Assembly: GCA_034670305.1 (NCBI GenBank)
Contig: JAXMNT010000050.1
Coordinates: 1 to 54,095 of the forward strand
From: Deltaproteobacteria bacterium
Lineage (GTDB): Bacteria > Myxococcota_A > Polyangia > Polyangiales > Houyiibacteriaceae
Length of the DNA stretch: 54,095 bases
Direction of reading: 5' to 3'
In this document: piece by piece, positions 1 to 54,095 of the stretch
How positions within the stretch are numbered: position 1 is the first letter of the stretch
Layout of the letters: every line of letters starts with the position of its first letter
Translations under genes and position numbers: made by a program
Notes under the pieces: generated by a model
Seen by the model: the letters and a program-made list of their open reading frames with translations, nothing else
Databases searched by the model: none
What the model was told of the DNA's origin: nothing

Positions 1-184
1 CCCCCGAGGCGCGTATCCTTGCCAGGCGCTCGAGGCGCGGGGCAAGAGAGGCACTCTCGGGAGGCAGACCGCTCAAGTCGCCATGATCACACGATCACGG
101 GACACGAAGAACGGTACAGGGCAAGGGGATCCGGCGATTGCCGGATCCTTGCGGTGGGGGCGGTTCGGACGCATCACGTACGTC

Positions 185-562
185 ATGAACGCCATCCTGA
201 ACATGCTGGTCCCCTTCGCCGCCCTGACCATTGGTCTGTGGGTGGCCACCAAGATCGTCAAAGGGGTGAAGATCGAAGGTGGGTTCTTCACGCACTTGAT
301 CGTCACCATGTTGTTCGGCGCGTTCAGCTTCTTCCTCGGCTGGCTGCTCTTCGTGGTGATCGGCGTCCTGACCATCGGGCTCGGCTTCCTGTTCAGCTTC
401 CTGACCCGGCTGGTCGTCTCCGCGATCGTCCTGCGGATCACCGACAAGTTCTCCAAGAAGCTGACCGTGAAGAGCTTCTGGTCTGCGTTCAAAGCATCGT
501 TCGTCATGACGCTCGTCGGCAGCATGGCGGAGTGGGGCCTCTACCTCTTGCTCTCGAGGTAG
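185..562 (+). CDS. 4-TM phage holin family (YvlD-like) membrane protein
   Basis: Four hydrophobic segments with the family pattern KIVKGVKIEGG ... VLTIGLGFL ... LTVKSFWSAF. ATG 185 preferred over ATG 83. Confidence 0.7.
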   Translation: MNAILNMLVPFAALTIGLWVATKIVKGVKIEGGFFTHLIVTMLFGAFSFFLGWLLFVVIGVLTIGLGFLFSFLTRLVVSAIVLRITDKFSKKLTVKSFWSAFKASFVMTLVGSMAEWGLYLLLSR

Positions 563-566
563 TCCG

Positions 567-1439
567 ATCGACGTTCACGTCATCGACGGAACCTACGAGC
601 TGTTCCGGATGTACTTCGGCGCGCCGAGCTCCGAAGCCGCGGACGGGACCGAGGTCGGCGCGACCCGAGCGCTGCTGCGCTCCCTCGCGATGATGTTGCG
701 CCAGCCCGAGGTCACGCACGTCGGCATCGCGTTCGACCACGTCATCGAGTCGTTCCGGAACGATCTCTTCGACGGCTACAAGACCGGCGAGGGCATGGAC
801 CCAGCGCTCTACGAGCAGTTTCCGCTCGCGGAGCGGGCCGGTCGCGCCCTCGGAATCCCCGTGTGGCCGATGGAGAAGTACGAAGCCGACGACGGGCTCG
901 CGTCCGCGGCCGCGAAGTTCGCGGAAGACGACCGAGTCGACCACGTCTACATCTGTTCTCCGGACAAAGACCTCGCCCAGTGCGTCGTCGCGGACCGGGT
1001 GGTGTGTTTCGACCGTCGCAAGAAGACTGCGATGGACGCCGACGGCGTGCGCGAGAAGTTTGGGGTCTCCCCCGCGTCCATTCCGGACTACCTCGCGCTC
1101 GTCGGCGACACGGCCGACGGCATCCCGGGTATCCCGCGCTGGGGCGCCAAGAGTACCGCTGCGGTGCTCGCGCGCTACGACCACCTCGAGTCGATCCCGG
1201 ACGACGCGTCGAAGTGGGACATCAAAGTGCGGAGCGCCGCCGCGCTCGCGCAGAACCTCGCCGGCGCGCGCAAGGACGCGATGCTCTACCGAGACCTCGC
1301 CACCCTCCGCACCGACGCCGAGATCCCGCAGTCGCTCGAAGAGATGAGGTGGTCCGGCGTAGACAAGGCCGAGCTCGCGTCGCTCTGCGAACGCCTCGGC
1401 GACGACCCTGCCCGCATCCGCCTCCCCGACCCGGCGTAA
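567..1439 (+). CDS. 5'-3' exonuclease / flap endonuclease (Xni/PolA N-terminal-like)
   Basis: Motifs IDGTYELFR, FRNDLFDGYK, YEADD, SPDKDL and LVGDTADGIPGIPRWGAK (H3TH). The conserved N-terminal motif lies upstream of the first ATG (609), so the start is placed at ATC 567 after GAGGT. Confidence 0.85.
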   Translation: MDVHVIDGTYELFRMYFGAPSSEAADGTEVGATRALLRSLAMMLRQPEVTHVGIAFDHVIESFRNDLFDGYKTGEGMDPALYEQFPLAERAGRALGIPVWPMEKYEADDGLASAAAKFAEDDRVDHVYICSPDKDLAQCVVADRVVCFDRRKKTAMDADGVREKFGVSPASIPDYLALVGDTADGIPGIPRWGAKSTAAVLARYDHLESIPDDASKWDIKVRSAAALAQNLAGARKDAMLYRDLATLRTDAEIPQSLEEMRWSGVDKAELASLCERLGDDPARIRLPDPA

Positions 1440-1523
1440 CACGTCGCTGAAGAGCGACCCGGGATCGCCCACTTCAAGGCGCGTGCGTTCGCCATGCGGA
1501 CGACCGGCGACTATAGAAGAGGT

Positions 1524-2000
1524 ATGGCCGGTGAGAAACGCTCCAAGAAGCCGGCGCCCCGGAGTACGCGCAAAGGGTCCGAGCGAACCGCGGTCCGAAC
1601 CCCAACCCCACGCCTCCGCCCCAAGAAGCCGTCCTTGAAGGCGGGCGCGTCGGAGACGACCGGGCTGGCCGAGTCGACCCAGTCCGACGACGTCGTGTTG
1701 ATCCACGGTCAATCCGAGGACGGCGCGCTGCAGATCCTCCGCAAGAAGGGCGAGACCCTCCTCGCCGGTGAGCTGCGGCCCCTCGAAGAGGGCAAGCCGG
1801 TGCAGGGCGACGTGCTCACGCTCAAGCCGCGACCCGAGATGCCCATGCTGTGCGACGTGGTCGACGAAGTGACGATCCCGGATTCCGCGAAGGCGGGGGC
1901 GAAACAGAGCATGCGGAGCGCGGGGCCAGCCCGCGTCTCGAACCCCCGATTCCGCGCCGGCTGGAAGAGCGTGTTCGGAAAACGCTCCAAACCGAACTGA
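1524..2000 (+). CDS. Hypothetical protein with basic disordered N-terminus
   Basis: Clean ORF with high-GC codon bias and a globular-looking core (DVVLIHG...LRPLEEGKPVQGDVLTLKPR). Confidence 0.6.
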   Translation: MAGEKRSKKPAPRSTRKGSERTAVRTPTPRLRPKKPSLKAGASETTGLAESTQSDDVVLIHGQSEDGALQILRKKGETLLAGELRPLEEGKPVQGDVLTLKPRPEMPMLCDVVDEVTIPDSAKAGAKQSMRSAGPARVSNPRFRAGWKSVFGKRSKPN

Positions 2001-2052
2001 CGGTCGATCCGATCGGCCCCCGCCGTCGTACCGGGCGGGAGAGTGTTCCTCA

Positions 2053-4296
<2,244 letters not shown>

Positions 4297-4300
<4 letters not shown>

Positions 4301-5682
4301 AGGCGAGGGCCCTCCGACTTCTGGCGGCCTTGTGCGTGCTCGCCCTCGGCTGCGGCGACTCCTCGGTGTCGTTCGACGCGGGTTCGGGCAGCGATGCGGG
4401 GACCGACGTCGGGATCGATGCGTTCGTCCCGGCCGACGCGGGGCGCGACGGTGGCCGGGACGCCGGCGCTGTGGACGCCGACCTGCGTCTCGACGCCGGA
4501 CCGGACGCGGACTTCGATGCGGGCACCGACGGTGGCGTCGACGCAGGAGTCGATGCGGGCACGGACGCCGGCACCGACGCGGGTGTCGATGGCGGCACCG
4601 ATGCCGGACCGATGGGTGTGATCGCCGGCACGCTGCTCTACGAAGACCGGCCGCAGGATCTGGCCGGGTTCACCGGCGCGGTGGTGGAGACGCCGGCGCA
4701 TGGATTCCGGGTGCAGCTGCTCTTCGACGGCGACGTCGTCGAGGAGACGCGGACGGACGCCACCGGTGCGTTCGCGTTCGTCGGCCGAGGGCACGAGGTG
4801 CAGGCGTTGAGCGACGCCGAGTTCGACGGGCACCGAGTGCAGGTCGTGACCCGTTCCGCGCGGCCGCGGCTCTATGGGCTCTTGGCCGCTGCGACCCCCG
4901 GAGATCCGATGCGCCTCCTCGCCCGCTCCGATCGCTCGGAGGGCGGCGCGTTCAACATCGCCGCGGTCGCCCGGGAGGCGTTCGAGTTCTACGCGCCCTA
5001 CGTGGGCGCCGCTGCGCCGACCCTCACCTACCGCTGGGAACGGGGCCGCGCGTTCGGATGCGGCTCCTGCTACGGCGGCGACGTCGTGTCGCTCGGCGGC
5101 GGCGAAGACGACACCGACGAGTACGACGACGTCATCATCCTTCACGAGCTCGGCCACTACTTCGTGGACCACTACTCGCACGACGACTCCCCCGGGGGCA
5201 GCCACCGCGACCGCCAGGTCTCACCGGTGCTCGCGTACGGGGAAGGCCTCGGGTACGCCTTCGCGCAGTTCGTGCGGAACGAGCCGTTCACGATCGACAC
5301 CTTCATCGCCGACGTGCGCAGCATCGACGCCGAGTTGATGACCATCGGCGGCGTCGAGATCGCCGAGTTCAGCGGCACGACGACCGGTACGCTGAGCGGC
5401 AACCTGCGGGAGGAGATCGTCAACGGCATCCTCTGGGACGCCTTCGACGAACCCTCCGCGGACGAACCCTTCGACCGGGTCGCGCTCGGCGTCGACGGCA
5501 TGATGACCTTGCTGGTCGATCACTTCGGCGGCCCGCTCCCGCCGAACCAAGGCGCCGCCGGGCTCGACCTGGCGGACCTGCTCTACGCCTTCGTCTGCTT
5601 CTCCGGCGTGCCCGCAGAAGACGCACAAGCCCTCGCCGACGACCGCGCGTTCCCCTGGACCGCGCCCACCGTCTGCGACTAG
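4297..5682 (+). CDS. Lipoprotein, putative zinc metallopeptidase with DAG-repeat linker
   Basis: GTG start overlaps the upstream TGA; lipobox LALGC; (DAG)n low-complexity stalk; ILHELGHY (HExxH) followed by AYGEG. Confidence 0.75.
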
Positions 5683-5688
5683 CAGACG

Positions 5689-5868
5689 GTGCCCGTGCCC
5701 GTGCCCTTGCCCGTGCCCTTGCCCTTCGACGAAGCAGTGGGGTGGGAACGGGTTGTAAGAAGCACGGGCTTCGGGAGTCGCAGTGCTAGGGAATCGCAGT
5801 GAATCGCAGTGCTGGTCGCCCAAGGCGAACCCCGAGGGCAAGGGCAGGGGCAAGGGCAGGGGCAAGGG
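5689..5868. repeat. Inverted hexamer arrays (KTGCCC)6 ... (GGGCAR)5 between convergent genes
   Basis: Arrays at 5689-5724 and 5836-5865 are near reverse complements of each other. Confidence 0.85.
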
Positions 5869-5886
5869 ATCAGGGACCCCCAGCTT

Positions 5887-6996
5887 TTAGTGTGTCGACT
5901 CGTCTGGGGGCGGCGGGATCGTGCCGAGTTTGGCTCGGCGTTCTCGCCAGCGGCGGCGGGCCATCTCGCGCATGTCCACTGCGCGGTCCGCTTCGTCGAC
6001 GATCTCGAGTCCGAGCAGGGTCTCGATCAGATCTTCCATCGTGACCACCCCATCCACGCCGCCGTACTCGTCGACGACCAGCGCGATGTGTTCGCGTGAA
6101 TCGAGCAACTGCTCGAAGAGCGCCGCCACCAAGAGTGAGTCCGGCACCGAGAGCAGCGGCCGGACGAGCGAGTCGACCGGGGTGTCGTGTTCGTCGTGCG
6201 CGGCGCGCAGGTACAGCTCGTCTTTGAGCACGTAGCCGATCACATCGTCGGGACCGTCTCGGTAGACCGGGATGCGCGAGAACACCATCGTGCTCTTCTG
6301 CTGCGTGTCGTCGGGCCTGCCTGAGGTGTCTTTGCGTCCGCGCGGCATCAGCTCACGCACCGTGGTGCCGGCCGGCACCGCGAACATCACAGTGCGTGGC
6401 GTCATGATGTCGCGCACCCGGAGGGATCCGAGACGGAACAGGTTGGAGAGGATGCGTGACTCGCTCGCGTCGAACACGCCCTGCGCTTCACCGAGCCGGG
6501 TCAGCGCTTCGATCTCTTGCTTCGAGACCTTCTCGCCTTTGCGTCCCGCCTTGATCAGCCGCGTCAGCCCCTCGCTCAACACGACCAGCGGATAGAGCAG
6601 GAAGATCAGGATGGGCAGGATCCGCGCGGCGAAGGGGACGAGCTTGCGCCAGTACACCGCGCCGACGGTCTTCGGAATGATCTCGGAGATGACCAGGATG
6701 AGCAGGGTGAGGATCGCGCTCGCGGCCCCGAGGTACTCCGAGCCGAAGTAGGCCGACGCTTCGGCGCCTGCGCCCACGGCACCGATCGTGTTCGCGATGG
6801 TGTTCAAGCTCAGGATCGCGGCGAGCGGGCGGTCGATGTTGGCTTTGAGTCGCTGGAGCGCTTCGCCGATCTTCGGCCGGGTTTCGACCGCACTCGCCAC
6901 ATAGGCGGGGGTGACGCTCAGCAGCGTCGCCTCGAGCACCGAACAGAGGAACGAAAAGCCCAGCGCGACGCTGATGTAGACGATCAGCAGGGTCAT
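5887..6996 (-). CDS. CNNM/DUF21 + CBS-pair protein (HlyC/CorC family)
   Basis: SFLCSVLEATLLS, AILSLNTIANT, EIIPKT, VRDIMTPR, SRIPVY, VVDEYGG...TMEDLIE. Confidence 0.92.
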   Translation of the reverse strand: MTLLIVYISVALGFSFLCSVLEATLLSVTPAYVASAVETRPKIGEALQRLKANIDRPLAAILSLNTIANTIGAVGAGAEASAYFGSEYLGAASAILTLLILVISEIIPKTVGAVYWRKLVPFAARILPILIFLLYPLVVLSEGLTRLIKAGRKGEKVSKQEIEALTRLGEAQGVFDASESRILSNLFRLGSLRVRDIMTPRTVMFAVPAGTTVRELMPRGRKDTSGRPDDTQQKSTMVFSRIPVYRDGPDDVIGYVLKDELYLRAAHDEHDTPVDSLVRPLLSVPDSLLVAALFEQLLDSREHIALVVDEYGGVDGVVTMEDLIETLLGLEIVDEADRAVDMREMARRRWRERRAKLGTIPPPPDESTH

Positions 6997-7080
6997 CGTA
7001 CGAAGGCGGCAGCGGGAACGCGGTCCAAGCCGAAGGACCGTAGCGTGCTCCGCCGCAGAGTAGTAGGTGGCGCCGGGATT

Positions 7081-8435
7081 TTAGCGGTTCGGTGGTGCCG
7101 GCGCGTGCAGCGGGTCCGGTCGCCGGTCACCGCCCTCCAGCGCCTCGTCGTGGCGGGCCACGATGAGCCGCGCCCCGCGCTTGAACGTCACGTACGACCA
7201 GAACCAGTTGAACATCACGATGAACCGGTTCCGGAATCCGACCAGGAACATGATGTGGACAACCCCCAGGCCAGCCACGCCATCAGTCCGGTGAGCTTCA
7301 TGCGGTCGGTCTGCACGACCGCGCGCGACCGGCCGACCGTGGCCATCATGCCCTTGTCCTTGTACTTGAAGACCGAGCGCGGACGTCGATCGAGGTCGCG
7401 CTGGATCTGCTTCGCGACGTGCTGGCCTTGCTGGATCGCGACAGGTGCGACGCCGGGCAGGGCGTGTTCTTGGCCTTCCGGGACGAAGGACGCGACGTCT
7501 CCGATGGCGAAGATCTCGGGCTGCCCCATCGCGGCGCAGTGGTCGTCGACCACCACCTGCCCCCGCTTCGAGAGCCGGACCCCGACCCGCTCGGCGAACG
7601 AGACGGGTTTGACCCCCGCGGCCCACACCACGAGCGCCGCATCCAGTGCTTCCTTCTCTCCGTCGCGGGACAGATCGGCGAGCGAGACACTGGTGGGTCC
7701 GACGTCTTCGACCCGCGTCTCGAGCCGCACTTCGACGCCGAGCTCCTCCAACTGATGCCGCGCGTCGAGGCTCAGCTCCTCGTCCATGCCGCTGAGCACC
7801 CGGTCGCCCATCTCGACCAGCACCACCCGGATGTCGTGCGGCGCGATGTTGCGGTAGTCGCCGGCGAGGACTTGCCGGCCGAGTTCGCAGATCGCCCCGG
7901 CCGTCTCCACACCGGTCGGTCCACCGCCGATGACCACGAACGTCAGCTTGTCCTGCCGCGACTCGGGATCGGGGTCCCGTTCCGCGGTCTCGAACGAGAG
8001 CAGCACCCGCTCGCGAATTCGGATCGCGTCGCGAATGTCCTTCATGCCGTGTGCGTGGGCCGCCCACTCGTCCCGGCCGAAGTAGCTGGTCTTCGCGCCG
8101 CACGCGACCACCAGCCAGTCGTAGTCGAGTGAGGTCCCATCGCGCAGCACGAGGCGGCGGTCTTCGCGGTCCACTTCCATCGCTTCGCCCAGCACCACCC
8201 GGGCGTTGCCCTGGCGGGCGAGCACGCTGCGGATCGGGATCGCGATCGAACCCGGCGCCAGCGAGGCGGTCGCCACTTGGTAGAGGAGCGGCTGAAACAG
8301 ATGGTGGTTCTCGCGGTCGACCAGGGTCACGTCGACGTCCACCCCAGCGAGGGACTGGGCCGTCTGCAGACCGCCGAACCCGCCTCCGACGATGACGACT
8401 TGTTTCCGGCGGGGCTGGGATGGGACGCGGCTCAT
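7081..8435 (-). pseudogene. ndh: Type II NADH dehydrogenase with a 1-nt frameshift (true lesion or sequencing error)
   Basis: GGGFGG, LFQPLLYQVAT, GGGPTGVE, VWAAGV and AIGD motifs. The conserved C-terminus (VHIMFLVGFRNR) is in another frame after a C5 run at 7263-7267. Confidence 0.85.
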
Positions 8436-8480
8436 GGCCAGAGATTATCGCCAACGCGCGAGTCAGGGTATTCTCTGCGC

Positions 8481-9509
8481 ATGCGCACTCCCATCTTGGT
8501 TGGTTTTCTCGTGGTTGGCCTGATTGCGTGCGGGGACGACGCCCCCACGCCGATCGAAGAGATCCCCGCGGTGTACGCCTCCGCGTTCTGTGAACAGGCG
8601 GACGCTTGCCTCGGGCCGCTCTTCGACGCGCTCTTCCCGGGCGACTGCGACATCGAGCTTCGGAAGCAACTCGAAGAGGGGACCCTTCCCCTGCTCGAAG
8701 CCGGCGTCACCAGCGGGGCCATCGTCTACCACGGCGAAGAAGTCGACGCGTGCCGCGACGAACTCCGCCGCTCGGGCTGTGCGATCTTCGACAACGGCGC
8801 CCTGCCGGCTTGCGAGCGGGTGTTCGAAGGCACGGTCGCCGTCGGCGGCGCGTGTGCGAGCGCGGAAGAATGTGTGGGCGACGGCACCTGCGCCGTCGAC
8901 GCGATGTGTCCGGGCAGCTGCGTGGCGCGCGTCGGCGCGGGGGCGGACTGCGTCTCGGAGTCGGACTGCGCGCGTGGCCTCGTGTGCAACGGCGGCTCGT
9001 GTTCGGATCCGCTCACCCTGGGCCAACCCTGTGAAGGGGACTGCGCAACGGGCCTCGCCTGCATCGAAGGGTTCTGCGCGTCCATCGCCGAGGTACTCGA
9101 CGGCGCGGTTGGCGACCCGTGCGATGGGGAGAACTTCGACCTCTGCGACGACGGCCTGCACTGCGCCGCGGTCGGGCTCGACGGAGATGCCGTGGACTGG
9201 GAGTGCGTGGCCACTTACTCCGCCGGCGGTCAGTGTCAGATCGCGATTCCGGAGGGGTGTCCGAGCGGTCAGCGCTGCGACGCCGATCCGGAGACCACCT
9301 TCATGTTCGACGGAACGTGTGTGCCGCTCCCGGACGAAGGCGAACCGTGCGAGGACGGAATCCTGAGCGCCTCGTGTCAGCCGGGCCTCGTCTGCGTCGG
9401 TACCTGCGTGCGTCAGCAGCACATCGGTGGGGCCTGCGAGACGGACGAGTACTGCTACTCGAGCACGTGCACAGCCGGCTTCTGCGCCGAGCCGACCTGC
9501 GAAGAATAG
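8481..9509 (+). CDS. Cysteine-rich lipoprotein (Dickkopf-like Cys repeats)
   Basis: Lipobox LIAC; repeated G..C.....C..GL.C motifs typical of myxobacterial exported proteins. Confidence 0.8.
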   Translation: MRTPILVGFLVVGLIACGDDAPTPIEEIPAVYASAFCEQADACLGPLFDALFPGDCDIELRKQLEEGTLPLLEAGVTSGAIVYHGEEVDACRDELRRSGCAIFDNGALPACERVFEGTVAVGGACASAEECVGDGTCAVDAMCPGSCVARVGAGADCVSESDCARGLVCNGGSCSDPLTLGQPCEGDCATGLACIEGFCASIAEVLDGAVGDPCDGENFDLCDDGLHCAAVGLDGDAVDWECVATYSAGGQCQIAIPEGCPSGQRCDADPETTFMFDGTCVPLPDEGEPCEDGILSASCQPGLVCVGTCVRQQHIGGACETDEYCYSSTCTAGFCAEPTCEE

Positions 9510-9524
9510 GGCGGCGGCTGAAGC

Positions 9525-9820
9525 GATCGCGGTCGCGGTAGCGGTCGCGGTCGCGGAAGCGGTCGCGGTAGCGGTAGCGGAAGCGGAAGCGGTTGCCGAA
9601 GCCGACACCGAAGCCGACGCCGAAGCCGACACTGAAGCCGAAGCCGAAGCCGAAGCCGACGCCGAAGCCGACGCCGAATCTGACGCCGAAGCCGACGCCG
9701 ATCCCGAAGCCGAAGCCGACACCGAAGCCGACACCGACACCGAAGGCGAAGCCGAAGCCGACGCCGATCCTGAAACTCGGGCACGGGCACGGGCACGGGC
9801 ACGGGCACGGGGGCTTCGGT
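9525..9820. repeat. Compound hexamer microsatellite (GCGGWN)n-(RCCGAM)n-(CGGGCA)5
   Basis: Read directly; lies between convergent stop codons at 9509 and 9839. Confidence 0.95.
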
Positions 9821-9838
9821 TTTCGCCTCAGCCGGGCC

Positions 9839-11005
9839 TCAGCCTCGTTTGAAGGGGGTCTCCTCCATCAGCATCGCGATCTCTCGCTGCACCCCGAACG
9901 CTTCGCGCGGTAGGTAGTCCGCGACCGCGTGGTGCAGCCGGGGATCGCGGACGTGGTGCACGCTGTGCACGCCGACTGGGAGCAGGCCGCGTTGCAGCTT
10001 GTGGTGTCCCTGGGCGCCGGCTTCGAATCGGGTCTGGCCTGCTTCGATCGCGCGCTCGAGCAGGCGGTAGTAGCAGAGCTCGAAATGCAGCATCTCGTGG
10101 TCTTGGTGGCAGCCCCAGTACCGGCCGTACAGGTGTGCGCCCTTCTCGAAGCTGAGGCTTCCGGCGACTGGGCGGTCCCCGTCGTAGGCGAGCACGCCCA
10201 CCGCGCGTGACAACGAAGCGCCTTGTTCGAAGAACGCGTGGGTCAGGTAGGGCTGGGAGCCTTTGCGCATGCAGGTGTCGCGGTAGAATCCGTACAGCGC
10301 CTCCCAGTCGGACTCCGTGAGCGCGTCGGCGGCTTTGGTCTCGATCCGCAGGTTCGATTCCGCCACGACGCGGCGCTCTCGGCGCACCTTCTTGCGCGCC
10401 GAGGATCGAAACCGGGCGAGCAGGTCGTCGAAGTGGGTCTCCTCCTGACGGGTGTAGTGAAACTGGAGGTTCAAGCGCGGCAGGAACGCGCCGGTCTCGA
10501 CCAGCAGATCCCGCTCTTCGAGCGTGAGGTAGAGCAGGTGGATCGAAGACGCGTCCGCTCGGTCGCAGACTTCCAACATGCCCGCGACCAGCGCGTGGGT
10601 GATCGACTTCTTGTCGACGCCGGGCCGAAAGAGCAGCCGGCGGCCGGTGGCGGGCGTCATCGGCGCCATCGACACGAGCTTCGGGTAGTACTCGATGCCG
10701 ATGCGGTGCGCGGCGTTGGCCCACGCGAAGTCGAACGTGTACTCGCCCCACGAGTGCTGTTTCAGATAGAGCGGCAGCGCGCCCACCAAGACGCGTGCGT
10801 CGTCGTCGGTATTGCTGCTGGTCTCACCACTCCACACGAGCAGCGGCACCGGTTGCCAACCGGTTCCCGGACCGACCGAACCACTCTCCTCGAGCGCGGC
10901 GAGAAACGCGTGCTCGGCGAAGGGATCGTCGTCGCCGACCAGCGCATCCCACGCGTCGGCCGGCACCGAGCGCACGCCGTCGGCGATCTCCACCTCCAGA
11001 CTCAT
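9839..11005 (-). CDS. FemAB-like GNAT protein (DUF482 family)
   Basis: [56 protein letters not shown]. Confidence 0.9.
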
Positions 11006-11553
11006 CGGCGCGGCCGCCGCGGGTGGGGGGCCCCCAACGCGTGGCGCGGGATCCAGCGGTCGAGCCAACGTTCGGACCACAGGTGCACGAGGCCGGCGAC
11101 CACGAGCACGGCCCGCGTCGGCCAGCGCGCTTCCCACGACGCGACGCAGACCGCAGCCACCACGACCGCGGGTCGCAAGAGCGTGAGCGGTCCGAAGACG
11201 CTGACCGTCGCCAGCGTGCGCAGTTCGATCCCGCCGAAGAAGTAGGGCAGGAAGGCCGTCACGACGACCACCGCGTACACACCCACCACGCAGGCGAGCC
11301 GAACGCCGGCCTGCTGCATGTCCGCGTAGAGCACGCCTGGTTCTGCGGCAGCGAGCAGCACCGCGCCAGCGAGTCCCGCGAGCAGCGCGACCACCACCCA
11401 CCCTTGGGCGATGCCTCCCCGCACGGCCCGCACATAGAACCGCCCTTTGAAGATGCGCCCGTCGCGGCCGGCGGCGGCGCGGTACCCCGCGAAGCCGTGG
11501 TCCAAGAGCGACAGTCCGATGAGCGCGGCCGGCAGCGCGTCGAGCGCGGTCAT
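11002..11553 (-). CDS. Hypothetical 4-5 TM membrane protein
   Basis: Hydrophobic segments; ATGA overlaps with both neighbours; FAGYRAAAGRDGRIFK motif. Confidence 0.7.
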   Translation of the reverse strand: MTALDALPAALIGLSLLDHGFAGYRAAAGRDGRIFKGRFYVRAVRGGIAQGWVVVALLAGLAGAVLLAAAEPGVLYADMQQAGVRLACVVGVYAVVVVTAFLPYFFGGIELRTLATVSVFGPLTLLRPAVVVAAVCVASWEARWPTRAVLVVAGLVHLWSERWLDRWIPRHALGAPHPRRPRR

Positions 11554-12464
11554 GGCGTCATGTGTCGGAGCAGACGCGCGCTGCGACCGAGCGCTTCGGT
11601 CCACGCGCCAAAGGTTCCGCGGCGGATCCCGACCACGGGGCGGAGCGTGCGGGTGATTGGGAGGATCTTCGACCCCACGCGGAACACGCCCACCCGGAAG
11701 TCGTCGTGGCGGGCGGCGTCGATCAACGTGTCGGTCGTATGCGCGCGCAGCGCGGAGCGCACGCCGTCGTTCTGGGCCAGGGGTTCGCGCATGCGCGCGC
11801 GGTGAAAGAGCCAAGCGCCGAGCGGTGCCAACCAGCTCGGCTCCACGTCGAAGTGGAAGAAGGCTTCGGTGTGCGGGCCCTCGGTCTGCCCGCGGAAGAA
11901 CGCGCGCAGCCCCTCGTCGCGGAAGTGGTGCAAGACCCCCGTGGACAGGTAGATGTGCGCCGGCTCCGCGAGCGCGAACGCGTTGGCGACCCGGAACTGG
12001 CAGTCGAGGGACTCCACCGTCCGCAGTCGGTTCGCCTCGTCGACGAGCGCGCGGTTGAAGTCGCACCCGATGAGTTCGACGTCCGGCCCGAAGCTCCCTT
12101 TCGCCGCGAACCAGCGCATCACGTAGCCGAGACCGCAGCCGACATCGACGACCCGCACCGGCGAGACGCCGCGGACCTGGAGCAACTTCACCGTGGGCCG
12201 CAGCAACTCCAGGATGCGCTGCGGTTGCTGGAACTCCTCGTTGAGCCGTTGCAACTCGCGGTGGGCCCGCAGCAGAAGCTCATCGACTTCACGGGGGTTG
12301 AAGTGTCCCTCTTCGTCATGCGGGATCGCGCGGAGCACCCGCGCGGCCTTCCGCTGGCCATGCCGCATCAACGCGCCGAGGGCGTCGTCGCGAGGCACCG
12401 GCTGGCGTTCGAGCGACTCGAGATCGTAGGCGACGACCACGTCGCTGATCTCCGGGACATCCAT
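11550..12464 (-). CDS. Class I SAM-dependent methyltransferase
   Basis: VVDVGCGLG motif I, LIGCD motif and STGVLHHF. Confidence 0.85.
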   Translation of the reverse strand: MDVPEISDVVVAYDLESLERQPVPRDDALGALMRHGQRKAARVLRAIPHDEEGHFNPREVDELLLRAHRELQRLNEEFQQPQRILELLRPTVKLLQVRGVSPVRVVDVGCGLGYVMRWFAAKGSFGPDVELIGCDFNRALVDEANRLRTVESLDCQFRVANAFALAEPAHIYLSTGVLHHFRDEGLRAFFRGQTEGPHTEAFFHFDVEPSWLAPLGAWLFHRARMREPLAQNDGVRSALRAHTTDTLIDAARHDDFRVGVFRVGSKILPITRTLRPVVGIRRGTFGAWTEALGRSARLLRHMTP

Positions 12465-12513
12465 GGGTCCAGCAAACCACGCCCAGACCTCCGATGCGAC
12501 CTGTTCAGGTCTC

Positions 12514-12553
12514 GGTCAGATCCGGTTGGTCAGATCCGGTGGTCAGATTCGGT
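12514..12553. repeat. Tandem 13-14 bp repeat GGTCAGATYCGGT x3 covering the kinase stop codon
   Basis: Units at 12514-12527, 12528-12540 and 12541-12553. Confidence 0.85.
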
Positions 12554-13451
12554 GGATGCCGCTGAGCGAGCCGGTGATGGTGGCGCGCATCTCCGCGGCG
12601 GACGAGAAGCGGTGGGCCGGGTGGGTGCGCAGCGCCTTGGCGACCACTTCCACGATCGCAACCGGGAGGCCCGGACAGTAGAGGGAGAGCGACGGCGCGG
12701 GTTCGCGGGCGATCTGAACGAGGAGTTTGCTCAGCTGCGTGGCCTCGAACGGCGGGCGGCCCGCCAGCATCTGGAAGAAGACGGCGCCGACGGCCCACAG
12801 ATCGGTGGCCGGCGACACCGGCAGGTCGCCGGTGATCTGTTCGGGCGCCATGAACTGTGGGGTGCCGAGCAGCACGCCCTGGTCGGTGATCCAAGGGTTG
12901 CTCTTGGTCGGCGTGATGGCTTTCGCGATCCCGAAGTCGAGCAGCTTCACCCCGAAGCCGTGCACCCCATCGCCGAGCCCTTCGAGGAAGATGTTCTCGG
13001 GTTTGATGTCGCGGTGCACGTACCCGCGGGTGTGCACCGCATCGAGTGCGTCCAGCAGTTGCAGGACGATCTCGACCGCTTCGTCGAGGGCGAACGGGCG
13101 GTCTTCGAGCGCGCTCGCGAGTTCCCGTCCTTCGAGAAGCTCCATGGCTTGCCATGCGGTTCCGTCGGACTCCACGCCCGCGTCCAGCAGGCGCACGATG
13201 TTGGGGTGCTGCATCGCGCAGACGGTTCGAACCTCGCGTTCGAACCGCACCTGCTGCAGCTCGCTCTTGCGGTAGCGCGCGTGCAGGACCTTGACCGCGA
13301 CGATGGCGCCGGTCGGTTCGTGGCGGGCTTCGAACACGCTTCCGCCACTGCCTTCGCCGATGGTCCGGAGCAGGGTGTACTCGCCGACCATGGTCCGAGG
13401 GAGATCTTGGTCTTGGGAGAACCCAGCGGTTCCGAGAGGGAGCGTGTCCAT
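12543..13451 (-). CDS. Hanks-type Ser/Thr protein kinase, catalytic domain only
   Basis: GEGSGG, VAVK, HRDIKPEN, DFG, GTPQFMAPE, DLW. Confidence 0.93.
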   Translation of the reverse strand: MDTLPLGTAGFSQDQDLPRTMVGEYTLLRTIGEGSGGSVFEARHEPTGAIVAVKVLHARYRKSELQQVRFEREVRTVCAMQHPNIVRLLDAGVESDGTAWQAMELLEGRELASALEDRPFALDEAVEIVLQLLDALDAVHTRGYVHRDIKPENIFLEGLGDGVHGFGVKLLDFGIAKAITPTKSNPWITDQGVLLGTPQFMAPEQITGDLPVSPATDLWAVGAVFFQMLAGRPPFEATQLSKLLVQIAREPAPSLSLYCPGLPVAIVEVVAKALRTHPAHRFSSAAEMRATITGSLSGIHRI

Positions 13452-13629
13452 GGCAGATGTTTCCGTTCTTAGACGACCAACCGCACTGGTGTACGCACCG
13501 TGCACGGTTCGCATTCCTTGTTGGTTCCCCAACACCAAAGATTCATCTCAGAACCCAGCGGCTCCCGGCGGGCGGGGGTGGTAGAGTCCCGGTCCGCCTC
13601 GGCGCGACGCCGGGGGAGGGTCTGATCCG

Positions 13630-15711
13630 ATGGCCTACACCGTTTTCGCTCGCAAATACCGACCCCAGACCTTCGCGGACCTCGCGGGTCAGGAGCATGT
13701 CGCGAAAACCCTGACAGGGGCGATCGCCGTGGGCCGGGTCGCCCACGCCTTCTTGTTCACCGGGGTGCGCGGCGTCGGCAAGACGAGCGCGGCTCGGGTC
13801 CTGGCCAAAGCGCTCAACTGCGAGACCGGTCCCACCGCGACCCCCTGCAACGTGTGTTCGGTCTGCAAAGACGTGACGGCCGGGGTCGACATGGACGTCG
13901 TCGAGATGGACGGCGCCTCGAACAACAGCGTGGACGATGTTCGGCGTCTCCAGGAGACGCTCCCGTTCCGTCCTGCACGCGGCCGCTTCAAAGTCGTCAT
14001 CGTCGACGAAGTGCACATGCTCTCGACCGCGGCGTTCAACGCGTTCCTCAAGACGCTGGAAGAGCCGCCGCCCCATGTGAAGTTCATCTTCGCGACGACC
14101 GAGAGCCACAAGGTACCGATCACGATTCGCTCGCGGTGCCAGCGCTACGACTTCCGGCTCATCCCCCGCGCGATCATCGCGGAGCGGGTGCGCGCGATCC
14201 TCGAATCGGAGAAGGTCCAAGCGGACGATGCGACGGTCGCGCTGGTGGCACGCGAAGCGGCGGGCTCGATGCGGGACGCGCTCACGCTGCTCGACCAGAT
14301 CGTGGCCTTCGGTGGCGACCGACTCGAAGGAGAAGAGGTCGCGCGGCACCTGGGCATCGCGGCCCGCGGCGCGGTCCAGAGTGTGGTGCAGGCGATCTTG
14401 GACGGCGACGCCGGCACGGTGTTGCGCTTTCTCGACGAGAGCCTCGCGCAAGGCACCGACCCGCTTCACTTCACCAACCAGCTGCTGCACCTGCTTCGAG
14501 ACCTGGTCGTGCTCTCGGTGACCGGCGACGACAGCGCGCTCGTGGATCTGGTCGCCGAAGAGAAGAAGGCGGCGAGGGTGCTCGCCGACTCCCGCGACGT
14601 GCTCGAGTTGCAGCGGGTGTTCTCGGTCGTCTCGAAGGTCGTGGACGAGGTCGCCCAGGCGAGCTCGCCGAAGCTGGTGCTCGAGATGGGTCTCGTTCGG
14701 GCGGCCACCCGGCCGGCGCTGCAGCCCGTCGGAGAACTGCTCGCCCGCTTGAAGCGCCTCGAGAGTCAGATCGGGCCCGGTCGCGCCGCGGCGGCCGGCC
14801 GGAGTCGTGCGCCAGGCGGCGGTCGCCCGAGAGAGGAGCGGGCCGGCGACAAGCCGGCCCCGCCAAGAGGCGCGCCCCGCGCGCCCCGAGCCAGCCAACC
14901 CAGCGCAGCAACTACGGATTCCAGCGCTGGCGCACCCGCCGAGGCACCCGGGTCGCGACGCGCCGAGTCGGCGGGCCCGATAGGCGCCACCGCACCCAGC
15001 GCCGCGTCGGGCGGTCCGACGGGTGCCGCGATGGCGTCCTCCGCACCCTCCGCACCGCGATCCGCACCGTCTGCTTCAGCTCCATCCTCGCCTGCTTCGG
15101 CTTCACGTTCCGCACCTGCTTCGGCTTCACGCTCCGCACCCGCGCCCGCACGCTCGACCGATCCGCGCGAGCGGCCGTTCGCGCCCGACGACGCGGCGCC
15201 CGCGCGGCCAGCCCGGGCCGAGCGCTCGCCTGGGCCATCGCAGTCCCCAGCCGCCGGTCCCAAACCCGCCGAGGTCCAAATCCGGCGGGCAGCGCTCCTC
15301 GAATGGGAGCGCATCGTGGCCGCCTTGCGAGGTCCGAAACCGGCACTCGCCGCGGTCCTCGAACACGCGGAGCCTCGAGTGGTGACCGGTGAGCGGGTCG
15401 TCATCGCGTTCAAGAAGGGTTCGTTCTACGGCCATCAGGCCGGCAGCCCGGACGCGCGGGACATCATCGGGCAGATGGTCGAGAAGACGTTCGGCAAGAG
15501 GCCGAAGATCGAAGTCGTCTTCGACGCGAAGGGCGGCGGCCGGCGCACCGTGGCGGTGGTGGAAGAGACCCGCCGAGACGGAGAGCTCGCGGCCCGCAAA
15601 CGCGAAGCCCTCGCGCACCCCGTCGTGCGCGACGCGATGCAGATCTTCCCGGCGTCGCGCGGCAAGGTCGCGGTGAAGCTCGCAGACCACGCCGGCGAAA
15701 GCGACTCATGA
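13630..15711 (+). CDS. dnaX: DNA polymerase III subunit gamma/tau
   Basis: ARKYRPQTF, Walker A GVRGVGKT, Zn cysteines, DEVHML, SRCQ, long Pro/Ala/Ser linker; dnaX-ybaB-recR synteny. Confidence 0.97.
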   Translation: MAYTVFARKYRPQTFADLAGQEHVAKTLTGAIAVGRVAHAFLFTGVRGVGKTSAARVLAKALNCETGPTATPCNVCSVCKDVTAGVDMDVVEMDGASNNSVDDVRRLQETLPFRPARGRFKVVIVDEVHMLSTAAFNAFLKTLEEPPPHVKFIFATTESHKVPITIRSRCQRYDFRLIPRAIIAERVRAILESEKVQADDATVALVAREAAGSMRDALTLLDQIVAFGGDRLEGEEVARHLGIAARGAVQSVVQAILDGDAGTVLRFLDESLAQGTDPLHFTNQLLHLLRDLVVLSVTGDDSALVDLVAEEKKAARVLADSRDVLELQRVFSVVSKVVDEVAQASSPKLVLEMGLVRAATRPALQPVGELLARLKRLESQIGPGRAAAAGRSRAPGGGRPREERAGDKPAPPRGAPRAPRASQPSAATTDSSAGAPAEAPGSRRAESAGPIGATAPSAASGGPTGAAMASSAPSAPRSAPSASAPSSPASASRSAPASASRSAPAPARSTDPRERPFAPDDAAPARPARAERSPGPSQSPAAGPKPAEVQIRRAALLEWERIVAALRGPKPALAAVLEHAEPRVVTGERVVIAFKKGSFYGHQAGSPDARDIIGQMVEKTFGKRPKIEVVFDAKGGGRRTVAVVEETRRDGELAARKREALAHPVVRDAMQIFPASRGKVAVKLADHAGESDS

Positions 15712-15742
15712 AAGCGTCTCATGAAAGCGACTCATGAAAGCG
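15697..15742. repeat. Tandem 13-bp repeat GAAAGCGWCTCAT x3.5 covering the dnaX stop
   Basis: Units at 15697-15709, 15710-15722, 15723-15735 and a partial unit at 15736-15742. Confidence 0.9.
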
Positions 15743-15761
15743 CTCCGGCTCCCTTCGGCGC

Positions 15762-15789
15762 TTGACAGGGCTCTCGACGCGGCAAAGAT
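15762..15789 (+). promoter_or_regulatory. Putative sigma70 promoter for ybaB-recR
   Basis: Perfect TTGACA at 15762-15767, 16-nt spacer, weak -10 AAAGAT at 15784-15789; SD AGAGGT at 15806-15811. Confidence 0.45.
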
Positions 15790-15816
15790 GCCGCGTTCCA
15801 CGACTAGAGGTATGAA

Positions 15817-16137
15817 ATGAAGTTCCGAGGCGGAATGGCTGAGCTCATGCGGCAGGCCAGCCGAATGCAGCGCAAGATCGAAAAACGGCGCGAAGAGCTC
15901 AAAGACGATGAGTACGAGGCCGGCGCCGGCAACGATCTCGTCAAGGTGACCGTCAACGGCGGCGCCGAGGTCGTGAAGGTCACGATCGATCCGAAAGCCC
16001 TCGAAGACGAAGGTCTCGAGATGGTGTGCGATCTGCTTGCGGCCGCGACGAACGCGGCCCTCACCAAGGCGCGCGAACACGTCGACGCGGAGCTCGAGAA
16101 AGTCACCGGCGGCTTGAAGATCCCCGGACTCGGCTGA
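15817..16137 (+). CDS. ybaB: YbaB/EbfC nucleoid-associated protein
   Basis: MRQASRMQ, AGNDLVKVTVNG, DLLAAATN, TGGLKIPG; lies between dnaX and recR. Confidence 0.95.
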   Translation: MKFRGGMAELMRQASRMQRKIEKRREELKDDEYEAGAGNDLVKVTVNGGAEVVKVTIDPKALEDEGLEMVCDLLAAATNAALTKAREHVDAELEKVTGGLKIPGLG

Positions 16138-16148
16138 ACGTCGCGTCC

Positions 16149-16766
16149 ATGTCCGAATCCGGAAAGAAGCAGTCGGGCGATCCCCTCGGGGAGCTCGTCG
16201 GGCTGCTCGGCCGACTCCCCGGCATCGGGGAGCGGACCGCGACCCGGCTCGCCTTCCACGTGCTCGGGGGAGACGCGACCTACGCAGAAGCACTGGGTGA
16301 GTCGCTCGCGAACATTCACGAGCGCGTGGTCCGGTGCGAGCGCTGCGGCAACTACGGCGCCGAGTCCGTGTGTCTCATCTGCGCGGACACCCGCCGCGAA
16401 GAAGGCGTGCTCTGCGTGGTCGCGCGGGTTCCGGATCTGGTCGCGATCGAACGCAGCTACACGTACCGCGGTCGCTACCATGTGCTCCATGGGCTTCTGG
16501 CGCCGCTCGACGGAGTCGGTCCCGAGGACCTCTCGCTCGACCCGCTCCTGCGCCGCATCGAAGCCGAAGCCATCCGCGAGGTGATCGTCGCCACCCCACT
16601 GAACGTGGAAGGCGAAGCGACCGCGCTCTACATCTCGCAAGTGCTGCAAGAAGAGACGAAAGCAAAGGTCTCGCGCATCGCCAGCGGCGTGCCCCACGGT
16701 GGAGAACTCGAGTTCACCGATCAGGTCACCCTCGGCCGCGCGCTCCAAGACCGCAAGAACATGTAG
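16149..16766 (+). CDS. recR: Recombination mediator RecR
   Basis: [13 protein letters not shown] (HhH), C4 Zn finger, [38 protein letters not shown]. Confidence 0.97.
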
Positions 16767-16770
16767 CCAA

Positions 16771-17045
16771 GCGGCAGCGGACGCGGAAGCGGAAGCGGGC
16801 GCGGAAGCGGAAGCGGAAGCGGAAGCGGAAGCGGAAGCGGAAGCGGAAGCGGAAGCCGTCGCCGAAGCCGAAGCCGACTCCGACGCCGACGCCGACGCCG
16901 ACGCCGAATCCGAATCCGAAGCCGAAGCCGACGCCGAATCCGAAGCCGAAGCCGTCGCCGACTCCGAAGCCGACGCCGACGCCGAAGCCGAAGCCGAAGC
17001 CGACGCCGAATCCGACTCCGACTCCGACTCCGACTCCGATTCCGT
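16771..17045. repeat. Compound hexamer microsatellite (GCGGAA)n-(KCCGAM)n
   Basis: Fills almost the whole gap between the convergent recR and RNAP-like genes. Confidence 0.95.
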
Positions 17046-17049
17046 CTGC

Positions 17050-19926
17050 TCAGTCGATGTCGTCGAGGTCGTCGAAGTCGTGGGACTCGACTTCTGCGGG
17101 CGCGCTCGGAGCCGGCGCTTGGGTCCGGACCGGCGTGACCGGCGCTGTGGGGGCCGGAGGTGGCGCGTCGAGGCGCATGCCCAGAGAGAGGCCGAGTTCG
17201 CTCAGGATCTCCTTCAGCTCCTTCAAAGTCTCGCGGCCCGCGTCTCTCATCTTGAGCACGTCGACGTCGGACTTCTGGACGAGCTGCCGCAACGTCACGA
17301 CGCCCATGTTCTGGAGCAGGTTCGCGGTGCGGACCGACAACTCGAGTTCGTCCACGCGCCGTTCCAGATACGGATGGGTTGGGGGCGGCTCGTCGACGGC
17401 CGACTTGGGGATCGGGTCGTTCCACGAGGACGCGCCCCTGGCGTCGCCTTCGGGCGCGGGACCGCTTCGCAGGCCGAGCAGGCGCCGACTGCGGAGGTCT
17501 GTGAGCGGATCGACGCGCTGGTGGAGGGCGGCGCCCATGACAACGGCGGCGAACTCCGTGGGCGATGCGTCGATCGCTGCCGCCAGCCAATGCGCCTTGG
17601 CGTGCGCGCCGCCAACCGAGCCCGCGCCTGCCTCGGAGTGAAGCACCCGTAGCCCCCGGACCTCGTCGATCGCTCGGGCCGAGAGCGGCACGTGGACCGC
17701 GACCGATTCGCCGGCCGCCAGCTGGAGCGTGTCGATGAGCGAGGGCGCGAGCCCCACCGCGAACCCGTCCCAGAGTTCCACTCGGAGTCCGAGCGCGCTG
17801 GGTCCGCTGGCGCCGGGTTTGGTGACGAGCAGCACAGGGTGGTCCCGCATGCCCGACTCGGCGATGGCCTCCAGGAGGTCGCCGCCTTTCTGGACCATGA
17901 CTTTGGCCGACTTGATCGTCGTCACGTAGCCAGCCGCCTCGAGCCGGCCGTAGATCATGGGTTTGAAGAGTTCGGTCGCCAGACTGCGGGGGAGCCGGAC
18001 GCAGTCTTCTGAGAGACGAGGGACCGGCACCACCACGGCCGCGCCCGAGTAGTCCACCCGCTTGCCCCGCTCAGCCATCTGCATGTGGCTGTGTGTGAGG
18101 TCGGCGATGGGGCGCAGCCTCCGCTTCTCCGGTTCGCCCCGGCTGTCGTCGAAACCGAGCACCGTCCCCCCGCGCGCGCCGTTGTCCACGAGCGCCCCGA
18201 GTGCTCCTTGAAGGTGTCCGACTTCGCTGCGCAGGATGGGAAACGGCGCATTCAGCTCGAGCAAGCGTTTCATCCGGTTGCTTCGGTTGATGAAGCGCCG
18301 GTAGAGGTCGTTCAGGTCCGAAGTCGCGTAGCGCCCGCCGACCAGGGGCACGATCGGCCGCAGATCCGGCGGAAGCACTGGCCAGGTTTCGTAGAAGACG
18401 TGATCGATCAGCGGCCGGTCGTCGGTGCGGGTGCGGCGCACTTCGTCGCGAAGGGCGTAGACGCCGCCCGACGCCAGATCCTCGGCAGGCGAGAGCGCGT
18501 AGGTGAGGTGCTCGCGCACGATGCGCGCGACCGTCTTCTCGTCGGTGCCGAGCCATTCGGCGAGCGGACCGTAGCCCCACGGGTGCAGGACGGGGACCGG
18601 CAGATCGACGTGTCCGAACCGCTCGCGCCGCACCTTGCTCGCGATGACTTCGACCCCGCACTTCTCGCAGACCACCCCGCGGTGTTTCATGCGCTTGTAC
18701 TTGCCGCAGACACACTCGTAGTCGGCGATGGGCCCGAAGATGCGCGCGCAGAAGAGCCCGCCGGCCTCCGGCTTGTGCGTCCGGTAGTTCAGCGTCTCTG
18801 GCTTCTGCACCTCGCCGTGCGAGCGGGCCCGGATCTGGGCGTCGCTCGAGAGGGTGAGCAGCATCTGGGTGAGTGTGTCGGTGCTCTGCGGTTTCTCGAA
18901 GAACGAGAAGATGTCGCGCTTCTTCTCCGGTGCCGGCGAGGCCGTGGGCGAGATCCCGGTCGTCACCTCGAAGCCCAGCCCGATGAGTTCCCGCTTCAGC
19001 ACGTGGGTGAGCTCGGGAATGCCCGCGTCGAAGGTCGTCTGCTGTTTGACCAGCCCCTCGTACGCGCGGGTTCGGCCGGACACGTCGTCCGTCTTGATCG
19101 TGAGCAGCTCGTGGAGCGTCTGCCACGCGCCGGCGGACTCGAGCAACGCGGCGTGGGCGCCGGTGAAGAGCTGGCCGCCAAACTGCGCTTTGCCGCCGAG
19201 CGGTTGCTGGGTGACGATCGAGTAGGGCCCGATGCCCCGCGCGTGCAGAACGGCTTCCGCGCACTGGATCTTCTGCACCTCGAAGGTGCCGGCCGGGCCC
19301 GACCAGACCATCGCTGCGCCGGCGGGAAGGTCCTCGCTGATCTCGGAGACCACCGCTCGTTCGCCGCCAAGAGTCAGCACATCACCGACCGCCAGCGCGC
19401 GGTGGTCGGTGACGTCGACCTCCACCCGGATCGACTTCTCGCCCACCTCTCGCACGGCTCGGGTCACGGTGCCTTTCGCGTCCGGCGGGCAAGCCACCGA
19501 GGCGTCGCGCACGTCGCCCGCCATCTCTCCGAAGATGGCGCGCAGCAGCTTCTCTTCTTGCGACAGCAGGGTGCTCGCCTTGTCCTGCACCCGGCCGATC
19601 AGGATGGTGCCGGGCACGACGACCGAGCCGGATTTGGCCACGCCGTGTTCGTCCAGGTGGGCCAGCACCGCGGCGCCCTTGTTCGGGATGTCGAAGGTGA
19701 AGGACTCGCGCGCGTCTTTGGCGGTGGAGACCTCCGCTGTGAACGTCTGTACGTGGGTCGAGGCCAGGGCCGCCGCGGCGCTCGGGCGGATGCGCACGGA
19801 GGCCAGGGCGGGCAGTGCGGAGGCCAGGGCGGGCCGGGCGGAAGGCAGGGCGGAGGGGTCCGACGCGACCTGCAGGGAGCAGGCGCGTTCGCCGGAGGCG
19901 AGGGTCAGGGGGCCGGTCTCGAGCAT
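17050..19926 (-). CDS. Single-chain RpoB/RpoC/RpoA-CTD mosaic lacking the RNAP active site (putative RNA polymerase mimic)
   Basis: In order: RpoB flap (DIPN...[11 protein letters not shown]), RpoB C-terminus ([25 protein letters not shown]), RpoC N-terminus ([62 protein letters not shown]), an RpoC C-terminal-like segment, and alpha-CTD ([12 protein letters not shown]). No NADFDGD. Confidence 0.93.
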
Positions 19927-20060
19927 ATGAGCAGAACCTACTACGGGGCCTCCTCCCGAAGTCACCCCTCCGCACGCCACAGCGCCCGTGGGAGGGAGGC
20001 TTGTGCGGGGGCGTGCGCCACTTCTTTAACATCCGCGGTCGTTGTCTCTACCGTCGCGTC

Positions 20061-21131
20061 ATGGAGCAGCTGCGGACCTGGTTGACCAACCCGTATGGGC
20101 GGGCAGTGGCGATCTTCGTGGTGGGGCTCATCGGAAGCTGGATCGTCGCGTTCGCGATCGAGCGCATCCTCAAGGTGATGGTCGGTCGCACCAAGACCGA
20201 CCTCGACGACAAACTCATCGACGCGATCCACAAACCGATCGTCCAGACGGTGGTGGTGCTGGCGCTCGGGTTCGCGCAGCACGAAGTGCCGATGCCGGAC
20301 AAGCTCCACGGCTACACGCTCTCGGCGCTCAAGTCCGCGACGATTCTGATCTGGGTCCGGGCGGGGTTCCACGTGTGGAGCCTCCTGCTCGAAGGGCTCA
20401 GCCGCCGCAGCAAGCAAGGCTCGGTCGTCACGACCCAGACCCGTCCGGTCTTCGAGATGGTCGGCAAGATCCTCGTCGTCGGCGCGGCGGTCTACTTCTT
20501 GTTCCTCGCGTGGAACATCGATGTGACCGCGTGGCTCGCGTCGGCGGGCATCGTCGGCATCGCGGTCGGCTTCGCGGCGAAGGACACGCTCGCGAACTTC
20601 TTCAGCGGCATCTTCATCGTGGCCGACGCGCCGTACAAGATCGGCGACTTCATCGTGCTCGACGGCGGCGCGCGCGGTCAGGTGATCGCGATCGGCATTC
20701 GATCGACCCGGATCCTCACCCGCGACGACATCGAGATCACCATTCCAAACGCGGTCATCGGCAACTCGATGATCATGAACGAAGCCGGCGGGCCGCAGAT
20801 CCACCAACGCGTGCGGGTGGAGGTCGACGCGGCATACGGGAGCGACATCGACCAGGTGTACGAGGTGCTGCTCGAAGCCGCGGCGATCGACGGGATCGAG
20901 AAGTCGCCGGCGCCGGTGGTCCGGTTCGAGGTCTTCGGCGCGTCCGGCCTCACCCACGGCATCTACGTGTGGATCGCGGACGCGGCCGACCGGGACCGCA
21001 TCAAACACGAGCTCAACACCGCCATCTACAAGGCGTTCGCCGCGGCGGACATCGAGATCCCCTACAGCAAGCTCGACGTGTACCTGAAAGAGCTGCCCGA
21101 CGGCTCGAACGAACTCCGCATCGCGGGTTGA
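20061..21131 (+). CDS. mscS: Small-conductance mechanosensitive channel family protein
   Basis: AGIVGIAVGFAAKDTLANFFSG, PYKIGDFI, IGIRSTRI, ITIPN, IEIPY. Confidence 0.92.
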   Translation: MEQLRTWLTNPYGRAVAIFVVGLIGSWIVAFAIERILKVMVGRTKTDLDDKLIDAIHKPIVQTVVVLALGFAQHEVPMPDKLHGYTLSALKSATILIWVRAGFHVWSLLLEGLSRRSKQGSVVTTQTRPVFEMVGKILVVGAAVYFLFLAWNIDVTAWLASAGIVGIAVGFAAKDTLANFFSGIFIVADAPYKIGDFIVLDGGARGQVIAIGIRSTRILTRDDIEITIPNAVIGNSMIMNEAGGPQIHQRVRVEVDAAYGSDIDQVYEVLLEAAAIDGIEKSPAPVVRFEVFGASGLTHGIYVWIADAADRDRIKHELNTAIYKAFAAADIEIPYSKLDVYLKELPDGSNELRIAG

Positions 21132-21154
21132 TCCGCGTCGCAAAGCGACCGGAT

Positions 21155-21196
21155 CCCCTTGCCCCTGCCCCTGTGCCTGCCCCTGCCCCTGCCCTC
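21155..21196. repeat. Short (CCCCTG)-type hexamer array between convergent genes
   Basis: ccccttgcccctgcccctgtgcctgcccctgcccctgccctc. Confidence 0.75.
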
Positions 21197-21286
21197 ATGG
21201 GGTGTGGACAATCACTGCCACCCTTTCACCGCGGGCAAGGGGCCGGCTGCTGGAGAACGCCTTCCGACGGGCGTTCTTCAACCGGT

Positions 21287-21874
21287 TCAGAGCGAAGAGA
21301 TCAGCGCCTGGATGTGGGGCTTGTCGTCTTCGCCCACGGCGCCGCTTCGGGCGCAGCGGAGCTTGCCGCTCGGATCGACGAGCAGATGCACCGGGAGCGC
21401 GGCGTGTTCGTCGAGTCCGAGCGAGGTGAGCCATGCGGGGAGCGCGTCGGCCTGCGCCATCCGCCCGGTGGCGGGGAACGCGTCGTGCCGCGCGCGGAAC
21501 CGCTCGACCGCTTCGCCCGTCGCGTCCGCGCTCAAGAGCTGAAGCTCCATGTCGAGGTCGTTCGTCCAGGTCTCGAGCGTGGGCATCTCCTGAACGCACG
21601 GCGCACACCAGGTGGCCCAGACGTTCACCCACCGCCAACCCGTGGGGGTGCCGACCAGGGGCGACGCCATCTCGGGCAGGGTGAACTCGGGGGCGTCGGC
21701 CGCACTGGACACGGTGTCGCAGAACTCGGTGGGATCGCCTTGAACCGTCTCGGCTTCGACCGCGACCGACCGCGTCGCGACTTCCGGCGGGGCCGGATCG
21801 TCGCACCCGACGGACGCGAGGGCGCACAGGAGCACGGAGAGGCAGAGGACGAATCGCTCGGGCATGTGGTCCAT
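21287..21874 (-). CDS. TlpA/ResA-like thioredoxin lipoprotein
   Basis: Lipobox SVGC; VNVWATWCAPCVQEMP; LPVHLLVDPSG. Confidence 0.88.
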   Translation of the reverse strand: MDHMPERFVLCLSVLLCALASVGCDDPAPPEVATRSVAVEAETVQGDPTEFCDTVSSAADAPEFTLPEMASPLVGTPTGWRWVNVWATWCAPCVQEMPTLETWTNDLDMELQLLSADATGEAVERFRARHDAFPATGRMAQADALPAWLTSLGLDEHAALPVHLLVDPSGKLRCARSGAVGEDDKPHIQALISSL

Positions 21875-21972
21875 CGTGGCGGAGCCTACAAGAACCGCGC
21901 GCGCCCCGCGTGTCGAACTGAAGGAAGGTCGCAAGACGCGCGAAGCGAGCCCAGGCGGGTGGTGGCGGCAGC

Positions 21973-22766
21973 TCAGAGGCGGCAGTCGATCCAGGCGATG
22001 AACGCGCTTCGGTTCAAGTCTTCCGGACGGCAGGCGTCCGACGCGCCGCTGCGGTTCCAGTCGCAGAAGGTCGGGTTCAGCTGCGCGAACTCTTCGCCCA
22101 GCCACAAAAGGCCGACCTCGCTCTCGAGCGACGGGTCGTTGAAGGTGGTCTGCAGGTGGTTCATCACCGCTTCGGCCCGCTCCCGAGAGAGCGTTCGGTT
22201 GGTCTCGACCCGCCCTTCCGGCGACGCGCGCGAGACGACGAAGAAGTAGCTCGCGCCCCGCCGGTCGGCGAAGGTTCGGTCGATGAGCGCGATCGACGCC
22301 GGGCTCAACTCCGCCGACGCGCGATCGAATTGCACGATGCCGCCGCGGTCCTGCATCGGGAGAAAGAGCGCGTTGAAGTCTTCGCCTTCCATCGTGGCGA
22401 CGTTCCGCGCCTCCACCGGCTGGCATCCGCGCGCGCCTTCGCCGCCGATGAGGCCGCAACTGAGCAGCACGCGCCTGAGCACCCGCTTCAGGTCGCCGGT
22501 GCAGTAGTCCTCATTGGCTTCCGCTGCGACGGCCGCGGTCGGTTCGAGCGACGCCACGTTCTCCGATTCGGCCAGACGCGCCTCCGCACTGCCCGCCCAT
22601 TGCACGACGAGCACCGCCGGCAGCAGACCCAGCACGAACCCCGCGCCGAGCAATCCGTAGAGCAGCTTCCCACCGCCCGAGCCCCCCGCCCCTGCGTGCG
22701 CCGGTCGCGCCGGCTGCGGTTCTTCGACCGCTGCCACCTCTTCGATGTCGAGCCTCGGCGTACGCA

Positions 22767-22767
<1 letters not shown>
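21973..22767 (-). CDS. Membrane-anchored protein with Cys-containing OmpA-like C-terminal domain
   Basis: One TM helix; IVQFDRASAELS ... ASPEG....NRTLSRERAEAV ... NRSA, an OmpA_C-like pattern; start overlaps the upstream stop. Confidence 0.7.
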
Positions 22768-24308
<1,541 letters not shown>

Positions 24309-24452
24309 GCCCCCATCAACGCGCGGACCGAGGTCGCTGTCAAACCGCGCTCTGTCAGGCGCCGCAGGACAGGGCAGAACCCCACGTCCCGCCCAGGGTC
24401 GCGCGACACTGCGTTCGATGGGTGTGGGTCGCCGAGCGCCCGAAACCTAGCC

Positions 24453-24503
24453 CCTGGCCGCCACCTCCCTGTCCGCCACCCTTCCTGTCCGCCACCCTCC
24501 CTG
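24453..24503. repeat. Tandem 15-16 bp repeat CCTGKCCGCCACCY x3
   Basis: Units at 24453-24467, 24468-24483 and 24484-24499. Confidence 0.8.
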
Positions 24504-24519
24504 GGGGCTCAGTGCTTGA

Positions 24520-25644
24520 TCAGCCGGTGCCCACCGCGTCGTGTTTGCGCCGAAGCGTCACCCCCGGCTGCTCGTAGAAACGCGTGTACCACTTGCGCAT
24601 GGGATGGACCGGGCCGTCTCCCTTCACGAGCATGGGGCGCTCTCGATACACCTTCGACTCCCAAAGCCGCACGTCTTCGCACCACTGCGAGAGCCAGTTG
24701 CCGACGACGTAACTCGCGAGCCAGCGCGGCATGGCGCGGTCGGCGTACCAGCGGAAGCGAACGTCCTGCGTCATCGGCGCGACGGGGGTGTGCGTCTGGA
24801 TGAGCGTGATCTTGCCGACCTCGGGAATCTCGAAGTGGAAGCTCACGAGCCCGCCCGGTCCGTCGATGCAGATCTTCGCGCTCGCGCCCGAGCGCGGCAC
24901 CTCTCGACCGAACGCGAAGAGCTGGGCGTCGTTGAGAAACCACGCGACGTGCGGTCGTTCTTCGTCGAGCACCCAGCGCGCTGCGTGGCGCACCTCGAGG
25001 CCCGGCACCTTGATGCCGGTCCACGGCAGAAACATCTCTCCGTGCAGCGGCGAGAAGTGCTGAAAGTCGACGCTGTTCTCCGCGAACTCGATGAGGTGCA
25101 TGTGGACGGGACCGGCGTCGTAGTCGCCGAGGTAGCGCTGCGCCCCATCTTCGATCTCATCGAAGCGCACCGGCCGATACGGCGGCTCGTCGAGTCCGCG
25201 CTTGTCCCTCGGCACGGCCCCGGGACCCCGTCCCGCCGACCTGGCTTGCTCTGCTCCGCTCCGCTTCCCCGCGTCGGTCTCATGGTAGAAGCGCACGAAT
25301 CCGTAGCGTTCGTCGACGTGGTAGGCGGTCGTTCGGAGCGAAGCGGTCAGCCGGTCGTTGTAGGGGATCGCGACCACCTGGCCCGACGCATCGAGTTGCC
25401 ATCGATGGAACGGACACTCGATGCAGTCTCCGACGACCTTGCCCCCAGCGAGGTTGGCGCCCTGGTGCGGGCAGGCCGCGTCCAGCACGACCGGCGTGCC
25501 GCTCGTCTTGCCGCGGTAGACGACGAGCGATCGCCCGAGCGCGCGGACATGCAGCGGGGTCTCGGTCACTTCGTCGGAGCGGGCGAGGACGTACCAGCCG
25601 GAGGGGAACGGGAGCGGATAGGTGGCGAGTCGTTCGGCGTCCAT
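24520..25644 (-). CDS. Rieske non-heme iron oxygenase, KshA/Neverland(DAF-36)-like
   Basis: FPSGWY, CPH...CPFH Rieske ligands, ENSVDFQHFSPLH iron motif, C-terminal DVRLWESK....P.LVKGDGP....RKWY..FY. Confidence 0.88.
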   Translation of the reverse strand: MDAERLATYPLPFPSGWYVLARSDEVTETPLHVRALGRSLVVYRGKTSGTPVVLDAACPHQGANLAGGKVVGDCIECPFHRWQLDASGQVVAIPYNDRLTASLRTTAYHVDERYGFVRFYHETDAGKRSGAEQARSAGRGPGAVPRDKRGLDEPPYRPVRFDEIEDGAQRYLGDYDAGPVHMHLIEFAENSVDFQHFSPLHGEMFLPWTGIKVPGLEVRHAARWVLDEERPHVAWFLNDAQLFAFGREVPRSGASAKICIDGPGGLVSFHFEIPEVGKITLIQTHTPVAPMTQDVRFRWYADRAMPRWLASYVVGNWLSQWCEDVRLWESKVYRERPMLVKGDGPVHPMRKWYTRFYEQPGVTLRRKHDAVGTG

Positions 25645-25887
25645 CGCCTCGCGGCTTCCTTCGGGCCGGGCACGATCAGGCGCGCGCCCGAGCTGCAGGA
25701 GCGCGCGGCGCGCTCGGGAGATCCACTTGCGACGTTGCACTCCGAAGGGGCGTCGTTCCATGCCGCACCATGGAACACTCTAGAACGTGTTTCAACGCTT
25801 TGTGGCCGCCCTGGCGCAGCGGCTCCGCCGCACTCAGCCGCACCCTGCAGTGGCTCAGCCGAACCTCAGCCACACCCGCGCAGCGGC

Positions 25888-27450
25888 TCAAAAAGGGTGG
25901 CGCAGCGAGATGTAGAACGCCGGCACGTAGTTCTCTTGCGGGCTGAATCCCGCGTCGAACCGCAAGAGGAAGGCCTGGCCCCAGTACACGCCGACGCCGC
26001 CCCCGAAGGTGGTCAAGACCGTGCGCAGGTTGCCACCGAAGTCGTCGTAGTCGACGCCGACCCAGCCCGCGTCCGCGAACCCGAAGAGCACGCCTTGGAA
26101 CGCGCCCGCATCCCCGAACAGCACCAGGCGCAACTCGACCTGCCCGACGACCTTGATTCGCCCGATGAACCGCCGCGCCCGAATGCCGCGGCCGATCAAC
26201 TGCCCTCCGAACGCGGTGTCGTTCCAGAAGCCGACCACCGATCCCATCACCACCGTCGGTGGGTCCCCGATCAGCAGGTCCGCGATCGCGCGCGTCGCGA
26301 GAATCAGTCGCTTGTTCCGACTGAGCGCAAAGTACGCCGCGGCGGAGAGGTTCACGCCGGCGTAGTTCCAGTTGCTGCCGATCGCCTGGTGGGCGCCCCG
26401 CAGGTGCGCGGCGAGGATCCACCCACCGGTCGGACGCCGTTCGTCGTCCCGCCGATCGATGACGCCACCGATGCGGACTTCGCTCAAGAACCCTTCCTCG
26501 GCGTCGGGGTGGTCCTGTTCGTAGAGGCTGCCGGGATACGGGCCTTCCGTTCCGATGTAGCCGGGCAGGGTGTAGCTCCCTTCCCATTCGCCGGAGAGTT
26601 CGATGCCGCGCGGCACCGGCTGCCAGCGAAGCGCGAACTGCAGGGTCGGTCGGAGGATCCGGTATCGGTAGTAGTGCTCGACGAAGTCACCGTGCGCCGG
26701 GTCGTCGGGGGTGAGGCCGATGTTCATCGCCGCCGCGCGCGCGTCGATGCCCGAACACGTGACCTGGTTGCCGACACCACAGTAGTGACCGACCGGGGTG
26801 CCGGTGAAGTTGGCCGCGAGCTTCATGCGCAGCGGAATGTCGAAGAGGCCCACCCGCTCCCAGATGAGCTCGTGAAACTGCACGAGGTCCGTGGTGAGCA
26901 ACGTGATGAGCTGCACTTTGTCGCGGAACGGTTCGAACCCTTCCTCGTAGTGAAAGAGCTGACCGAGAAGCGCGCCGGCAAACCCGATGTCGCTGCTGTA
27001 GCCGACGAGCGGAATCAGAAACCACTCGTAGGGCTTGAACTCCTCTTCCTCTTCTTCCTCTGCCTCGTCGTCGGACCCACGCAGGTCGACGACGACGGCC
27101 CTGCCATCGATGCCTTCGATGGTCGCGGTTCCGGTCGCGTCTTCGGACTCGGTGGTCGGGCGCACCCGCACCGGGCGCCGTCGCGGCCGCTCGTTCTCAA
27201 GCGTCCGGGGTTCGGCCCAGGCCGGCACGCGCGCCCGCGGCTCGGCGGAGGGTTCCACGGTTGCGGCATCGGTGTCGGCGTCCACGGTTCCGGCGTCGGC
27301 CGCGTCGGTGGCGTCGATGGTCCTCGCGAGCGGTCCGTGGAGGTAGTCGTCCCGTGCATCCACGGACTCGGAGACATCCAGGTCCGGCGTCTGTCCCTGC
27401 GCGTGCCCAGCGATCGCCCATAGGGTGCAGACGCAGGCGAGGCGGAACAT
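25888..27450 (-). CDS. Omp85/BamA-TamA family outer-membrane beta-barrel
   Basis: Signal peptide; IPLVGYSSDIG, DRRDD, GRGIRARRF (L6-like), FADAG, GGGVG, LRFDAG; C-terminal Phe. Confidence 0.8.
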   Translation of the reverse strand: MFRLACVCTLWAIAGHAQGQTPDLDVSESVDARDDYLHGPLARTIDATDAADAGTVDADTDAATVEPSAEPRARVPAWAEPRTLENERPRRRPVRVRPTTESEDATGTATIEGIDGRAVVVDLRGSDDEAEEEEEEEFKPYEWFLIPLVGYSSDIGFAGALLGQLFHYEEGFEPFRDKVQLITLLTTDLVQFHELIWERVGLFDIPLRMKLAANFTGTPVGHYCGVGNQVTCSGIDARAAAMNIGLTPDDPAHGDFVEHYYRYRILRPTLQFALRWQPVPRGIELSGEWEGSYTLPGYIGTEGPYPGSLYEQDHPDAEEGFLSEVRIGGVIDRRDDERRPTGGWILAAHLRGAHQAIGSNWNYAGVNLSAAAYFALSRNKRLILATRAIADLLIGDPPTVVMGSVVGFWNDTAFGGQLIGRGIRARRFIGRIKVVGQVELRLVLFGDAGAFQGVLFGFADAGWVGVDYDDFGGNLRTVLTTFGGGVGVYWGQAFLLRFDAGFSPQENYVPAFYISLRHPF

Positions 27451-27634
27451 CGGCGGCGTGATAGCGCGTCGGGACCGCCAACGAAAGGTGCGGCGTGCGC
27501 CTCGAAGCCGGCTTCGGCTTCGGGTTCCATGTCCCCCCCGGTTCCAGATTCGATCTCATCCCTCCTCGCCGGACTCGGGTTCGATCTTTGTCCTCTGGGA
27601 ACCCCGCGCGTTTCGCGATACACCCCGGAGCGCG

Positions 27635-29695
27635 ATGACCCGTTCCGCGCCCAGCCATCCGGCCCGCCGTTTTGCGGACGTAGCGCTGGCTGCGGTCGTG
27701 CTCTTGGTCGTCGCGATGATGATCGTGCCGTTGCCGACGGCGCTGCTCGATCTGCTCGTCGTCGGCAACATCTCGATCGCGGTGTTGATGCTGCTCGTCG
27801 CGATGTACGTGCGCGACGGCCTTCAGTTCACCGCGTTCCCGACGATCCTCCTGGTGACGACGCTCTACCGGCTCGCGTTGAACGTCTCCTCGACGCGGCT
27901 GATCCTGTTGCAAGCCGACGCGGGGGATGTGATCGCCGCCTTCGGCGACTTCGTGGTGCAAGGCAATTACGTGGTCGGCGCGGTGGTCTTCTTGATCCTC
28001 ACGTTGATCCAGTTCCTCGTGATCGCGAAGGGGTCCGAGCGGGTCGCGGAGGTGGGGGCGCGCTTCACGCTGGATGCGATGCCGGGCAAGCAGATGAGCA
28101 TCGACGCGGAGCTTCGCGCCGGATCGCTCTCCCAAGAAGACGCGCGACTCAAACGCAACACACTCCAACGCGAGAGCCAGTTCTACGGCGCGATGGATGG
28201 CGCGATGAAGTTCGTCAAAGGCGACGCCATCGCGGGCATCGTCATCACGATCATCAACATCCTCGGTGGGTTGGCGATCGGCGTCGCGCAACGCGATCTC
28301 GGCGCGGGCGATGCGCTCGCGACCTATGGCCTGCTCACCATCGGCGACGGACTCGTCTCGCAGATCCCCGCGCTTCTGATCTCGACGGCGGCAGGCCTCG
28401 TGGTCACCCGGGTGGCCTCGGAGGGCGAAGACTCCTCTCTCGGCGGCGACGTGGCGAAGCAGGTCTTCGGCGACCCCCGCGCGCTCAAGGTCGCGGCGGT
28501 GTTCTTGTTGATCCTCGGTCTCGTCCCCGGCCTCCCGCTGCTCCCCTTCTTGGTGCTCTCGGTGCTGCTGGCGGTCCTCGCGTTCCGGCTCGGCCGCGCG
28601 AAGCCACCCACGGAGAAGGTGCAGGTGGTCGCCAAGGAGGAGGCGGCACGCGAGACCAAAGCACGGCGCCAGATGGTGCCGCTCGTGGTGCCGGTGTCGG
28701 TGGAGGTCGGAGAAGGATTTCTCGAGGAGGTGGCCGACGGAAGTGGAGGCGGGCCATTGCTCGAAGAAGAGGTGCCGGCGCTTCGGGATCTGCTCTTCCT
28801 CGAGCTCGGCGTCGCGTTGCCCGGCGTTCGTGCCCGCGCCACCCCAGCGCTCGAACCGGACCAGTACGTGCTCTCGATGCAGGAGGTGCCGGTCGGCAGC
28901 GGTGTGCTGCGACCCGATCGCTGGTTGGCGCTCGAGGTGCCGGCGGTCGTCGAGTCGTACGGGGTGGTCGGCGAACCAGGGATCGATCCGACGACCGGCG
29001 GCCCGGCGACTTGGATCCATCCCCGCGACGCGGCGACGATCGAAGACGAGATCGCAGTGCTCAAGCCCGCGGCCGTGGTCGCCCACCACCTGGGCCATGT
29101 CATCCGCCGTTCGGCCGCGCAGCTCGTGGGCATCCAGGAGGTCCAGTCGATGCTGGACCAACTCGAGCGCGCGTATCCGGCGCTCGTGCGCAACGTGGTG
29201 CCCAAGCCGGTCTCGCTTGCGCTGCTCGCGGATGTGCTCCGCCGGCTGGTGGACGAAGGGGTCTCGATCCGCCCGCTGCGCGAAGTGCTCGAGACCCTGG
29301 CGATCCACGCGCCCACCGAACGCGATCCGGTCACCCTGACGGAACTCGTGCGCGCCGGTCTCAAGGGACAGATCACCCACCGCCACGCGCAGGAGGGGGT
29401 GCTGCCCGTGTACCTCTTGGGCGTGGAGATCGAGGAAGCGGTGCGGGACGCGATTCAACGCACCTCGAGCGGCGCGTACCTCGCGCTCGCGCCGGACCTT
29501 GCGCGCGACATTCTCGCGGTGCTCAAACGGGAGTGCCGGAAGGAGCTCGGCGAGGCCATCCTCTTGACCCAGGCCGACATTCGACGCTTCGTACGTCGCC
29601 TGGTCGAAGCCGAACTCCCGCACGTGGTGGTGCTCTCGTTCCAAGAGCTCGCGCCGACGGCACAGGTACAGCCGCTCGGCCGCATCGGGTTGTAG
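27635..29695 (+). CDS. sctV: Type III secretion export gate (SctV/EscV/LcrD family)
   Basis: FPTILLVTTLYRLALN, KGSERVAEVGARFTLDAMPGKQMSIDAELRAG, ESQFYGAMDGAMKFVKGDAIAG, LTIGDGLVSQIP; diagnostic residues favour SctV over FlhA. Confidence 0.9.
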   Translation: MTRSAPSHPARRFADVALAAVVLLVVAMMIVPLPTALLDLLVVGNISIAVLMLLVAMYVRDGLQFTAFPTILLVTTLYRLALNVSSTRLILLQADAGDVIAAFGDFVVQGNYVVGAVVFLILTLIQFLVIAKGSERVAEVGARFTLDAMPGKQMSIDAELRAGSLSQEDARLKRNTLQRESQFYGAMDGAMKFVKGDAIAGIVITIINILGGLAIGVAQRDLGAGDALATYGLLTIGDGLVSQIPALLISTAAGLVVTRVASEGEDSSLGGDVAKQVFGDPRALKVAAVFLLILGLVPGLPLLPFLVLSVLLAVLAFRLGRAKPPTEKVQVVAKEEAARETKARRQMVPLVVPVSVEVGEGFLEEVADGSGGGPLLEEEVPALRDLLFLELGVALPGVRARATPALEPDQYVLSMQEVPVGSGVLRPDRWLALEVPAVVESYGVVGEPGIDPTTGGPATWIHPRDAATIEDEIAVLKPAAVVAHHLGHVIRRSAAQLVGIQEVQSMLDQLERAYPALVRNVVPKPVSLALLADVLRRLVDEGVSIRPLREVLETLAIHAPTERDPVTLTELVRAGLKGQITHRHAQEGVLPVYLLGVEIEEAVRDAIQRTSSGAYLALAPDLARDILAVLKRECRKELGEAILLTQADIRRFVRRLVEAELPHVVVLSFQELAPTAQVQPLGRIGL

Positions 29696-30019
29696 ACCGC
29701 GCGAGCGACCATCCGCTGGATGGTGCGTTGGACGCCTTCAGCGACCGATGGTTGCGGGGTCGGTGTCGGCATCCTGGTAAGGTGCGGGGGTGAACCGTAG
29801 GGCAAAGTTGCGCGCGTCGATTGTGGCCGTGGGCCGATGGTGTCGGCGTTCGCCCACACCCCCGAAGTGGGGTGTCTACAGGGACCTGAATACCAAGCGT
29901 ACACAGGCCGTCGGACCTTCCTCGCGCCGTGTTCGATCCACCGTGCCCGCGGCGTGCAAGCGCCTGCAAAACGTCGCCGTCGACGAGGTTGGATCGATGT
30001 TTGCTCTGGGTGTCCCCCA

Positions 30020-32080
30020 ATGAACGAGCCTGCGCCCACGAACTTGCTGCTGGATCGCTTTCGACTCCACGCCATTCCGCTCAAGGAGCGGCGCGGGTAC
30101 GTCGCGCTGGCCACCGACATGGCGCTTGGGCGCCGGGTGACGCTGCGGGTGTTCGGTCCGGTGGTGGCCAACCGCTCGGGCGCGCGCGCTCGGGTACGCC
30201 TCGCGCGGGAGCTGAAGATCCTCGGCGGACTGACCTCTCGGGCGGCTCCGAAACTCTACGACGTCGTGGACGCCGCGGAGTGGGTGGTGATGGTCATGGA
30301 ACCGATCGACGTGATTCCGCTTCCACCCCAACAGATGTCGGATCCCTCCGCGGCGATTGGCGTCGCACTCTCGCTCCTCGACGTCCTCGCGGAAGCGCAC
30401 GAGCTCGGGGTGGTCCACCGTTCGGTGACTCCGGATGCCATCGGTCTCAAACGATTGAGCCCCAACCGGGGCGTGGTGAAGCTGCTCGGCTGGGGCCGCA
30501 TGACCGACCTCGGCCACGTGCCGACGCTGACCGAATCGGACATCGGGGTCCGCATCGATCGCAACTGGGCGCCCGAGGTCTTGCTCAACGACACGGTGGA
30601 CCAGCGGACGGATGTCTACGGGGTCGGCACCGTGCTCTACCAGATGCTCTCGGGCCGCCCGGTGGTGGCCACCGAGTCGGAGCGCCCCGACGAAGTCGTG
30701 CGCGAGATGCTCCGCTCCAACCGCTCGCTGCGTCTCGAAGGCATGGATGCGCTGTCGGGATGGATCGAGAAGGCGCTCGCCATCGAACCGAGCCGGCGCT
30801 TCGAGTCCGCGAAGGTCGCCGCGAGAGAACTCGCGGCGCTTCGTACCGGACGCTCGGAGCCGCCATCCGGGGTCACGGCACTCTCGCCCAGCAGCGGCAC
30901 GAAGATCGCGGAGCGCTACGAAGTCATCGACGAGGTCGGCCGTGGTGGCATGGGCCTCGTGCTGCTCGCCAAAGACATCCAGCTCGAGCGACCGGTGGCG
31001 ATCAAGATGCTCGACGACGTCAGCCCGACCGCGCGCGAGCGGCTGCGTCTGGAGGGTCGGGGACTCGGCCGGGTGGTCAGTCCGCAGGTCGTGCACGTGT
31101 ACGACTACGGCGAGCACGAAGGCGTGCCCTTCCTCGTGATGGAGTACATCGAAGGCGAACCGCTCGAAGATCTGCTCGGCCGTTCCCCTGAGGGACTCCC
31201 GATCGATCTGCTCAAGCTGGTCGTGACCGAGGTCGCCCGAGGGCTTCGCGCCATTCACGACGTCGGCATGGTGCACGGCGACATCAAACCCTCGAACGTC
31301 GTGCTCGGAAAAGACAACCGGGTGGTGCTGCTCGACTTCGGGCTCGTGCGTCCAGCGGTGGCGTTCGGCGGCGAAGCCATCCCGATCGAAGGCAGCCCCG
31401 CGTACATGGCGCCGGAGCGGATCGAAGCCCGGGTCGAGCCCGACTCGGCCGCGCAGGTAGATGCCTACTCGTTCGCGGTGATGATGTTCGAACTGTTGTC
31501 GGGATGGCTCCCCTTCCAGAGTGGGTCGGTATTGGAGATGCTCGCCCACCACCGGGTCAAACCGCCGCCCGCCGTGAGCGAACACCGCACCGACCTCTCC
31601 CACGACGTGGACCACGTGCTGAAGCGCGGCATGGCCAAGAAGGTCGCGGACCGTTATCCGACGGTCGAGGACTTTGCCCAAGCACTCGTCGCGGCCCTGA
31701 ACCGCGCGCCGCTCTTCGACGCCTCGCTCCTGATCGTGTCGGACGACGCCCGCGCCCGCGCCTCGTTGGCCCACGTGATCTCCGAGCGGCTCAAGCCGCG
31801 CGCCCTGCACGAGTCGGGTGTGGCGACGGTCGGGTTCGCCGCGCAGAAGTCCGCCCCGAACGTCATCCTCTGGGCCGGCTCGGTGAACCATCTGCTGGCG
31901 TCGATGCCGGCACTTCAAGAACACTGTTCGCACGCGGCGATCGTCGCACTCGTGGACGACGAGTCGGAACACCGAGAACGTTTGCGCAAAGTGGGCGTCA
32001 CGATGCTCGTGCCGCGCGGGTCCGGCGAGGTGCTCGAACGGGTCTTGCTCAGCGCCATTCGCCAGTCGATGCGTCCCTGA
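30020..32080 (+). CDS. Tandem pseudokinase + Ser/Thr kinase + receiver-like domain
   Basis: Domain 1 has VTLR, HRSVTPDA and GWG (degenerate). Domain 2 has GRGGMG, VAIK, HGDIKPSN, DFG and APE. The C-terminal LLIVSDD...NVILW is REC-like. Confidence 0.88.
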   Translation: MNEPAPTNLLLDRFRLHAIPLKERRGYVALATDMALGRRVTLRVFGPVVANRSGARARVRLARELKILGGLTSRAAPKLYDVVDAAEWVVMVMEPIDVIPLPPQQMSDPSAAIGVALSLLDVLAEAHELGVVHRSVTPDAIGLKRLSPNRGVVKLLGWGRMTDLGHVPTLTESDIGVRIDRNWAPEVLLNDTVDQRTDVYGVGTVLYQMLSGRPVVATESERPDEVVREMLRSNRSLRLEGMDALSGWIEKALAIEPSRRFESAKVAARELAALRTGRSEPPSGVTALSPSSGTKIAERYEVIDEVGRGGMGLVLLAKDIQLERPVAIKMLDDVSPTARERLRLEGRGLGRVVSPQVVHVYDYGEHEGVPFLVMEYIEGEPLEDLLGRSPEGLPIDLLKLVVTEVARGLRAIHDVGMVHGDIKPSNVVLGKDNRVVLLDFGLVRPAVAFGGEAIPIEGSPAYMAPERIEARVEPDSAAQVDAYSFAVMMFELLSGWLPFQSGSVLEMLAHHRVKPPPAVSEHRTDLSHDVDHVLKRGMAKKVADRYPTVEDFAQALVAALNRAPLFDASLLIVSDDARARASLAHVISERLKPRALHESGVATVGFAAQKSAPNVILWAGSVNHLLASMPALQEHCSHAAIVALVDDESEHRERLRKVGVTMLVPRGSGEVLERVLLSAIRQSMRP

Positions 32081-32104
32081 CCCGCCCCCACGTGTTGCGT
32101 CGGA

Positions 32105-32797
32105 TCAGGTTGCCTTTGGCTCGTCGCTGATCAGCAGCCGGCCATCGTCCATGTTCTCGATGTAGAGCGCGTGCTCGCCGCCGCGGTAGCCACCGCCCCC
32201 ACTCGATGCCGCGCGCCACCGCGCTTTGCCGACCACCGTCACTCGTTCGTCTGGTTCGAGCACCGCCTCGCATGCTTGAAATGCTTCGCTGCCGTCGACG
32301 CCGCGTCCGTCCAGGAACGAGATGAGTCGCGCTTCGTCGATCGAGTGCGGCATCGCCTCCCAGCGCAGCAGGGTGTCGGGGTTGCCAGCGCCGGCCCGCA
32401 ACGCGGCGTCCTGCTGCAAGGCGAGGTCGAGAGACTGTTTGGCGATCCTCGCCGCGGTGGCACGCCACTGTTCCGCCCCATCCTCGACGAGCAGGAACGG
32501 CACGCTGTCGGCGGCATCTAGGCACTTCACCGGGTGGTTGTTGCCTTCCACACGCTTCCAGACGAGCACCTGCCAGGCGAGACACGGTCGGTCGGTCAGC
32601 GGTGCCAGGAGGGTGTCGCCATCGGCCGTCGCGGTGCCGATCAACCGCACCACTTCGCCGTCCGCGGCGTCCTTGATCGACACCACCGGGTGGCGCCGGA
32701 TCTCGCGGAGGATCTTGGCCCGCTCGAGCGTCAGGTAGCGGACCACACCCGCGACGACCATCGCACCGGCGTACGCGAACACCATCCACGCGGGCAT
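32105..32797 (-). CDS. Membrane-anchored GIDE-domain-like protein
   Basis: N-terminal TM; GEVVRLIG...LLAPLTDRPC, VPFLL..G, EAVL.P..RVTVVG and LLISD resemble bacterial GIDE-like proteins. Confidence 0.55.
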   Translation of the reverse strand: MPAWMVFAYAGAMVVAGVVRYLTLERAKILREIRRHPVVSIKDAADGEVVRLIGTATADGDTLLAPLTDRPCLAWQVLVWKRVEGNNHPVKCLDAADSVPFLLVEDGAEQWRATAARIAKQSLDLALQQDAALRAGAGNPDTLLRWEAMPHSIDEARLISFLDGRGVDGSEAFQACEAVLEPDERVTVVGKARWRAASSGGGGYRGGEHALYIENMDDGRLLISDEPKAT

Positions 32798-34044
32798 CAG
32801 CGTTCCAGTCGAAGCAGCGCGTTGCCGCCCGTGTGCCGCAACACCAGGATCCGCGCGCGCTCGGGTCCCGTGCTCGCGCCCATGCTGTGGGTGCTCAGCT
32901 CGATGTGGTGGCGGTACATGCCCGGCTGGCTCGGCACGAGCACGTCGGTGCCATTGTGCGTGTGCCTCGTGGCATGCGCCGCGATGCGGGCCCCGCTGGC
33001 GGACACCGCATGCACGTCCAGTGGCGGCGAGCTCTCGTAGGTGGCTTCCAGCTCGATCCGGCAGTTCTGGTTGGGTGTGCACGTCGCGCCCACCACCCGC
33101 ACGCCGCGGACGCCGGTGCCGACGTCGACCGGGGCGCCGAGCGCGGGCAACGTCGCCATCTTGGTTTCGACCAACGCGGCGACTTCGGCCTGGAAACGGC
33201 GCTGGGCGGCGTCCAGCCGCACCACAAGCGCCCCTACGTCCGGGTGTGCCCAGCCGAGGTACACCGCCGCGGAAAACAGATGCCTCCGGGTGTTGTCCTG
33301 GTCCGGCAACTCGATGTGCACGAGGTCGTCCGAGGGGTGGGCGGCTTCGACGGCGGCCATCGACACCGCCGCCAGCCGCGCCGCGGGACCGGCCATCAGG
33401 CGCGCTTGCTCCATCGGCATCGCTCGGCACTCCACGGACATCCGGGCGCCCTGCACGCCGGCGGGAAGCTGAGGCGTCGGCAGGTCGACCGTTTCGATCG
33501 CGTCGTCGCGGGCCAGGTCGCGGTCGACCGCGTTGACTTGGATCACATCCCCGGTGTTCAGCCGCACGTTTGGAATGGTCGCATACGCGGTGCGTCGGTC
33601 TTCGGGGCCGCGCACCGTGACCACGTTTCCCCCGATGTGGAACTGGAGGGTGACGTCGGGTTCGACGTTGGCGCCGAACAGTCCGCGCGAGTCCCAGTTG
33701 CGCGGATCGGTGACCTCGGTCCGGCAGACGAGCATCCCGTGAAAGGGCCCGACCGGCTGCGGCGTCAGCGACCCGAACACCGACGCGGGGTCCTGGTGTT
33801 GCGCCACAGTCGAGCGGTGGCCGAGGGAGGACGAGGCGGGACGCGCCCCGAACTCGTGCGCCCAACTGGGCATCGCGGCGAGGTCCGCGCCGAGTCCTTG
33901 CGACGACGGGCTTGCGGGCGTCGCCGGTGCGGTGGGCGCGGTGGGTGGGATCGGGGTCGGCGACGGCGCCGGCGCGGCGCGGTCTCCGCACGCCGCGCAC
34001 AAGATCCCCGAACAGGCCAGCGCACACCACCACACAGACTTCAT
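32797..34044 (-). CDS. Hypothetical lipoprotein with possible C2-like domain
   Basis: Lipobox CAAC; Pro-rich linker; WDS.G....PD ... VNAVDRDLARDDAI. Confidence 0.65.
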   Translation of the reverse strand: MKSVWWCALACSGILCAACGDRAAPAPSPTPIPPTAPTAPATPASPSSQGLGADLAAMPSWAHEFGARPASSSLGHRSTVAQHQDPASVFGSLTPQPVGPFHGMLVCRTEVTDPRNWDSRGLFGANVEPDVTLQFHIGGNVVTVRGPEDRRTAYATIPNVRLNTGDVIQVNAVDRDLARDDAIETVDLPTPQLPAGVQGARMSVECRAMPMEQARLMAGPAARLAAVSMAAVEAAHPSDDLVHIELPDQDNTRRHLFSAAVYLGWAHPDVGALVVRLDAAQRRFQAEVAALVETKMATLPALGAPVDVGTGVRGVRVVGATCTPNQNCRIELEATYESSPPLDVHAVSASGARIAAHATRHTHNGTDVLVPSQPGMYRHHIELSTHSMGASTGPERARILVLRHTGGNALLRLER

Positions 34045-35768
34045 CGATACGGTCCTACGTTGGAGCGGAGGGCGAGCCGCAACCGCAAGAGGCGGCGCAG
34101 ACTCGGGAGCACTTCCCGCGGGTCTTCGATCGGGCCTTCGGGCCATCGAAGCTCCAGCTGTCTGGGTTCGACGACCACGGTCCCGTGTTCGAGCAGACTC
34201 TGGAGCAGACCGCGCGCTTCCGACGAGATGTCGAGCGATTCCACGTGTTCGGCGTCCCCGACCACGAAGGTCGGATCGAGCGGTTGCTCGGCGAAGACAC
34301 GCGCGATGCACTGAACGCGGTCGTCCCATGCGTGCCCCGCTTCGACCGAGACGCCATCCAGCGTGCCGCGCACGAACACCGCGCCACGCACGAGGACCGC
34401 GTCCTGCAGTTGCTGTGCGACGCCGACCCACGCCGCCTCGGCGGTGGCCAACTCGGTCGGCAAGGGCACGGTCTCTCGCGCTGCGAAGAACCGACGCACC
34501 ATACGCTGCACGAGCGCCACGAACCGCGAGAGCCCGGCTTCGTTCTGTCCGGAACCCGCCACTTCGAACGTCGCGCGTTCGTCCCGGATCTCGGCGAGCA
34601 GCAAGTCCGAGCCAGGCTCCCACCACGAGGCCAAGAAGGCCTTGGCCTGCGCGGTCTCTCGGCCGAGCACTTCGTACGACTTGAGCGGATCATCGGCGTT
34701 GATCACCGCTTGCACCGTCTTGCCGAGTTCCGAGCGGGGGTGCGCGAGCAGCTCCAGTCCGAGGGACGGGTAGTTCAGCTCGCAGCAGAGGAACACCCCG
34801 TCTCGACCACGGGCATCGCGGGTGATGCGCACGTCCACGTCGCGCTGACGCGACTGCATCCCGTCTCCCTGCACGACGAAGCCATGTTCGGCGGCGACCT
34901 TCTCCCAGAGCTTCGTGATCCGTTCGCTGCCGATGCGCGGCAGCGCGGGCGCGACCTTTCGAGACTCCGCGTTCGGACCGGGTGCGACCATTCGAACGGG
35001 GATCGGCACCTTCAGCGAGTTCATGCCCGCCTTCGCGGAGATCTCGATCGCCCAGCTCAACCCACCCGACGGACCCAAGAAACTCGGCGTGACGTCGGGC
35101 ACCTTCATTCGGAACGGCACCGCTTGGCCTTCGACGCTCGGGATCTGAAGGTCGAGCGTCCACCGCTTCGCTTCGTACTGGCTGCCGGAGAGCCGTTCGG
35201 TCGCGACAAGCGACATGTGGAGGTAGCGGTAGCCGAGGGCGAGGTTCGAAAGCACCACGCTGCCGGCGAGTACCCCACCCGACATGAGGACCCGCTGGTC
35301 GACCACGCCTTCGATGTGAAGCTTGCCCGCCACGGGGCCTTCCGGCCGGGTCGAGAAGTGAAACGGTTGTTCGTCGGGGAGCGGCAGGTCGGGCGGGAGG
35401 ACCGTCAGCACGAACGACGCGCGGCGATCGGGCCACCAGGGCAGGTCGACGTGGACGTCGCACGAGTAGAGCACTTGGTAGAGCCGTCCGAGGTACCGCG
35501 GCGGCAGGTTCTCGGGCAGGGTCGCCCGGAACCGAAGTTGCCGTTCGCCCTTGGGCAACACGGACGCACCGAGGAGCTTCGCTTGCAGCTTCAGCAAGAC
35601 GCGTTTCGCGTTCGCCTGCAGTTGCTCGTAGCCGAAGAGGGTTGCGGTCACGGACTCGACTTTGACTTCGCGTTTGGCGTCCAGGACCACCAGCGGTTCG
35701 ATGGTTTGACCCGCACGGATCTCCCGCGGCACATGCACCCGCACCGCGGGCCGGTGAGGGAGCGTCAC
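34041..35768 (-). CDS. Arrestin/Spo0M-like fold protein
   Basis: LPKGERQLRFRATLPENLPPRYLG....VLY...VHVDLPWWPD, then a second similar repeat (PFRMKVP..TPSF.G....LSW); GTGA overlap with the mobA stop. Confidence 0.6.
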   Translation of the reverse strand: MTLPHRPAVRVHVPREIRAGQTIEPLVVLDAKREVKVESVTATLFGYEQLQANAKRVLLKLQAKLLGASVLPKGERQLRFRATLPENLPPRYLGRLYQVLYSCDVHVDLPWWPDRRASFVLTVLPPDLPLPDEQPFHFSTRPEGPVAGKLHIEGVVDQRVLMSGGVLAGSVVLSNLALGYRYLHMSLVATERLSGSQYEAKRWTLDLQIPSVEGQAVPFRMKVPDVTPSFLGPSGGLSWAIEISAKAGMNSLKVPIPVRMVAPGPNAESRKVAPALPRIGSERITKLWEKVAAEHGFVVQGDGMQSRQRDVDVRITRDARGRDGVFLCCELNYPSLGLELLAHPRSELGKTVQAVINADDPLKSYEVLGRETAQAKAFLASWWEPGSDLLLAEIRDERATFEVAGSGQNEAGLSRFVALVQRMVRRFFAARETVPLPTELATAEAAWVGVAQQLQDAVLVRGAVFVRGTLDGVSVEAGHAWDDRVQCIARVFAEQPLDPTFVVGDAEHVESLDISSEARGLLQSLLEHGTVVVEPRQLELRWPEGPIEDPREVLPSLRRLLRLRLALRSNVGPYR

Positions 35769-36382
35769 CACGGCAACGCGCCCAGATCCGCCTCGACGTC
35801 GGCGGGTGTGTCCCAGTCGCGAAAGGTGCGGGGCGCCGCTTCGATGACGACGGTCTGCAGTGGTTGGAGCAGTCCCCGCAGCGAGCGACCGCCGTCCTCC
35901 GCGTACCGCCGACACTCGGCTTCCAGCGAGGTCCGGTACCGCGCGCAGAGCGGCTCTTGATGCGGCGCGCGGGGCATCGCCACGTCTGCGTCCGGTGCCC
36001 TTGCGAGCTGTTCGAGCAACCCCGGCGTGAGGTGGGGGAGGTCGCAGGAGAGCGCGAGCACGTAGGGATCGGGCGCTGCGTGGCGAAGCAAGGCGAGCAG
36101 CCCCGCGATGGGTCCGATCCCGGGACCGGGCGCCAGGCCATCCTTCTCCGATCTCTCGAACCGCGCGACTGCGGCGTCGTCGATGTGTTCGACGTGGCCG
36201 AGCGAAGCGGGCCGTTCGAGGCGCCCGACGAGCACCGGGGTGAGGCCGGCTTCTTCGATCACCGCGACCGTACGCTCGAGCAGCGTTCTTCCCTCGGGCA
36301 GCGGAAGGCACGTTTTGTCGCGCCCCATCCGGCTCGAGCGGCCGCCGACGAAGATGCCGGCGCCCATGGGAATGCCCACCAT
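35765..36382 (-). CDS. mobA: Molybdenum cofactor guanylyltransferase
   Basis: VGGRSSRMGRDK, GPIAGL, SCDLP, EPLCARY, DWDTPAD. Confidence 0.88.
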   Translation of the reverse strand: MVGIPMGAGIFVGGRSSRMGRDKTCLPLPEGRTLLERTVAVIEEAGLTPVLVGRLERPASLGHVEHIDDAAVARFERSEKDGLAPGPGIGPIAGLLALLRHAAPDPYVLALSCDLPHLTPGLLEQLARAPDADVAMPRAPHQEPLCARYRTSLEAECRRYAEDGGRSLRGLLQPLQTVVIEAAPRTFRDWDTPADVEADLGALPW

Positions 36383-36454
36383 GCGCGCATCGTAGAACAC
36401 CCAGACCGGGTGGAGGATCCGTTTTGGAGAATCCATGGCATCATGGGAACGTAC

Positions 36455-37111
36455 ATGCGCTCGATTCTTCTTTCCTTGAACAGCCTGTCCATCTCCACGC
36501 TGATGCTCGGCTTCGCCCTCTCCGGCTGCCAGGACCGACGCGTCGGCGCCGAACGGACCGAGACCGCGGAAGTGCAGATCCCGCGGACCGAAGGGCACAC
36601 CGATCGACACGCGGATCGGCCCGCGGACCTGGGTCCCAGCGAGGAACAGGAAGTGGAGCCGCACGCGCACTTCTATTCGCCCTTCGCGTTGCGCATGCGC
36701 ACGCCCGGCCTTCCGTTCAGCGTGATCTCGTTCAAGGACGTCGGCATGTCGATCCCCGAAGAGGACCGCGCGTTCGTGTACGAAGGGATCGCCGAGGGGC
36801 TGGCCCACGCACTCACCCACGCGGGCGAGGGGCCGATGAGCTCGGAAGTGCAGCACCGGCTGGCGGTCGCGGATCCGAACAACCACCTTCATTGCGAGGG
36901 TGCCCACATCTACGTGGATCTTTGGCGTGAGACCGAAGGCTGGGGTTACTCGCTCTGGTCGGGGTGCGGAGAGGACGACGAGTTCGCCCACCGCGCTGTC
37001 ACCGCATCGGTCGAACACGTTCGGCTCGCATCGCTCGAGCCGCTGACCCGCGACATCGCCGACCGCCTGCGCGACGCGGTCCGCACCGGCTGCTTCACCC
37101 GCAACTGCTGA
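36455..37111 (+). CDS. Hypothetical lipoprotein
   Basis: Lipobox LSGC; conserved-looking C-terminal domain with YVDLW...GYSLWSGC and a terminal C..C. Confidence 0.65.
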
Positions 37112-37164
37112 GCGGCTCGCCCAGGTCCCTTCACGAGGGCCGCCAGTGCGCCTATGGTCCCGGC

Positions 37165-37902
37165 ATGTCCGCGGGAGAGACGACTCGAGCGCCCGCAGGC
37201 GACGCGGTTCTCTCGGCGACCGACGTCACAAAAATCTACCGGATGGGTGAGGTCGATGTGCACGCCCTGCGGGGCGTGTCGCTCGAGCTGCGCGTCGGTG
37301 AGCTGATGGTGCTGGTCGGCTCCTCGGGCAGCGGCAAGTCGACGTTGCTCAACATCCTGGGTGGGCTCGACCAACCGACGAGTGGCGAAGTGCGCCACCG
37401 CGAGACACGGCTGGATGGGGCAAGCGACGCGGCGCTCACTCGGTTCCGCCGGGACCACGTGGGGTTCATCTTTCAGTTCTACAACCTGATCCCGAGTCTC
37501 ACCGCGCGCGAGAACGTGGAGCTCGTGACCGAGCTCGTCGACGACCCCATGTCCCCGAAGGAAGCGCTGGAGCTCGTGGGGCTCGGCGAACGGCTCGATC
37601 ATTTTCCGTCTCAGCTGAGCGGTGGTGAACAACAGCGCGTCGCAATCGCACGGGCCGTGGCCAAGCGGCCAGACATTCTTCTGTGCGACGAGCCGACGGG
37701 TGCGCTCGACTACAAGACCGGCGTGCAGCTGCTGCAGGTGATCGAACGCATCAACCACGAACTCGGCACCACCACCGCGGTCATCACCCACAACGCACCC
37801 GTCGGTGCGATGGCCCATCGGGTCGTGACGATGCGCAGCGGAGAGATTCAGGACGTGGTCGTGAACGAGTCGCCGGTCGCTGCGGCGGAACTCGAGTGGT
37901 GA
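37165..37902 (+). CDS. ABC transporter ATP-binding protein (LolD/MacB-like)
   Basis: [34 protein letters not shown]. Confidence 0.95.
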
Positions 37903-37906
37903 ACTC

Positions 37907-40294
37907 GTGAGCCGGGTCTTTCACCCGCTCGATCGCAAGCTTGTGCGCGATCTGAGCAAGATGAAGGGTCAGGTCGTGACCATCGCGCTCGTCGTGGCCT
38001 GTGGGGTGGCCGCGTTCGTCGCGATGCGAAGCGCCCACGCGTCGCTCCTCGATGCCCGCAACGCCTTCTACGCCGACCGGTACTTCGGCGACGTGTTCGC
38101 CACCCTCCGCAGGGCGCCCAATGTGCTGCGGGATCGACTCGAAGCCATCGATGGGGTGGCGCTCGTGGACACCCGCATCGTCGCCGGTGGGGTGATGCCA
38201 CTCGAAGGCGTCGCCGAACCGCCGACCGCCACCGTCGTCTCGCTGCCGCTGTCCCTCAACCAGGTGCATCTCCGAAGCGGACGGCTTCCGGCGTCCCGCT
38301 CCCGAGACGAAGCGGTGGTGAGCGACGCGTTCGCGATCGCGCGCGACATCGGTGTGGGCGATGTCGTTCCGCTCATCCTCGGAGGCATCCGGAAGGACGT
38401 GCACATCGTCGGCATCGGGCTGTCTCCGGAGCACATCCTGATGCTGGCGCCCGGACAGCTCGCCATGGATCCGGGACGCCAAGGCGTCCTGTTCATGGAC
38501 CGCGGTGCGGTGGAGGCTGCGCTGCGTCTCGAGGGCGCGTTCAACAGCGTGTCGCTCCGGCTCCAAAACGACGCGCCCGCGCACGACGTGATCGATCGGG
38601 TCGACGCGGTGCTCGCTCCCTACGGTGGCATCGGCGCGATCACCCGCGACAAGCAGCTCTCCAACTCCTTGCTGTCGCAAGAACTCGATCAACTAGGGAA
38701 CATGGCGACCCAGGTGCCACCGCTCTTCTTGCTCGTGGCGGCGCTCCTCTTGCACGTGGTGCTGTCGCGCATCGTGCAACTGCAGCGGTCGCAGATCGCC
38801 ACACTCAAAGCGCTTGGCTATGGCAACCGGCAGATCGGTTTCTTCTACGCGAAACTCGCGGCCACGATCGTGTCGCTCGGTGCGGCGCTCGGGCTGATGC
38901 TCGGGGCGTGGCTCGGCGCGAGCATGGTGTCGATGTACTCGAGCTTCTTCCGTTTCCCCACGCTCGAATCGCATGTGGATGTGCGCACCGCGATGATCGC
39001 GGTCGGGGTCAGTGTCGCGGCGGGGGCGTTCGGGACCTTCACCGCCGTGCGCAAGGTGCTCGCGTTGCCGCCGGCCGAAGCGATGCGCCCGCCGGCTCCA
39101 GACACCTACCGACGCGGAGTACTGGACATGGGGTTCGCGCGGAAGATCCTCGGTGGCTCCGCGCGCATGGTGCTGCGCGAAGTACAACGTCGGCCGCTGC
39201 GGGTGTTCGCCAGCTCGTTCGGCATCGCGATCGCCGTCGGCATCCTGGTCGTCGGCCGCTTCTTTGGCGACGCCATGACCTGGATGGTCGACGTCAACCT
39301 GCACGAGACCCAGCGGTGGGACGTGCAGGTGGCCTTCCGCGAACCGCTGCCGCTCTCGTCGCTCGGCAACCTGCGACTGCTTCCCGGCGTGCACCGGGTC
39401 GAGGGGCTGCGCTCGGTGCCGGTGCGCGTGTCGTCGGGTTCCAGACACCGTTCGCTCGCGATCCTCGGATACCCAGGCGATGGCACGACGGCGCTTCAGC
39501 GGGTGGTGGGGAGCGACAACCGGACCGTCGCGCTTCCGGAACAGGGCGCGGTCCTGACCCGGCTGTTGGGCGACCTGCTTCACGTGCACATCGGAGACGA
39601 ACTCGACGTGCAGGTGCTCGAGGGGGCCCGGCGGCGGGTGTCGGTTCCGGTAGCGGGGTTCGTCGAGGAGCCGTTCGGGTTGCAAGTGCACATGCGCTCG
39701 TCGGCGCTGCACGCGTTGCTCGGTCAGGAACCGAGCGTGAACGCTGCGCTGCTCCAGCTCGATCCGCAGGTCGCGGGGGCGACCTCCGCCCGCGGACTCG
39801 ACGAGCGCATCACCGCGCTGCCAGACGTGGTCGGGGTCGCGCACATGGCGAACGTCGTCGAGACCTTCAAGAAGCAGTCCGAGCAGACCATCCTCGCGAT
39901 GTCGATCGTGCTCACCATCTTCGCGATGACGATCGTGGTCGGCGTGGTCTACAACAACGCGCGCGTGGCGCTGAGTATGCGCGAGCGCGATCTCGCAAGT
40001 CTCCGAGTGCTCGGGTTCACGCGCGGGGAGATCAGCGCGATCCTGCTCGGAGAACTCGCCATCCAAGTCTTGCTCGCCATACCGCTCGGGCTGCTGTTCG
40101 GGCGCTTCTTCGTGCATGCGATGTCCACCGGCGCCACCGATCCGGAGATGTACCGCCTGCCCGAGATCGTGCTTCCCAGCAACTTCGCGTTTGCGGCGAC
40201 GGTGACGTTGGCTGGCGCGTTCGTGAGCGCTCTGTTGGTGCGCCGCAAGCTCGACAAACTCGATCTCATCTCCGTTCTCAAGACCCGCGAGTGA
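37907..40294 (+). CDS. ABC transporter permease (duplicated MacB/FtsX)
   Basis: Two periplasmic + FtsX repeats: QIATLKALGY and RDLASLRVLGF. Confidence 0.92.
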   Translation: MSRVFHPLDRKLVRDLSKMKGQVVTIALVVACGVAAFVAMRSAHASLLDARNAFYADRYFGDVFATLRRAPNVLRDRLEAIDGVALVDTRIVAGGVMPLEGVAEPPTATVVSLPLSLNQVHLRSGRLPASRSRDEAVVSDAFAIARDIGVGDVVPLILGGIRKDVHIVGIGLSPEHILMLAPGQLAMDPGRQGVLFMDRGAVEAALRLEGAFNSVSLRLQNDAPAHDVIDRVDAVLAPYGGIGAITRDKQLSNSLLSQELDQLGNMATQVPPLFLLVAALLLHVVLSRIVQLQRSQIATLKALGYGNRQIGFFYAKLAATIVSLGAALGLMLGAWLGASMVSMYSSFFRFPTLESHVDVRTAMIAVGVSVAAGAFGTFTAVRKVLALPPAEAMRPPAPDTYRRGVLDMGFARKILGGSARMVLREVQRRPLRVFASSFGIAIAVGILVVGRFFGDAMTWMVDVNLHETQRWDVQVAFREPLPLSSLGNLRLLPGVHRVEGLRSVPVRVSSGSRHRSLAILGYPGDGTTALQRVVGSDNRTVALPEQGAVLTRLLGDLLHVHIGDELDVQVLEGARRRVSVPVAGFVEEPFGLQVHMRSSALHALLGQEPSVNAALLQLDPQVAGATSARGLDERITALPDVVGVAHMANVVETFKKQSEQTILAMSIVLTIFAMTIVVGVVYNNARVALSMRERDLASLRVLGFTRGEISAILLGELAIQVLLAIPLGLLFGRFFVHAMSTGATDPEMYRLPEIVLPSNFAFAATVTLAGAFVSALLVRRKLDKLDLISVLKTRE

Positions 40295-40298
40295 AACC

Positions 40299-41498
40299 AT
40301 GAGTGCTTCCGTCAGCAAGTGGATCCGTCGTCTCATCGCCCTGGCCTTCGTCGCGGGGATCATCGGTTTGGTGGTCATGGCGTCGTTGCCTCAGCCAGTG
40401 TCGGTCGACGCCGCCGAGGTCGTGCGCGCGCCGATGGAGGTGACCATCGACGAAGACGGAACGACACGCGTCAAAGACCGCTACATCGTGTCTTCGCCAC
40501 TCTCGGGGTCGCTCGCGCGCATTGAGTTGCGGCCGGGCGACCCGGTGACGGAGACGTCGATCCTCGCGCGGCTTGAACCGCTCGCGCCGCAGTTGATGGA
40601 TGCCCGGTCCCGCGCGCAGGCGGAGGCGCGCGTGGCCAGCGCGCAGGCCGCTCAGCGACAAGCCCGCGCCGGCGTGTCGCGGGCGACCGCCGCCCAGACC
40701 TTGGCGGAGCAGTCGATGGCTCGGCAGGAGACACTGCTCCGCAGTGGTGGCGTCAGTGCGCAATCGGCAGACCAGGCGCGGTTCGAGGCGCGGGCTCGAA
40801 GCGAAGAACTCACGAGCGCGAGGTTCGGTGTGCGGGTGGCCGACTACGAAGTGCGCATGGCGCAAGCGGCGCTCGGCCGACACGGCAGCCAGAGCGAAGA
40901 AGCGATGGAGCTCCCGTCTCCGATCGAAGCCGGGGTGGTGCTGCGGGTGATCCAGCAGGACGAAGGGGTCGTGCACGCAGGCACGCCCCTCGTGGAGGTG
41001 GGCAACCCCGCGGCGCTCGAAGTGGCGGTCGACGTGCTGACGGCAGATGCGGTGCAAGTCCGACCGGGCGCGTTCGTCACGCTCGAGCGCTGGGGCGGCG
41101 ACGCGCCGCTCGAGGGGCATGTGCAACGGGTGGAGCCGAGCGCGTTCACCAAGGTGTCGGCGCTCGGGGTGGAAGAGCAGCGGGTCAACGTCGTCATCGA
41201 CCTCGACAGCCCGCGCGCGGACTGGACGCAGCTCGGCGACGGGTACCGCGTCGAAGCGCGCATCCGGGTGTGGCGAGAAGAGGAGACGCTTCAGGTTCCC
41301 TCGAGCGCGCTCTTCCGCCATGGCGAAGGCTGGGCGGTGTTCCGCGTCGACGGCGAGACCGCCGTCCTGCAGCCGGTTGAGATCGGCCGCCGCAACGGTT
41401 TCGACACCGAGATCACCGGTGGGCTCGACGCCGGCATGCAGGTGGTGGTGCACCCGAGCGACTCGGTCCAGGACGGCGCTGCGCTACTGGTCCGCTGA
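40299..41498 (+). CDS. Efflux periplasmic adaptor (HlyD/MacA family)
   Basis: N-terminal TM, lipoyl half-motifs, coiled-coil hairpin, KVSALGVEEQRV, VPSSALF. Confidence 0.92.
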   Translation: MSASVSKWIRRLIALAFVAGIIGLVVMASLPQPVSVDAAEVVRAPMEVTIDEDGTTRVKDRYIVSSPLSGSLARIELRPGDPVTETSILARLEPLAPQLMDARSRAQAEARVASAQAAQRQARAGVSRATAAQTLAEQSMARQETLLRSGGVSAQSADQARFEARARSEELTSARFGVRVADYEVRMAQAALGRHGSQSEEAMELPSPIEAGVVLRVIQQDEGVVHAGTPLVEVGNPAALEVAVDVLTADAVQVRPGAFVTLERWGGDAPLEGHVQRVEPSAFTKVSALGVEEQRVNVVIDLDSPRADWTQLGDGYRVEARIRVWREEETLQVPSSALFRHGEGWAVFRVDGETAVLQPVEIGRRNGFDTEITGGLDAGMQVVVHPSDSVQDGAALLVR

Positions 41499-42356
41499 GC
41501 AGCTCGAGAATGGCTCGTCGGGTGCGACGATCACGACGTCTTCGAGACCGGTGCAGACTTGGACACGGTCCGGGTGTCGGCGCGCGGAGTTTCGGTGACG
41601 CCCGGGAACCTGGAGCCGGATCTCCGGCATGAGCGCCAGCAGGTCGTCGAGGACCGCGCGCACCCGCCGCGGCGCGCCGGTGACACGTCGTTCGTGGCAG
41701 CGGACCGCATACCCCTCGGCCCGGATCTCCGAGCACCACGGCGCCGATGCGTCGACTTCGCCGCCTCGGACCAACAACAACTCCACCCGCTGGTTGATCC
41801 GCCATCGCAGCCGCTGTGAAGAACCGCGCGGGTCGACGAGCGGACGTTCGCCTTCGTAGCCTTCGGCTTCCACACGCAACGCTTCGAGGCCGCGTTCCAT
41901 CAGTGCCGTGCGCACCGCCTGGGCTCGGTCGCGGCTGAGCATGCGGGCGCGTGGACCCGGGTCCTGCGCCAGGTGCACCCGCACTTGCAGGCTGTACGGT
42001 GTCTCGAGGAGAAGCTCCGCGATGTCCTGCAACGCTGCCTCGGAACTCCGCTCGAGCCGTTCGTCGTCGATCTCGAACGCGATGGGTTCGAACACCTCGA
42101 TGCGACCCGCGCGGCAGTCGAGCGCCGCGTGGGTGCGCGCTTGGTCGACGCAGTCGGGCGGTCGGCGTTCGGCGGGTGGCGGGCCCGGTGGTTCGTCAGG
42201 CTCGGGGGCGCCTTCCCTCTCGGGATCCTCTGCCACCGACTCGGCCGGTTCCGAGCCGCTGCCAGAAGTTGCTTCGGCGGTGGGCATTGGGGTCGGCGCT
42301 GGACAGCCCACGAGCAGTGAACCGATGGCGAGCAGCAAGAGAGCGTTCGAAGCCAC
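41484..42356 (-). CDS. OmpA-family lipoprotein
   Basis: Lipobox LVGC; IAFE, LSRDRAQAVR, GYEGERPL, NQRVE. GTG start inferred. Confidence 0.75.
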   Translation of the reverse strand: MASNALLLLAIGSLLVGCPAPTPMPTAEATSGSGSEPAESVAEDPEREGAPEPDEPPGPPPAERRPPDCVDQARTHAALDCRAGRIEVFEPIAFEIDDERLERSSEAALQDIAELLLETPYSLQVRVHLAQDPGPRARMLSRDRAQAVRTALMERGLEALRVEAEGYEGERPLVDPRGSSQRLRWRINQRVELLLVRGGEVDASAPWCSEIRAEGYAVRCHERRVTGAPRRVRAVLDDLLALMPEIRLQVPGRHRNSARRHPDRVQVCTGLEDVVIVAPDEPFSSCSADQ

Positions 42357-42426
42357 GGATCCAGTGTCCCACGGGTTGTCGGCTTCCGCTGCGCCTCCAG
42401 TTTCGGCCGGCAGCAGCAGCGGCACA

Positions 42427-42540
42427 TCGGCATCGGCAGCGGCAGCGGCAGCGGCAGCGGCAGCGGCATCGGCAGCGGCAGCGGCAGCGGCAGCGGCAGC
42501 GGCAGCGGCTTCGGCTTCGGCTTCGGCCTCGAGTTCGGCT
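42427..42540. repeat. Hexamer microsatellite (CGGCAK)n-(TCGGCT)n
   Basis: Read directly, just downstream of the DUF3570 gene stop. Confidence 0.93.
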
Positions 42541-43712
42541 CAGCCGAAGGGGACGCGGAGGCCGAGCTGGCTGATGACGCCGTTGCCGAAGCGGTTGGTA
42601 TTCCAGATGTACTCGAAGGTCAGATCGATGCTCGCGCGCCCGAGGAAGTCGAGCTTCGACTCCTCCAGGAACCCGAGGCCGACCAGCAGCTGGAACCCCA
42701 GCAGGTTGCTGTGGAAGGTGCTCATCTTCGGATCCGCGGTCACCGGTGCATCTTCGGGGAGCTCGTCGGCGTACTGGTCCTGGTAGAAGAACGAGCGCGT
42801 CTGTCGGTAGTGCCGCCAGCGCACCCGCAGGGTGACGTTGCGGGACAGCTCCTGGTAGATGCGCACCTCCGGGGTGATCGCCCCGATGTCCCAGCTGTCG
42901 ATGTACGCGCGGTAGATGAGGTGGAGCGACGAACCGGTGCGGTTCGCGTGAAGCGCCAAGCGACCCGTCGCGGTGTGGCGGTGCCGGGTGTCGGGGTGGT
43001 TCTCTGGACGCAGCGATCCCACCACCGCGACCATGCGGTAGGCATTCGCGAGGTACCCGTCGAGGTAGCCGTACTGGTAGCTCAATTGGAAGAACGCCCA
43101 CGGCGCGAGCAGCTGCTCCCACGCGACGTCGAACGCCAGCGCGGAGAACGCTTCGTCGAACACATCGGCGGTGGTGGTGCCGTCCGGCAAAGGCCGCACC
43201 CCGGCACCGTCGCGCAGCACCTGGGAGATGGAGTCGCGCAGGACGTGCACCCCGAACCGCAACACCGTCGAGCGATCGTCGAGGGAGATCGCCGCGCTCA
43301 GCCCGCCTCCGAGCGACACGTAGTCCGGCTCGCGGCTCACCCGGAAGTCGGCGTTCAGCGCCAGCTTGGCGTCGCCGAGATCGAACTCGTAGCCCCCGCG
43401 CAGGCTGCCCTCGTGGCGGACCTCGGTGAAACTCACGTCTTCGACGACGCCGGTCGCCTGGCTCGCGCTCGTGATGCTGTCGACCGCGTAGTGGCCGCCG
43501 ACCCGCACACCGGTTGGCGACTCGAGCGAGAGTTCGAGGCCAGGCGAGACGACGCGGGTCGAACGCTCCCAGTAGTAGTTGCCACGCGCTTCGGCGAGGC
43601 CGCTCCAGGTCCCCGAGGCTCCGTCGGCGTGGGCGGTCCGGGTGGTGCCGAGTGTTGCCAGAACACTCAGCGCGAACGCGAACGCGAGCGTGGTTCTCGG
43701 AATCGAAGACAC
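42540..43712 (-). CDS. DUF3570 outer-membrane beta-barrel protein
   Basis: Signal peptide; VDSITSAS, SREPDYVS, GYLANAYR, ENHPDTRHR, YIDSWDI, R.YRQT...FY, TADPKMS. Confidence 0.85.
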   Translation of the reverse strand: MSSIPRTTLAFAFALSVLATLGTTRTAHADGASGTWSGLAEARGNYYWERSTRVVSPGLELSLESPTGVRVGGHYAVDSITSASQATGVVEDVSFTEVRHEGSLRGGYEFDLGDAKLALNADFRVSREPDYVSLGGGLSAAISLDDRSTVLRFGVHVLRDSISQVLRDGAGVRPLPDGTTTADVFDEAFSALAFDVAWEQLLAPWAFFQLSYQYGYLDGYLANAYRMVAVVGSLRPENHPDTRHRHTATGRLALHANRTGSSLHLIYRAYIDSWDIGAITPEVRIYQELSRNVTLRVRWRHYRQTRSFFYQDQYADELPEDAPVTADPKMSTFHSNLLGFQLLVGLGFLEESKLDFLGRASIDLTFEYIWNTNRFGNGVISQLGLRVPFG

Positions 43713-43726
43713 GGGCGCGTTTCTAC

Positions 43727-43939
43727 TCAGTTGCAGCCGCAGCCGCCACCGGTACTTCCGTGGCCGCCCGTCGCGCCCTCGCGCGAGTCGTGCACGTGGG
43801 CGCGAAAATGCGTCTCGTTGGTCTCGCGTTCCGAGTCCATGCCCGGACGCGTGAGCGCTTCCCGTTCGTACGGTGCGACGTGCACGCAGCCCGCCGCACA
43901 GAGCAAGAGCGCCGCACCAATGCGCCGGAACGGCCCCAT
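43727..43939 (-). CDS. DUF4266 small lipoprotein
   Basis: GCVHVAPYERE.L ... REGATGG.G..GGGCGCN; start overlaps the upstream TGA (alternative start 43954). Confidence 0.88.
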   Translation of the reverse strand: MGPFRRIGAALLLCAAGCVHVAPYEREALTRPGMDSERETNETHFRAHVHDSREGATGGHGSTGGGCGCN

Positions 43940-45807
43940 CAATCGAGAAGCCATCGAATGGCCGCGACCACCGGGTCGAGCACGGATCGCACGACGGCGC
44001 GCGCGTCCTCTTCGTCCCGGATCCAGTCGGCGGCGATCGGCCCGAAGCGCTCGTAGAGTTTCACGGCGCCCCGGCCGGCGGCGTGGTTGCGCAAGTGGCG
44101 GTCGCGGAACCGGCGCAGCACGCCGATCTCCTCGGCCATCGGAGAGCCGTAGGTCGCGGTCGCGACGAAACACGGCGACACCGTCGTGAAGATGATCTCG
44201 GTCGTCTCGATCTCGGCCGTGACCACGTCTCCCGCGACACCGCAGCTGTCGGTGGCTCGAAGCCCGACGTAGTAGACCGTCTGCGGCATGAGGTGGCCGA
44301 GCGCGACCTCGACTCGGTCTCCGGCTTCGCCATCGTGCGGCACGACGACCGCCTCCTCGGCGAGCCCGGCGATCTTGGCTTCTACGCCCCAGCTGCCGAA
44401 GTCCATGCCCTCGGTGAACGGTTCGGTCGCGACCCGAAGCGCGTAGTGGCGCACGCCGCGCCGGCTCTCGGGCACGTCGAATCGAACGTTGGCGTATACC
44501 CAACTCGAGTCCGGGTCGAGTTCGACCTCGTAGTTCTGGATCGCGCCCGGCCGCACCTCGAGCTCGCACAGACCGACGCACATCGCGTCGTCGTTGCACA
44601 CGAGGTCGCCCATGCACGGGCGGGTGTCGTCGCACCCCTCGAAACAACCGGGCGGGGGGTCGGGGCTGCCGCAGACGTTCATCGGCAAGACGAACACGCG
44701 AACGCGGCTGTCGTCGCTGCCCTGTGCGAAGAGCCGGTCGGCACCGCTGCCGGTCGCGCCGTCGGGATCGTCGCTGATGGTTCCGTCCATCGGGTGCACG
44801 TCGCCGTCCTCGCCGTGGATCGATCCGTACCCAAGCGGCGTGGTGGCGGTCCAGGTTCCGCCGGTGCGGCTCAACGTGAACTCGACGGCGTAGAGCACAG
44901 AGGGTTGGCCGCGGTAGGGGTAGCCGAACGTCTCGGCCCACGAGTCCCACTGGGGTCGACCGAGCGGGGTCGGAAAGCGCTCCGGGTCCCAGTTGTCGTT
45001 GTAGTCGCCTTCGACGTTCACCTCGACATACATGACGTAGTCGCCGTCTGGCACGTCGTCGGCGGGCGCGAAGTGAAGGGTGCGGGTCGCGCCGCCGGCC
45101 AAGGTGGCCATGGTCACCGCATCGATGTCCGGCATCACTTCGCGGACGTGCGGAATGAACTCGAGCACGTCGGGGTGGTCGGCGCCGCGGAGCTCCGGGA
45201 CATCGCGGCGTGGCGGGTAGAGCGAGTCCATGTCGAGCGCGCGCATGGTGTCCATCGCGCCCCCTTCGGTCTCGAAGGGTTCGGCGTAGCCCGCGCTCAT
45301 GTCTTCGGCCGTGATGAATCGGCCCTTGTCGCTGTTGAAGACGTTCGCGCTCGCACAGCTCACCGCATCGAGCGCGTCCCTCGAGCTCGCGGACGAGTTG
45401 AAGGACAGACAGTAGTAGTCGTCGGGCGACGCGTCGTTCGAGGTTCGCGAGGCGAGGCCTTCCGACCTGCGGTCCTGGAAGATCACCCGCTTGAACGGGA
45501 CCGAAGCCGCGGCGCGCCGGTGGGCCCAGATCGGCAGGACGCCTTCTCGGCGGCCGTAGGGCCAGTGAAACCCGCTGTTCATCTGCAGTGCGCCGGGCCG
45601 GTTGCCGATGCCTCGAAGCGCGGTCGCTTCGGTCAGGCGCAGCGTCTGGACGAACTCACCGTCGGCCGTCTCGAGCCAGATCGCGATCTGTGCCCGTTCG
45701 GCCGGCGTGAAGGTGACCTCGACGACCCGTTGCGCACGGGCAGGGGCGACGTCGAGCACTGCAAGCAAAACGAGCGAAAGAGCCAGTACAGACGGGCGCC
45801 AGCGCAT
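43939..45807 (-). CDS. Exported protein: DUF2271-like N-terminus, FN3-like domain, CFI-box-CTERM tail
   Basis: Signal peptide (PARA|Q); QIAIWLETADGEFVQTL; HLMPQTVYYVGLRATD; CFVATATYGS......LRRFRD..L ... LYERFGP. Confidence 0.75.
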   Translation of the reverse strand: MRWRPSVLALSLVLLAVLDVAPARAQRVVEVTFTPAERAQIAIWLETADGEFVQTLRLTEATALRGIGNRPGALQMNSGFHWPYGRREGVLPIWAHRRAAASVPFKRVIFQDRRSEGLASRTSNDASPDDYYCLSFNSSASSRDALDAVSCASANVFNSDKGRFITAEDMSAGYAEPFETEGGAMDTMRALDMDSLYPPRRDVPELRGADHPDVLEFIPHVREVMPDIDAVTMATLAGGATRTLHFAPADDVPDGDYVMYVEVNVEGDYNDNWDPERFPTPLGRPQWDSWAETFGYPYRGQPSVLYAVEFTLSRTGGTWTATTPLGYGSIHGEDGDVHPMDGTISDDPDGATGSGADRLFAQGSDDSRVRVFVLPMNVCGSPDPPPGCFEGCDDTRPCMGDLVCNDDAMCVGLCELEVRPGAIQNYEVELDPDSSWVYANVRFDVPESRRGVRHYALRVATEPFTEGMDFGSWGVEAKIAGLAEEAVVVPHDGEAGDRVEVALGHLMPQTVYYVGLRATDSCGVAGDVVTAEIETTEIIFTTVSPCFVATATYGSPMAEEIGVLRRFRDRHLRNHAAGRGAVKLYERFGPIAADWIRDEEDARAVVRSVLDPVVAAIRWLLD

Positions 45808-45921
45808 AGGAGCGCATCTTACCGACCCGAGGCGGGTGCCGCCACCTGAAGAGGAACGGGAATTCTCTCGTGGCTGGCGGGCCCACTGGAACTTTGGGGC
45901 GCGGCTGAACACTATGTCCCC

Positions 45922-47988
45922 ATGTGGAGATTCGTCGGGGTGGGTGTGATCGGGCTCTGGGCGTGCTTCGGGTCGGTGGCCCACGCCTTCTGCGGGTTCT
46001 ACGTCGCGGGGGCGGAGCAGCCGCTCTACAACGACGCGACCATGGTGGTGCTCTTGCGCGAGGGCACCCACACCGTGCTCTCGATGCGGAACGACTACCG
46101 CGGACCGCCCGAGAACTTCGCGATGGTGGTCCCGGTGCCGGAGGTCTTGTCCGAGGACGACGTGCGGACGTTGGACAGCGACGTGTTCGACCGGGTCGAC
46201 CGACTCGCTTCGCCGCGGCTCGTCGAATACTGGGAACAAGACCCCTGCCAGGAGGGGGGCATCGGCGATCTCGTCGGGGGCAGCATCGGCTTCGGCGGAC
46301 TCGGCCTGCGTGGCACCGGTCGGGGGGGCGGTGGCACCGGTGTGACGATCGAAGCCGAGTTCGCGGTCGGCGAGTACGACATCGTGATCTTGAGCGCGCG
46401 CGACTCGAGCGGACTCGACCGCTGGTTGCGCGCGAACGACTACCGCATCCCGGAAGGCGCCGAAGCGGCGCTCCGGCCGTACGTCGAGGCGGGCACGAAG
46501 TTTTTCGTCGCCAAGGTCGATGTCTCGAAGGTCACCTTCGAAGATGGCCGCGCCGTGCTCAGTCCGCTGCGCATCCACTACGAGAGCGACGAGTTCAGCC
46601 TCCCAGTGCGCCTCGGCATGTTGAACTCGTCCGGCACCCAAGACCTGCTCGTACACATCCTCGCGGACAACCAGCGCTACGAAGTCGCGAACTACCCGAA
46701 CGTCACGATCCCGACGAACCTCGATCTCGAAGACGAAGTGCGCGACCGGTTCGGCGAGGTGTACGCCGCGGTCTTCGACGAGACCCTCCGCCGGAACCCG
46801 GGCTCGGTCGTGACCGAGTACTCGTGGCAAGCCTCGAGCTGTGATCCTTGCCCTGGTGGCACAGGCGGGCTGTCGCAGACCGATCTGGTCACGCTCGGTT
46901 CCGGGGTGGGCGCAGCCGCAGCCGCGGCCCCACCCGCCGCGTCCACGAACTGGGTGTCTCGGGTGCGCCCGGCCGCACCCCGTGTTCAAGGCGGCCTGTC
47001 GCAAGAGGTGGTGCGGCGGGTGACCCGTCGGCACATGAACGAACTCAGGTTCTGCCACCAGCAGGCCTACCAGGGCCAACCGACCACGGCGGCCGGGGTC
47101 TCGCTCGAGGTGTCCTACATCGTCGACCCGCAGGGGCGGGTGCAGGCCGCCGTTCCAGACGAGCGCGGACCCGCACCGCCCGCGTTTCGCAGTTGTGTGG
47201 CGCAAGCATTTCGTCGGTGGACCTTCCCCGCCCCGACCAACGCGGGCGTGGTGCAGATTCGACAACGCCTCGCCTTTCAACCCCAAGCGGGCGGCGGCGG
47301 CTTCGGCACGTTGGGTGGCTTCGGAGGACGCGGCTTCGGCCTCGGCACGCCGAAGATCCTGACGCGACTGCATTATCGATACGAAGAAGGCGGGCTCGGC
47401 GAAGACCTGGTCTTCCGGGAGGCCGCTCCGATCGTTGGAGGCCGCGAGCAGCCAGGCGAAGACGGAGAGCTCTCGCAGGTCGCGTCCACCGAGACGTCCA
47501 CCAACAACTTTCAGGCCCGCTACGCGATCCGCCACGAGTGGACCGGGCCCATCGAATGCGACGAACCGAACCGGGGTCGATGGGGCCCCAACCCCCACCC
47601 GCCGGAGAGCGAAGCCCAACCGGGCGAAGACGAGACGGCCCGACGGCTGCGCGTGCTGCGTGCCATCGGCGCGCCGAGCCCGGGGCCGGTGATGGCGGAG
47701 AACATTGCGCTGGCGCCGCGCGGCAACATCCAGCTCTCCGCCGTCCTGGCCAAGCCGGTGCCCGCGCTGCAGATCACGTCGGCCGCGATCCTCGGTGCGG
47801 CCGATGGACAGGACGTCGAGGCGCCCGAAGAAGGAGCGGCGCCGGCCGCCAACCTGGCTTCCGGTGCGCAAACCTCCACGGAGGCGTCGGCGCAGAGCGG
47901 CTGCGGCTGTCGCACGTCGGGCGGTCCGGGCGCGGGTTTGCTGCTCTTGGGTTGGATGGTCTGGGTGCTTCGACGCCGTGTGCGTTGA
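45922..47988 (+). CDS. DUF2330 protein with inserted AgmX/PglI-type (TonB-C-like) domain and MYXO-CTERM tail
   Basis: AHA|FCGFYV, NDY.GP...FAMVVPVP, PRLVEYWEQDPC, VGEYDIVILSA, VTEYSW, LTRLH, NNFQARY; tail GCGC...G...LL...RRR. Confidence 0.88.
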   Translation: MWRFVGVGVIGLWACFGSVAHAFCGFYVAGAEQPLYNDATMVVLLREGTHTVLSMRNDYRGPPENFAMVVPVPEVLSEDDVRTLDSDVFDRVDRLASPRLVEYWEQDPCQEGGIGDLVGGSIGFGGLGLRGTGRGGGGTGVTIEAEFAVGEYDIVILSARDSSGLDRWLRANDYRIPEGAEAALRPYVEAGTKFFVAKVDVSKVTFEDGRAVLSPLRIHYESDEFSLPVRLGMLNSSGTQDLLVHILADNQRYEVANYPNVTIPTNLDLEDEVRDRFGEVYAAVFDETLRRNPGSVVTEYSWQASSCDPCPGGTGGLSQTDLVTLGSGVGAAAAAAPPAASTNWVSRVRPAAPRVQGGLSQEVVRRVTRRHMNELRFCHQQAYQGQPTTAAGVSLEVSYIVDPQGRVQAAVPDERGPAPPAFRSCVAQAFRRWTFPAPTNAGVVQIRQRLAFQPQAGGGGFGTLGGFGGRGFGLGTPKILTRLHYRYEEGGLGEDLVFREAAPIVGGREQPGEDGELSQVASTETSTNNFQARYAIRHEWTGPIECDEPNRGRWGPNPHPPESEAQPGEDETARRLRVLRAIGAPSPGPVMAENIALAPRGNIQLSAVLAKPVPALQITSAAILGAADGQDVEAPEEGAAPAANLASGAQTSTEASAQSGCGCRTSGGPGAGLLLLGWMVWVLRRRVR

Positions 47989-48052
47989 ACGTGCGTCCGA
48001 CGGGTGGGGTTGCGATTCGGGTTGCGGTCGCAGGCGCGTACACTCGGCCGGA

Positions 48053-49849
48053 ATGAGCGTCTGGAAAAGGGGTTGGGTGGCGGCGTCGGTCGCACTCTTG
48101 TGCTTGTCCTCCGTCGACGCGCGCGCCTACTGCGGGCTCTCCGAGGACGGCCACATCGCACCGACCCAGCCCGACGTGGTGCTCGGCGCCTTGGCGAACA
48201 CCACGCTGGTGAACCTGCGACTTCGTGGCGACGCGCGCCGATGGATCGTGCCGGTCGGTGGGCCGGTCGACCGGGTGATTCGAGTCGACGAAGGGATGTT
48301 CGACGCGGCGCTTCGGGTCGGTGCCCCGGTCGCCCAGGAGCAGTGGCAGCGGGACCCCTGCAGTCACCGTCGGCGGTACATCGAGGACGACCCCTTCGCG
48401 ATGGGCGAGCCGATCGTGGCGCCGAACGCAGAGCCGAACGCGGAGCCGGGCGCATCCGACTCAAGCGGCTGGACCCGGCGAGAGCCACCGGCCATCGAGC
48501 CCATTCGGTTCCAGCGGATCCGCCGGGCGCAGGTGGCCGCTTGGATTCGCCGGCAGTCGTTTGCGCCTGCGTTGAAGGAAGCGCTTGTCGCGCACGCCGC
48601 GTCTGGCGGCGAGCTCGTCGTGCTGGATGGCGATGTGGGTCCCGTGCAACTGCGGGTGCGCGAGCCAGCGCCCACCGTTCCGCTGCCGATCGCCAACCTC
48701 TGCAAGTTGCCCGACGCCAACGACCTGCTCGTGCGCGTGCTCGCGGTTTCGGAGCGCTACGCGCCGCGCGGTCGGCCGTCGAACTTCATCCCGACCAACC
48801 TGCTCGTCGATCCCGCTGCGCGTCCCGAGCTCGCCGCGGTGCACGGCTCGGTGGTGGCCCGGATGCGGGCGCTGCGCGAAGGCACGATCGTGACCGAGTA
48901 CGCGGGCCGCACCAGGTGCATTGCATGCGACCAATCGCGAAGTCTCTACGGGCGCGAGTTGGCCTTGCTGGCCGGTGCGTTGCCCGACTCCGCGCGACCG
49001 TGGAGCTCCACGGTGGAGATGGAAGGTCCGCTCACCCACCGAGGCGCCCGCGATCTCGAGCGCTGCCACGCCCGCGCGGCCGCGCTCCGTCCAGCATCTG
49101 CGCGAGGATCCATCTCCGCCAAGCTCGAAGACAACCGGGTCCGGATCGTGGACACCACCTTCCTGTCACCCATGACCGAATGCGTCCGCCAAACGCTCGA
49201 CCGCCAGCGATCCTACATTCATCGCGAGTGGGTAGAGGAGACCATCCAACTGGATTTTCGCGCCACGCCGAACGGTCGCGAGGACCCGTTCGGACTGGGC
49301 CCCGAAGTGTACCACCACACCCTCACTCGGCTGCGGGTTCCACTCGACGACGCGGACCCCGCTCGACTGACCCTCCAGCCAGCGCGTCCCGTCGCAGGCG
49401 GCGACGATCTTCGTGGCCGCGACCCGGTGACGTGGAGCCGGCGGAGCCTCGAGAACGACTTTCGCACCCGCTATTTGGTGCGGCACCCGTGGCCTCGGCC
49501 GCCTACGTGCCCTTACCCCCGTGGCCCCGTGTGGGACGACGTGGCGCCCGAGTCCGGGCCGGTGCTGCCCGGCGCCCCGAGAACCCCAGCGGTTCCAGAG
49601 GCGATCTCCGACGGCCCGATGTCCACGCTCACCGTGACGGACGACCCGCCCCTTCTCGTGCGGACGTTGGCGCGCTCTGAGCCGCGACTGGAAGTCGTCG
49701 TGCCGCCACGCCCGCCGCCGCCGGCGCCCACCCCGGCGCCGGCTGCGGCGCCTGCCGCAAGCCGCACCTGTGCCGCCTCGCAGGGCAAGCCGCACGTCGC
49801 GTTGATCGCGTTCGCGTTCTGGGCCGTCCGGCGCCGCTTCAGAACCTGA
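48053..49849 (+). CDS. Diverged DUF2330 paralogue with MYXO-CTERM-like tail
   Basis: ARA|YCG, EQWQRDPC, IPTNL, VTEYA, LTRLR, NDFRTRY.VRH.W; tail TCAA...hydrophobic...RRR. Confidence 0.75.
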   Translation: MSVWKRGWVAASVALLCLSSVDARAYCGLSEDGHIAPTQPDVVLGALANTTLVNLRLRGDARRWIVPVGGPVDRVIRVDEGMFDAALRVGAPVAQEQWQRDPCSHRRRYIEDDPFAMGEPIVAPNAEPNAEPGASDSSGWTRREPPAIEPIRFQRIRRAQVAAWIRRQSFAPALKEALVAHAASGGELVVLDGDVGPVQLRVREPAPTVPLPIANLCKLPDANDLLVRVLAVSERYAPRGRPSNFIPTNLLVDPAARPELAAVHGSVVARMRALREGTIVTEYAGRTRCIACDQSRSLYGRELALLAGALPDSARPWSSTVEMEGPLTHRGARDLERCHARAAALRPASARGSISAKLEDNRVRIVDTTFLSPMTECVRQTLDRQRSYIHREWVEETIQLDFRATPNGREDPFGLGPEVYHHTLTRLRVPLDDADPARLTLQPARPVAGGDDLRGRDPVTWSRRSLENDFRTRYLVRHPWPRPPTCPYPRGPVWDDVAPESGPVLPGAPRTPAVPEAISDGPMSTLTVTDDPPLLVRTLARSEPRLEVVVPPRPPPPAPTPAPAAAPAASRTCAASQGKPHVALIAFAFWAVRRRFRT

Positions 49850-49986
49850 CGCCCTGGCGGCGGACACCCGGCTTGCGGGCATGGCCACGCTGGCACGCAG
49901 CACACCCATCCTCTGCGATGTCCGAAGAAGAGCCCTGCCGCGTGGTTCGCGACAGGGCTCTTGGCACGCGCTCTGTGGCGCAGGCG

Positions 49987-52900
49987 CTACTCTTCCATGT
50001 AGCCGATCGCTTGCAGCCGTTCGGCCGCTTCGCCCGCGAGGTCGACCGCTTCCGCGGCGGCCGCGCCTTCGCGCGCCCGCACACCTTCTTCGACCAGAGT
50101 GTGCACCAGCGCTTCGACGACCTCTGGTTCGGAGCGCGCGATGTTCTCCTGCTCGCCCGGATCGTTGTCCACTCGGTAGACCTCGACCTGCTCGAGGCCA
50201 CGCGGGTTGTCCTGGTTGGCGGTGATGATCTTCCACTCGTCGGTGCCGCGGCGCTCGCGGACGGACTCGAGCACGTTGCCCTCGTGGCTCTCCTCCGCGT
50301 AGACGCGGTCGGTGCCTTCGAAGATGTCGCCACCCTGCACGCCTTCGGGCACTTCGATGCCGAGCTGCCGGAGCAAGGTCGGCATCAGGTCGACGCTCTG
50401 GGTCCAGTGGCGGATCGTGGTGCCGGCGCGGCGGTTGGCGGGCAGCTTCACGAAGAGCGGGATGCGGATCTGCTCGTCGAAGAGCGTGGTGCCGTGCCAG
50501 AAGCCGCCGTGTTCGCAGAACTCTTCGCCGTGGTCGGCCGTGATGATGATCGTGAGATCGTCGTAGAGGCCGCGGCGTTTGAGGTCTTCGACGAGCGCGC
50601 CGAACTGGGTGTCCCAGTATTCGATCTCGCCGTCGTAGAGCCGCATCAAGCGTGGCGCTTCGGACGGGTCCGGGTGCTGGTTGGCCGCGCGCGAGAAGCC
50701 GCTCCCGTCGTAGGGGTGCGGGTAGTACGGGTCGTGCGGATCCATGTAGCCGACGAAGAAGAACCAAGGCGACGCGTCCGGTGCGGCCGTCTCGCCGTTG
50801 GTCTCGTCGAGCCAGCTCATGATGCGCGCGTTGACGGTCTCGGCGTCGCGGTAGGCGCTGCCGGGCGCGACGTGCCCGAGCTTGGCTTCGATCTTCTCGA
50901 TGACGCGCTTGAGGCTCTGGACCAAGAGCAGCTTGGCCGCTGCGTCGCCGGCGCCGAGCACGAACTCCGGCTCGAGGTACTCGTAGCGATCGAAGCCCTG
51001 ATGGAAGTTGAAGTACGGCGACACGTTGTAGTTCGTGGCGATGCCGCGGGTCTGGTAGCCGGCTTCTTGGAGCGCTTCGGGCATCGTGACGATCTCGCTC
51101 GGGAGCGCGTCGACCTTGGCCATCACGCCGTGGTTGCTCGGCAGCCGGCCGGTGAGGATCGAGGCGAAGCTCGGGCGGGTCCAGCTCGCGTTGGCAAACG
51201 CCATGTCGAACCGGATCGCGTCGTTCGCGAACTCGTCGAGCGCGGGCGTCTCGATCGCGTCGTAGCCGTAGCTCGGAAGGTGGTCGGCGCGCAGGGTGTC
51301 GACGACGATGAAGAGCACGTTGCCGGCGCCTTCGGGCGCGCTGCGCAGCGGCGGTGAGTCGAGCGCTTCGGCCGGATCGCCGATCGCGAAGGTGCCGAGC
51401 GCGAGCGCGCCGCAGAGGCCACCGACGACGACCGGGCTGCCCCAGGCGCGCAGCAGGATCGTGCCCGGCTTCTTGCGCACGACGTACCGGAGCGTGAACG
51501 AGATCGCGAGGTAGAGAAGACCGGCCGCGACCAGGCACGCGACGAGCACGCCGAGCCCCTTGGCGGACTTCCATACCAAGAGCTCCGCGTAGACGTCGCG
51601 GCGGATCCGGAACGCGCCGAGCGCGAACGCGAAGCTCGCCACGAAGAACGCGGTGATGCGCGCGTAGGCGTCGGACTCGGGCATGGCCTTGCGCTGCATG
51701 ATGCGGCCGGACCACGCGAGGACGAGCCCCATGCCGCCGCCCGCGAGCGCGCAGAAGATGCCGTACGCGATCGCGCCGTACGCGACGACGCCGTAGCCGA
51801 TCGTGCCGTTGCCGGAGGCGACCACGACGAGACCTTCGGTCATGCCGATGACCATGCCGGCGAGTGCGCCGGCGCCGAGCCCGATGGTCAGGCCGCGCAG
51901 CCGCTTCGGCCACGCCTCTTCGGGTGCGATCTCGATCGCTTGCAGCGCCTCTTCTTCGCGCGCGACTTCGTCGACTTCGATCTCTGGCGTGTAGTGGTTG
52001 CGCCGGGCGAGGAACACGACGCCGCCGCAGGCGGAGACCGCCATCTCACACGCGAAGCCGACCACCGGGATCAGGATCGCGACCGAGAGCGGCAGACCGA
52101 TGAGCGGGCTCGTGTAGAGCGCGACCGCGGCCGTCTCGCGCAGGCCCATGCCGTTGATGGACGCGGGAATGAGCGTCGCGAAGATCTGGAGCGACGACGC
52201 GAAGAACACGTGTCCGACGCTGAGCTCCACCCCGAGCGCGCGTGCGGCACACACGTAGATGAGGTTGTTGAAGGCGTGCACGCCGACGCCGCAGCCGAGC
52301 GCGTAGGCGAGCAGTTTGCCCTGGCCCTTGTACGCGCTGACCGCATCGACGAGCGTCTGGGTGCGGGCGCGGATCGGGCCGGGGAGAAAACGCGCGACCA
52401 AGTGAAAGAGGGCCGGGCGCGTGAGCAGGAGCAGCGCCGTGCCCACGATGCCGAGGAAGAAGAGGTTCACGACGATGACGCCGTGGGTGCCGAGGAACGC
52501 GAACCCGAAGAACGACGCGCCCATCACGACGATGCCGAAGGCCATCTGTCCGAGCAGCGTCTCGACGCCAATCGTGGCGGTCGCGCGCGCGGTCTTGCCA
52601 GTGTGTTTGGCGACGTCGTAGATGCGCCAGCCGCCGAAGCCGGTGAACCCGCCTGGCGTGAACGCGCCCCAGAAGCGCGCGATCATGATGCTGCCGCCGA
52701 GGAACTTCCACGACGGCCGGATGCCCTGGCCTTTGAGCAGGGCGCGCCAGCGCAAGGTCGCGAAGCAGATGGCCGTCAGCTGCATGCCGATCGCGCCGGC
52801 CACCCAGCCCCAGTGCAGGTTGGCGATGCGGTCGCCGAGATCGTCCGCGCCTTCGCGGCCGAGCACCTTGCCGAAGATGACGTAGAGCATGCCGGCGGTG

Positions 52901-53037
52901 AACGCGATCTTGAGCGCCAGCATCAACCACTTCTTCCACGCCGGCTTCTTCGGGGTGGTGGGTTCGGTGCCGCCGTTGGCCGTGCTGTCGTCGCCCGCAG
53001 CTGCCGCCGCGGTCTCCGTCTTGGAGTCTTCGCTCAT
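49987..53037 (-). CDS. Fusion of LPG-synthase-TM/UPF0104 flippase-like domain and sulfatase-like (alkaline phosphatase superfamily) domain
   Basis: N-terminal RWRALL...FTPG...IPASINGMGLRE; C-terminal VVDTLRADH, SWTRPSFASILTG, YMDPHDPY, YDGEI, TADHGEEF, WHG, IPL, DLMPT. Confidence 0.87.
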   Translation of the reverse strand: MSEDSKTETAAAAAGDDSTANGGTEPTTPKKPAWKKWLMLALKIAFTAGMLYVIFGKVLGREGADDLGDRIANLHWGWVAGAIGMQLTAICFATLRWRALLKGQGIRPSWKFLGGSIMIARFWGAFTPGGFTGFGGWRIYDVAKHTGKTARATATIGVETLLGQMAFGIVVMGASFFGFAFLGTHGVIVVNLFFLGIVGTALLLLTRPALFHLVARFLPGPIRARTQTLVDAVSAYKGQGKLLAYALGCGVGVHAFNNLIYVCAARALGVELSVGHVFFASSLQIFATLIPASINGMGLRETAAVALYTSPLIGLPLSVAILIPVVGFACEMAVSACGGVVFLARRNHYTPEIEVDEVAREEEALQAIEIAPEEAWPKRLRGLTIGLGAGALAGMVIGMTEGLVVVASGNGTIGYGVVAYGAIAYGIFCALAGGGMGLVLAWSGRIMQRKAMPESDAYARITAFFVASFAFALGAFRIRRDVYAELLVWKSAKGLGVLVACLVAAGLLYLAISFTLRYVVRKKPGTILLRAWGSPVVVGGLCGALALGTFAIGDPAEALDSPPLRSAPEGAGNVLFIVVDTLRADHLPSYGYDAIETPALDEFANDAIRFDMAFANASWTRPSFASILTGRLPSNHGVMAKVDALPSEIVTMPEALQEAGYQTRGIATNYNVSPYFNFHQGFDRYEYLEPEFVLGAGDAAAKLLLVQSLKRVIEKIEAKLGHVAPGSAYRDAETVNARIMSWLDETNGETAAPDASPWFFFVGYMDPHDPYYPHPYDGSGFSRAANQHPDPSEAPRLMRLYDGEIEYWDTQFGALVEDLKRRGLYDDLTIIITADHGEEFCEHGGFWHGTTLFDEQIRIPLFVKLPANRRAGTTIRHWTQSVDLMPTLLRQLGIEVPEGVQGGDIFEGTDRVYAEESHEGNVLESVRERRGTDEWKIITANQDNPRGLEQVEVYRVDNDPGEQENIARSEPEVVEALVHTLVEEGVRAREGAAAAEAVDLAGEAAERLQAIGYMEE

Positions 53038-53238
53038 CTCGCCCTCGTTGCCTGTGGGGTGCGCCCGCGGATGCGTGCGCACGTCGTGTTCGCGTGGCCT
53101 TCGCCCAGCCCCGGAACCCTCTTGCGGTTACAGGGCGGGTCTCAGGGGGTCAACTTCCCGGCCACGCGCGTGAAACGGCTCCTGGGAGCGCCCCATTCCC
53201 GACCCAGAGGTGAGGCACACAGAGCCTCTCGAAGCGGG

Positions 53239-53946
53239 CTACTTCCAGGTGAAGCGGAACTCGCACGACTCGTCGCCGGCGGCGAGGCGTTTCTTGCGCG
53301 AGAGCTGCAAGGGCGCTTCGGGTCGGTCGAAGTAAGCGCCGTCGACTTCGCAAAAGAGGGAAGTCAGCTCCGGGGTGCCAGCGGCTCGGCAAAGTTCGAC
53401 GAAACGACAGCTGGTCACGTCGTAGTGCACTTCGGTGCCACGAGGGGACCCCGGTTGGTCCCGGATCGCGACGGTGCCCTCGGCGTTGAAGAAGCGCGCG
53501 ACCCGCTGCACGAGCCGCGACTCGAGCTCGGGGTGGGCGGCTTCTTTCTGGGCGTCGATGTCCCCGAGCAGTTGGCTCAGAAACGCGACCCCACCGACGA
53601 TCACCAGCGCGCGGGTCTGGGCGATCGCCGCCTGACGCCCGAGCTTGGGCCGCAGCGCTCGGTACAGAAGTATCACCGGTGCTGCCTGGGCCCGGCTCAG
53701 CGCGTCGCGTCGATCACGCGGCGAGCCGAGATCCCGGAACGGCTGACCGCGCAGTGCGGCGACCGCAACCGAGGTGAGCACCCGCGCCGCGCCCCGACGT
53801 CCGACGGCCGCGGTGAGGGTCGGCCAGAGCCGGCGCGCGACCGCGGCGGAGGAGCCACGCACTGCTTGGCGAAGGACGGCATCTTCCAGAAGCGGGATGG
53901 AGGTCGGCACAGGGGGAAGCGTCGGACGCGGGGGCGGGGAGGGCAA
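53239..53946 (-). CDS. L-2-amino-thiazoline-4-carboxylate hydrolase-like (4VR-type) protein
   Basis: YDVTSCRF...G.PEL...FC..D ... R..RLA.G...CEFRF. Start uncertain. Confidence 0.8.
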   Translation of the reverse strand: MPSPPPRPTLPPVPTSIPLLEDAVLRQAVRGSSAAVARRLWPTLTAAVGRRGAARVLTSVAVAALRGQPFRDLGSPRDRRDALSRAQAAPVILLYRALRPKLGRQAAIAQTRALVIVGGVAFLSQLLGDIDAQKEAAHPELESRLVQRVARFFNAEGTVAIRDQPGSPRGTEVHYDVTSCRFVELCRAAGTPELTSLFCEVDGAYFDRPEAPLQLSRKKRLAAGDESCEFRFTWK

Positions 53947-53969
53947 GGGGGCGCATCAGTGACAGCGAC

Positions 53970-54095
53970 GTAAGTCCTCTTGGCGCCCCGTGTTGACGGG
54001 CTGAGGGTCAGCCGAGCGGGAGCTTGATTTCGCCGAGGCGGGCGGCTTGGACGGCTTCGGTGAGGTAGGCGGCGGGGTCGAGGTCGTTCAGTTTT
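53970..54095 (-). mobile_element. Right end of an IS66-family insertion sequence (truncated by the window edge)
   Basis: Terminal GTAAG starting at 53970, 38 nt beyond the stop of a transposase-like C-terminus. Confidence 0.75.
54008..54094 (-). CDS. tnpC: IS66 transposase C-terminal fragment
   Basis: Translates to KLNDLDPAAYLTEAVQAARLGEIKLPLG*, matching the IS66 C-terminal KLN..DP..YL motif. Confidence 0.75.
   Translation of the reverse strand, partial: KLNDLDPAAYLTEAVQAARLGEIKLPLG

What the first reader, a model, noticed from the sequence alone, without database searches (positions are those of the whole stretch)
17050..19926. Single-chain miniature RNA polymerase mimic: RpoB + RpoC + alpha-CTD fragments fused in one intact gene
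Seen: one uninterrupted ORF of about 958 aa, with no rpoBC or ribosomal-protein genes nearby. In order it contains the RpoB flap (DIPN 19681-19692; flap-tip [11 protein letters not shown] 19525-19557), the RpoB C-terminal switch/clamp part (19171-19245 onward), a short linker, RpoC from its very N-terminus (DIFSFFEKP 18889-18915), the Zn finger (18658-18714), lid, clamp helices (18253-18309), GKRVDYSG (18043-18066), the dock and barrel up to AVHVPLS, a jump to an RpoC C-terminal-like segment (HWLAAA...VDPL.DL....LLG, 17473-17592), an alpha-CTD (17167-17376) and an acidic tail. Established: the RNAP clamp is built from the beta' N-terminus, a beta' C-terminal segment and the beta C-terminus, which are the pieces kept here along with flap and dock. 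The beta lobe/protrusion, rifampicin pocket, bridge helix, trigger loop, jaw and alpha-NTD are absent. Known rpoB-rpoC fusions (Helicobacter, Wolbachia) are full length and active. Inference: this is a folded clamp-flap-dock half-polymerase acting as a protein decoy. It could titrate sigma or NusA/NusG, bait phage RNAP-hijacking proteins that bind the flap, beta' N-terminus or alpha-CTD, or soak up switch-region antibiotics (myxopyronin, corallopyronin, ripostatin, fidaxomicin). I know of no description of such a protein.
Basis: partly seen in the sequence, partly recalled or inferred. Interest (0 to 1): 0.97.

Follow-up and report, generated by a model that had tools for sequence, protein, structure and literature searches.

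The report
Catalytically dead single-chain mini RNA polymerase
One intact bacterial gene joins trimmed pieces of three RNA polymerase subunits into a protein that cannot make RNA but keeps the surfaces that normally hold sigma factors, and it belongs to a sizeable family that seems never to have been described.

Summary
Window 17050-19926 (-) is one intact 958-aa gene. It contains, in order:
- the RpoB flap
- a cut-down RpoB barrel and C-terminus
- RpoC residues 2-484 with an internal deletion
- an RpoC C-terminal-like motif
- an alpha-CTD
- an acidic tail

The genome keeps normal rpoB, rpoC and rpoA elsewhere, and four per-run assemblies span the whole gene. It is not a one-off. 65 diverged proteins share the same break points, and none has the NADFDGD catalytic motif. 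They form one clade apart from 63 real RpoC sequences and diverge about 15 times more. AlphaFold2 gives a compact, confident fold (pLDDT 88, pTM 0.88).

Active-site loops, rudder and switch residues are lost. Lid, clamp helices, Zn finger and flap tip are kept. A complex model docks the host RpoD sigma2-4 on these surfaces as in holoenzyme (0.73 against 0.00 for controls), though this may be memory of solved structures.

Best reading (0.42): a dead polymerase mimic that binds sigma, as a sink or as an inert promoter-bound pseudo-holoenzyme. Nus-factor sink and phage decoy remain open; the antibiotic-sponge idea is disfavoured. Five literature searches found no description, and function is untested. 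The scan had noted only full-length rpoB-rpoC fusions on other DNA.

The parts
17050..19926 (-). Whole coding sequence (958 aa plus stop). An alternative GTG start lies at 19980.
   Evidence: The family alignment begins at the ATG. GC3 is 0.87, like the neighbouring genes.
19765..19926 (-). N-terminal lead, residues 1-54. It has no counterpart in RpoB and is partly structured.
   Evidence: One search finds no match. AF2 pLDDT is 97 for residues 11-20 and low for 30-40.
19456..19764 (-). RpoB flap, residues 55-157 (host RpoB 836-938). It includes the flap tip at residues 121-141 (19504-19566).
   Evidence: At the flap tip, P0001 keeps 18 of 20 conserved residues.
18949..19455 (-). Reduced RpoB barrel and RpoB C-terminal clamp part, residues 158-326 (E. 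coli beta 1239-1337 for residues 223-321). The lysine loop is replaced.
   Evidence: Retention is 0.32 in the Lys loop, 0.69 in ARSIGPYS..GGQ and 0.22 in the switch-3-like stretch.
18919..18948 (-). Linker between the beta-like and beta'-like halves, residues 327-336.
   Evidence: Low pLDDT in blocks 331-350. In genome G012 this position is a GTGA stop/start overlap between two genes.
18559..18918 (-). RpoC N-terminus, residues 337-456 (host RpoC 2-121). It includes the Zn finger Cys405/407/420/423 (18658-18714).
   Evidence: In the Zn-binding stretch, P0001 keeps 27 of 30 conserved residues.
18394..18558 (-). Short replacement (55 aa) of host RpoC 122-237.
   Evidence: Retention is 0.18.
18181..18393 (-). 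Lid and clamp helices, residues 512-582.
   Evidence: Retention is 0.69 for the lid and 0.59 for the clamp helices. These residues are modelled contacts with sigma region 2.
17650..18180 (-). Rudder remnant, KRVDYSG, dock and the beta' barrel, residues 583-759. The catalytic loop at residues 734-743 (17698-17727) is dead.
   Evidence: NADFDGD is replaced and NRAPTLHR is lost. Retention is 0.15 and 0.12.
17461..17601 (-). Family-wide C-terminal motif, residues 776-822 (GWL..AAL.GE.DP..R..LGR), which resembles the RpoC C-terminal clamp segment.
   Evidence: Profile alignment to host RpoC 1310-1351 gives E 0.002 and probability 14%. pLDDT is 94-97.
17167..17379 (-). Alpha-CTD, residues 850-920.
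   Evidence: Pfam PF03118 scores 51.7 bits against a cut-off of 23.8. It is 51% identical to host RpoA 242-322.
17053..17166 (-). Pro/Ala-rich linker and acidic tail, residues 921-958, ending [10 protein letters not shown].
   Evidence: pLDDT is below 50 for residues 926-958. Similar tails occur in 5 of 65 family members.

Best explanation
The gene encodes a catalytically dead, single-chain protein derived from an rpoB-rpoC gene pair plus an alpha-CTD.

It folds like the clamp, RNA-exit-channel and two-barrel core of RNA polymerase. It has lost the parts that bind DNA and the hybrid and that make RNA. It has kept the surfaces on which a sigma factor docks: the beta' clamp helices for sigma region 2, the beta flap tip for region 4, and the lid and Zn finger around the region 3.2/4 path.

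It most likely works by binding one or more of the cell's sigma factors in a holoenzyme-like way. That could act in two ways:
- by withdrawing sigma from core polymerase, so the protein is an anti-sigma by mimicry of core
- by forming, with sigma, an inert pseudo-holoenzyme that sits on promoters, where the alpha-CTD present in some members would add contacts

Shown here: the architecture, the loss of catalytic residues, family conservation, a confident fold, and selective retention of the modelled sigma-contact positions.

Inferred: that sigma is bound in the cell, which sigma it is, and the effect on transcription.
For: - Architecture and dead active site.
- Family: 65 of 71 short candidates lacking NADFDGD carry both the beta 836-940 plus 1260-1361 pieces and beta' 2-484. 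The 15 short proteins that do have NADFDGD are ordinary RpoC fragments at 54-79% identity.
- Phylogeny: the family forms one clade against 63 RpoC sequences, support 1.0.
- Fold: AF2 mean pLDDT 88.4 and pTM 0.88. Foldseek's top hits are beta' chains of solved RNAP, E about 1e-33.
- Retention of residues conserved in real beta/beta' (563 positions, mean 0.43): lid 0.69, clamp helices 0.59, Zn finger 0.54, flap tip 0.48. By contrast NADFDGD is 0.15, NRAPTLHR 0.12, the switch-3-like stretch 0.22 and the rudder 0.32.
- Complex model of residues 56-822 with host RpoD sigma2-4: score 0.73 against 0.00 for the best of 3 controls. That mark was reached by 58 of 80 solved complexes and 2 of 110 mismatched pairs. 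The runs agree in at least 85% of contacts, and the partner pLDDT is at least 77. Contacts fall on the flap tip, clamp helices, lid and zipper/Zn finger.
- At the 73 conserved modelled contact positions, P0001 keeps the real residue at 84% against 49% elsewhere. Family-wide the figures are 0.61 against 0.40, and 0 of 10000 random position sets reach this.
- The genome has 39 sigma-70-family genes.
- Passages of PMC12000874 state that sigma region 2 binds the beta' clamp helices and region 4.2 binds the flap tip helix.
Against: - No experiment shows binding.
- Holoenzyme structures are solved many times over, so the complex score may be memory and shows likeness only.
- The same surfaces also serve NusG (clamp helices) and NusA (flap tip); this is recalled knowledge. 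Their retention therefore does not single out sigma.
- Contact positions may be conserved for structural reasons.
- The comparison set of real subunits (36 beta, 63 beta') comes from related lineages, which inflates apparent invariance.
- The beta protrusion that holds sigma region 3 (PMC12000874) is absent.
- Flap-tip retention family-wide (0.48) is only slightly above the average (0.43), and the Zn finger is missing in about a quarter of members (occupancy 0.77).
- No sigma or anti-sigma gene sits beside the gene in any of the four loci examined.
Confidence: 0.42

Rival explanations
1. Sink or mimic for elongation factors. The protein presents the RNA exit channel (flap tip, Zn finger, dock), the clamp helices and, in some members, an alpha-CTD. 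It thereby binds NusA and/or NusG-family factors, or nascent-RNA-like ligands, away from the transcribing polymerase.
For: The flap tip, clamp helices, Zn finger and dock are retained, and 17 of 65 members carry an alpha-CTD. It is recalled, not tested here, that the NusA N-terminal domain binds the flap tip and alpha-CTD, and that NusG binds the clamp helices.
Against: NusG also uses the beta gate loop/lobe (recalled), and that part is absent. The alpha-CTD is optional.
Confidence: 0.15
2. Decoy against proteins that attack RNA polymerase. Phage or competitor proteins that bind the flap, the beta' N-terminus, the clamp or the alpha-CTD are soaked up or sensed by this expendable copy.
For: Evolution is fast: mean pairwise tree distance is 2.29 against 0.15 for RpoC. 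Occurrence is patchy: the full paralogue is in 4 of 61 related genomes including G000, and the family-specific module is in 3 of 401 genomes of the phylum sample (where only 11 candidates per genome were scored). Solved structures of isolated flap domains bound by phage proteins appear among the PDB hits (3tbi, 3woe).
Against: There is no effector domain and no defence-island context; the neighbours are housekeeping or metabolic genes and differ between genomes. PADLOC gives no hit beyond a weak alpha-CTD-like match to PglW, E 8e-5. No copy was found in the phage or plasmid collections.
Confidence: 0.12
3. Sponge for switch-region or clamp-binding RNA polymerase antibiotics made by myxobacteria, acting as self-resistance or protection from competitors.
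For: The pieces that form the switch region are physically present: the beta C-terminus, beta' KRVDYSG and the beta' C-terminal-like motif. The closest relatives are named as Sandaracinus, Polyangiaceae or Myxococcales MAGs.
Against: The switch-3-like stretch (retention 0.22; P0001 keeps 2 of 14) and the basic residues before KRVDYSG are among the least conserved parts. No biosynthetic cluster lies next to the gene in the four loci examined. Which residues line the drug pocket is recalled, not tested.
Confidence: 0.04
4. Decaying duplicate or assembly artefact with no function.
For: Catalytic residues are gone. P0004 has a scrambled C-terminus that looks frameshifted.
Against: The frame is intact. 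65 diverged proteins have the same junctions. 53 columns are invariant or at least 90% conserved. The fold is confident. In 4 of 4 runs, contigs span the gene without differences.
Confidence: 0.02

Closest known systems
Full-length fused beta::beta' of Helicobacter/Wolinella and Wolbachia (NCBIfam NF007172 and NF011417)
   Same: The beta C-terminus runs into the beta' N-terminus in one polypeptide. These are the best-scoring NCBIfam models.
   Different: Those proteins are about 2840-2890 aa and complete, and they are active enzymes (recalled). Here the score is 462 bits against a cut-off of 5372. About two thirds of both subunits is deleted and the catalytic motifs are replaced.
Minimal single-chain two-barrel RNA polymerases (YonO of the SPbeta prophage, crAss-like phage polymerases, QDE-1-type RdRPs; recalled)
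   Same: One chain contains both double-psi barrels and lacks many accessory domains.
   Different: Those keep the metal-binding Asp triad and synthesise RNA (recalled). This family has none: 0 of 65 carry NADFDGD. It does keep the bacterial flap, clamp helices and Zn finger at 40-60% identity to the host subunits.
Anti-sigma factors such as Rsd, FlgM and AsiA (recalled), and 6S RNA as a promoter mimic (recalled)
   Same: The proposed outcome is control of how much sigma or holoenzyme is available, by sequestration through mimicry.
   Different: Known anti-sigmas are small proteins unrelated to the polymerase, and 6S RNA mimics DNA. Here the mimic would be of the core enzyme itself. Binding is only modelled.
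Laboratory beta' N-terminal fragments that, with sigma-70, suffice for -10 strand recognition and melting (Young, Gruber, Gross and co-workers, 2001 and 2004; recalled, not read here)
   Same: A beta' piece carrying the clamp helices can hold sigma region 2 and switch on its DNA binding. PMC12000874 passages state the same principle.
   Different: Those are engineered fragments. This is a natural, conserved gene that also carries the flap, both barrels and sometimes an alpha-CTD.
Second rpoB copies of actinomycetes (Nonomuraea; PMC5431353, seen in a search listing only)
   Same: An extra polymerase-subunit paralogue sits beside the housekeeping gene.
   Different: Those are full-length subunits that assemble into an active enzyme, according to the abstract shown.

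Membership tests
Catalytic beta' subunit of bacterial RNA polymerase (TIGR02386) | NADFDGD metal-binding loop in the beta' barrel | tested here: not met
   The host sequence NADFDGDQMAVHVPLS aligns to [15 protein letters not shown]. Family retention is 0.15.
Catalytic beta' subunit of bacterial RNA polymerase (TIGR02386) | Bridge helix, trigger loop, jaw and funnel (Pfam Rpb1_3, Rpb1_4, Rpb1_5), and a score above the curated cut-off | tested here: not met
   No Rpb1_3/4/5 hit. The score is 322.7 bits against a cut-off of 963.5. The alignment to RpoC stops at residue 484.
Beta subunit of bacterial RNA polymerase (TIGR02013) | Lobes, protrusion and fork (Rpb2_1/2/3), the barrel lysine loop GDKxxxRHGNKG, and a score above the cut-off | tested here: not met
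   Only Rpb2_6 (partial) and Rpb2_7 are found. The score is 208.6 bits against 801. The loop reads [11 protein letters not shown].
Fused beta/beta' (NF007172, NF011417) | Complete beta followed by complete beta', and a score above the cut-off | tested here: not met
   The scores are 462 against 5372 bits and 388 against 4632 bits.
RNA polymerase alpha C-terminal domain (PF03118) | Domain match above the gathering score | tested here: met
   The score is 51.7 bits against 23.8, over residues 850-910. It is 51% identical to host RpoA 242-322.
RNA polymerase alpha C-terminal domain (PF03118) | DNA-binding determinant residues intact | tested here: inconclusive
   The host sequence KTKNFGRKSL reads [10 protein letters not shown] here, while the Arg of SVRxAN is kept. 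Other members vary. Which residues bind DNA is recalled from E. coli.
Anti-sigma factors (functional class) | Direct binding of a sigma factor that blocks its use by core | not testable with these tools
   Only a model is available: score 0.73 against a best control of 0.00. It may reflect memory of solved holoenzymes.
Single-chain two-barrel RNA polymerases (YonO-like) | Asp triad in the second barrel and polymerase activity | tested here: not met
   0 of 65 family proteins carry NADFDGD. The loops listed have no Asp triad.
Known anti-phage defence proteins (PADLOC-DB) | Match to a defence-system model | tested here: not met
   The only hit is an alpha-CTD-like 63-residue match to PglW, E 7.7e-5.

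The most novel reading that the evidence does not exclude
The family is a new kind of transcription regulator: a pseudo-core. With a sigma factor it forms an inert pseudo-holoenzyme that holds sigma regions 2 and 4 at holoenzyme spacing, recognises promoters and occupies them without transcribing. In the members that carry an alpha-CTD, it would also contact UP elements or activators. This would be the protein counterpart, in reverse, of 6S RNA, and it would give bacteria with dozens of sigma factors a way to buffer sigma competition or to bookmark promoters.
Probability: 0.18. Interest if true: 0.92.

Novelty: categorically new. Interest (0 to 1): 0.8.

Why it matters
Bacterial RNA polymerase is one of the most studied enzymes, and its subunits are treated as single-copy and indivisible.

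A conserved, fast-evolving family would be a new principle of transcription control if it does what the anatomy suggests. It strips the enzyme down to its factor-docking shell, fuses pieces of beta, beta' and sometimes alpha into one chain, and discards catalysis. In effect it would mimic the core enzyme itself.

Even if the partner turns out to be a Nus factor or a phage protein, the family has two further uses:
- It offers a natural minimal scaffold of clamp, flap and exit channel for structural and biochemical work.
- It shows stepwise reduction of a multisubunit polymerase. The steps seen are a two-gene form, a fused form, forms that keep a further beta' Cys-cluster/region G-like piece, and a 1647-aa form with the whole beta domain 6.

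Tried and rejected
- **Whole-family profile on 401 genomes.** The A1 profile was swamped by genuine adjacent rpoB-rpoC read through their stop codons. Only 2 candidates per genome were scored, so it says nothing about distribution.
- **Family-specific C-terminal profile.** The A2 profile found 3 of 401 genomes, but only 11 of up to 164 candidates per genome were scored, so this is a lower bound.
- **Phage and plasmid collections.** The hits were genuine or misfiled rpoBC, plus a jumbo-phage beta'-like gene at 29% identity. No family member was found.
- **ESM Atlas.** No cluster of this family appeared (best score 0.82), only true beta/beta' clusters.
- **Gene neighbourhood.** Nothing is conserved between G000, G012, G004 and G006. 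One sigma-54 activator sits next to the G004 copy, which I treat as chance.
- **Expression.** No RNA holder was listed.
- **Earlier scan notes.** They hold only full-length rpoB-rpoC fusions and unrelated items.
- **dN/dS.** Not computed. Family members are 31-51% identical, so synonymous sites are saturated. Retention of conserved residues was used instead.
- **Literature.** No paper describing such a protein turned up. Subscription journals are not covered, and supplements were not consulted.
- **Promoter scan upstream.** It found no sigma-70-type site. That is uninformative in a 68% GC genome.
Full report
**1. What is in the sequence**

Window 17050-19926 (minus strand) is one uninterrupted frame of 958 codons from an ATG. 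An in-frame GTG 54 bases upstream is a possible alternative start, but the family alignment begins at the ATG.

Pfam finds, in order, Rpb2_6, Rpb2_7 (below its cut-off), Rpb1_1, a weak Rpb1_2 and the alpha-CTD domain. NCBIfam's best models are the fused beta/beta' models, but at less than a tenth of their cut-offs.

The same genome (7.9 Mb, 105 contigs, 96% complete) carries normal rpoB (1376 aa) and rpoC (1386 aa) side by side on contig C47, and rpoA on C40. BLASTP against these sets the break points:
- residues 55-157 = RpoB 836-938 (flap with its tip, 49% identity)
- 163-321 = RpoB about 1199-1359 (41%)
- 337-456 = RpoC 2-121
- a 55-residue stretch stands in for RpoC 122-237
- 512-759 = RpoC 238-484
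- 840-920 = RpoA 242-322 (51%)

In E. coli numbering, residues 223-321 match beta 1239-1337 and residues 513-761 match beta' 240-485.

The host's GDKMAGRHGNKG reads [19 protein letters not shown] is gone, and NADFDGD reads L-AAGES.

The stretch after the barrel (776-822) is a family-wide motif. Its best profile alignment on the whole of RpoC falls at 1310-1351 of 1386, the C-terminal clamp segment.

**2. It is not an artefact**

Four sequencing runs hold the stretch. They come from one study and may be the source samples. In 4 of 4 runs, a single 5862-base per-run contig covers 17010-20500 with no differences and even depth. Third-position GC is 0.87, like the neighbouring genes.

The neighbours are a methyltransferase, a Ser/Thr kinase, dnaX, ybaB and recR (convergent with the gene), an MscS-type channel (divergent from it), a redoxin-like protein, a VKOR protein, a Rieske oxygenase and an Omp85 protein. 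There are no ribosomal or polymerase genes, no sigma gene, no defence genes and no biosynthetic genes nearby.

**3. It is a family**

A search of 1.84 billion representative proteins, together with the word-index search, gave 71 proteins shorter than 1150 aa that lack NADFDGD. Of these, 65 match both RpoB (about 836-940 and 1260-1361) and RpoC (from residue 2-20 to about 480-510), with the same junctions.

I defined this set by the absence of the motif, so I also checked the 15 short proteins that do have NADFDGD. All are ordinary RpoC fragments at 54-79% identity. One of them is preceded by a true RpoB C-terminus at 77%.

Other features of the family:
- 17 of 65 carry an alpha-CTD, and P0122 carries two.
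- 5 of 65 end in an acidic tail with Phe, Tyr or Leu.
- Most of the rest stop a few residues after the ..LLGR.. motif.
- Five members (P0005, P0121, P0136, P0143, P0162) keep an extra Cys-rich piece that looks like the beta' second Cys cluster and the start of region G.
- P0142 (1647 aa) keeps the whole Rpb2_6 domain but has a dead loop.
- In genome G012 the family is two genes joined by a GTGA stop/start overlap: 307 aa beta-like and 622 aa beta'-like with an alpha-CTD and an acidic tail.

So the family derives from an rpoB-rpoC pair and exists in split, fused and more or less reduced forms.

On a tree of the beta'-like part (395 columns, 61 family and 63 RpoC sequences), the family is one clade with support 1.0. 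Its mean pairwise distance is 2.29 against 0.15 for RpoC. The RpoC sample consists of the nearest hits, so its spread is narrow.

Named members of the closest cluster come from Sandaracinus, Polyangiaceae and Myxococcales MAGs. Most other members are single unnamed metagenome proteins.

Among species-representative genomes the family is rare. The full paralogue is in 4 of 61 close relatives, counting G000. The family-specific C-terminal module is in 3 of 401 genomes of the phylum sample, a lower bound because few candidates were scored. Neighbourhoods differ in all four loci examined.

**4. Fold**

AlphaFold2 with the 61-sequence family alignment gives mean pLDDT 88.4 and pTM 0.88. Low confidence is confined to residues 30-40, the flap tip, the inter-half linker, residues 769-772 and the tail 926-958. 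Foldseek's best matches are beta' chains of solved bacterial polymerases, with E about 1e-33 over about 470-500 columns.

**5. What was kept and what was lost**

I mapped 36 real RpoB C-terminal parts and 63 real RpoC N-terminal parts onto the family alignment. For 563 positions conserved at 90% or more in the real subunits, I counted how many of the 61 family members keep that residue. The mean is 0.43.

| Above the mean | Retention | Below the mean | Retention |
|---|---|---|---|
| lid | 0.69 | NRAPTLHR..EP | 0.12 |
| beta ARSIGPYS..GGQ | 0.69 | NADFDGD | 0.15 |
| clamp helices | 0.59 | shortened 451-511 | 0.18 |
| Zn finger | 0.54 | beta switch-3-like stretch | 0.22 |
| beta' N-terminus | 0.54 | rudder | 0.32 |
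| flap tip | 0.48 | beta lysine loop | 0.32 |

The finding's own protein keeps 18 of 20 flap-tip, 27 of 30 Zn-finger, 33 of 46 clamp-helix and 15 of 20 lid positions. It keeps only 2 of 9, 2 of 17 and 2 of 14 in the catalytic loop, NRAPTLHR and the switch-3-like stretch.

In words, the elements that touch DNA, the hybrid and the substrates are gone, and the factor-docking shell is preserved.

**6. Partner test**

The genome has 39 sigma-70-family genes. I modelled residues 56-822, with the family alignment, together with regions 2-4 of the host's RpoD (233 residues, no alignment).

The score was 0.73 in the median run against 0.00 for the best of 3 controls. That mark was reached by 58 of 80 solved complexes and 2 of 110 mismatched pairs. 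The runs agree in at least 85% of contacts, and the partner pLDDT is at least 77.

The modelled contacts are holoenzyme-like:
- the clamp helices with sigma region 2
- the lid region with the sigma linker
- the zipper and Zn finger
- the flap tip with region 4

Holoenzymes are solved many times over, so the pass may be memory. It shows that the docking surfaces look intact, not that they are used.

At the 73 conserved contact positions, the protein keeps the real residue at 84% against 49% elsewhere. The family figures are 0.61 against 0.40, and 0 of 10000 random position sets reach this. Buried or structurally important residues could contribute to this excess.

**7. Reading**

The most economical explanation is a core-polymerase mimic that binds sigma. 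Two modes are possible: a sink that competes with core, or an inert pseudo-holoenzyme on promoters. PMC12000874 states that clamp-helix binding switches on sigma's -10 strand binding and that flap-tip binding positions region 4 for the -35 element. The optional alpha-CTD would fit the second mode. Its DNA-contact residues are not uniformly kept, however: the host's KTKNFGRKSL reads [10 protein letters not shown] here, while P0003 keeps it intact.

The rivals are:
- a Nus-factor or exit-channel mimic, which would use the same surfaces
- a decoy for phage or competitor proteins, which fits the fast evolution and patchy occurrence but has no effector, no defence context and no PADLOC match
- an antibiotic sponge, for which the pocket-forming stretches are poorly kept

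A functionless relic is contradicted by the conserved junctions, the 53 invariant or nearly invariant columns and the confident fold.

**8. Comparison with what is known**

The protein fails every defining test of a catalytic beta or beta' subunit and of the full-length fused form. It passes only the alpha-CTD domain test.

It resembles single-chain two-barrel polymerases in outline but lacks their Asp triad. It resembles anti-sigma factors only in the proposed effect.

Five full-text searches and two look-ups of earlier scan notes found no description. The earlier notes report only full-length rpoB-rpoC fusions on other DNA. NCBI names the nearest relative merely 'alpha C-terminal domain-containing protein' or 'hypothetical protein'.

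I therefore rate the family as not yet described and its likely mode of action as without precedent. All functional statements remain inference.

Noticed in passing
Own genome, contig C12:91742-92602 (+) (locus L007:1339-2196): A second, much smaller RpoC-derived paralogue of 286 aa. It matches only Pfam Rpb1_1. It lacks the four Zn-finger cysteines, keeps the lid and clamp helices (35% identity to the finding, 36% to RpoC 24-356), and ends in an acidic ...PDDFDFD tail like the finding's. Similar small beta' N-terminal frames appear in G012, G030 and G033.
   Followed up: partly
window 2124-2299, 9522-9811, 16769-17039, 22832-23015, 42408-42509: Arrays of 6-base tandem repeats (units such as GAAGCC, CGGCTT, CGGGCA; up to 38 copies). 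One fills the gap between the recR stop and the stop of the finding's gene. Another encodes an Ala/Glu repeat tail of the VKOR-like protein. Per-run contigs break at the 16800-17010 array, and word depth there is hundreds of times the flanks.
   Followed up: partly
L020 (G012:C1) 8836-10701 and 10698-11621, minus strand: In a complete 9.1-Mb relative, the family is encoded as two genes with a GTGA stop/start overlap (beta-like 307 aa, beta'-like plus alpha-CTD 622 aa). This mirrors the rpoB-rpoC order.
   Followed up: yes
Proteins P0142 (1647 aa), P0247 (1269 aa) and P0158 (1105 aa): Longer relatives. P0142 keeps the complete Rpb2_6 domain yet has a dead catalytic loop. P0247 and P0158 have N-terminal extensions of 440-500 aa with no Pfam match.
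   Followed up: partly
ESM Atlas clusters listed: Two clusters (61 and 53 members) of apparently full-length beta' (about 1480 aa) in which all members also carry the alpha-CTD domain PF03118. So beta'-alpha-CTD fusions exist outside this family.
   Followed up: no
L021 (G004:C56) 7579-8937 (+): A sigma-54-dependent response regulator (Sigma54_activat, E 3e-70) lies convergent to, and about 100 bases from, the end of the G004 copy of the family. It is not seen at the other three loci.
   Followed up: no
PADLOC and NCBIfam hits to residues 855-921: The alpha-CTD of the finding weakly matches an internal stretch (about 800-866) of the BREX kinase PglW in two libraries (E 7.7e-5 and 0.0075). This suggests PglW contains an alpha-CTD-like helix-hairpin-helix module.
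   Followed up: no

Follow-up and report, generated by a model that had tools for sequence, protein, structure and literature searches.

The question raised by this locus is why a genome that carries normal rpoB, rpoC and rpoA elsewhere also holds an additional, fused gene derived from RNA polymerase, and what its product does. The window, i.e. the whole stretch of DNA analysed, comprises 54,095 nt of Deltaproteobacteria bacterium (contig JAXMNT010000050.1), and the gene occupies positions 17050..19926 of its reverse strand, on which all features given below are located. It encodes 958 aa from an ATG at 19926, with the stop codon at 17050-17052 (database form P0002), while an in-frame GTG at 19980 in the enclosing ORF (17050-19980) would yield 976 aa. 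The gene is an extra copy beside the canonical rpoB, rpoC and rpoA. Subunits of bacterial RNA polymerase are normally single-copy and, short of a systematic review, none of them is known to have a catalytically dead paralogue. The initial annotation had placed the polymerase-like protein at 17704-19557, a span lying inside the gene that leaves out the alpha-CTD and tail at one end and the N-terminal half of the flap at the other.

Alignment to E. coli K-12 beta and beta', together with a phmmer search of the PDB, revealed a fused order of beta flap and beta C-terminus, beta' 1-485, a likely remnant of region H, an alpha-CTD and an acidic tail, colinear with the rpoB-rpoC junction, with the beta pieces followed by the beta' pieces in a single polypeptide. 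When 151 genomes were searched, profile positions ~202-750 ran across the rpoB stop into rpoC in many among the matches listed (about 40). The beta flap domain (19459..19773, residues 52-156) aligns to E. coli beta 826-936 and contains the flap-tip helix (19528..19557, residues 124-133, corresponding to beta 898-907). It is followed by the first half of the beta double-psi barrel, reduced in size (19261..19434), around which beta 937-1047 and ~1080-1210 are deleted, and by the beta C-terminus (18964..19260, residues 223-321, aligned to beta 1239-1337). A linker (18919..18963) stands in for the rpoB stop, the intergenic spacer and the rpoC start. The block corresponding to beta' 2-125 (18547..18918, residues 337-460) harbours the zipper (18730-18816) and the Zn-binding domain (18622-18729), the four cysteines of which (C405, C407, C420 and C423) correspond to beta' C70, C72, C85 and C88. 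Further downstream are the lid (18319..18387, beta' 241-263), the clamp helices (18181..18318, residues 537-582, beta' 264-309), a degenerate switch 2 (18061..18099) and the region of the beta' double-psi barrel (17644..18060), which ends at beta' 485 and includes the dead catalytic loop.

The C-terminal part starts with a family-specific domain (17437..17604, residues 775-830) showing a weak match to E. coli beta' 1315-1355 (hhalign P=0.0056, probability 6.5%), and this domain is probably a remnant of beta' region H, the segment completing the clamp. It is followed by an alpha-subunit C-terminal domain (17197..17379; PF03118, 51.7 bits, cut-off 23.8), in which R265 and N268 are kept while K298 is replaced by E and S299 by T, and by a Pro/Ala-rich spacer with an acidic C-terminal tail (17053..17172). 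The AlphaFold model, built from an alignment of 11 rows, was mediocre (pLDDT 62.8); Foldseek with this model retrieved beta' chains only, and the Protein Atlas gave polymerase clusters only, at 0.82, which is under the 0.9 level.

Comparison of the residues, motif by motif, bore out the catalytic losses reported earlier. The NADFDGD loop reads QLA-AGES (17704-17724) with 1/6 residues kept, the NRAPTLH of beta' has become VTKPGAS, and the beta motif GDKMAGRHGNKG is replaced by an altered 11-residue stretch (19354-19386). In the remaining alignments GGQRFGEME is changed to GGQLFTGAH, SGRS to SGAA and switch 2 from KGKQGRFRQ to --THSHMQM; GYNFED is absent because the beta part begins directly after it, and PSRMN because it falls inside the deleted beta block ~1080-1210. 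The elements said to be retained were likewise found, namely the flap-tip helix, the zipper ETLNYRT, the four Zn cysteines, the lid VLPPDLRP and the clamp helices, with R548, E568 and A575 as the equivalents of R275, E295 and A302.

Retention was scored at 506 aligned positions showing 95% or higher invariance across canonical beta and beta', using element boundaries in E. coli numbering which we take to be those of the literature. Overall 57% of these positions survive. For the flap tip, zipper, Zn-binding domain, lid and clamp helices taken together 114/137 (83%) are kept, compared with 28/98 (29%) for the catalytic loop, the NRAPTLH region, switch 2, the rudder and two beta active-site segments (Fisher p=1.5e-17) and 145/271 for the remaining positions (Fisher p=1.5e-9), both p values being computed over neighbouring sites that are not independent. 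The docking elements range from the Zn-binding domain (31/33), lid (17/19) and zipper (23/27) to the flap tip (14/19) and clamp helices (29/39), and the catalytic elements from switch 2 (2/12), beta 1210-1240 (2/15) and the NADFDGD loop (1/6) to the NRAPTLH region (7/28). In the window protein this pattern shows a selective loss of catalytic and switch residues with the sigma-facing elements kept; the sparing of the sigma interface proposed in the initial annotation holds for this protein but not family-wide. Its further proposal that DNA and RNA binding had been given up is too strong, since parts that contact nucleic acid are retained: the zipper, the lid, the Zn domain carrying the basic patch KVRRER, and the alpha-CTD with R265 and N268.

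The protein is a member of an as yet unannotated family in Myxococcota comprising at least 76 clusters at 50% identity that share a common architecture and are all open. NADFDGD is found in 0/76 clusters, and 80 positions of the family alignment are conserved at 80% or more. All surfaces used by sigma are kept in the window protein and its closest relatives (P0003, P0124 and genome G120, where the pseudo-core is encoded by two coupled genes, the start of one overlapping the stop of the other in GTGA); other members retain only subsets, and in a near clade (P0015, P0016, P0019 and P0033) the zipper and the clamp helices are deleted. The KVRRER patch is invariant in the near family. When an element was counted as kept at a retention threshold of 0.6, the clamp helices were kept in 42/76 clusters, the flap tip in 22/76, the zipper in 37/76 and the four cysteines in 58/76, and mean retention in the family was 0.69 for the lid, 0.62 for flap 913-936, 0.59 for the zipper, 0.57 for the clamp helices and 0.56 for the Zn-binding domain. 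On the family tree the clamp helices changed state 16 times, the flap tip 11 times and the alpha-CTD 8 times. Loss of all three is piecemeal across the family, so that binding of sigma region 2 cannot be a universal function of it, nor docking of that region a universal constraint. In raw counts the flap tip occurs in 14/23 clusters with an alpha-CTD against 8/53 others, and the clamp helices in 5/23 against 37/53; neither link, strong as it looks in these counts, found support in the independent-pairs test (4 pairs, median p=1).

Branch lengths in the family (0.65-2.1) exceed the median of canonical beta' (0.066) about 20-fold. Searching 401 genomes of the phylum with residues 137-262 as query gave 3 matches, one of which (G329) was dropped as it proved to be canonical rpoB, leaving the family in 2/401 sampled genomes. 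A scan of genome contigs by a single peptide pattern, which undercounts the family, gave 3 loci. No members were found in the phage and plasmid collections, where the matches were all canonical rpoB/rpoC and none covered 80% of the query, and an origin from phages or plasmids is therefore unsupported.

When analysing the surroundings of five loci, different neighbours were seen at each: a MscS channel, a hypothetical protein and dnaX in the window, ORFs resembling acyl-CoA dehydrogenase and amidase (read by eye from translations) in G120, a Na/H exchanger and Hsp70 in Enhygromyxa salina, a PfkB kinase and dihydropyrimidine dehydrogenase in a first Myxococcota MAG, and peptidase S9, a histidine kinase and ProRS in a second. 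As no neighbour is common to these five loci, the context offers no functional clue, and neither an adjacent sigma or anti-sigma gene nor a defence-island context was seen at any of them. PADLOC gave no match except a weak, alpha-CTD-like one to PglW (18.7 bits).

Complex modelling was performed with one partner, regions 2-4 of the host RpoD, and gave a score of 0.75 against 0.07 for the best of 3 controls; the benchmark mark was reached by 58/80 solved complexes and 2/110 mismatched pairs. Between runs, 89% or more of the contacts agree, and the partner pLDDT is 80 or higher. Contacts were modelled at the flap tip (122-132), the zipper (376-381), the lid and clamp helices (524-571) and the dock (669-676), RpoD region 2 being placed on the clamp helices, region 3.2 on the lid, zipper and dock and region 4 on the flap tip, as in a holoenzyme. 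According to PMC6648896, sigma region 2 rests on the clamp helices and the linker runs beneath the lid and leaves via the RNA-exit channel. Since holoenzymes have already been solved, the pass may reflect memory of these structures. The modelled contact residues are kept in 61/74 cases versus 226/432 for the others (p=8.5e-7), a comparison not independent of model bias because the model favours canonical-looking surfaces.

From this we infer, with a probability of about 0.5, that the best reading of the protein is a non-catalytic mimic of the polymerase core, a 'pseudo-core', which binds sigma and may thereby withhold it from the core. A copy of the rpoB-rpoC operon would have been reduced to the beta flap, two barrel remnants and the beta'/beta clamp, with zipper, Zn domain, lid, clamp helices and probably region H, and would have gained the alpha-CTD afterwards. 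The window protein would then display every core surface offered to a factor of the sigma-70 family: the clamp helices for region 2, the flap-tip helix for region 4, the lid, zipper, dock and exit channel for region 3/3.2, and the alpha-CTD placed beside region 4. It lacks the bridge helix, trigger loop, Mg loop, switch 2 and beta active-site loops. The pseudo-core would hold one or more sigma factors in a holoenzyme-like pose and so, it is proposed, compete with the core, the outcome being either a sink or reservoir of sigma or a promoter-bound complex unable to transcribe. A bolder and, in our judgement, unlikely extension is a promoter-recognition module without engine, in which the protein, with sigma regions 2 and 4 spaced on it as in the holoenzyme and an alpha-CTD added, would build a 'pseudo-holoenzyme' together with sigma and occupy promoters; this complex could find promoters and perhaps nucleate opening of the -10 element but would never transcribe. 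On this view the piecemeal variants, with the clamp helices only or with flap tip and alpha-CTD, might have specialised in binding sigma region 2 or 4.

The same surfaces are bound by NusA, NusG, Rho, RapA, Q-type factors and the ribosome, and a possible though rather unlikely alternative is that the protein mimics the RNA-exit channel and clamp surface and titrates or delivers elongation or termination factors or RNA. Its partners could be NusA (flap tip and alpha-CTD), NusG (clamp helices), Rho, RapA, structured RNA or, via Zn domain and flap tip, the ribosome. The parts most often kept family-wide, the lid, flap 913-936, zipper, clamp helices and Zn-binding domain, would fit such a mimic, as would the invariant KVRRER patch and the raw co-occurrence of flap tip and alpha-CTD, and complexes of RapA, Rho, Q, AlpA and the ribosome are reported to involve the flap-tip helix and the zinc-binding domain. 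However, the link between flap tip and alpha-CTD is not significant after allowing for kinship, and the window protein keeps all sigma contact elements while no single elongation factor needs them all. Phage proteins also target this region, gp33, P7 and Q acting on the flap tip, the beta' N-terminus and the Zn domain. P7 is the subject of PMC5053324. Long branches, repeated loss of surface modules and a patchy distribution resemble conflict genes, which would suit a decoy soaking up phage-encoded or antibiotic inhibitors of the polymerase flap, Zn domain or clamp; we regard this as quite improbable given the lack of defence-island context at the five loci, the PADLOC result and the absence of members from the phage and plasmid collections. 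The switch region, the target of myxobacterial antibiotics, is moreover among the least conserved parts, and a decoy for such antibiotics was rejected because switch 2 is degenerate.

A factor modulating polymerase assembly, or forming a dominant-negative or alternative complex with canonical alpha, the N-terminal half of beta or the C-terminal half of beta', would draw on the two barrel remnants and core-packing motifs that are kept and on the two coupled genes of G120, whose products presumably reassemble like beta and beta'. It is nevertheless very improbable: the pseudo-core is without alpha-NTD, large deletions strip most inter-subunit surfaces, and the catalytic loops are absent, making an active hybrid enzyme impossible. 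Rapid evolution and sporadic distribution could also be expected of a non-functional relic of a segmental duplication, a reading with hardly any probability left and already contradicted by a codon-biased frame of 958 open codons, a genome-typical GC3 of 0.87 like that of the adjoining genes, 76 diverged clusters that are open, the 80 conserved positions and a non-random retention pattern across the protein. A decaying pseudogene was rejected on the same intact frame, GC3 and open clusters, in agreement with the earlier view that random decay would not leave such selective retention.

No description of the family was found in the literature searched; Iyer and Aravind 2012 (PMC3769190) may mention it. 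The protein is a first sign of a natural pseudo-core that may bind sigma without transcribing, and the family it belongs to, at least 76 diverged clusters strong, consists of catalytically dead, polymerase-derived proteins. It also shows which polymerase parts can fold and persist alone. If the protein does bind sigma, it would represent a new structural class of sigma regulator acting by core mimicry and could serve as a minimal natural scaffold on which to study sigma docking, promoter recognition and exit-channel factors in the absence of catalysis; a pseudo-holoenzyme would add a novel means of repressing, bookmarking or buffering entire sigma regulons.

Compared with the canonical polymerase the order of parts matches the rpoB-rpoC operon, and the flap, Zn domain, lid and clamp helices depart little from the canonical form. 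Identity to the host subunits is 43-57% in the blocks that remain and 53% for the alpha-CTD, whereas some two thirds of beta and beta' have been lost (beta 1-825, 937-1047 and ~1080-1210; beta' ~486-1314) and evolution is about 20 times faster than in canonical beta'. The rpoC model TIGR02386 scored 322.6 bits, under its cut-off of 963.5, matching only positions 3-99 and 221-465; the N-terminal clamp elements of beta' are present, the Pfam scan gave no Rpb1_3/4/5 domains, and beyond ~485 the bridge helix, trigger loop and jaw are absent, followed only by the weak 1315-1355 match. The rpoB model TIGR02013 reached 208.6 bits (cut-off 801), with the active-site motifs GDKMAGRHGNKG and PSRMN absent, and the rpoA model TIGR02027 52.4 bits (cut-off 227.8), with the CTD alone and no alpha-NTD. 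The best NCBIfam matches were the fused beta::beta' models of the Helicobacter/Wolbachia type (NF007172/NF011417), likewise with beta then beta' in one chain, but these enzymes are complete, active and ~2,800-2,900 aa long, while the pseudo-core has 958 aa, has lost the catalytic residues and scored 462.3 bits against the NF007172 cut-off of 5372.

Regulators such as Rsd, AsiA, FlgM and the ASD type withhold sigma from the core, covering its core-binding or DNA-binding faces with unrelated folds. The outcome proposed here would be alike, sigma being kept or competed from the core, but the sequences are unrelated: the Pfam scan, run to E=1, gave only polymerase domains and one weak DUF and no known anti-sigma domain, and the pseudo-core would instead present the core's own docking surfaces. 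The groups of Burgess, Gross/Darst and Severinov have reportedly found that beta' ~1-314 or the 260-309 coiled-coil and the isolated flap bind sigma-70 in vitro, and such fragments alone are said to bind sigma regions 2 and 4 and to be able to unmask recognition of the -10 element. Unlike these engineered pieces, the pseudo-core is a natural, conserved gene joining both of them together with an alpha-CTD.

The polymerase-like sequence is wholly contained in a single minus-strand ORF (17050-19980), encoding 976 aa from a GTG start or 958 aa from the ATG at 19926; the shorter form is the one in the protein collection and is referred to as P0002, whose residue numbers are used here. Its GC3 of 0.87 is similar to that of neighbouring genes. 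Pfam domains appear in the order Rpb2_6, Rpb2_7, Rpb1_1, a weak Rpb1_2 and RNA_pol_A_CTD, and the best NCBIfam matches are fused beta/beta' models (462 bits, where the cut-off is 5372), followed by the rpoC, rpoB and rpoA models, all far under their cut-offs. Since the host genome (7.9 Mb, 96% complete) also harbours normal rpoB and rpoC (contig C47) and rpoA (C40), the gene is an extra one, and P0002 is a dead, truncated and fused paralogue of polymerase subunits. Nearby are genes for a Ser/Thr protein kinase (12543-13538, minus strand) and DnaX, clamp-loader tau/gamma (13630-15711, plus strand), an ordinary chromosomal context, and no mobile-element signs were seen around this region. Downstream of the chimera gene by 300 bases, and on its strand, is a 314-aa ORF (15804-16748, minus strand); it has no match in Pfam or PADLOC and does not adjoin the chimera in four other loci examined.

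P0002 was aligned to beta, beta' and alpha of E. coli K-12 and to the host's own subunits. An unconserved leader (residues 1-45) precedes the flap (52-156, beta 826-936), whose flap-tip helix spans 124-133. Deletion of beta 937-1047 and about 1080-1210 leaves a shrunken first barrel half with an 11-residue segment in place of GDKMAGRHGNKG; then come beta 1239-1337 (223-321), a 15-residue linker, beta' 2-125 with zipper and Zn domain (337-460), a shortened beta' 126-239 and beta' 240-485 (513-761), which comprises lid, clamp helices, a rudder with an insertion, a degenerate switch 2 and a second barrel whose Mg loop is dead. The remainder of the protein is made up of a family-specific domain (775-830), the alpha-CTD (about 850-910), a Pro/Ala spacer and a 12-residue tail. 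A phmmer search of the PDB independently yielded the same alignments, and every substitution listed in the initial annotation was found in the translated ORF when aligned to E. coli beta and beta'.

The initial annotation had also proposed that catalytic residues were selectively lost while sigma-facing elements were spared, and this was borne out when retention was counted over 506 aligned positions whose invariance among canonical sequences (64 beta' and 17 beta, mostly from Myxococcota and relatives, plus E. coli) is 95% or more, using element boundaries from the literature. P0002 retains 287 of these positions (57%). Retention is high in the Zn domain (31/33), lid (17/19), zipper (23/27), flap-tip region (14/19) and clamp helices (29/39), 114/137 when pooled, against 28/98 for switch 2 (2/12), NADFDGD (1/6), the NRAPTLH region (7/28), beta 1210-1240 (2/15), the beta GDK segment (7/19) and the rudder (9/18), and 145/271 elsewhere (Fisher p = 1.5e-17 and 1.5e-9, respectively, adjacent sites being non-independent). 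Equivalents of beta' R275, E295 and A302, which the annotation took to be sigma-binding residues, are present as R548, E568 and A575.

A first search revealed ten relatives, including an Enhygromyxa salina "hypothetical protein" and proteins of Myxococcales MAGs, and searching 1.84 billion representatives with a profile, then removing rows with NADFDGD or with a length outside 640-1010 aa, added 65 clusters (50% identity) for a total of 76, all with an identical order of parts. They are named "hypothetical protein" or "RNA polymerase alpha C-terminal domain-containing protein" and derive from Polyangiaceae, Sandaracinus and Myxococcales. Among species-representative genomes the family is rare: it was found in two of the 151 searched within the order and, with the queries used, in 2 of 401 of the phylum, where a third match was rejected as canonical rpoB. 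When 185,579 species were scanned with a pattern, three named carriers emerged (E. salina SWB007 and one MAG each of Myxococcaceae and Myxococcota), and no member was found in the phage and plasmid collections searched. In a tree built from the beta' part, the members of the family all fall to one side of a branch, their placement unsure owing to long branches (terminal branches 0.65-2.1 versus a canonical median of 0.066).

Eighty positions are at least 80% conserved over the 76 clusters; they fall in the flap body, the two barrel remnants (RxLxxGD, ARSIGPY and GGQ), the C-terminus of beta, the GLFCxxIFGP motif, the Zn domain at its basic end, the VLPPDLRP lid, the first part of the clamp helices, VDYS and the dock. 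Neither switch 2 (maximum retention 0.45) nor the Mg loop (maximum 0.5) is kept in any of the 76 clusters. The sigma-facing modules are unevenly retained, at a threshold of 0.6: the four Cys in 58, the lid in 48, the clamp helices in 42, the zipper in 37, the alpha-CTD in 23 and the flap tip in 22 clusters. One near clade has deleted zipper and clamp helices and retains flap tip, Zn domain and alpha-CTD; other clusters have lid and clamp helices without Cys ligands and flap tip. By raw counts the alpha-CTD seems to accompany the flap tip, which occurs in 14/23 clusters with an alpha-CTD versus 8/53 without, and to avoid the clamp helices (5/23 versus 37/53), though with only four independent contrasts the sign test is uninformative for both. 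"Complete" forms with all modules are P0002, its relatives P0003 and P0124, and the copy in genome G120. Within the alpha-CTD, E261 is retained in 18/23 clusters and, less often, R265 (13/23), N268 (10/23), K298 (11/23) and S299 (11/23), the last four being DNA-contact residues; P0002 has R, N, E and T there. Two Protein Atlas clusters, of 61 and 53 proteins about 1,480 aa long, apparently consist of full-length beta', and every member has a Pfam alpha-CTD, another unusual alpha-CTD fusion.

The chimera descends from a copy of a myxobacterial-type rpoBC operon, since the N-terminus of the beta' part (DIFSFFEKP) is of the host type, unlike that of E. coli, and the family profile, searched against the 151 genomes of the order, aligns past the rpoB stop codon into rpoC. 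Among the matches listed, at least about 40 extend over profile positions from about 202 to 750 and contain one stop or several; G123, one of the 151, was counted solely as a genome with canonical matches. The G120 copy (L013:1339-4127, minus strand), the closest one in a genome, is a natural two-subunit version, with 307 aa for the beta part and 622 aa for the beta'-alpha-CTD part, split so as to mirror the beta/beta' boundary; the overlap of the stop and start of the two genes at GTGA argues that both halves are produced and reassemble. The family C-domain (17437-17604, minus strand; GWLSxA...AALxGxxD...ALGR) gave a weak profile-profile match in hhalign to beta' 1315-1355, region H (P=0.0056, probability 6.5%), in a sensible position. 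Region H folds back and completes the clamp, and the match suggests that it may have been kept when some 830 residues were lost. A genuine match would make the ancestor a whole rpoC from which beta' about 486-1314 was deleted later.

Residues 41-765 (alignment A1) were co-folded with regions 2-4 of the host RpoD, giving a score of 0.75 (best of three controls 0.07). Of 80 solved complexes 58 attained this mark, as did 2 of 110 mismatched pairs. At least 89% of contacts are common to the three runs, with partner pLDDT of at least 80. In the model region 2 contacts residues 524-571 (lid, clamp helices) and 376-381 (zipper), the linker contacts the beta C-terminus, rudder and dock, and region 4 contacts 122-132 (flap tip). 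These predicted contacts reproduce the holoenzyme; according to PMC6648896, sigma region 2 sits on the clamp helices and the linker runs beneath the lid and out via the exit channel. Because holoenzyme structures are already solved, the model indicates likeness and is not proof of binding, a caveat that also holds for the retention of 61/74 modelled contact residues versus 226/432 others.

Together the comparisons show a conserved non-catalytic protein built from the polymerase clamp, flap and alpha-CTD, and not a pseudogene. The most economical function would be binding of partners that normally dock on these surfaces. Sigma is the only partner known to use all of them at once, and as P0002 keeps them all, we favour a sigma-binding core mimic, with a probability of about one half. 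Since family members have lost modules piecemeal, and since flap tip, Zn domain and clamp helices serve many other partners, there is still room for a role directed at Nus factors, Rho or RNA, which we regard as a possible but rather unlikely alternative. That P0002 is a decoy or an assembly factor seems improbable, and a relic very improbable, given the points against each. As a core mimic, P0002 might merely sequester sigma or, as alpha-CTD, zipper and Zn domain are retained, might form with it a dead pseudo-holoenzyme bound at promoters.

Full-text literature searches, which did not cover one review possibly mentioning it, found no such protein described; if core mimicry towards sigma holds true, it would represent a separate class of regulator. 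The same genome encodes another paralogue made of a polymerase fragment, a 286-aa mini-clamp (C12:91742-92602, plus strand; L032:7743-8603; GC3 0.85) that consists of the beta' N-terminus only, with zipper and clamp helices retained, the Zn domain deleted and the lid changed to VCPPSIRP; among 5.8 billion proteins just two are closely related to it (86-87% identity), and its neighbours, an RND pump and an FG-GAP protein, are uninformative. It ends in an acidic tail (PDDFDFD), as do 5 of the 76 clusters, where such tails carry aromatic or aliphatic residues (DDLDDLD, DDDELDF, EDDYDF, DEDEDDF; window 17053-17088, minus strand, and the relatives P0003, P0004, P0005 and P0010), and the two-gene form of G120 (YDDDDFEDFD). 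These acidic tails resemble those of SSB type or of DNA mimics.

Follow-up and report, generated by a model that had tools for sequence, protein, structure and literature searches.

An RNA polymerase alpha-CTD with a decayed DNA-contact face on a catalytically degenerate beta/beta' look-alike from a deltaproteobacterium

Background

The domain at the C terminus of RNA polymerase's alpha subunit (alpha-CTD) normally grips upstream DNA and also touches sigma, activators and NusA. The clamp helices form the main sigma-binding site of the enzyme, and region 4 of sigma also binds the flap tip.

In the published work referred to here, R265, N294 and K298 are given as the three main DNA contact positions of the domain (PMC5101437), with R265 and N294 entering the minor groove and K298 contacting phosphates (PMC7822876). 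The alpha-CTD of Thermus is described as being without some of the DNA-contact residues and as giving no stimulation by UP elements (PMC5511352). The acidic residues D259 and E261 are reported to contact R603 of sigma70 (PMC5511352), and the 261 determinant to touch sigma region 4 (PMC1874639).

In the current analysis we have examined a gene in a stretch of 54,095 nucleotides (the window) from a Deltaproteobacteria bacterium (GCA_034670305.1, JAXMNT010000050.1:1-54095). A sequence-only reading of the window had pointed to a tethered alpha-CTD at the end of this gene, with a charge-reversed DNA-binding face and an acidic tail, and had proposed that the domain was recruited from the normally unlinked rpoA, has probably lost DNA binding and serves as an additional protein bait.

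Results and discussion

The gene and the carrier protein

The open reading frame extends over positions 17050-19980 of the minus strand, and the gene itself (17050..19926 (-)), with a likely ATG start at 19926 and a TGA stop at 17052-17050, encodes a single chain of 958 residues that resembles beta, beta' and the alpha-CTD joined end to end and from which the catalytic motif is absent. The G+C content at third codon positions is 0.80-0.95 over the entire frame. Pfam domains in the protein are Rpb2_6, Rpb2_7, Rpb1_1 and Rpb1_2, with RNA_pol_A_CTD last. Contigs from all four sequencing runs span 17010-20100 with no variant letters or indels listed; the runs come from one study and are possibly the source data, and hence guard against assembly error only. 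Sequencing error was considered as the source of the substitutions described below and was set aside on the absence of variants across these runs.

The gene is convergent with an ordinary dnaX-ybaB-recR operon (13630-16766 (+)) whose dnaX has a long Pro/Ala/Ser linker. The gap between recR and the carrier gene is filled by a 6-bp tandem array (16769-17039; AAGCGG, then GAAGCC/GCCGAC units), the unit of which is widely repeated elsewhere as judged from read depth. No sigma70-type promoter was found in 16700-20200.

The carrier comprises the beta flap, including the tip helix (19522..19566 (-), identical to the host in 13 of 15 residues), the beta C-terminus, the beta' zinc-binding domain with its cysteines (18655..18714 (-)), the clamp helices (18178..18321 (-), 68% identical to the host), helices that we take to be dock-like (17884..17973 (-)) and a degenerate catalytic loop (17686..17727 (-)) from which all three aspartates of NADFDGD are missing. 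The clamp helices have been deleted in most of the relatives that bear an alpha-CTD. The protein is not recognised as an active beta' (TIGR02386, 322.6 bits against a cut-off of 963.5) nor as RpoA, as it has no match to the alpha N-terminal domain and scores 52.4 bits against 227.8 for TIGR02027. The host encodes intact and separate rpoB and rpoC on contig C47 and one canonical rpoA on contig C40, so that a carrier of only 958 residues does not qualify as a natural RpoBC fusion (NF007172) either.

Residues 776-818 (17473..17601 (-)) correspond to a degenerate form of the conserved C-terminal region of beta' (host beta' about 1310-1352). This homology is clear by profile-profile comparison only (hhalign over 38 windows: best probability 82%, E-value 1.1e-5, runner-up 1.9%), the plain HMM test being weak (E-value 0.01-5 forward; 0/102 at E<0.01 in reverse). 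The assignment implies that the middle of beta' has been deleted and that the alpha-CTD is attached at the natural end of beta'. Between the beta' end motif and the alpha-CTD lies a flexible tether (17377..17472 (-)) of 34 residues by the measure used.

The same genome encodes a second, stand-alone beta' N-terminal paralog of 288 residues (G000:C12:91736-92602 (+); L030:5737-6600), which has clamp helices and an acidic D/F tail at its end and is without the zinc-domain cysteines. Similar small paralogs are present in three other genomes (G012, G030 and G033).

The alpha-CTD and its contact residues

The presence of a tethered alpha-CTD at the end of the gene was borne out. The peptides reported earlier are found in the sequence, and the domain (residues 851-920, E. 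coli alpha 250-319; 17167..17376 (-), starting with HPYL at 17376) matches PF03118 with 51.7 bits, the cut-off being 23.8. Its AlphaFold2 model (pLDDT 85) has the four helices of an (HhH)2 fold and superposes on solved alpha-CTDs with TM 0.84-0.88 and rmsd 1.3-1.8 A among the best 20 Foldseek matches. The alignment to E. coli alpha is gap-free, with the numbering anchored on chain 10ma_G 244-327.

In this alignment R265 and N268 are retained as R866 and N869 within helix 1 (17317..17331 (-)), where C269 is replaced by L870, a substitution that had escaped the sequence-only reading. G296 is retained as G897 and S299 has become T900. The acidic residues claimed at the two other main contacts are indeed there: D895 at the N294 position (17242..17244 (-), GAC; AAC in host rpoA) and E899 at the K298 position (17230..17232 (-), GAG; AAG in host rpoA), each codon being one A-to-G change away from that of the host in a genome of 68% G+C. 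Between them, position 295 is A896 here, L in E. coli and F in the host RpoA. Of the triad expected of an UP-element binder, the domain keeps the arginine and has D and E at the other positions. The acidic 261 determinant (17341..17352 (-)) is retained as D859, E860 and E862 (E. coli 258, 259 and 261), and the 287 determinant region (residues 886-890, E. coli 285-289; 17257..17271 (-)) is conservatively retained. Altogether 3/7 DNA residues and 8/8 scored patch residues are kept. The seven DNA residues scored are 265, 268, 269, 294, 296, 298 and 299, a list which we take to represent the DNA contacts. Its positions 265, 294 and 298 are backed by the passages cited from PMC5101437 and PMC7822876.

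A family of dead polymerase look-alikes

A profile search over 1.84 billion representatives, with the best 150 matches listed, together with further searches, yielded at least 102 family rows. Members were required to match beta' 345-500, to be shorter than 1300 residues, to lack the catalytic motif and to have no match to beta 1-800 or to beta' 505-end; the absence of the catalytic motif is hence a part of the filter and not an independent finding. The named records come from Polyangiales, Polyangiaceae, Kofleriaceae, Archangium and Myxococcales, and none of the homologues found is closer than about 50%. Of 301 genomes of the order, at least 8 have a match to the C-terminal profile over its full length and at least 1 has a match without the alpha-CTD, with 338 weaker rows lying beyond the matches listed in this tally, which is also the only place where the unpublished genome G152 was used. 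We found no description of the family in the full-text literature, a search outside which most subscription journals and supplements lie. Judged from its sequence, the domain is a PF03118 member without an intact set of DNA contacts, inside an undescribed family.

The alpha-CTD is present in 43/102 rows and absent in 59/102. One relative is split into two genes (L023:8336-11121 (-)) that overlap by four bases, GTGA, exactly at the beta/beta' junction; its halves are beta and beta'-alpha-CTD, echoing the rpoB-rpoC operon, and its alpha-CTD shares 72% identity with RpoA, as though it had been renewed not long ago. Two members carry tandem alpha-CTD copies (L025:8352-8830 (-) and P0034).

Members tend toward two forms, one with clamp helices and without the alpha-CTD, often with the flap tip lost, and another with flap tip and alpha-CTD and with the clamp deleted. 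All three surfaces are kept in 6 of the 79 complete rows, the present protein being one of them. The clamp helices are deleted in 33/43 alpha-CTD-bearing members versus 6/59 others (median p 0.5 on independent pairs, non-significant), and the flap-tip helix is kept in 31/34 N-terminally complete alpha-CTD-bearing members versus 25/45 of those without the domain (median p 0.375, likewise non-significant). Striking as these raw counts are, the independent pairs are non-significant, and the alpha-CTD was not taken to co-evolve with loss of the clamp or with retention of the flap tip.

It is conceivable, though doubtful, that this family of myxobacteria is a single-chain dead copy of the clamp and RNA-exit face with an alpha-CTD that trades DNA binding for protein capture, the clamp form serving as bait for sigma2 or NusG and the flap and alpha-CTD form for sigma4 or NusA, and that such a decoy retunes transcription by posing as the core polymerase.

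Pfam scans of the neighbours at 14 loci revealed no shared neighbour genes and no recognisable defence cluster, and conserved partner genes were given up as a candidate on this account. In two related Archangium records a VapBC-like toxin-antitoxin-like pair, a small gene and a PIN-domain gene (L113:1276-1946 and L117:1250-1923, both (+)), is found immediately upstream of the family gene.

These loci bear on the proposal that the alpha-CTD lures phage enzymes directed at alpha, such as the ADP-ribosyltransferases Alt and ModA of T4 or cleavage factors, and so shields the real polymerase. According to the passages cited, Alt and ModA modify R265 (PMC2988021), which is kept here, and phage Rac triggers cleavage of alpha (PMC7552054). 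Against this, R265 is lost in 13/46 family domains, the protein has no effector domain, and the 14 loci share no neighbours or defence cluster save for the PIN-domain pair at the two related ones. A shielding role is accordingly very improbable, and R265 as an ADP-ribosylation bait is not supported.

Selection on the DNA face and on the acidic patch

The family-wide loss of DNA-contact residues, with the acidic residues 259/261 kept, is a real signal. Three sets were compared, namely 46 family domains, 65 RpoA domains and 46 alpha-CTD copies from unrelated proteins. The triad R265, N294 and K/R298 is intact in 63/65 RpoA, 10/46 family and 26/46 unrelated-protein domains, and the acidic pair 259 and 261 is kept in 63/65, 38/46 and 18/46 respectively; the copies in unrelated proteins follow the opposite trend to the look-alike family. 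On reducing the sets to one domain per protein at less than 80% identity (40 family and 24 unrelated-protein domains), the triad is intact in 9/40 versus 16/24 (Fisher p 0.0006), the acidic pair in 32/40 versus 12/24 (p 0.024) and the 287 patch in 33/40 versus 15/24 (p 0.13, non-significant), p values that are overstated since kin are non-independent and the two sets were found differently. The mean identity to the host RpoA is equal (0.58 for the family and 0.57 for the unrelated copies). Ascertainment is unequal, the comparison set having been found mostly via words shared with the host alpha-CTD and the family via its beta/beta' parts, and a small number of the comparison proteins could be pieces of RpoA from faulty assembly.

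Changes per site were counted on a tree of 43 rows made with the beta' part. Each of the seven DNA-contact sites has 11-19 changes there (mean 15.4), and other RpoA-invariant sites outside the core have 13.4 on average. The similarity of the two rates indicates a face that is relaxed rather than selected against. Positions 259 and 261 change 6 and 8 times on the same tree, and they belong to a group (259, 261, 263, 297, 302 and 304) that changes only 2-8 times; as 263, 297 and 302 are kept in the comparison set too, their stability looks structural.

The D/E pair is abnormal for a working alpha, since D294 or E298 occurs in 0/65 RpoA controls. The 33 distinct alpha-CTDs of RpoA from the order show no variation at the seven DNA residues, all of which are also kept in 28 of 32 more distant ones. 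The host RpoA has N294 and K298; had it shared the acidic residues, the earlier interpretation would have been undone. Within the family D294 is seen in 3/46 domains, E298 in 2/46 and both in the present domain only (1/46), the commonest residue at 294 being G (23/46). The face is altered as claimed earlier, and the net reversal of its charge is not upheld: residues 263-272 and 291-301 sum to +3 versus +6 in the host RpoA, the remainder being due to R265, K291, R293, R297 and K301, and the net charge is +3 to +6 in 43/46 family domains. A selected charge reversal was rejected on the rarity of the pair and the positive sum. For D895 and E899 the best reading is drift, on a face that selection no longer constrains, and not a designed reversal.

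The residual charge, with R265, N268, K291, G296 and R297 kept, raises the question whether the protein is still held on DNA or RNA through this domain with little specificity, for instance in the vicinity of promoters. Some family domains do keep all seven DNA residues (3/46) or the triad (10/46). This role seems improbable for the present protein, in which two of the three main contacts (positions as in the cited part of PMC5101437) are acidic, a state seen in 0/65 RpoA. The partial replacement of the DNA-contact residues implies that promoter DNA is likely to be bound poorly. From N294D and K298E here and the triad loss in the relatives, a reduction of DNA binding, which the sequence-only reading had anticipated as a loss, appears likely, and we consider weak binding of UP elements by this domain to be quite probable.

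The acidic tail (residues 949-958; 17053..17082 (-)) follows a Pro/Ala-rich linker (residues 921-948; 17083..17166 (-), pLDDT about 30), and residues 921-958 as a whole are predicted to be disordered. The tail presumably resembles those of SSB. It is present and unusual, as had been noticed, for at least six D/E in the last ten residues are found in only 17 of 3878 heuristically called genes of the genome. A functional role for it gains no support, as it is shared by 4/102 family rows only (this protein, two close relatives and one member without the alpha-CTD), and it was dropped as a family signal for that reason. The tail is a local feature without supported function, and neither it nor the D/E pair is of much interest by itself.

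The possibility that the whole alpha-CTD is a dispensable appendage, derived from rpoA, near-neutral, drifting and repeatedly lost, has to be weighed against the same data. Its presence changes 12 times on a FastTree tree, and well-supported branches require at least 8 of these gains or losses. Of the 59 rows without it, 55 stop no more than 30 residues from the beta' end motif, which makes the absences look real, and one A-to-G change in a G+C-rich genome suffices for each of D and E. A mere appendage would not be expected to retain its fold and core (core leucines 0.89), to change so rarely at the six slow positions or to keep a tether of 26-57 residues in 36 of the 37 members measured; tandem copies in two members and the two lineages that may have refreshed the domain from rpoA also speak against it. 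This explanation appears unlikely.

Possible partners of the proposed decoy

The retention of the acidic 261 patch gives indirect support to a protein-docking role, which we regard as somewhat favoured by the residue pattern, with sigma region 4 as the most likely partner. The domain with its poor DNA binding and acidic patch may aid the flap tip in holding sigma region 4, so that the protein as a whole would be a transcription-factor decoy, a proposal put forward tentatively from sequence comparisons. The DNA face of the domain, being eroded, would bind promoter DNA weakly; the acidic patch (259/261) and the flap-tip helix would jointly hold sigma region 4, and the factors captured in this way would make the look-alike act as a decoy. 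The protein keeps the flap tip, the clamp helices and the alpha-CTD, the host RpoD retains the HPSR motif, and 36 Sigma70_r4 matches occur in the genome. The HPSR motif presumably holds the equivalent of R603. Against this reading, the known contact of the alpha-CTD with sigma region 4 happens on promoter DNA, and the alpha-CTD is absent from 59/102 members. The deletion of the clamp helices in 33/43 alpha-CTD-bearing members weakens the capture of whole sigma for those proteins.

NusA is the other candidate, the alpha-CTD completing a docking site with the flap-tip helix so that NusA or another factor of the RNA exit channel is sequestered. The AR2 region of NusA is said, in work of 2011 attributed to Schweimer, to bind the alpha-CTD via its UP-element site. 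The head of the NusA N-terminal domain is described as acidic in the cited part of PMC7171158, and both features would favour a basic face, which is eroded here. As described in PMC5842316, the NusA N-terminal domain binds the flap-tip helix and one alpha-CTD, beside the zinc finger, dock and beta C-terminus. The alpha-CTD-bearing members keep these NusA-adjacent parts and drop the clamp helices in 33/43, and the host NusA is full-length with a long C-terminal extension. That the known NusA contacts appear to use the decayed basic face counts against a NusA partner, as does the clamp loss being untied to the alpha-CTD on independent pairs (median p 0.5). A complex prediction for the alpha-CTD (846-922) with the host NusA N-terminal domain scored 0.02 against a mark of 0.32 and counts neither way. 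On the whole NusA is a rather unlikely partner.

Docking of sigma region 4 thus remains our preferred, tentative reading. The family is a natural separation experiment, with dozens of diverged alpha-CTDs in which the DNA face has decayed and the acidic patch is kept, a pattern that points to what this undescribed family of dead polymerases binds. If the decoy reading holds, the family would represent a control of transcription by polymerase mimicry, which was not found in the full-text literature searched.

Origin of the domain

The recruitment of the domain from rpoA agrees with its 52% identity to the host alpha-CTD, and rpoA (C40) and rpoBC (C47) are on different contigs, in keeping with the claim of a normally unlinked source. 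On a domain tree of 69 columns, with 4 long-branch rows omitted, a 99/97 branch separates 39/42 family domains, the present one among them, from 25 RpoA domains, and three family domains from two proteins fall among the RpoA domains. The data do not reject a single origin of the family domains (p 0.236). The best fit to these sequences would be a recruitment from rpoA long ago, with perhaps two later renewals; two lineages may have acquired their domain anew from rpoA. A recent copy from the host rpoA is disfavoured by the grouping of this domain with the family domains in the 69 columns. A mobile-element origin was also discarded, as neither the 50,697 phage records nor the 72,556 plasmid records contain a match over 80% of the C-terminal 299 residues.

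Other detached alpha-CTDs have been noticed. In the ESM Atlas, two clusters of full-length beta' (1476-1491 residues; 61 and 53 members) have PF03118 annotated in all members, an annotation that suggests active polymerases with an alpha-CTD on beta'; such full-length beta'-alpha-CTD fusions would be a candidate source of the look-alikes, and none was retrieved from the sequences searched, including 121 Patescibacteria genomes. A group of apparently unnamed long proteins (P0174-P0186) has repeated alpha-CTD copies, many with Sigma70_r4, in which the DNA triad is mostly kept. Stand-alone frames of 69-81 residues made up of the alpha-CTD only are found in Candidatus Binatus and related records (L135:2962-3192, L136:3537-3779, L137:3501-3743 and L138:3498-3704).

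Comparison with known systems

The closest described domain is the alpha-CTD of RpoA (PF03118; PDB 1lb2, 3n97 and 9zum), with which the present one shares the fold (TM 0.84-0.88), 52% identity to that of the host, R265, N268, G296, the 261 patch, most of the 287 patch and a flexible tether. It differs in being a single copy on a beta' C-terminus, in a carrier without the alpha N-terminal domain and the catalytic aspartates, whereas RpoA presents two copies on the alpha dimer; it also has N294D, K298E and C269L, followed by a Pro/Ala linker and an acidic tail. The alpha-CTD of Thermus thermophilus is similar in that, by the published description (the cited part of PMC5511352), the DNA-contact residues have not been conserved in it and UP elements give no stimulation, but it belongs to a working RpoA. 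The alpha-CTD copies in multidomain proteins, present as repeats and often with Sigma70_r4 (PF04545), are likewise detached from RpoA and similarly diverged (0.57 versus 0.58), but they tend to keep the triad (16/24) and to lose the acidic 259/261 (12/24 kept).

The natural beta-beta' fusions of Helicobacter and Wolbachia (NCBIfam NF007172 and NF011417) resemble the carrier in having the beta C-terminus in frame with the beta' N-terminus. They are full-length active enzymes of about 2800-2900 residues, in contrast to the carrier, whose scores of 462 and 388 bits fall short of the cut-offs (5372 and 4632) and which is an extra gene, with an alpha-CTD, beside intact rpoB and rpoC. Rsd and T4 AsiA are anti-sigma or sigma-appropriating proteins that occupy sigma region 4. 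The carrier is predicted to occupy the same region; unlike these proteins, with which no shared sequence family was found, it would do so with surfaces copied from the polymerase itself.
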